Assembly: GCF_035285525.1 (NCBI RefSeq)
Contig: NZ_JAYKGW010000250.1
Span: 1 to 15,541 of the forward strand
Origin: Okeania sp.
GTDB lineage: Bacteria > Cyanobacteriota > Cyanobacteriia > Cyanobacteriales > Microcoleaceae
Direction of reading: 5' to 3'
DNA: 15,541 nt
The first letter of the stretch is position 1, and every line of letters starts with the position of its first letter. The translations under genes were made by a program, and so were the position numbers. The notes below the pieces were generated by a model. The model was not told where the DNA came from and searched no databases. It saw nothing but the letters and a program-made list of their open reading frames with translations. Positions 1-15,541 of the stretch are shown here, one piece after another.

Positions 1-51
1 GCCCTACAGCACCCACTTGCCTTCCTCGACCTCCTTGGCTTCCTTCTCCAC

Positions 52-141
52 CTGGTCTACCTTGTCCCCCTTGTCTACCTTGTCCTCCTTGTCTACCTTG
101 TCCTCCTTGTCTACCTTGTCCCCCTTATCCCCCTTGTCTTC
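52..141. repeat. Tandem 9-bp repeat array (CTTGTCYNC, about 10 units; alternating CTTGTCTAC/CTTGTCCTC gives an 18-bp period)
   Basis: Read directly: units at 52-60, 61-69, 70-78 and so on to 133-141, with degenerate copies on both sides. It lies just downstream (minus-strand sense) of the 173..571 gene. A 7-bp-stem hairpin ATCCTCC-cacaa-GGAGGAT sits at 145-163. Confidence 0.85.
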
Positions 142-172
142 CCCATCCTCCCACAAGGAGGATTAATATTTC

Positions 173-571
173 TTAAGGAATAGTCACACCAGGAGGAATA
201 ATCACATTAGTCCGATTAAATACAGGAGGACGTTCAGAACCCCCTGTATTAAACTCAGCTTTTTGCAAAGAGTCAACAGTTGTACTCGACCCACCACTAC
301 CAGATAAAGGATTAGCTGAACCTCCTACAGCATCTATAACAAAGGTTCCGCTAAACCCACTACCTCTAGCACCAGGGTCTTGATCCCGTTCATAAAAAGT
401 AGGTTTCTCACGACGACGTGGTTTGGCATCATTTGTTTGAGCGATCGCTTCTTCTCCTGCTGTTTCTACTGTTTCCGCTAAAACATGATTAGCATTTCCC
501 AAATTTAGGAAACAACCCAAGCCGAGAACTGATAACCATAAGCAATGGTTGGTTTTAATTGAAATTTGCAT
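173..571 (-). CDS. Small secreted hypothetical protein (132 aa, Gly/Ser-rich), probably co-transcribed with the porin
   Basis: The internal ATG at 571 is preceded by GAGGAG 8-13 nt upstream and lies 17 nt after the porin stop (588-590). The N-terminus MQISIKTNHCLWLSVLGLGCFLNLGNANHVLA looks like a signal peptide. The 171-aa version in the ORF track (to 688) would overlap the porin C-terminus by 100 nt, so I prefer the shorter form. I recognise no family. Confidence 0.6.
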   Translation of the reverse strand: MQISIKTNHCLWLSVLGLGCFLNLGNANHVLAETVETAGEEAIAQTNDAKPRRREKPTFYERDQDPGARGSGFSGTFVIDAVGGSANPLSGSGGSSTTVDSLQKAEFNTGGSERPPVFNRTNVIIPPGVTIP

Positions 572-587
572 AATTAATTTCTCCTCT

Positions 588-2267
588 TTAGAATCTAAAT
601 GTACTTCTAAGAACTCCCAGAAATATAGTATCATTATCGCTATTATGTTCGGGATTAGTAATAACAAATAAACCAGGAGTAATAGCAATATTATCGCTCA
701 CCTTAAACCGATAAAAAGCTTCAAAATGTAAAGAAGTATCCTCATCCTCACCACTGGGTAAACCACTACCATCAGCTAACTTTAAAGGTTGACCAAAAAT
801 CAGTCCTAATAAGTCCCCTTCACGACCAAATAGATCGGAAAATCCCAGGGCAACCGTATAAGTATAAGTATTGGCATAAGCATCACTCACCTTAGAATCA
901 GTAAATGCGTATCCACCCCAAGCTGCAAAACTAATTGTACGATTAACTCGCCATTGGAATGTGGCACTAACCGCATTTGTCTGAGTTGGTTCATTAATAA
1001 AACCAGAAGCATCAGCATTAAAGCTACCTGTTAAAGTATCTAATCTACCATCCACAGAATAGGCATTAATATAAGCCAGACCAGTCAGAATATTACTTCT
1101 AGGTTTCATTAAAAGTTGAACCCCCAAAGCACTATGGTCAGAACCTGTAATTCCTCCTCCTTGATCCCGGACATCGCAACCTTGGCCACTACCAGGACAA
1201 CTACTGTTTCTAGTACCATAAGCAAATTGGAGTCGCACTCTATCCAGAGCCAACCAGTCAAAACCAACACCAGCGTCCAAACTACCAATTTTAAATAAAG
1301 GGTTAGCTTGTCCAAAACGAGAAACAGCTCCCCTACCCGAATCAAAAAATGGAGAGTTGGCCGTTAATACACTACTCAAACTAAATCCCTGGGGAGCAAA
1401 AGTCAGAACCACGCGATCGTTAAAAACAGGAGTCCGATACTCCAATAAATCTAATTGAAACCTATTATCTGTATCTGTCTGAAAAGAATACAGGGCCATA
1501 TCAGTTACTAATCCAGGGTTATCTGCTGTCCCAGCAAAACCACGGTTCGCGAAATTACCAGATACCATACCAATAGCCAAACGGTCTTTCCCAGAGAATG
1601 AGGAAACTATGCCCAATCTAGCTAAATAAGCTAAAATTGCCTGTTGGTCATCTCCATTTCCTGGTGGGTCTCCTCCTTCTGCTGCGGCCAGTCCAAAAAT
1701 TATTTCTCCACCCATGACGCTAGTGGTAGAAAATTGATTTGCTTCTAGTGCTGTGGTTCTAGCTTCTAGGACATCGACTCGACCCCGCAAAGCAGCCATT
1801 TCTGCGGAAAATTCTTCTTGGAGTCTTTGTATTGTTGCTAAGTCTTCTCTAGTTGCCAGATCGCCAGAGGAAGCAATTATTTCTGTAATTCTGTCTAAGC
1901 AAGCGTTTAAACCAGCAGCAAATTCATAACGGGTCATGGCACGGTTGCCACGGTAACTGCTATCAGGGTATCCAGCGATACAACCATAACGTTCTACTAA
2001 AGATTGTAATGCTTGAAATGCCCAATCAGTAGGTTGTACATCTGAAAGCTGGGTGACAGATGTTACTTGACCTTGTTCTCGAATCAGCACATCTTCCTGT
2101 TCATAGTCAAATGTTTGAGCTATGGTTAAGGGTTTTTTTGGGGTTATTTCTGGGGATGCTTGGTCTAATTTTTCAGTTGTTTGAACAATATCTTTGGCTA
2201 CAGCTATTGATGTACTCTGTAGCACCATTAGTAAACTGAAAAGTAGGAGTTTTATTTTCACGGACAT
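588..2267 (-). CDS. Cyanobacterial outer-membrane porin, SLH domain plus OprB-type beta-barrel (often annotated 'iron uptake porin' or 'carbohydrate-selective porin OprB')
   Basis: Signal peptide MSVKIKLLLFSLLMVLQSTSIAVA|KD. Canonical SLH motif LSDVQPTDWAFQALQSLVERYGCIAGYPDSSYRGNRAMTRYEFAAGLNACLDRI. A coiled-coil linker (EEFSAEMAALRGRVDVLEARTTALE) follows, then a long alternating beta-strand region ending in the terminal aromatic ...LRSTFRF. A GAGG RBS precedes the ATG. Confidence 0.92.
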   Translation of the reverse strand: MSVKIKLLLFSLLMVLQSTSIAVAKDIVQTTEKLDQASPEITPKKPLTIAQTFDYEQEDVLIREQGQVTSVTQLSDVQPTDWAFQALQSLVERYGCIAGYPDSSYRGNRAMTRYEFAAGLNACLDRITEIIASSGDLATREDLATIQRLQEEFSAEMAALRGRVDVLEARTTALEANQFSTTSVMGGEIIFGLAAAEGGDPPGNGDDQQAILAYLARLGIVSSFSGKDRLAIGMVSGNFANRGFAGTADNPGLVTDMALYSFQTDTDNRFQLDLLEYRTPVFNDRVVLTFAPQGFSLSSVLTANSPFFDSGRGAVSRFGQANPLFKIGSLDAGVGFDWLALDRVRLQFAYGTRNSSCPGSGQGCDVRDQGGGITGSDHSALGVQLLMKPRSNILTGLAYINAYSVDGRLDTLTGSFNADASGFINEPTQTNAVSATFQWRVNRTISFAAWGGYAFTDSKVSDAYANTYTYTVALGFSDLFGREGDLLGLIFGQPLKLADGSGLPSGEDEDTSLHFEAFYRFKVSDNIAITPGLFVITNPEHNSDNDTIFLGVLRSTFRF

Positions 2268-2428
2268 ACCTCACACATAAAGAAAACACATACTTTTTTA
2301 TCTTGCACAGATAATAACTTGAGTTAGGTCAAAAGTGAAGATTAAATTTAAAAATTAAAGTTCGTAATTTTTAAGATGAAAAATTCAGTCTACAAAGCAT
2401 TTCATAACCATTGCCATCACTAGGATAT

Positions 2429-2646
2429 AGGAATTATGCAGTTTTTATATGATTCTTAACAATAGGGAACAGGGAACACTTATTCTCTAGATTGCCTCCA
2501 TACCTATTGCCCATTCCCTCTATATGGTGCTTTTAGAAATTATGCAGTTTTTATATGATTCAGAACAATAGGTATGGAGGAAACACTTATTCTCTGGATT
2601 CCCTCTATATGGTGCTTTTAGAAATTATGCACTTTTTATATGATTC
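2429..2646. repeat. About 2.3 tandem copies of an 85-105-bp unit in the porin upstream region
   Basis: GAAATTATGCAGTTTTTATATGATTC...AACAATAGG...ACACTTATTCTCT(A/G)GATT...CCCTCTATATGGTGCTTTTA recurs starting near 2431, 2536 and 2620. Unit 1 carries an extra 21 nt whose 14-mer CCTCCATACCTATT (2495-2508) is the exact reverse complement of AATAGGTATGGAGG (2567-2580) in unit 2. A partial copy (TATTCTCTGGATTGCCCATTGCCCATTCCCT) lies at about 2921-2955. Confidence 0.85.
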
Positions 2647-2773
2647 TTTTTAATTAAGTGCATAAGTAAAGTATATTTTGGGTAAATGAGCTACAAGCCT
2701 AAATAGTAAATTATTGTAGTGCGGGCATTTTGCCCGCGACAGGTATACCTCACGGCAACAGGAGTCACTGTAA

Positions 2774-2916
2774 AATTACAGCGCTTTTCTTTCTTGATGA
2801 ACCACAACATCACCATAACCAAAATTCTGTAGGGACGTTTCGCTGCGCGACATGAAAAGCATTTTTGTTATGCAACCTCCCTACTGTGGTTTACCGACAT
2901 GAAAACCGCTGTAATT
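2774..2916. mobile_element. MITE-like element with 10-bp terminal inverted repeats and an internal GTAGGGACG...CCCTAC hairpin
   Basis: AATTACAGCG (2774-2783) is the exact reverse complement of CGCTGTAATT (2907-2916). The internal 56-nt hairpin unit at 2829-2884 (GTAGGGACGTTTCGCTGCGCGACATGAAAAGCATTTTTGTTATGCAACCTCCCTAC) is almost identical to 11293-11347. The left 60 nt recur at 5198-5276. I did not identify a target-site duplication. Confidence 0.55.
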
Positions 2917-3050
2917 GCATATTCTCTGGATTGCCCATTGCCCATTCCCTATTCCCAGATTATAAAGAAATGTTAACTCTTTTGACTTTAACCAACTTAT
3001 TCAAGGTAGAATGAACCGCAAAATTATTGGTAATGTAGTAATTTTTGGTG

Positions 3051-3767
3051 ATGAAAATCAAACATTATTTATCTCCTATACTTGTTGCCATAGGATTATT
3101 AGTAGTTAAAACTCCTGCCTATGCTCAGGGGATACCTGATGCCACCTTGCTGTCCTTCTGTACAAGAGTTACAGACAATTTCAAACGTGCTGTAGATGCT
3201 TATAGATTTAATATTAGTAATGGAGGTGTGAATATAACCATACCCTACGATTATGATTTAGGAATTAATGGGGATTATGGAACAATAGATACTGTAACTT
3301 TGAGAGAGCGAGAACTCGAAGAATATCTATATATAAATTGTGACCAAGAGCTGATAAATCATGGAAAAATAACAGTAACTCAGATAGAGTCTGACACTAA
3401 TGTAAAAGTAGCTGACGTTTTAGCTGAAATACGGAGTTATCAGAATAAAAACTATGGCGTTAGAGAACCGGAAATAGAAACTGGCAAAGTTGAAAAAGCA
3501 CAGAGAAACAATCAAAATCAATATCTGAGCCAGGCCGAGCCAGAAAAATCTAACCAATATAACATTTACAATAATTATGATTCAAACAGAGCTAAACTTG
3601 AGGCTGCAAAATTAGTAATAACTGAATGTAATTCTGCAACTTCAGCTCTGATCATTTTTCCTAGAGATGAAAAAATTTGTGTCCAGCCAATCGGACCATT
3701 AAAGGTAGGAAAACGCTATTACTTTAATCTAAATACTGGACAAATTGTGAAAATACGGCCTTGGTAA
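3051..3767 (+). CDS. Secreted hypothetical protein with a C-terminal Cys-x16-Cys...GKRYYFN module shared with the next gene
   Basis: ATG at 3051; the ORF track starts two codons earlier at TTG 3045. Signal peptide MKIKHYLSPILVAIGLLVVKTPAYA|QG. A Q/N-rich linker (QRNNQNQYLSQAEPEKSNQYNIYNNYDSN) follows. The C-terminal 47 aa ECNSATSALIIFPRDEKICVQPIGPLKVGKRYYFNLNTGQIVKIRPW align with the C-terminus of the 3994..5016 product. I recognise no family for the N-terminal part. Confidence 0.75.
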   Translation: MKIKHYLSPILVAIGLLVVKTPAYAQGIPDATLLSFCTRVTDNFKRAVDAYRFNISNGGVNITIPYDYDLGINGDYGTIDTVTLRERELEEYLYINCDQELINHGKITVTQIESDTNVKVADVLAEIRSYQNKNYGVREPEIETGKVEKAQRNNQNQYLSQAEPEKSNQYNIYNNYDSNRAKLEAAKLVITECNSATSALIIFPRDEKICVQPIGPLKVGKRYYFNLNTGQIVKIRPW

Positions 3768-3993
3768 AAAGTATGCAAAATTATGCAATAGACCTTGGTA
3801 AAAATTATGTAATCTAAATCAGTGAAAAGACTGAGAAGTTGCATTAAAAAAAACACAACAAAATAGTTTTTTTATGGCAACTATATTTGATTTTACAACT
3901 TATTTTAGGTATACTTTTTATCAGTTATTTTTACATGACTAGGTTAAGGTAAATTGAAATTTAATCTAAATCAAAAAAACTAGGAGACGTCTT

Positions 3994-5016
3994 ATGAAAA
4001 CCAAATTCATAGTTCTATTTTTAGCCACAATTTTGGCAACTATTGGTTTGACAACTGCCACACAAAATCAAGTTAATGCCAATAGTATTTTTAGCTCTGA
4101 ACTTTTCGATGATTTTGAAGAAGATGGAGCCAAACCATCTCAGAATCCTGCACCGAAACCTCAGCGTACTCCAAATAATGGAGGTGTGATACGAGTACCT
4201 GTTAGTAGTTCATCTCAGCCTCAGTCAGCTCCAAATAATGGAGGTGTGATACGAGTACCAGCTAGTAGTTCATCTCAACCTCAGTCAGCTCCAAATAATG
4301 GAGGTGTGATACGAGTACCAGCTAGTAGTTCATCTCAACCCACTCGGAATAATCAACCTGTAGCTCAACCAACCCAAAAGGCTGCTACTGGAACTACTCA
4401 AGCCAAAGTTGCTTGCGTTTCCCAGGGAAATGGTAATTATGCAACTGTTGTGCGGAAAGCTGAAGGCGAAACAGTCTTAATCAGTTGGAAGAATCGCAAT
4501 CATGGCTCCGAATATACACCTGAAAAAAGATGCAACATGGTAACAGAGAAATTACAAAGCTTTATTTCTGCAAATGGTAACGACATAGGGAACCTATTAT
4601 TAACAACAGGTTATGTTAAAGGTAGCCCTGTAATTTGTGTTGTTAACGAGGGTCCCCTTGGTTGTAACTCTACGAATCAATTATTAACTCTCAGCGGAGA
4701 AAATGCAGAAGATCCTGCTAAAACATTAGCTCAATTTTTAAACCTAGCTGAGGGCAACATTTCTGGTAATCCCATCCAAGAAAAAAAGGGTAAAACAGTT
4801 GTATCATTCAATACTGCTGTAGATAACTCCTTTGGCAAATCTGGCTCCATTTTAGAAGGTGGAGGTTTGAACATTGCTGCTTGCGATCCAACCAAGACTT
4901 CCTTAATTGTGTTTGAGAATAGTAAGGTATGTGTAGAAACCAAAGAACCATTAAAAGCAGGCAAACGCTATTACTTTAATTCTGCTACAGGTAAAATTCA
5001 AAGACAACCTATTTAG
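3994..5016 (+). CDS. Secreted COP23-domain protein with three 20-aa tandem repeats and the shared C-terminal GKRYYFN module
   Basis: RBS TAGGAG lies 7 nt upstream of the ATG. Signal peptide MKTKFIVLFLATILATIGLTTATQNQVNA. The peptide APNNGGVIRVPASSSSQPQS occurs 3 times. The central region VACVSQGNGNYATVVRKAEGETVLISWKNRNHGSEYTPEKRCNMVTEKLQSF...TGYVKGSPVICVVNEGPLGCNSTNQLLTLSGENAEDPAKTLAQFL matches my recollection of the COP23 (circadian oscillating protein) family pattern: Cys, then W...TPE.RC, then ViC...C...LlfTL. C-terminus: ACDPTKTSLIVFENSKVCVETKEPLKAGKRYYFNSATGKIQRQPI. Confidence 0.85.
   Translation: MKTKFIVLFLATILATIGLTTATQNQVNANSIFSSELFDDFEEDGAKPSQNPAPKPQRTPNNGGVIRVPVSSSSQPQSAPNNGGVIRVPASSSSQPQSAPNNGGVIRVPASSSSQPTRNNQPVAQPTQKAATGTTQAKVACVSQGNGNYATVVRKAEGETVLISWKNRNHGSEYTPEKRCNMVTEKLQSFISANGNDIGNLLLTTGYVKGSPVICVVNEGPLGCNSTNQLLTLSGENAEDPAKTLAQFLNLAEGNISGNPIQEKKGKTVVSFNTAVDNSFGKSGSILEGGGLNIAACDPTKTSLIVFENSKVCVETKEPLKAGKRYYFNSATGKIQRQPI
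4168..4340 (+). repeat. Near-perfect in-frame 60-bp tandem repeat (about 2.9 copies) inside the COP23-domain gene
   Basis: Copies begin at 4168, 4228 and 4288. Copies 2 and 3 are identical until the sequence diverges after 4340. Copy 1 differs at a few positions. Each encodes (T/A)PNNGGVIRVP(V/A)SSSSQPQS. Confidence 0.95.
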
Positions 5017-5073
5017 TTAAGTAGCTATTAGCTATTAGCTTAGATAGTTGTGCATTAGAAACAGTCCAGTAGC

Positions 5074-5154
5074 AGACCGAGACATCTAAAATAGTGCATT
5101 AGGGAACCGTAACCCCCCCCTCCCTATGCACTATTTGTGACGCTTTGTCGGTCT
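5074..5154. other. Long imperfect hairpin about 58 nt downstream of the COP23-gene stop (possible terminator or REP-like element)
   Basis: AGACCGAGACA...AAATAGTGCATTAGGGA (left arm) pairs with TCCCTATGCACTATTT...TGTCGGTCT (right arm) around a C8-containing loop. There is no U-tract after it, so it is not a canonical intrinsic terminator. Confidence 0.4.
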
Positions 5155-5197
5155 TATAGAGCAGTTAATTATTAATCTTCTAATCTAATTGGCTTTT

Positions 5198-5276
5198 TAC
5201 AGCGCTTTTCTTTCTTGATGAACTACATCCCTATAACCAAAATCTTGTAGAGACCTTGCATAAGGGCGTCCCTACC
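5198..5276. repeat. Partial second copy of the 2774..2916 element
   Basis: TACAGCGCTTTTCTTTCTTGATGAAC(T)ACA...ATAACCAAAAT(-)CTTGTAG matches 2778-2832. It ends in a shorter GTAGAGACC...GGCGTCCCTAC hairpin. It sits immediately upstream of the first protease gene. Confidence 0.7.
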
Positions 5277-5285
5277 AAAAATTAG

Positions 5286-6152
5286 TTGCAACTGGTGTAC
5301 TATAAATTGACTATTCAAACTTATACTGCTATTTTATTCTTCTTCAATTCTATCAGTGGCAATATAGATATCAAAATACCTACAGCGTTAAAAGTACAAG
5401 AAAATAACCTCCTTCTTCCTTCTTCCTCTAGCAAAAACTTAGCTTTGCCTTGTCCATCTGTCCCAGATATTGCCAGAGAAATTACCGTCCGCATATTAAC
5501 CAGTCAAGGAGGAGGATCGGGTGTAATTATTGCCAGACAAGGAGACAGATACACTGTTTTGACTAATCATCATGTTGTCATTGACAGTAGGGAAAATCAG
5601 TATACTGTCATCACTACTGATGGTCTTGAACATCCTGCTGAATGGTTGCAACCAACTGAGTATAGTGATTTAGATTTAGCTTTAGTTCAGTTTACCACCA
5701 GTAATATTTACCGAGTTGCAGAAATCGGAAATTCCAAAAATTTATCCGTAAATGATATCATTTATGCAACTGGTTTTCCTAGCTGGAATAGAACCAGTCC
5801 TAATGATATTGAGAATACCAGAGATTGGGGTTTAAGAGCTTATCGGTTTACAGAAGGTACAGTGGGAATGATTCTACCCAAGTCTTTACAACGTGGATAT
5901 CAATTAGGCTATAGTAATAGCTTGGCAAATGGTATGAGTGGGGGTCCGGTTCTCGATCGCGATGGTCGTCTAGTTGGTATTAATGGTAAAAGTAAGTATC
6001 CTTTAGCTGGTATTCGAGCTTTTACATTCATTGATGGTACAAAACCATCAGTTGAACTATTCCAGCAAATGCAAACTTTAAGTTGGGGAATTCCTATTAC
6101 CACAATTCAACGTTCTCTTTTTCCCAAAAAATTTAACCCAGTTCAAGAATAA
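5286..6152 (+). CDS. Trypsin-like (S1/chymotrypsin-fold, Trypsin_2-type) serine protease, probably secreted
   Basis: The catalytic triad motifs occur in the expected order: GSGVIIARQGDRYTVLTNHHVV (His), DLDLALVQF (Asp), GMSGGPVLDRDGRLVGING (Ser). The start is uncertain. There is no ATG, so the candidates are TTG 5286, GTG 5295 and TTG 5307. The N-terminus is hydrophobic (TYTAILFFFNSISG). Confidence 0.85.
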   Translation: MQLVYYKLTIQTYTAILFFFNSISGNIDIKIPTALKVQENNLLLPSSSSKNLALPCPSVPDIAREITVRILTSQGGGSGVIIARQGDRYTVLTNHHVVIDSRENQYTVITTDGLEHPAEWLQPTEYSDLDLALVQFTTSNIYRVAEIGNSKNLSVNDIIYATGFPSWNRTSPNDIENTRDWGLRAYRFTEGTVGMILPKSLQRGYQLGYSNSLANGMSGGPVLDRDGRLVGINGKSKYPLAGIRAFTFIDGTKPSVELFQQMQTLSWGIPITTIQRSLFPKKFNPVQE

Positions 6153-6166
6153 CAAAAAAACCAACA

Positions 6167-7162
6167 ATGATTTTATTCAAGCAATTTTCTATAAGTGTTA
6201 TCTGTTTCTTAACAGTCCTCAGAATTTCTATTCCCAGTGTATTAGCTTTAACAAAAGAACAAGTCGATGCGATCGCCTGGCAAGTATCTGTAATTTACGG
6301 ACCTGGTTTAACGAAGGAACAAATTAAATCTATTGACAACGGAGATTACAGTGTAGTCAAGGGTTGGCAAAATGGTAGCGGCGTAATTATTGGTCGTCAG
6401 GGTGAAACTTACTATGTTCTTTCTGCACTGCACGTTGTCGCCGACTCCAGAGGTGGAACCTTTGCTCTAGCAACTCCAGATCGAGAAGTTCATGTTATTG
6501 ATGATGAGAAAACTAAATCAAATATTATTCCCTTGGGAAAACCCCAGGGTATGGGAGAATCTATTGACGGACTTGATCTCGTTTTAATTAAGTTTAATAG
6601 TAAAGAAAAATATGAGGTCGCTCCCATTGCTATTTCAGAGAATTTACAAGCAGGTTCCCCTATTTATGTCAATGGCTGGCCAAACCCTGAAGATTTAAGT
6701 GATACAAAGCGCGAGCGTCGATTTGAGGAAGGTAAAGTTAGTTTTGTTGCCAAGTCTCCTTCATCAAATGGTGGATATAGTTTTCTTTATAGCAGTTGGA
6801 CTGCTTCTGGAATGAGTGGTGGCGCTATCTTTAATTCTGAGGGTCAGGTAATAGGGATTCATGGTAGGGGGCGTGCTAGAGGTGATGTTTATTGTGTTAA
6901 TTTTGAGTTTAGTCAGAATAATAGCTGCGGAATGCAGATATTTCACTTTCTGAGTCACAATGACGCAAAAACGATTAATTCTGCTTTGAATACTGCTATT
7001 CCAGTAGATCCGAAAATTGTCGAAAATGGCATAAAAGGAGAAAGTAAAACAGATAAAATTGATAATATTTATAAAACTTTTGCAGTCGAATTTGTGGACT
7101 CAGGAACGAGAAGAAAACCTTCTGGAGGTTGTGACTTTTTATTGATAGATGACTGTGAATAG
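6167..7162 (+). CDS. Trypsin-like (S1/chymotrypsin-fold) serine protease, secreted; paralogue of the upstream gene with a C-terminal extension
   Basis: It starts 14 nt after the previous stop. Signal peptide MILFKQFSISVICFLTVLRISIPSVLA. Triad motifs: GSGVIIGRQGETYYVLSALHVV (His), GLDLVLIKF (Asp), GMSGGAIFNSEGQVIGIHGRG (Ser). A tail of about 80 aa ends ...PSGGCDFLLIDDCE. Confidence 0.88.
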   Translation: MILFKQFSISVICFLTVLRISIPSVLALTKEQVDAIAWQVSVIYGPGLTKEQIKSIDNGDYSVVKGWQNGSGVIIGRQGETYYVLSALHVVADSRGGTFALATPDREVHVIDDEKTKSNIIPLGKPQGMGESIDGLDLVLIKFNSKEKYEVAPIAISENLQAGSPIYVNGWPNPEDLSDTKRERRFEEGKVSFVAKSPSSNGGYSFLYSSWTASGMSGGAIFNSEGQVIGIHGRGRARGDVYCVNFEFSQNNSCGMQIFHFLSHNDAKTINSALNTAIPVDPKIVENGIKGESKTDKIDNIYKTFAVEFVDSGTRRKPSGGCDFLLIDDCE

Positions 7163-7269
7163 ACATCTTCCTAATACTGTTTTCACAAAGCTTGTAGGGG
7201 TTGACGATTAGACATCTCCAAAAATAAAAAATTAAATCAATTATCGCACAGAAATCATCTATTCTTTTC

Positions 7270-7297
7270 CCCGACTCCCGACTCCCTACTCCTGACT
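7270..7297. repeat. STRR-like heptamer array (CCCGACT/CCCTACT/CCTGACT, 4 units)
   Basis: Read directly. It is flanked by the inverted 11-mers TAGACATCTCC (7212-7222) and GGAGATGTCTA (7310-7320). The reverse complement GGGAGTAGGGAGTCG recurs at 11084-11098. Confidence 0.8.
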
Positions 7298-7371
7298 CCC
7301 TCTTTTCTGGAGATGTCTATTGACGATCTGGTTTCCTGTCGTCGATAGGAACGACAGTTAAACCGGATTTT

Positions 7372-7491
7372 ATCAGGACTAAAGCCATGAACGCTATTAT
7401 TAGGTTGTGTTTTCGGCGCTTGAGGCGACATGAAAAGCGTACTTCGTAACGCACCGACACACTATCTATAGTACCTTTGCATAAGTCCTGA
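7372..7491. mobile_element. MITE-like element, ATCAGGACTnAnGC terminal-inverted-repeat family (degenerate copy)
   Basis: The left end ATCAGGACTAAAGC (7372-7385) and right end GCATAAGTCCTGA (7479-7491) are imperfect inverted repeats. The interior contains GCGACATGAAAAGC, which is shared with the 2829 and 11293 hairpin units. Confidence 0.5.
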
Positions 7492-7591
7492 CCAATTTGA
7501 AAAAATAATGTTACAAATAGTTTCAAACTTTAGATGTCGAATAATTTGCTGAAGTTATTGAAGCATCAAAGTTTTGAGCTATAAAATCATA

Positions 7592-7741
7592 ATCAGGACT
7601 TACGCATAATCGACGAGTTTTGGTCATTTGAGATTGCTATCCTGACGGACTGCAACCCATTCATGTCGCGACTCGAAACGCTGTCGCTGGCGCTGCGAGT
7701 CGCGCCATGACAGAAATGCGTTGTGTTGCGTAAGTCCTGAT
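7592..7741. mobile_element. 150-bp MITE-like element with perfect 15-bp terminal inverted repeats
   Basis: ATCAGGACTTACGCA (7592-7606) is the exact reverse complement of TGCGTAAGTCCTGAT (7727-7741). An internal second hairpin pairs CATGTCGCGACTCG with CGAGTCGCGCCATG (1 mismatch). No transposase is present. The 69-aa ORF 7593..7802 lies over this element. Confidence 0.65.
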
Positions 7742-7931
7742 CAGGCATTAATTTTGAATGCATGAATTCTATTCCGTGAAACGGTAGAAAACACTCTACC
7801 AATAGAGTTCATGCTTCTCACAATGGATGAGGATGGTGAGGTACACTTAACACCTACTGCAGTTCAGCCTTCCTTTGCTGTAACATCCTGGAAGATTGTG
7901 TTAATAAAATTACTAAATAAAATTTTGTACC

Positions 7932-8642
7932 TCACGCGCCTCCAAAATTGCTATAAGTTTTATGAGTATTCAAACAATATTCAATCCACACCTGTTTAAT
8001 TATATTTTCACCCGCTTCAGATAAGAAGAAATTGCGCCGCATCTCTTCTAGTCCTAATTCAATAAACTCAGCAAGTTCTTTTTCTGATAAAGGCCAAGGA
8101 GGACCATCAGGTAGAGAATTATAATCCCGTATTCGAGTAATCACTAACAGTGTACCACCATTTGCCACTAAAGGAGCAATACAATTGATAACTTGCGATC
8201 GCATCTCTATTGGTAAAGCTTGAATAGTCCGGGACTCTACCACCAAGTCAAATTTACGATACCATCCAGAATCTAATTCTAAAAGATCGGCAACTAAATA
8301 ATTAACTGAAGAATCAGGAAATCTTTTTTGACACCAGGCGATCGCCTGAGTCGAAATATCAAAAGCTGTCACCTGAAAACCCAAATTTGCTAAAGCTTCT
8401 GCATCATCACCCAAACCACACCCGATGACTAAAGCGGTATGACCTTTTCCTTGCGGTTGAGAAATATCTAACCATTCTTGTAGATAAGGATGTGTGGTTA
8501 ATCGCGCCCAAGGTATTTTTGTAGCATCGCCCTCCGCTTCAGAATACAAAATATCAAACCATGCAGTGGGATTGGTTTTTTGTGATTCGGTTGCTAACTT
8601 CTTTACTTTTTCTTGAATAGCTTCTGGTTGTTTTTCCAACAT
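7932..8642 (-). CDS. Class I SAM-dependent methyltransferase (thiopurine/halide S-methyltransferase-like)
   Basis: Motif I and post-I: ALVIGCGLGDDAEALANLGFQVTAFDIS. The N-terminal W...PW...P.L pattern (WFDILYSEAEGDATKIPWARLTTHPYLQEWL) resembles the TPMT family. Later motifs are FDLVVESRTIQAL and GGTLLVIT. The substrate cannot be inferred. Confidence 0.8.
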   Translation of the reverse strand: MLEKQPEAIQEKVKKLATESQKTNPTAWFDILYSEAEGDATKIPWARLTTHPYLQEWLDISQPQGKGHTALVIGCGLGDDAEALANLGFQVTAFDISTQAIAWCQKRFPDSSVNYLVADLLELDSGWYRKFDLVVESRTIQALPIEMRSQVINCIAPLVANGGTLLVITRIRDYNSLPDGPPWPLSEKELAEFIELGLEEMRRNFFLSEAGENIIKQVWIEYCLNTHKTYSNFGGA

Positions 8643-8998
8643 TATGCTTTTGTCTAATTTTTCAGTCTTAATTTTACTTCAGTGGAGCAAAAAAACTTAT
8701 GTTAAGAAAAGCCACTAACTTTAACATTTCCACATATAATATTAGTGGTTTTGCGGAAATCTTGATAATAATAATTAACACTTTTATTCTGACTTCTAAC
8801 TTACTGTAAGTACCCAATTTGTAACCTTTCCTACCTGACTCCTAGTAATAGCCTAGTCATTTGTTACAAATATTTACCAAATTAGTGCGATAAAAAACTT
8901 AAAAAATGTACTTTTAATCACCAGATTGGGTATTATATATGATAATATAACATACGAATAATTACGCACAATATAATATAAAGTTGAAAATTTGTCCC

Positions 8999-9196
8999 AT
9001 GCTTCAAGTTAATTTACTCCCTGGTGCAATCAATGAGATTATGGCTTCTGTAGCCAACAGTTCTCTCCTTACCCAATCAGATCGTTATGGCCTCATGGCT
9101 GCTATATTAGATGAATCAATTACAGAAGAAGAACGCCGTTCTGTGGACAGGTTGTTACGTTCTGTACTTCGAGGCAGAATAAAAGTATTAAGCTGA
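8999..9196 (+). CDS. Small conserved cyanobacterial hypothetical protein (about 65 aa)
   Basis: The ORF is open from TTG 8984, with ATG candidates at 8999 and 9041. The sequence ...SDRYGLMAAILDESITEEERRSVDRLLRSVLRGRIKV resembles small proteins I recall from other cyanobacterial genomes. I recognise no functional motif. The start is uncertain. Confidence 0.5.
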   Translation: MLQVNLLPGAINEIMASVANSSLLTQSDRYGLMAAILDESITEEERRSVDRLLRSVLRGRIKVLS

Positions 9197-9841
9197 TTTT
9201 AGAGAATTTTGTAGTGTAAATTATTGGTCTTTTTCTGTAAGATAAACAACTGCCAGTTTAGGTACAACAGCCAAAATAATTAACTTCCTGATAGATAAAA
9301 ATTGAATACTTGTTTATTTGTAGAAATTTAGATGCTTTCCTGATACAGTTCCATAATAAAAATAGGTTTGGTCAATCAACCTATGGAACCTAAATTGGAA
9401 AAATATAAAATTATTTTCAGTTAATACAAAGACTGATACACAAAATGAAATTAGACACAATTTATAGGGGTTAACTACTGTTAACCCCTATTGCATTTAA
9501 TAGTTGAGTTGAGTTGGCTGAAAAAAACTTATGGTGGTTCGTGTGGTTCGTGTGGGGAGAGGAAAAGTAGGAAAAATTTATACCTTTGCGACTAATAACT
9601 GTCACGCAACAGACTTTTAATCTCGGTAACTATTGTAGAAAGAATAATTCTTCCTTCAAAAGTAGGAAAACAGGAGGTTTGGGTTGGGAATTAGTGATCG
9701 CTCAACTAATTGTTCATACTTAATAATGGTGATATCCTTGTTACCAGAATTGTTGGTAAAGGTTAAACTTTGCAGGTAAAACTACCGTTTTTGGGATTGA
9801 TGCTTAATATTTTCTGCGTTCTAAGTGTATAAGCAAAATTA

Positions 9842-9938
9842 ATCAGGACTTAAGCAACTGCAAGGTATTTTCGTCCGATACGACCGCAGGGAAGCAATCT
9901 CAAACCCCTATTTTTCGTACCTCATGCGCAAGTCCTAT
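9842..9938. mobile_element. Third, shorter member of the ATCAGGACTTAnGCA inverted-repeat family
   Basis: The left end ATCAGGACTTAAGCA (9842-9856) and right end TGCGCAAGTCCT (9925-9936) are inverted repeats with 2 mismatches. Confidence 0.5.
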
Positions 9939-9960
9939 TAATTACATATTTTTTGGACTT

Positions 9961-10086
9961 CCTACTCTCCCTTCCCTACTCTCCCTTCCCTATTCCCTAT
10001 TCCCTACTCTCCCTTCTCTATTCCCTACTCTCCCTTCCCTATTCCCTATTCCCTACTCTCCCTTCCCTATTCCCTGTTCCCTCTTT
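9961..10086. repeat. STRR-like heptamer array, 18 units (CCTACTC / TCCCTTC / CCTATTC)
   Basis: Read directly: 126 bp of uninterrupted 7-bp periodicity, pyrimidine-only apart from single A or G positions. It lies immediately downstream (minus sense) of the glycosyltransferase stop at 10116. Confidence 0.95.
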
Positions 10087-10115
10087 CAACTAAGAAATTA
10101 ATTTTGCACGACTAC

Positions 10116-11006
10116 TTATATAAAACGAATAAACCAACGCTCCTTAAAACTTACACCAGCAAATGCTTCATATTCTACCAAACTTCTCACATTTCCCAAC
10201 CCATAAATACCAAAATCTTTAGTTGCAGTTTCCATTCCCAAAATCTGACGAAAACGAGACTCAGACACCTGATTTTGCACCCACCAATCTTTATGATCTT
10301 CCCAATGTACAACCCGTTTTTTACCAGTATTATAAAAATGCCAACAAACACTCAAATTAGGATGATAAATATCCCATCCTCTTGTCCAAGCTTTGGCAGC
10401 AAATAAAACCTCTTCTCCAGTAAAATAAATATCAGGATCGTAGGGTACTTCTTCAATAATTTTTCCCTCAGCAAAAATAAATCCAGCAGCAACAAAAGCT
10501 CCTGGTTGGGGAGTGCTGCATTTACTCAGATCGCCTACTCCTTTTAATGTTAAAGTACCAGCAGTTCCAAACTTACTTGCTTCTAACCGACTTGGTGTTT
10601 TCCCAACTAATTTTCTAGGAGGTGTGTAAGCAGGGGGATAGGTACTCAACAGCGGTTTGTCACTGGGGCAGATTTTCAGCATTTTAATGAGTTCCACATC
10701 CCACCCAGGCAAAAACCTGATATGAGCATCTATCTGTAGAGTATATCTTTCTTGTCGCCATAATTTTTGAACCAAAGACCTCGCCCAACCTACACCACAA
10801 GATTGAGAAGCTGTAACCGCAATAATTCGACAATTTTTTATATCCTTAAGTTGATTAATATAGTTCATTTCTTCATCTGTACCATACTGCCAACAAATAC
10901 CAAAACTGAGAAGTTCAGGATGAGTAGCATGAGCGATCGCTTCTTTAACAGTAGGCACTAACTCTAAATCGCGATAGGCAACAATTTGAATAAAAATGCT
11001 ATCCAT
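10116..11006 (-). CDS. GT-A-type glycosyltransferase, GlcNAc-transferase-like family
   Basis: The N-terminus IFIQIVAYRDLELVPTVKEAIAHATHPELLSFGICWQ matches the 'IFVsIasYRDpeC..Tl' opening I recall for the Glycosyltransferase (GlcNAc) family. A DxH metal motif occurs in TLQIDAHIRF. The start and stop are clean. Confidence 0.7.
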   Translation of the reverse strand: MDSIFIQIVAYRDLELVPTVKEAIAHATHPELLSFGICWQYGTDEEMNYINQLKDIKNCRIIAVTASQSCGVGWARSLVQKLWRQERYTLQIDAHIRFLPGWDVELIKMLKICPSDKPLLSTYPPAYTPPRKLVGKTPSRLEASKFGTAGTLTLKGVGDLSKCSTPQPGAFVAAGFIFAEGKIIEEVPYDPDIYFTGEEVLFAAKAWTRGWDIYHPNLSVCWHFYNTGKKRVVHWEDHKDWWVQNQVSESRFRQILGMETATKDFGIYGLGNVRSLVEYEAFAGVSFKERWFIRFI

Positions 11007-11101
11007 AAAATATTTCTTGAGTAATGTATCTAAATTCTCAAATACTGCTGATCTTCACAAACATCCGTAAAATTATCAAGGCAGGGAGTAGGGAGTCGTT
11101 T

Positions 11102-11124
11102 CAGTTATCAGTTATCAGTTATCA
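11102..11124. repeat. STRR-like heptamer array (CAGTTAT x3)
   Basis: Read directly. It is adjacent to GGGAGTAGGGAGTCG (11084-11098). Confidence 0.8.
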
Positions 11125-11292
11125 TTGAACCTCCAACTTTGAAATACTGAGTTATAGCAACTGCCTTAGCAGTTAGGACGTATCAAAAGCCTAAAACCTA
11201 GACAAAGCCAGATTTTTCCTTCTGCCTTCTGCTATAAATATTTTTTCATCCTCTGGTTCGGGGAGGCTTTATACCTCATTTTTTGGTAAGGA

Positions 11293-11347
11293 GTAGGGAC
11301 GTTTCGCTGCGCGACATGAAACGCATTTTTGTTATGCAACGTCCCTA
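11293..11347. repeat. Dispersed hairpin element GTAGGGACGTTTCGCTGCGCGACATGAAACGCATTTTTGTTATGCAACGTCCCTA
   Basis: It is nearly identical to 2829-2884. The ends GTAGGGACGT and ACGTCCCTA form a 9-10-bp stem. It lies about 150 bp downstream of the DndB-like gene. Confidence 0.8.
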
Positions 11348-11497
11348 ATAGCTTTTTGATTTTTCAGGAACCGTGCTTTCTAGACTGAAAATATGGTACT
11401 TTTTAGACTTAGAAAATGCTAAAAAATTTATCTGTAAAGGCTTTAAAATTTAATCAGCAAGCCCTAATTATTAATTATTAATTATCAATTATTCATC

Positions 11498-13105
11498 CTA
11501 ATTTCCAGGCAAAATTTCTGGCAATCCTACCTTTTTTAATTCCACAAATTTACCCTGAAAATCTACAGCTTGCTCTTCTCCAACTCGCCTTGCTTCTGCC
11601 AACTCTCGACGAATTTCTGCTCGTTCCATTTTGTCAGAAATTCCACCTAATATATAGATAAATAATCTCATTGCTAAATTTCTACCAGCTACGGACATTC
11701 GCTTCCGATTAAAATCATATAAAACTCCATACCAAATTGAGTCAGGAAATTCTATTCCACTTAAACCACCATCTACATCATACTTATTTAATTTATCAAA
11801 AACCTCCTCTAAAGAAAAGCCTTTTTTATATATTAAATTTCCTATAGCTTCCGCAAAAGCAATTTGTCCGACGGGGCGAAATAAAACATGACCTTCTCCT
11901 GGTTTTGTCTCAAAACTAAATCTTCTTAATTCTGGAGTTTCAGTACCATTTTCTAATCTTGAATAACTAGGTAATTTAGCTAAATAATTCCAAAATTCCA
12001 TAAATTCTTTCACCCCCTTTTCTAATTCTTCTTCTTCAGGACGCATGGGAATTAAACCTTTATCTGAGGGTTTCCAATAGGGATAATGAAGTTTTAAATA
12101 TCTTTCGGACATTTCTTGTAATGCTTGCAGAGTTGTTAGAACGGTAGATTTAGCTGCTACGGTTGCACTATCCCAATTTACTCTGGGATTTCTATCATCT
12201 TTATCTTTTAAAATAGGATGATAAATTGCTATTTTTCTGGCGACAATAGCAAATCCATCATCCTCATTTAATAATGCTAATTGCCCTTTACTTAGTTTTA
12301 CTGCGGTTAAATTTACATGAGCAAAAACTGACCTTACTCTTCGTCGCGCTTGTTCTCTTGTTTCGCCTTTTACTACTGCTGGAATAAATTCTATGCCTAT
12401 TTGTTCGTATGCTAATTTTTGGATTTCTGGTAATTCAAGATGATTAATTTCGGTTAAATCATCAATAGTAATTGGTTCGCCTACTGGTTTCTTTTGTTTG
12501 TTGTATCTTGGTAATCTACCAGTTTTTATTAGTTCCATTAATCCTTGGATTCCCATCAGTCGATGTTGACCGTCTAAGGCGAATACTGCTACTTCTAAAC
12601 GTAGGTCTAATAATCCTACTTTTCCTTCTGAATCTAATGGTAAAAAGTCAGTTGCGGATTTATTTGCTTCACCTTTTTTATTCCATTCTTCTGCTTTGGG
12701 ATTATCTACCCAACTAGGGCTGATTACTGCTAATACTGCGGGAAATTTATGGGATTTTCTGGTTGCTAAATATAGGGTTAATGGAGTTTGACGAGACCAG
12801 TCTAGAGGTCGTTGTTGAATTTCGTCTATTGTTTCTCCATCTCGAATTATGTTGTCGGTTTCTATGTCAAATTTTTGCCGAAATAATGGTAGTTGGGAAG
12901 CAAAACGTACACGACTATCTAACCATTCTAATGTGACGGAACCGATGTAAGCTTCTGTGTTTCCCATCATGGTTTTTTGTACTAATAATCTATCGTCTTT
13001 ACCTATATGTTTGTTTAAGAGAATGGCGATCGCTTCTCTTTCTCGATTATCATTTTCTAAAATTTCTTTTGCTATTTCTGATGTGGTTTTATTGGCGTTT
13101 TTCAT
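11498..13105 (-). CDS. dndB: DGQHR-domain protein, DndB-like (DNA phosphorothioation-associated), unusually long at 535 aa
   Basis: It contains the eponymous motif VAVFALDGQHRLMGIQGL. It also has an upstream QQRPLDWSR...LYL element and a downstream VFAHVNLTAVKLSKGQLALLNEDDGFAIVARKI element, both typical of the DGQHR/DndB (ParB-like fold) family. It is divergent from a dndC-containing transcription unit. Confidence 0.8.
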   Translation of the reverse strand: MKNANKTTSEIAKEILENDNREREAIAILLNKHIGKDDRLLVQKTMMGNTEAYIGSVTLEWLDSRVRFASQLPLFRQKFDIETDNIIRDGETIDEIQQRPLDWSRQTPLTLYLATRKSHKFPAVLAVISPSWVDNPKAEEWNKKGEANKSATDFLPLDSEGKVGLLDLRLEVAVFALDGQHRLMGIQGLMELIKTGRLPRYNKQKKPVGEPITIDDLTEINHLELPEIQKLAYEQIGIEFIPAVVKGETREQARRRVRSVFAHVNLTAVKLSKGQLALLNEDDGFAIVARKIAIYHPILKDKDDRNPRVNWDSATVAAKSTVLTTLQALQEMSERYLKLHYPYWKPSDKGLIPMRPEEEELEKGVKEFMEFWNYLAKLPSYSRLENGTETPELRRFSFETKPGEGHVLFRPVGQIAFAEAIGNLIYKKGFSLEEVFDKLNKYDVDGGLSGIEFPDSIWYGVLYDFNRKRMSVAGRNLAMRLFIYILGGISDKMERAEIRRELAEARRVGEEQAVDFQGKFVELKKVGLPEILPGN

Positions 13106-13764
13106 GGCTGATTCTGGAAAATATTTTTAACGACTTTTGAAAATTAATAAATATATAAATTTTTGTTAACAAAAGTTTTTAAAAATTGTTTAGTTAGTAT
13201 AATTGTTAATTGTAGGTTATTTTTTATCATATACTATTTATTATGTCAAGACTAAGTAATGAAAAATGAGGGATGAATATTGATATCTTTTTTTAGCATC
13301 AAAGTAATAAATATTGAGCAATCAATAGTATAAGCATTTAGCAGTCAGCTATTTATTTTAGTTTGAGAGAAAAAGCTTTATTAGTTGAAGTAAATTGAAT
13401 TTTACTATCAAAGTATTTCCTGGGGAATGCGCTCGTATTCAGTATTTAGCTTTGAAACTTAATAACTTACTAAAGTTAGCTAATAGTCTTTTTCTTTCCT
13501 GCGGAATCTAGGCAAACATAAATTTTAATTGTCTTTAGAGAATAATTTATCCTTTCTGTTAATAACTCAAAGCTGTATTAACAGAGTTCCTCTGAAAGAA
13601 GCTAGGTAATTAATTTTATAATTTTCAAAAGGAGGAATCAGAATGGTTATGGTAAATTTAATTTTAGTAGTTATTTAAGATTAAATCTGGCATACATATT
13701 CAGTTAATCTGCTGATTTATGACAAATAAATAGTGAAATATAGATGTTTTGCCTAGTGTTATAA

Positions 13765-14749
13765 ATGAGTAAAAATCAAGAATCAAACAGGGAAAAAAAT
13801 TTAGCATACTACTGTCAACGTTTTAGCGAACTTAAGACAAATAAAGATAAAAAATTAGGTACTGCCAAACACAAACCTATTTTACTTTTATCTGTAATTG
13901 ACTTAATTTCGGAAGGTTTAATTCAAAATAATCAGATAACTGTTTCAGAAGAATTGATTAATACTTTCAATAAAAATTGGAAAATACTATATTCTGGTTC
14001 TTATAAAAGTGGTTTGTACTATCCCTTTTATCATTTGCAGAATGACGGTTTTTGGAATGTAAAATTCAACTCTGACTTTGTTAATACTTTGCCAGTAAAG
14101 AAAAATTACAAAAGAACACCGACCAGAATCACTAAAGAAACTTAAAGAAGTAGTTGACTATGGCAGCTTTGATGTGGAATTATTTGAACTACTGGCAGAT
14201 AAAAATTATAGAAAAGAATTAACAGATGTACTAATTGCAACTTGGTTCTCAGTCAACCAAAAAGATACTCAAAAACTCATTACAATTAATCAAAAATTTC
14301 ATGGAAATGATAAGCAAGAAGAACAACAAAAACATCCTAAATTATATTTCAGAAAATCTGTACTAAGAGATGCTGTTTTTCGTAAAGCAGTTGTGCATAG
14401 CTATAACTATAAATGTGCTTTTTGTGGAATCAAAGTTACTATGTCAATTGAGCAAAATATTGTAGATGGAGCGCATATAAAACCATTTGCTAAATTTTAT
14501 GACAATAGAATAGATAACGGCATATCACTTTGTAAAAATCATCATTGGGCATTCGATAAAGGTTTATTTACAATCTCTGATGATGATGATTATAAAATTA
14601 TCGTTTCCAATAACTTTCAAGAAGAATCACCAAATTCTAAACCAATGAAAGAATTTGATGGTAATCGACTTTGGTTGCCTGGAGAAAAAAAATTTTTTCC
14701 TAGAATAGAAGCCTTAAAATGGCATCACAATAATGTATTTATATCATAA
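13765..14749 (+). pseudogene. HNH endonuclease (HNH_2-type) with an N-terminal HKP...YYPF..LQNDGFW DNA-reader domain (candidate sulfur-binding, ScoMcrA-like), interrupted by a +1 frameshift
   Basis: Two adjacent ORFs make up this gene: 13765..14145 (126 aa, reader domain) and 14174..14749 (191 aa, HNH). The HNH motif is CAFCGIKV...VDGAHIKPF...NGISLCKNHHWAFDKGLFTI. The second frame is already open from 14099 and reads RKITKEHRPESLKKLKEVVDYGSFDVELFELL..., running straight into the listed GTG start. Removing one A from the A5 run at 14101-14105 fuses both ORFs into one protein of about 327 aa. Confidence 0.75.
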
Positions 14750-14793
14750 TCATAGAAAATAAATTTGACTAATATTTGAGGATATTTATAAAT

Positions 14794-15541
14794 ATGAAAG
14801 GTATACAACAATCTTTATTTCCAAACAGAACCGCTGCCGAATTAGTAGAAGACATAAAAAAGTTAACTACAGAAATTCAAGAACTATATTGTTTAGATTC
14901 TATTCCCTGGGTTATTGGATATTCAGGCGGTAAAGATAGCACTGCAACATTGCAACTAATATGGAATGCTATAGCCGGACTTCCCGAAAAAAAACGAGCT
15001 AAAACTATTCACGTTATTACTACAGATACATTAGTAGAAAATCCTATCGTTTCGGCTTGGGTAACTAACTCTTTAAAGTTAATGGAAGAAGCTGCAAAAA
15101 ATCAGAAACTACCCATAGAATGTCATTTATTACGACCAGAAGTTAAACAAACATACTGGGTAGGACTACTTGGTAAAGGATACCCAGCCCCACGCCATAG
15201 ATTTCGCTGGTGTACTACCCGTTTAAAAATCGATCCTTCTAATCTTTTTATTCGTAATGTTGTCAGAAATAATGGAGAAACAATAGTTGTTTTAGGAACT
15301 CGTAAAGCCGAAAGTTCTAACCGTGCAGCAATAATGAATAAACGAGAAATTGGGAGAACTCGAAACCATTTGAGTCCTCATCCTAGTCTAATTAATTCTT
15401 TACTTTATACCCCTATTGAAGACTGGCGAACTGATGAAGTTTGGCTATATTTAATGCAGTGGGAAAATCCTTGGGGAAATAGTAATCAAGATTTACTAGC
15501 AATGTATCGAGGTGCAACGGAAGATAATGAATGTCCGTTAG
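14794..15541 (+). CDS. dndC: DNA phosphorothioation sulfurtransferase DndC (PP-loop ATP pyrophosphatase / PAPS-reductase-like), N-terminal 249 codons; continues beyond the window
   Basis: I translated this by hand because it is not in the ORF track (there is no stop in the window): MKGIQQSLFPNRTAAELVEDIKKLTTEIQELYCLDSIPWVIGYSGGKDSTATLQLIWNAIAGL...HVITTDTLVENPIV...YWVGLLGKGYPAPRHRFRWCTTRLKIDPSN...VVLGTRKAESSNRAA...YTPIEDWRTDEVWLYL...NPWGNSNQDLLAMYRGATEDNECPL. The SGGKDS PP-loop and the GYPAP..FRWCT.RLKI.P signature are classic DndC. The ATG at 14794 lies 44 nt after the HNH stop, with GAGGA 12 nt upstream. Confidence 0.92.
   Translation, partial: MKGIQQSLFPNRTAAELVEDIKKLTTEIQELYCLDSIPWVIGYSGGKDSTATLQLIWNAIAGLPEKKRAKTIHVITTDTLVENPIVSAWVTNSLKLMEEAAKNQKLPIECHLLRPEVKQTYWVGLLGKGYPAPRHRFRWCTTRLKIDPSNLFIRNVVRNNGETIVVLGTRKAESSNRAAIMNKREIGRTRNHLSPHPSLINSLLYTPIEDWRTDEVWLYLMQWENPWGNSNQDLLAMYRGATEDNECPL

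Follow-up and report, generated by a model that had tools for sequence, protein, structure and literature searches.

The window analysed here, meaning the whole 15,541 nucleotide stretch of Okeania sp. DNA (contig NZ_JAYKGW010000250.1), carries at positions 11498–15541 the left part of a cyanobacterial-type dnd cluster for DNA phosphorothioate (PT) modification, placed at the right end of the contig; this assignment is well supported. The genes run in the order DndB-like gene (divergent), a gene for a sulfur-binding domain joined to an HNH nuclease (SBD-HNH), and dndC, followed in relatives by dndD. The features are as follows.

11498–13105, minus strand: DGQHR-domain / DndB-like gene, 535 aa (TIGR03187; Pfam DndB PF14072)
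13106–13764, no strand: divergent spacer between the DndB-like and nuclease genes, 659 bp, 24.9% GC
13765–14145, plus strand: 5' part of SBD-HNH in frame 1, 126-aa ORF (NF045808 positions 6–87)
about 14094–14107, plus strand: frameshift site, one extra base in an A-rich run (A5 at 14101–14105)
14100–14749, plus strand: 3' part of SBD-HNH in frame 2 (last SBD helices, linker, HNH nuclease domain)
GTG 14174 to 14749, plus strand: 191-aa mechanical ORF of the SBD-HNH 3' part (PF13391 HNH_2)
14794–15541, plus strand: dndC, first 249 codons, truncated by the contig end (TIGR03183; PADLOC DndC)

ORFs and profile matches placed the DndB-like gene, the 659-bp spacer, the HNH ORF and the dndC fragment where the first-pass annotation had put them, with the HNH_2 ORF ending at 14749, 44 nt before the dndC ATG at 14794, and they agreed with its reading of a PT-modification locus in which the DGQHR/DndB-like gene is divergent and a nuclease gene leads the dndC unit. 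Its description of the layout as non-canonical is correct only by comparison with the Streptomyces and Salmonella textbook clusters; among cyanobacteria this layout is standard, and in 47/80 loci the nuclease gene is found on the same strand as dndC, 20–90 nt upstream of it.

The DndB-like gene, dndC and their partner genes

The 535-aa DndB-like ORF matched the DGQHR-domain model TIGR03187 with 192 bits (cut-off 58.85) and Pfam DndB PF14072 with 52.7 bits (cut-off 29.1); against the DndB equivalog TIGR03233 it reached only 20 bits, where the cut-off is 328, and it therefore falls outside that equivalog. Canonical dndB is co-oriented with dndC; here the gene is divergent, and it was opposite in strand to dndC in each of the 67 loci where it was detected (80 loci examined). 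Its orthologues are 520–533 aa long and its dN/dS is 0.08–0.15.

Profile searches assigned the 249-aa dndC fragment to DndC (380.7 bits with equivalog TIGR03183, cut-off 290.4; 383.8 bits with PADLOC DndC) and not to a non-Dnd PAPS-reductase family, an outcome for which the earlier annotation had allowed. The fragment was also considered as BrxP or SspD, and these were rejected at only 51 and 35 bits. The full-length DndC orthologue in the nearest relative, locus L007, scored 694 bits. The suggestion that dndD, dndE and a restriction partner would lie beyond the window edge was borne out for dndD: DndD follows 0.6–3.6 kb downstream of dndC in the Okeania-clade loci where the fetched DNA extended far enough, the L007 copy scoring 701.9 bits with TIGR03185 (cut-off 245.85). 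For the other genes it found no support: dndE gave no tblastn match within 10 kb in any Okeania-clade locus, and the ~6 kb that follow dndD in L007 had no ORF of DndF/G/H size. The four window proteins had no PADLOC match to DndF/G/H, Pbe or SspE. DndE comes after DndD in many other cyanobacteria, and the tested Planktothrix copy passes its cut-off; no Okeania DndE was among the best 120 matches of a database search, a listing that is uninformative in this respect. In the literature searched, PT measurements on a cyanobacterium with this cluster did not turn up.

A two-domain SBD-HNH protein before dndC

The gene before dndC had been read as one intact, plain HNH nuclease gene. It is well supported that it instead encodes a two-domain protein, with an N-terminal PT sulfur-binding domain (SBD) and a C-terminal HNH nuclease domain, which is the architecture of PT-dependent restriction enzymes; the two window ORFs are the N- and C-terminal parts of this single protein of ~325 aa. 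NF045808 matched with positions 6–87 on the 126-aa ORF and positions 157–283 on the 191-aa ORF (97 bits), and the repaired window protein matched end to end at 127.4 bits, below the cut-off of 180, under which the intact homologues (121–135 bits) likewise fall. The 126-aa ORF holds most of the SBD, with a faint match to PF26340 (DNA-SBD_ScoMcrA), and the 191-aa ORF matched PF13391 HNH_2 with 48.8 bits. PF26340 and PF13391 were the sole domains found on the 310–333-aa homologues, with no SAD/SRA domain; AlphaFold modelled the segment between SBD and HNH as helices plus a low-confidence linker, and no NTPase family was matched in Pfam, NCBIfam or PADLOC.

Residue roles for the cavity and HNH positions were taken from PMC10602919 and PMC6224610. 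The window copy has the sulfur-cavity residues H36, K37, Y86, P87 and H90, and across 84 copies these positions read Y/H-K, Y/L-P and H (P in 84/84, K in 81/84). The catalytic D/H/N/H/H and the Cys ligands are also present, so that the window HNH domain appears catalytically complete, and the HNH and Cys residues are retained in 83–84 of the 84 copies. The family profile matched the PT-DNA-bound SBD of Hga (8H0L, E = 2.9e-24), and the AlphaFold model aligned with 8H0L at a target-normalised TM of 0.83 (Foldseek) and also with the SprMcrA SBD, 7CCJ.

The window copy is broken by a frameshift

Three-frame translation and protein alignment revealed a +1 frameshift in the A-rich run at ~14094–14106, the extra A lying within A5 at 14101–14105, and in the DNA alignment L007, L011, L015 and L009 each had one base fewer at this site. 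Frame 1 is wrong after about codon 113 and runs into a premature stop at 14143–14145. The window SBD-HNH gene does not have an intact reading frame and, judged from its sequence, is most likely a pseudogene split by a single extra A; the modification genes are without lesions in the part covered by the window contig.

We consider it very unlikely that the window gene is functional because the frameshift is bypassed or arose as an error of sequencing or assembly. The lesion is a one-base homopolymer change in a metagenome-assembled genome and the NCBI annotation lists the 191-aa piece alone and treats it as an ordinary protein, both of which would suit an artefact; however, Logan contig L086, an independent assembly of run SRR19514071, shows the identical sequence, with the proviso that both assemblies may share the same reads, and the lesions in the same gene of sister genomes, namely nonsense substitutions, a 5-bp deletion and insertion of a 118-bp element, are not homopolymer errors. 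Counting against bypass, five A residues make a short run for slippage during transcription, and none of the known +1 frameshift signals is evident at this position.

Decay of the nuclease gene and its linkage to dndC

Within the Okeania clade the nuclease is inactivated by different lesions in 7/11 loci, while the dnd genes of the same loci have none. Eight different lesions were seen in total, 7 in the 11 Okeania-clade loci vs 1 in 72 loci elsewhere (Fisher p = 6e-7), and additional broken copies and remnants occur in L087, L088 and L165. The dN/dS for the nuclease was 0.23–0.43, compared to 0.08–0.24 for dndC.

The nuclease lay within 2 kb of dndC in 80/80 of the closest species-representative cyanobacterial genomes, in two layouts (47 and 33 loci). 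The reverse search via DndC found a nuclease in only 15/49 loci (~30%), some of these being remnants, with ~70% having none. Since the nuclease adjoins dndC in all 80 of these genomes, yet dndC is accompanied by the nuclease in less than a third of its loci, the nuclease depends on the dnd genes and not the reverse. This bears on the notion that the nuclease itself takes part in PT writing, e.g., as a nick provider or a maintenance reader of hemi-modified sites. Its operon position directly before dndC would fit that role, as would the Microcystis loci, which have the SBD-HNH and dndC pair alone within ±10 kb; but the ~70% of cyanobacterial-type dnd clusters without a nuclease, its pseudogenisation while the dnd genes remain strongly constrained, the functioning of canonical Dnd systems without a nuclease, and the PT-making BREX type 4 locus, where the mcrA-like gene between brxP and brxC is dispensable for PT synthesis (PMC12914056), render it highly improbable.

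Base composition and flanking repeats

The region from ~11.5 kb rightward had been described as AT-rich and consistent with an acquired island. The GC content of the DndB-like gene (0.351) and of dndC (0.364) is close to the window mean of 0.363, and distinctly low values are confined to the spacer (0.249) and the nuclease gene (0.28–0.29); the nuclease gene was below dndC in 84/84 loci, making its low GC a family trait. Synteny at the locus extends over the genomes of Okeania and Dapis, which share a GlcNAc-transferase neighbour. Repeats do flank it (11101–11124, 11293–11347 and 11465–11493), but these consist of arrays of heptamers plus a palindromic element of 55 nt, ordinary cyanobacterial dispersed repeats, and because the same kinds recur elsewhere in the window (2829–2883, 2930–2957, 7270–7300, 7660–7680 and 9947–10113) they do not mark an island border. 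The synteny, the family-wide low nuclease GC and the ordinary nature of the repeats contradict the island.

Comparison with known systems

The protein shares with ScoMcrA, SprMcrA and EcoWI (NF045808) the N-terminal SBD with its H-K and Y-P motifs and the C-terminal HNH_2; it differs from these type IV enzymes (SBD-HNH or SBD-SRA-HNH) in scoring below the cut-off, in having no SRA domain and in that the window copy is broken. The characterised SBD enzymes are from genomes without a matching dnd cluster, and <3.6% of the predicted ones are dnd-linked (PMC7461809). In contrast to this type IV logic, where no PT-writing cluster lies in the same locus, the present clade adjoins dndC in all 80 loci. 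Nucleases of wHTH (= SBD) + SAD (SRA) + HNH composition were described within Dnd loci mostly lacking DndFGH and proposed to be the real restriction component (PMC10853773, NAR 2024). They resemble the present protein as HNH nucleases with a PT-binding wHTH/SBD inside Dnd loci; they have three domains and are encoded immediately downstream of the dnd genes (PMC10853773), whereas the present nuclease has two domains in ~320 aa, its gene lying either upstream of dndC or on the far side of the DndB-like gene. The main text of PMC10853773 makes no mention of cyanobacteria. The SBD-HNH found here is a variant on these already reported SBD(wHTH)+SRA+HNH nucleases of Dnd loci, and no new system.

SspE and DndI are likewise nucleases with a genetic coupling to PT-writing genes, from which a reading of host PT marks is expected (PMC9646914, PMC11662687), but they have an NTPase switch (DUF262/GTPase, ATPase) and PT-sensing surfaces unrelated to the SBD, and no NTPase domain was detected here. 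As in the canonical dndBCDE clusters (Streptomyces lividans; Salmonella dptBCDE), the proteins present include a DndC in the window and a DndD in the tested relatives that pass equivalog cut-offs; unlike in those clusters, the DndB counterpart is ~150 aa longer, divergent, and among NCBIfam models passes only the DGQHR domain model, a nuclease gene comes first in the dndC unit, neither dndA nor dndFGH is adjacent, and no dndE was detected close to the Okeania loci. The BREX type 4 brxP-mcrA-brxC locus of Bacteroides salyersiae (PMC12914056) also has a McrA-like gene amid PT-writing genes, coexisting with PT-modified host DNA; its writer is BrxP/BrxC and not DndC/DndD, and it belongs to another phylum; the likeness noted here is one of gene arrangement.

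Possible roles of the nuclease

The best explanation overall, to which we give slightly better than an even chance, is a dnd locus with an SBD-HNH that is broken here and that serves as a self-sparing reader-nuclease in intact relatives. For these relatives, Okeania hirsuta, Planktothrix agardhii and Nostoc PCC 7120 among them, we infer that SBD-HNH would act as the reader-nuclease cognate to the PT-writing module: the SBD would dock on the PT marks of its own host, and this reading would control HNH cleavage, sparing self DNA that bears the mark and cutting invader DNA that lacks it. The nuclease would be dispensable and probably costly, which would explain why only about one in three cyanobacterial dnd clusters has it and why it was repeatedly inactivated in the Okeania clade, with dndB-like, dndC and dndD remaining intact. 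The same self-sparing logic was demonstrated for SspE (PMC9646914) and DndI (PMC11662687), and it was proposed from comparative genomics for the SBD(wHTH)+SRA+HNH proteins of Dnd loci (PMC10853773). Counting against it, the biochemically characterised SBD nucleases (ScoMcrA, SprMcrA, EcoWI and Hga) all cut PT-DNA and become toxic when the matching dnd cluster is present (PMC7461809, PMC10602919), a polarity opposite to that proposed, and SBD-HNH is without an NTPase switch domain of the SspE/DndI kind. The local system may not write PT at all, given that the search near the Okeania loci turned up no dndE. In L077 dndC is frameshifted and in L035 dndD has a stop, each beside an intact nuclease gene, which strict restriction-modification logic would not allow if these lesions are real.

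The cutting of PT-DNA by all tested SBD nucleases would instead be expected of a classical type IV enzyme, attacking only foreign PT-DNA in sequence contexts unlike the host marks, with linkage keeping compatible writer and reader alleles together; differing sequence contexts are how Lutz et al. explain rare co-occurrence. In Okeania the nuclease together with the dndC 5' half falls into two divergent haplotypes (75–79% vs 88–91% nucleotide identity to the window) against a uniform DndB-like gene (87.5–91%), in keeping with such allele matching. A 10-aa insertion of the window-type allele, seen in the protein alignment, appears from an alignment with Hga to map to the L4-loop region, a determinant of base specificity in the ScoMcrA and SprMcrA SBDs. 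However, resident dnd genes would be unnecessary for this enzyme, yet none of the 80 closest family members is without adjacent dndC; and the nearest solved relative is the sequence-promiscuous Hga SBD, than which the family consensus is four residues shorter just before the short L4 loop of Hga, which argues against base-specific self-avoidance. We regard the type IV role as unlikely.

A suicide or abortive-infection effector, using host PT sites as handles to shred the chromosome upon sensing infection or system failure, was suggested as possible for Dnd-linked nucleases (PMC10853773). It would account for the nuclease depending strictly on dndC and for the polarity of cleavage known from PT-dependent enzymes, as well as for the cost, the recurrent inactivation and the tolerated dndC and dndD lesions. 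We think it distinctly unlikely, as the same-strand position 20–90 nt upstream of dndC in 47 loci implies co-expression with the writer and no trigger or inhibitor gene covaried with the nuclease (dnd_assoc_4 and a second ABC ATPase were unassociated, p = 1.0).

A bolder extension of the self-sparing reader-nuclease, which we offer tentatively and would not ourselves bet on, is that the SBD-HNH family represents the missing ancestral restriction arm of cyanobacterial Dnd, reading host PT, and that the Okeania losses record its autoimmune cost. If so, it would fill the place of the PT restriction component that published work says cyanobacteria lack, it would be a case of self-PT reading by a domain so far known only from enzymes that attack PT-DNA, and the lesion-by-lesion loss in Okeania would show the autoimmune cost of a PT-binding nuclease beside a PT writer.

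The divergent spacer

No terminator-like sites were found in 13000–14900, and promoter-like sites in this region were not more frequent than in shuffled sequence. The spacer holds a 279-bp insert at 13328–13606 that is specific to the window, followed by a leader (13607–13764) that is conserved across Okeania and has a GGAGG motif and then a mini-ORF at 13643–13678.

Gene content of the window and the split nuclease gene

The window is one entire contig (15,541 bp) of a metagenome-assembled Okeania sp. genome. The genes recognised in it are listed below; the cyanobacterial octamer HIP1 (GCGATCGC) occurs six times in it, and an Rfam scan of the window gave no match.

Genes and spacer of the window
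Left 11 kb: OprB/SLH porin
Left 11 kb, ORF 3994-5016: COP23-like protein
Left 11 kb: two trypsin-like proteases
Left 11 kb: methyltransferase
Left 11 kb: GlcNAc transferase
11498-13105, minus strand: DGQHR/DndB-like gene, 535 aa (TIGR03187, 192 bits, and Pfam DndB)
From the 535-aa ORF to the ATG at 13765: spacer, 659 bp
13765-14145, frame 1: nuclease 5' ORF (NF045808 positions 6-87)
14174-14749, frame 2: nuclease 3' ORF, HNH_2, 191 aa (NF045808 positions 157-283), with 44 nt between its end and the ATG at 14794
From the ATG at 14794: dndC fragment, 249 aa (DndC equivalog, 380.7 bits, cut-off 290.4)

The first-pass annotation had given the same DndB-like ORF, 659-bp spacer and 44-nt gap to dndC, and these coordinates stand. 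It had allowed for the 249-aa fragment to belong to a non-Dnd PAPS-reductase family; the fragment is DndC, because it passes the DndC cut-off, and its BrxP and SspD scores are far below the DndC score. With 20 bits on the DndB equivalog (cut-off 328), the 535-aa ORF is no match to that model.

The "HNH gene" of that annotation does include an HNH_2 ORF in front of dndC, but the gene is split into two ORFs in different frames, which match the N- and C-terminal parts of NF045808, the NCBIfam model "phosphorothioated DNA-binding restriction endonuclease". Intact homologues are 310-333 aa long and contain PF26340 (DNA-SBD_ScoMcrA) and PF13391 (HNH_2). Protein and DNA alignments placed an extra base in the A-rich run 14094-14107, where the four closest relatives are each one base shorter; deleting one A restored "...LPVKK ITKEHRPESLKKLKE...", and the repaired protein aligned end to end with NF045808 (127 bits). 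The frameshift is also present in Logan sequence assembled from run SRR19514071: exact-protein look-ups gave only two contigs, both short and lying inside the window, which are 100% identical to it over 11456-13362 and 13339-14419. An exact-protein look-up of the 191-aa ORF found no contig; the NCBI protein "HNH endonuclease [Okeania sp.]" is 99% identical to this ORF. The nuclease gene of the window is most likely a pseudogene.

Sulfur-binding and HNH domains

A profile of 32 family members matched 8H0L, the Hga sulfur-binding domain (SBD) crystallised with phosphorothioate (PT) DNA, at E = 2.9e-24, and the C-terminal part of the profile matched TagI. The AlphaFold model was used for the SBD fold only, since its confidence was only moderate (mean pLDDT 65; block means of about 66-94 over most of the SBD; HNH part poor); its top Foldseek matches were 8H0L (target-normalised TM 0.83) and the SprMcrA SBD, 7CCJ. 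In Hga, H25, K26, L75, P76 and H79 make up the sulfur cavity (PMC10602919); in ScoMcrA it consists of H116, R117, Y164 and P165, K being common at the R position (PMC6224610). The corresponding residues of the window protein are H36, K37, Y86, P87 and H90. Over 84 copies, these positions hold Y or H, K (81/84), Y or L, P (84/84) and H (77/84), and 83-84 of the 84 keep the catalytic residues of the HNH domain and its Cys ligands. Judged by these residues, the PT-reading surface and the cutting site of the SBD-HNH family both look functional.

Linkage of the nuclease gene to dndC

We examined homologous loci (L-numbers below) by a scan with the family alignment, taking one genome per species and the best 80 of 469 confirmed matches; all but one of the 80 were cyanobacterial. 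In 80/80 of these, no more than 2 kb separated the nuclease gene from a DndC homologue. The layout of the window, in which the nuclease precedes dndC by 20-90 nt (median 46 nt) on the same strand, was found in 47 of them; in the other 33, mostly Nostocales, the nuclease and the DndB-like gene converge, the nuclease facing the 3' end of the latter, and dndC lies on the other side of that gene. The DndB-like gene was seen in 67 of the 80, every time on the strand opposite dndC, and DndD in 61. Okeania sp. SIO2C9 (L002) has the GlcNAc transferase, DndB-like gene, nuclease and DndC as in the window, followed by DndD; in the nearest relative, L007, DndC (694 bits) and DndD (702 bits) are both above the equivalog cut-offs (TIGR03183, TIGR03185). 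DndE follows DndD in many loci, including those of Planktothrix, Nostoc, Microcoleus and Phormidium. No Okeania DndE was found by tblastn in 10 kb around the loci, and a database search for DndE gave 4,639 matches with no Okeania among the 120 listed, whose scores were near-equal.

In the reverse test, 80 metagenome loci were found via DndC, of which 49 had enough upstream DNA and 34 the full 8 kb. The nuclease was present in 15/49 (11/34 with the full 8 kb), some of the 15 being remnants. In this sample, therefore, the nuclease never occurs without dndC, whereas dndC often occurs without the nuclease. More distant paralogues on cyanobacterial plasmids, with 40-45% identity to the nuclease, do not show constant dnd linkage: the copy on Nostoc PCC 7120 plasmid pCC7120delta (L167) has no adjoining dnd genes, and that on a Picosynechococcus PCC 8807 plasmid (L168) lies near dndD and dndE.

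Seven Microcystis loci (L016, L017, L034, L036, L054, L072, L084) have the SBD-HNH and dndC pair only, DndB-like, DndD and DndE not being detected in the retrieved flanks (up to 10 kb per side); in L084 the pair lies among housekeeping genes, including photosystem reaction-centre and gyrase subunit A genes. A second module was seen upstream of the nuclease in L083 (5849-9987) and in many Nostocales, Microcoleus and Phormidium loci. It comprises a 59-aa ORF, a 690-aa DndD-like ABC ATPase (157.7 bits on TIGR03185, under the cut-off) and dnd_assoc_4 (TIGR04062, 204 bits). Co-travel of the nuclease with this dnd_assoc_4/second ABC-ATPase module in Nostocales was considered and dropped, there being no association (6/5 vs 14/9, p = 1.0).

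Loss of the nuclease in the Okeania clade

Lesions that differ from locus to locus break the nuclease gene in 7/11 Okeania-clade loci, compared with 1/72 elsewhere (L044; Fisher p = 6e-7).

Lesions of the nuclease gene in Okeania-clade loci
Window: +1 A frameshift
L004: stop at codon 214
L006 (Okeania sp. SIO3B5): 118-bp insertion with inverted-repeat ends in the 3' end of the gene, L006 10916-11033
L009: 5-bp deletion
L011: +1 C frameshift and stop
L015: stop at codon 129
L065: -1 frameshift and stop

The window lesion is credible because the substitutions, 5-bp deletion and element insertion of the sister loci cannot be homopolymer sequencing errors. Among metagenome contigs, L088 holds a nuclease copy with two stops, and L087 a remnant of the last 50 codons only. 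Strains with an intact copy include Okeania hirsuta PAB10Feb10-1, Planktothrix agardhii and Nostoc PCC 7120, whereas Okeania sp. KiyG1 and Dapis BLCC M172 have a broken one. No lesions of DndB-like, DndC or DndD were seen in the loci with a disrupted nuclease; apparent stops in DndC of L012 and L079 were natural stop codons and were discarded. The nuclease has a pairwise dN/dS of 0.23-0.43; the values of dndC are 0.08-0.24 and those of the DndB-like gene 0.08-0.15. Until recently, therefore, selection acted on the nuclease gene, and one lineage after another is now losing it.

The 118-bp insertion in L006 looks like a miniature transposable element; its ends are GGGTGCATCTC...GAGATGCACCC, with TTCCCTG heptamers inside.

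Base composition and flanking repeats

The first-pass annotation had judged AT-richness and flanking repeats to be consistent with an acquired island, and this reading is not upheld. GC is 0.351 in the DndB-like gene, 0.364 in dndC and 0.378 in the left part of the window. The lower values are those of the spacer (0.249) and the nuclease gene (0.28-0.29). Nuclease GC is below that of the adjacent dndC in 84/84 loci, by a mean of 7.6 points; the family as a whole is GC-poor, and the low value does not point to recent transfer. Seven other Okeania-clade genomes keep the GlcNAc transferase as a neighbour, and cyanobacterial dnd genes are monophyletic and vertically inherited in published phylogenies (PMC8569181). 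The flanking repeats exist (heptamer arrays and a 55-nt palindromic element), but the same kinds are found in other spacers of the window. The dnd locus of the window is not a recent island. Overall, the original observation is borne out in part, and its interpretation supported in part.

Possible role of the nuclease

PT-dependent nucleases and PT-writing clusters are usually viewed as mutually exclusive, rare co-occurrences being dismissed as outliers; in the work of Lutz et al. (2020), <3.6% of predicted PT-dependent enzymes lay beside dnd genes, and these cases were left unresolved (PMC7461809). The dnd clusters of cyanobacteria have been called "solo" modification systems without a restriction partner, a description that underlies the idea that PT originated as an antioxidant; Jian et al. 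(2021) reported PT restriction components to be absent from cyanobacteria, HNH and SBD not being mentioned. The SBD-HNH clade, found only beside dndC among the best 80 of 469 matches and with binding and catalytic residues intact, offers a concrete candidate for such a partner. The data show its domain identity, the conservation of its functional residues, its one-way linkage to dndC, strict in this sample, and its repeated loss; that it serves the PT writer as cognate reader-nuclease is inferred.

Our favoured model, held tentatively and at somewhat under an even chance, is one of self/non-self discrimination: SBD-HNH would dock on host PT marks, restraining cleavage, and DNA without the marks would be cut. 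SspE and DndI are known to follow this logic, which has also been put forward, in general terms, for HNH proteins with an SBD that are encoded in Dnd loci. One-way dependence on dndC fits the model, as does loss of the nuclease while the writer is retained; that every tested SBD nuclease cuts PT-dependently argues against it, and so does the lack of an NTPase switch in SBD-HNH. A suicide effector using host PT sites as handles also fits, accounting equally well for the linkage and the cleavage polarity, although the analysis found no trigger for it. PT-dependent cutting agrees as well with a type IV enzyme directed at foreign PT motifs, which is at odds with the 80/80 dndC linkage among the best 80 of 469 matches and with the sequence promiscuity of the nearest solved SBD. 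For the self/non-self model and its rivals, the clade provides a direct test of polarity, namely if PT binding licenses or blocks cleavage. Family member P0057 appears to lie on the chromosome of Nostoc/Anabaena PCC 7120, in which case a genetically tractable organism would be available for such a test. In the window genome the question is moot, the nuclease gene being broken.

A comparative genomics study (2024; PMC10853773) described Dnd loci, from 698 taxa, that encode wHTH(=SBD)+SAD+HNH proteins, and proposed these proteins as alternative restriction components; cyanobacteria are not mentioned in its main text, and no cyanobacterial names occur in the accessible portion of the supplementary-table text of PMC10853773 and PMC7461809. 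An mcrA-like gene within a PT-making BREX type 4 locus is dispensable for PT synthesis (2026; PMC12914056). Unlike the three-domain class, the cyanobacterial SBD-HNH has two domains; it lies upstream of dndC, is confined to a cyanobacterial clade and bears a clear decay signature. Because dnd-linked SBD-HNH proteins are already published, and no experimental study of SBD-HNH as a dnd-cluster partner was found in the literature, the pairing varies an association that is recognised but uncharacterised. That a nuclease reading PT should lie next to a PT writer is a real paradox, and a testable one, but the general association is already in print and the window copy is most likely a pseudogene.

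Spacer, haplotypes and repeats

A leader of about 150 nt upstream of the nuclease (13607-13764) is conserved in both Okeania haplotypes. It contains a GGAGG motif and, after it, a short hydrophobic mini-ORF (13643-13678), of 11 codons in the window (MVMVNLILVVI) and 26-27 codons in L002 and L004, as read by eye from the alignment. A promoter/terminator scan of 13000-14900 gave nothing beyond shuffled expectation. Within the divergent spacer, the 279-bp stretch 13328-13606 is missing from the closest relatives L007 and L011 and has no second copy in any retrieved locus.

The two haplotypes span the nuclease and the 5' half of dndC (window 13627-15541), over which nucleotide identity to the window is 75-79% for L002, L004, L005, L006 and L065 versus 88-91% for L007, L011 and L015. 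The DndB-like gene beside both is uniformly 87.5-91% identical, and its synonymous divergence is about half of that between the haplotypes. The frameshift falls within a 10-aa insertion carried by the window-type nuclease allele. Among Okeania loci the dndC-dndD spacer is 0.6-3.6 kb long, and in L002 it is filled by a 2.2-kb array of 136-nt tandem repeats (12614-14810).

The 55-nt palindromic dispersed element (GTAGGGACGTT...AACGTCCCTA) has copies at 2829-2883 and 11293-11347 (96% identity) and a partial inverted copy at 7660-7680, all in spacers. At the contig start, an array of 9/18-nt period (7-159; CCTTGTCTA, about 12 copies) lies in an ORF running off the end. A 7/14-nt array of TTCCCTA (9947-10113; about 14 copies) immediately follows the GlcNAc-transferase gene on its downstream side. 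Within the COP23-like ORF, a 60-nt unit is repeated three times in tandem at 4157-4340 (88-100% identity) and would encode a 20-aa segment three times over.

Follow-up and report, generated by a model that had tools for sequence, protein, structure and literature searches.

A frameshifted, putative phosphorothioate-reading nuclease gene upstream of dndC in an Okeania contig, and its apparent repeated loss in the Okeania/Dapis clade

Introduction

Several kinds of nuclease that respond to phosphorothioate (PT) marks in DNA have been described. The closest to the gene reported here are the type IV enzymes in which a sulfur-binding domain (SBD) is joined to an HNH nuclease domain, such as SprMcrA, EcoWI and ScoMcrA. 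The roles of the residues lining the sulfur cavity have been published for ScoMcrA and for SBDHga, the SBD of Hahella Hga (PMC6224610, PMC10602919). Lutz et al. expected SBD–HNH genes to avoid dnd, the PT writer genes; less than 3.6 per cent were located nearby, and these were treated as outliers (PMC7461809). Krishnan et al. (NAR 2024) found the combination wHTH(SBD) + SAD/SRA + HNH at Dnd loci in 698 taxa and proposed these proteins as alternative restriction components (PMC10853773). SspE and DndI are precedents for PT sensing in which PT in the host DNA distinguishes self from non-self (PMC9646914, PMC11662687). As for Cyanobacteria, PT restriction components were reported to be absent from this group by Jian et al. 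(PMC8569181).

Here, we describe a locus carried by a metagenome-derived contig of Okeania sp. from an environmental assembly; the whole contig, 15,541 bp in length, was analysed and is referred to below as the window. A literature search returned no specific description of an SBD–HNH gene embedded in a cyanobacterial dnd cluster, and the literature searched describes neither the cyanobacterial two-domain form that precedes dndC nor its decay within one clade. Cyanobacteria are unmentioned in the main text of PMC10853773 and do not appear in the supplement text of PMC10853773 and PMC7461809.

Organization of the locus

The features of the locus are presented in table 1. The SBD–HNH gene lies between dndB and dndC, as stated in the initial annotation of this DNA. 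The start of dndC is located 44 bp past the SBD–HNH stop codon, with no terminator-like site between the two genes. A promoter and terminator scan of positions 13000–15000 gave promoter-like sites that were not above chance and no terminator. This outcome hints that the SBD–HNH gene and dndC might be co-transcribed. The Rfam scan of the whole window produced no match.

Table 1. Features of the dnd locus in the window. Residue numbers refer to the repaired 327-aa protein.
Feature	Position	Strand	Remarks
dndB (DGQHR-domain protein)	11498..13105	-	divergently transcribed, intact
Intergenic region, dndB to SBD–HNH gene	13106..13764	.	presumed promoter region
ORF1	13765..14145	+	126 aa: N-terminal 113 SBD residues, then 13 out-of-frame residues and stop
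H36-K37-P38 codons	13870..13878	+	putative sulfur-cavity wall, salt-bridge pair; from 8H0L alignment
Y86-P87-F88-Y89-H90 codons	14020..14034	+	putative sulfur-cavity lid and floor; from 8H0L alignment
Frame-2 open region	14099..14749	+	remaining SBD (helices past the L4 loop), helical linker, HNH nuclease domain
A5 run with +1 frameshift	14101..14105	+	one base fewer in relatives
HNH_2 core	14414..14575	+	C217..C220..DGAH237IKP..N251G..CKNH259H260W..D264
dndC, 5' part	14794..15541	+	runs off the contig end; PADLOC DndC, E=3e-115; TIGR03183

Two halves of one gene

ORF1 and the frame-2 open reading frame are the two halves of one gene, split by one extra base. The translation of ORF1 ends in ...NTLPVKKNYKRTPTRITKET followed by the stop codon, and frame 2, open from position 14099, begins with RKITKEHRPESLKKLKEVVDYGSFDVELFELL..., passes through the HNH motif and reaches its stop at 14749. 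When one A is removed from the AAAAA run, a single product of 327 aa is obtained, as the initial annotation had proposed. The two frames can be fused by a single-base deletion anywhere in 14096–14143, and alignment to intact homologues narrows the position of the extra base to approximately 14097–14109. Around this site, the intact homologues read ..LP(K/G)K(K/T)VTK(E/Q)HRP(K/R)SLK.., also given as ..LPKKKVTKEHRP... In the DNA alignment with four close relatives, CCA-AAAAAGAAAGTTACAAAG in the relatives corresponds to CCAGTAAAGAAAAATTACAAAAG in the window: where the relatives have AAAGTT, the window has AAAAATT, so that there is one base fewer in the relatives exactly at the frameshift site. 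The difference consists of a GTT-to-ATT change and one extra A. This alignment, together with the independent assembly discussed below, agrees with the placement of the frameshift made earlier.

The pairing of the two halves is not a matter of chance: both align along their whole length to a single family (NCBIfam NF045808, residues 19–325), and a single match to a solved SBD structure bridges the frameshift (residues 13–170). The break falls at residue 113/114 of the repaired protein, within the SBD fold. The possibility of two functional split proteins was considered and rejected, because the break is inside this fold and not at a domain boundary and because no ATG start is available to the HNH half.

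Only the HNH half, which also lacks the reader domain, is annotated in GenBank, from a GTG start at 14174 to 14749, as a 191-aa 'HNH endonuclease' (P0011). Look-up of this annotated ORF2 protein returned no record; that of ORF1 did return a match. The HNH halves P0011 and P0003 are listed in public records as ordinary 'HNH endonuclease', and their pseudogene status is thereby masked.

Domains of the repaired protein

By sequence homology and predicted fold, the N-terminal domain of the repaired protein is a sulfur-binding domain. Residues 13–170 match SBDHga (PDB 8H0L) with E=4.8e-16 (phmmer). The alignment to NF045808, named 'phosphorothioated DNA-binding restriction endonuclease', is full length (19–325 against positions 6–283 of 284), with a score of 127.4 bits that lies under the curated cut-off of 180; a full-length alignment scoring below the cut-off indicates a distinct subfamily. 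The family PF26340 (DNA-SBD_ScoMcrA) is assigned in precomputed tables, and our own Pfam scan of the N-terminal half, with a model set that contained no SBD model, gave no match.

An AlphaFold (AF2) model of the repaired protein was built on 42 homologues. Its mean pLDDT is 70, with values mostly of 77–95 across the SBD. The top 14 PDB matches obtained with Foldseek are all SBDs, namely those of SBDHga, ScoMcrA and SprMcrA (8H0L, 5ZMM/5ZMN, 7CCD/7CC9/7CCJ), and the TM-score between the model and 8H0L is 0.77. The SBD had already been suspected from the letters of the sequence, and the sequence match to 8H0L and the Foldseek matches bear out this reading. The structure prediction that had been called for thus recovered an SBD fold and no SRA; in Pfam, PDB sequence and fold searches of the 327-aa protein, there was no match to an SRA domain.

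The candidate sulfur-cavity residues follow the order given in the initial annotation. In the alignments, H36-K37 corresponds to H116-R117 of ScoMcrA and H25-K26 of SBDHga, Y86-P87 to Y164-P165 of ScoMcrA and L75-P76 of SBDHga, and H90 to H79 of SBDHga. Among the 42 homologues, no variation is seen at P38, P87 and F88 and almost none at K37; most cyanobacterial members have Y instead of the cavity His. The frameshift had been predicted to fall at DNA-contact residues, and it does lie within the region equivalent to the L4, or base-contact, loop: by spacing, its site corresponds to the S187RGRR191 loop of ScoMcrA, and in the SBDHga alignment, it slightly precedes the L4 serines. The loop at this site is 10 residues longer in the subfamily represented by the window.

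The C-terminal half belongs to Pfam HNH_2 (E=1.6e-12) and is related to TagI (6GHS, E=8e-6). Every catalytic and Cys position of the HNH core is preserved in the window; throughout the family of 42 homologues, no substitution occurs at C217, C220, H237, N251, H259 or H260. Residues 168–212 are modelled by AF2 as two linker helices. An NTPase domain was not found, the PADLOC matches being only weak and partial (e.g. PtuA, E=1e-3), and there was no PADLOC or Pfam match to DndF, DndG or DndH. By sequence and model, the repaired protein consists of two domains, an SBD and an HNH nuclease domain. Of the 79 columns with conservation of 97 per cent or more, only two differ in this protein, and both differences are common to the clade, which indicates that the frameshift in the window is recent.

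Distribution in cyanobacteria

The distribution of the gene was established by scanning one genome per GTDB species. There are 584 relatives, of which the best 80 were examined; all of these 80 are from cyanobacteria. The loci were sampled from the nuclease side, so that the counts cover nuclease-bearing loci. Among the best 80 of 584, the nuclease gene is flanked by dnd genes at every locus (80/80), and dndC is adjacent at 79; at the remaining one, the contig ends before dndC.

The sampled lineages with the gene are Nostocales, Oscillatoriales, Microcystis and Crocosphaera. The Anabaena/Nostoc PCC 7120 group, a tractable model, also carries it (P0057). At Oscillatoriales-type and Microcystis loci, an unbroken gene is separated by 12–97 bp from the dndC that follows it on the same strand. 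In the Nostocales, the gene and dndB converge, and dndC and dndD come after dndB. The SBD–HNH/dndC pair of Microcystis stands alone amid housekeeping genes. The loci are mostly found in genomes lacking DndFGH. Downstream of dndD at two loci (L003 and L024), DndE was recognized by neither Pfam nor PADLOC.

Outside the Okeania/Dapis clade, the reading frame is open in 70 of the 71 copies (among the best 80 of 584), and the dN/dS of the nuclease gene is 0.16–0.21. Open copies with dN/dS of about 0.2 beside the writer indicate that the gene is functional and constrained. On this comparative evidence, the gene appears to be a conserved, co-inherited member of the cyanobacterial dnd cluster, normally situated just upstream of dndC.

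Decay in the Okeania/Dapis clade

The clade, as defined here, comprises ten genomes, that of the window among them, in which DndB is at least 86 per cent identical to the DndB of the window. Seven of the ten carry a lesion that breaks the reading frame, and every one of these is different. Apart from the extra A in the A-run of the window (Okeania sp.), they are a +1 C at codon ~41 together with a TGG to TGA change at W319 in Dapis sp. BLCC M172 (also in a Logan assembly), a GAA to TAA change at residue 138 (E138*) in Okeania SIO2B3, a TAT to TAG change at Y215 (Y215*) in Okeania SIO2F4, a 5-nt deletion near residue 310 in Microcoleaceae MFD12174, an insertion of ~122 nt near residue 308, bounded by 12-bp inverted repeats, in Okeania SIO3B5 and an insertion of 134 nt in the HNH motif, between ISL and CKNHHW, in Microcoleaceae MO_207.B10. 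In Okeania hirsuta, the frame is open and the invariant catalytic His is replaced by Gln. Only two copies of the clade look intact (L003 and L006), and both stand beside unbroken dnd genes. The comparison of orthologous loci suggested earlier thus yielded intact as well as broken alleles among the relatives. The SIO3B5 insertion (L011) might be a MITE, to judge solely by its 12-bp inverted ends; no further copies of it are present among 82 loci.

The dnd genes of the clade are free of stops and truncations: 10/10 for dndB, 10/10 for dndC and 8/8 for dndD. Broken nuclease genes are found in 7/10 genomes of the clade versus 1/71 outside it (among the best 80 of 584; Fisher p=2.7e-7), and the chance that all eight lesion events would fall in the nuclease gene, if they were distributed evenly over codons, is ~8e-7. 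In the clade, the dS of the nuclease gene is close to the values for dndB and dndC, which indicates that the nuclease and the writer are co-inherited and that their coexistence is normal. The dN/dS of the nuclease gene is 0.21–0.47, versus 0.06–0.23 for the dnd genes, and is modestly above the family baseline of ~0.2.

Most of the sampled Okeania/Dapis genomes thus appear to have broken the nuclease gene independently while the writer was kept. The substitution pattern suggests relaxed selection on this gene. The repeated loss could result from relaxed selection or from the nuclease being costly, and the data fit either.

Explanation of the frameshift

It is likely that, in the window, the gene for a two-domain PT-reading nuclease was inactivated recently, as part of a clade-wide decay, and that the break reflects a local and recent loss and not a condition for carrying the writer. 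The extra A splits the SBD mid-domain at the L4 DNA-contact loop; this allele is unable to yield the enzyme at full length, and ORF1 would give a truncated SBD without its C-terminal helices that is expected not to fold. With a truncated SBD on one side and an HNH half without an ATG or a reader domain on the other, the gene would be non-functional beside intact dndB and dndC.

The pseudogene is probably real. A sequencing or read-level error, in which case the organism would have A4 and an intact gene, is a natural suspicion for a single base in a homopolymer of a metagenome-derived contig from an environmental Okeania sp. assembly, the more so as the gene is otherwise pristine, with every conserved residue kept in the repaired protein, and as JGI metagenomes scanned for the A4 and A5 alleles gave 0 matches for either. 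However, a Logan contig of 1081 bp from SRR19514071, an independent assembly possibly built from the same reads as that of the window, is 100% identical to positions 13339–14419 including A5, which indicates that the frameshift is not an assembler artefact; the exact ORF1 product is encoded on this Logan contig. In addition, no other long ORF of the Okeania contig is broken, and in six related genomes, the same gene bears lesions outside homopolymers (nonsense codons, insertions and the 5-nt deletion). The error, one of the options of the initial annotation, is therefore unlikely. Another of these options was a homopolymer phase switch, and one can also envisage programmed +1 recoding, either of which would allow some full-length protein to be made: if tRNA-Lys slipped by +1 on AAA-A (14101–14104), the product would read exactly ...VKKITKEH..., as in the homologues. 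Yet the run is merely A5, and the longer A8/T6 tract at 14685–14698 keeps the frame; in the relatives, AAAAAGAAAGTT is in frame, so that the site is no conserved recoding signal, and the lesions that the relatives carry are irreversible. Recoding or switching at this run is extremely improbable.

The initial annotation had also argued that the nuclease should be autotoxic beside its writer; in the resulting model, its inactivation was needed for, or allowed, the acquisition of dnd. Characterised SBD–HNH enzymes do restrict dnd-carrying DNA (PMC6224610, PMC7461809), and the repeated loss in Okeania/Dapis could mean a fitness cost. However, open and constrained copies are found beside dnd in 70 of the 71 other cyanobacterial species representatives (among the best 80 of 584), and these contradict, as a general rule, the premise that the nuclease must be disabled. 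The dS shared by the nuclease gene, dndB and dndC further argues for a co-inherited pair in which dnd is no later arrival, and within the clade itself, L003 and L006 keep unbroken copies together with unbroken dnd genes. We consider this scenario very unlikely. The remaining suggestion, a regulatory role or a reader of non-self PT, comes closest for the intact family; for the allele of the window, a recent loss of function fits best.

A possible nuclease arm of cyanobacterial dnd

Taken alone, the locus of the window is a pseudogene of the ordinary kind, from an enzyme family already known, and its interest lies mainly in the comparative pattern: a putative PT-reading nuclease that is a conserved and constrained partner of the writer across the sampled cyanobacteria, and that seems to have been discarded repeatedly in one marine clade. 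The intact enzyme would bind PT through the conserved cavity and cut DNA with its HNH domain. That it is inherited together with the writer points to a functional partner of dnd, most simply its nuclease arm, for which PT in the host DNA would be a mark of self versus non-self, rather than to a free-standing type IV enzyme cutting host-type PT sites. The loss in the clade would reflect relaxed or negative selection.

More tentatively, the cyanobacterial SBD–HNH protein may be the missing restriction arm of the ancestral cyanobacterial dnd system, that is a minimal PT-sensing nuclease without NTPase that relies on PT written by its own cluster to spare the host DNA and either attacks unmodified invaders or triggers suicide. 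We regard this as possible and somewhat doubtful. If true, it would contradict both the avoidance of cognate dnd by SBD–HNH genes (PMC7461809) and the absence of PT restriction components in Cyanobacteria (PMC8569181), and Okeania/Dapis would constitute a natural experiment in which the arm was lost independently at least seven times and the writer was kept.

The pattern bears on the restriction component of the 'solitary' dnd systems that lack dndFGH, and on the way in which a PT reader nuclease coexists with its writer. Intact and naturally broken alleles are available in close relatives as experimental handles.

Comparison with known systems

The repaired protein and the SBD–HNH type IV enzymes have the same domain order, SBD then HNH_2, to which ScoMcrA adds an SRA domain; the sulfur-cavity residues (H-K/R, Y-P and H/A) and the SBD fold also appear to be the same. 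The gene of the window differs in scoring 127 bits, under the NF045808 cut-off of 180, and in being frameshifted. The cyanobacterial gene is, moreover, embedded in the dnd writer cluster and co-inherited with it. For type IV enzymes, no coupling to a cognate dnd writer is expected, as an expectation and not as a strict definition (PMC7461809), and all 80 loci examined depart from it (80/80).

Characterised SBD–HNH enzymes cleave DNA that carries PT, an activity not easily reconciled with self-protection.

The nucleases of Krishnan et al. (PMC10853773) likewise consist of an SBD/wHTH reader fused to an HNH domain, are located in a Dnd modification neighbourhood and occur in genomes mostly without DndFGH. 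The cyanobacterial form, of 327 aa, is distinguished by having no SAD/SRA domain. Its gene precedes dndC or, in the Nostocales, converges with dndB, whereas theirs are immediately downstream of the modification genes.

In SspE (Ssp) and DndI (IscS-DndBCDE-DndI), there is also a nuclease genetically coupled to a PT writer. Unlike these two, the cyanobacterial SBD–HNH protein has no GTPase or ATPase that would couple PT sensing to release or activation, and its predicted sensor, the SBD cavity, is unrelated to the Y25 hydrophobic region of DndI and to the N-terminal domain of SspE. The likeness to SspE and DndI concerns the proposed mode of action only and not homology.

The decay in Okeania/Dapis resembles that which gives rise to orphan modification systems of the R-M type: the writer remains strongly constrained and intact, and the linked nuclease gathers independent disabling mutations. 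The difference is that the nuclease considered here carries a predicted modification-binding domain, whereas that of an R-M system is blocked by the modification.

Reader subtypes

The SBD-HNH gene of the window, which combines a phosphorothioate-reading sulfur-binding domain (SBD) with an HNH nuclease, was compared with those of the homologous loci L006, L007, L008, L011 and L071. This sequence comparison distinguishes two reader subtypes in the Okeania/Dapis clade. One, found in the window and in L003, L004, L005 and L009, has H-K in the sulfur cavity and a DNA-contact loop (L4) that is 10 residues longer; the other has Y-K in the cavity and a short loop. Between the subtypes, the SBD halves are only 59–65% identical, whereas identity is 81–89% for the HNH halves and about 90% for DndB, which suggests that the reader domain has been diversified or exchanged.

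Lesions in the SBD-HNH gene and in the dnd genes

Small insertions disrupt the SBD-HNH gene in two loci, and no further copy of the one in Okeania SIO3B5 was found among the 82 loci. In Okeania hirsuta PAB10Feb10-1 the reading frame is open and the invariant catalytic histidine of the DGAHIKP motif is replaced by glutamine (CAT to CAG); judged from this substitution, the allele is probably catalytically dead. Outside the Okeania/Dapis clade, the assembled sequences contain a few apparent lesions, distributed over dndB, dndC, dndD and the SBD-HNH gene. The HNH-containing remnants of the broken genes in the window and in the Dapis locus both carry the plain public label 'HNH endonuclease' and no pseudogene flag.

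Features of the window, of the SBD-HNH genes and of the dnd clusters in cyanobacterial loci.
Feature	Locus	Position	Details
SBD-HNH gene	window	13765-14749	H-K subtype
HNH remnant P0011	window	14174-14749	191 aa
HNH remnant P0003	L001 (Dapis)	10001-10840	279 aa
Predicted secreted protein	window	3045-3767
Predicted secreted protein	window	3994-5016
Interval lacking any ORF of at least 100 aa	window	8643-10115	about 1.5 kb
Insertion	L011 (Okeania SIO3B5)	10915-11036	about 122 nt; perfect 12-bp inverted ends GGGTGCATCTCA...TGAGATGCACCC
Insertion	L071 (Microcoleaceae MO_207.B10)	about 10780-10915	134 nt; interrupts HNH motif
Catalytic His to Gln	L008 (Okeania hirsuta PAB10Feb10-1)	about 10625
DndB, apparent stop	L025
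DndB, apparently truncated	L036
DndC, match covers part of gene only	L020
DndC, apparently split across three frames	L069
DndD, apparent stop	L017
SBD-HNH, apparent internal stop	L048 (Nostoc sp. KVJ20)
Uma2-family putative endonuclease ORFs	L024 (Nostoc sp. C117)	8619-9242 and 14418-15038	PADLOC PDC-S17, PDC-S03
Second, DndD-like ATPase	many Nostocales loci	about 5900-8100	about 24% identity
107-aa ORF	L003	15237-15560	immediately after dndD
SBD-HNH/dndC pair	L018 (Microcystis ichthyoblabe)	9980-12587	4 nt between genes

Other regions of the window

The translations of the two genes for predicted secreted proteins have in common the C-terminal motif ..P(L/I)..(L/P)K(V/A)GKRYYFN..TG.I.., and in that of the second gene (3994-5016) the segment NNGGVIRVP(V/A)SSSSQP is additionally repeated three times in tandem. 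The interval lacking ORFs is flanked by genes for a TPMT-like methyltransferase and a GlcNAc-transferase; its equivalent in the syntenic Dapis locus likewise has no called gene, and an Rfam scan of the whole window gave no match.

Composition of the dnd clusters

The Uma2-family ORFs adjoin the cluster of Nostoc sp. C117, one of them lying between dndC and dndD, and the second, DndD-like ATPase of many Nostocales loci is encoded 2–4 kb upstream of the SBD-HNH gene. No canonical DndE was recognized in the cyanobacterial clusters examined, so the 107-aa ORF of L003, which has no match in Pfam or PADLOC, is a candidate and may be a divergent DndE.

In Microcystis (L018, L026, L028, L047, L053 and L057), dndC and the SBD-HNH gene occur as a pair on their own among housekeeping genes, such as gyrA. 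Since this pair stands with neither dndB nor dndD within 10 kb, the link between the nuclease and dndC is the tightest in the dnd cluster.
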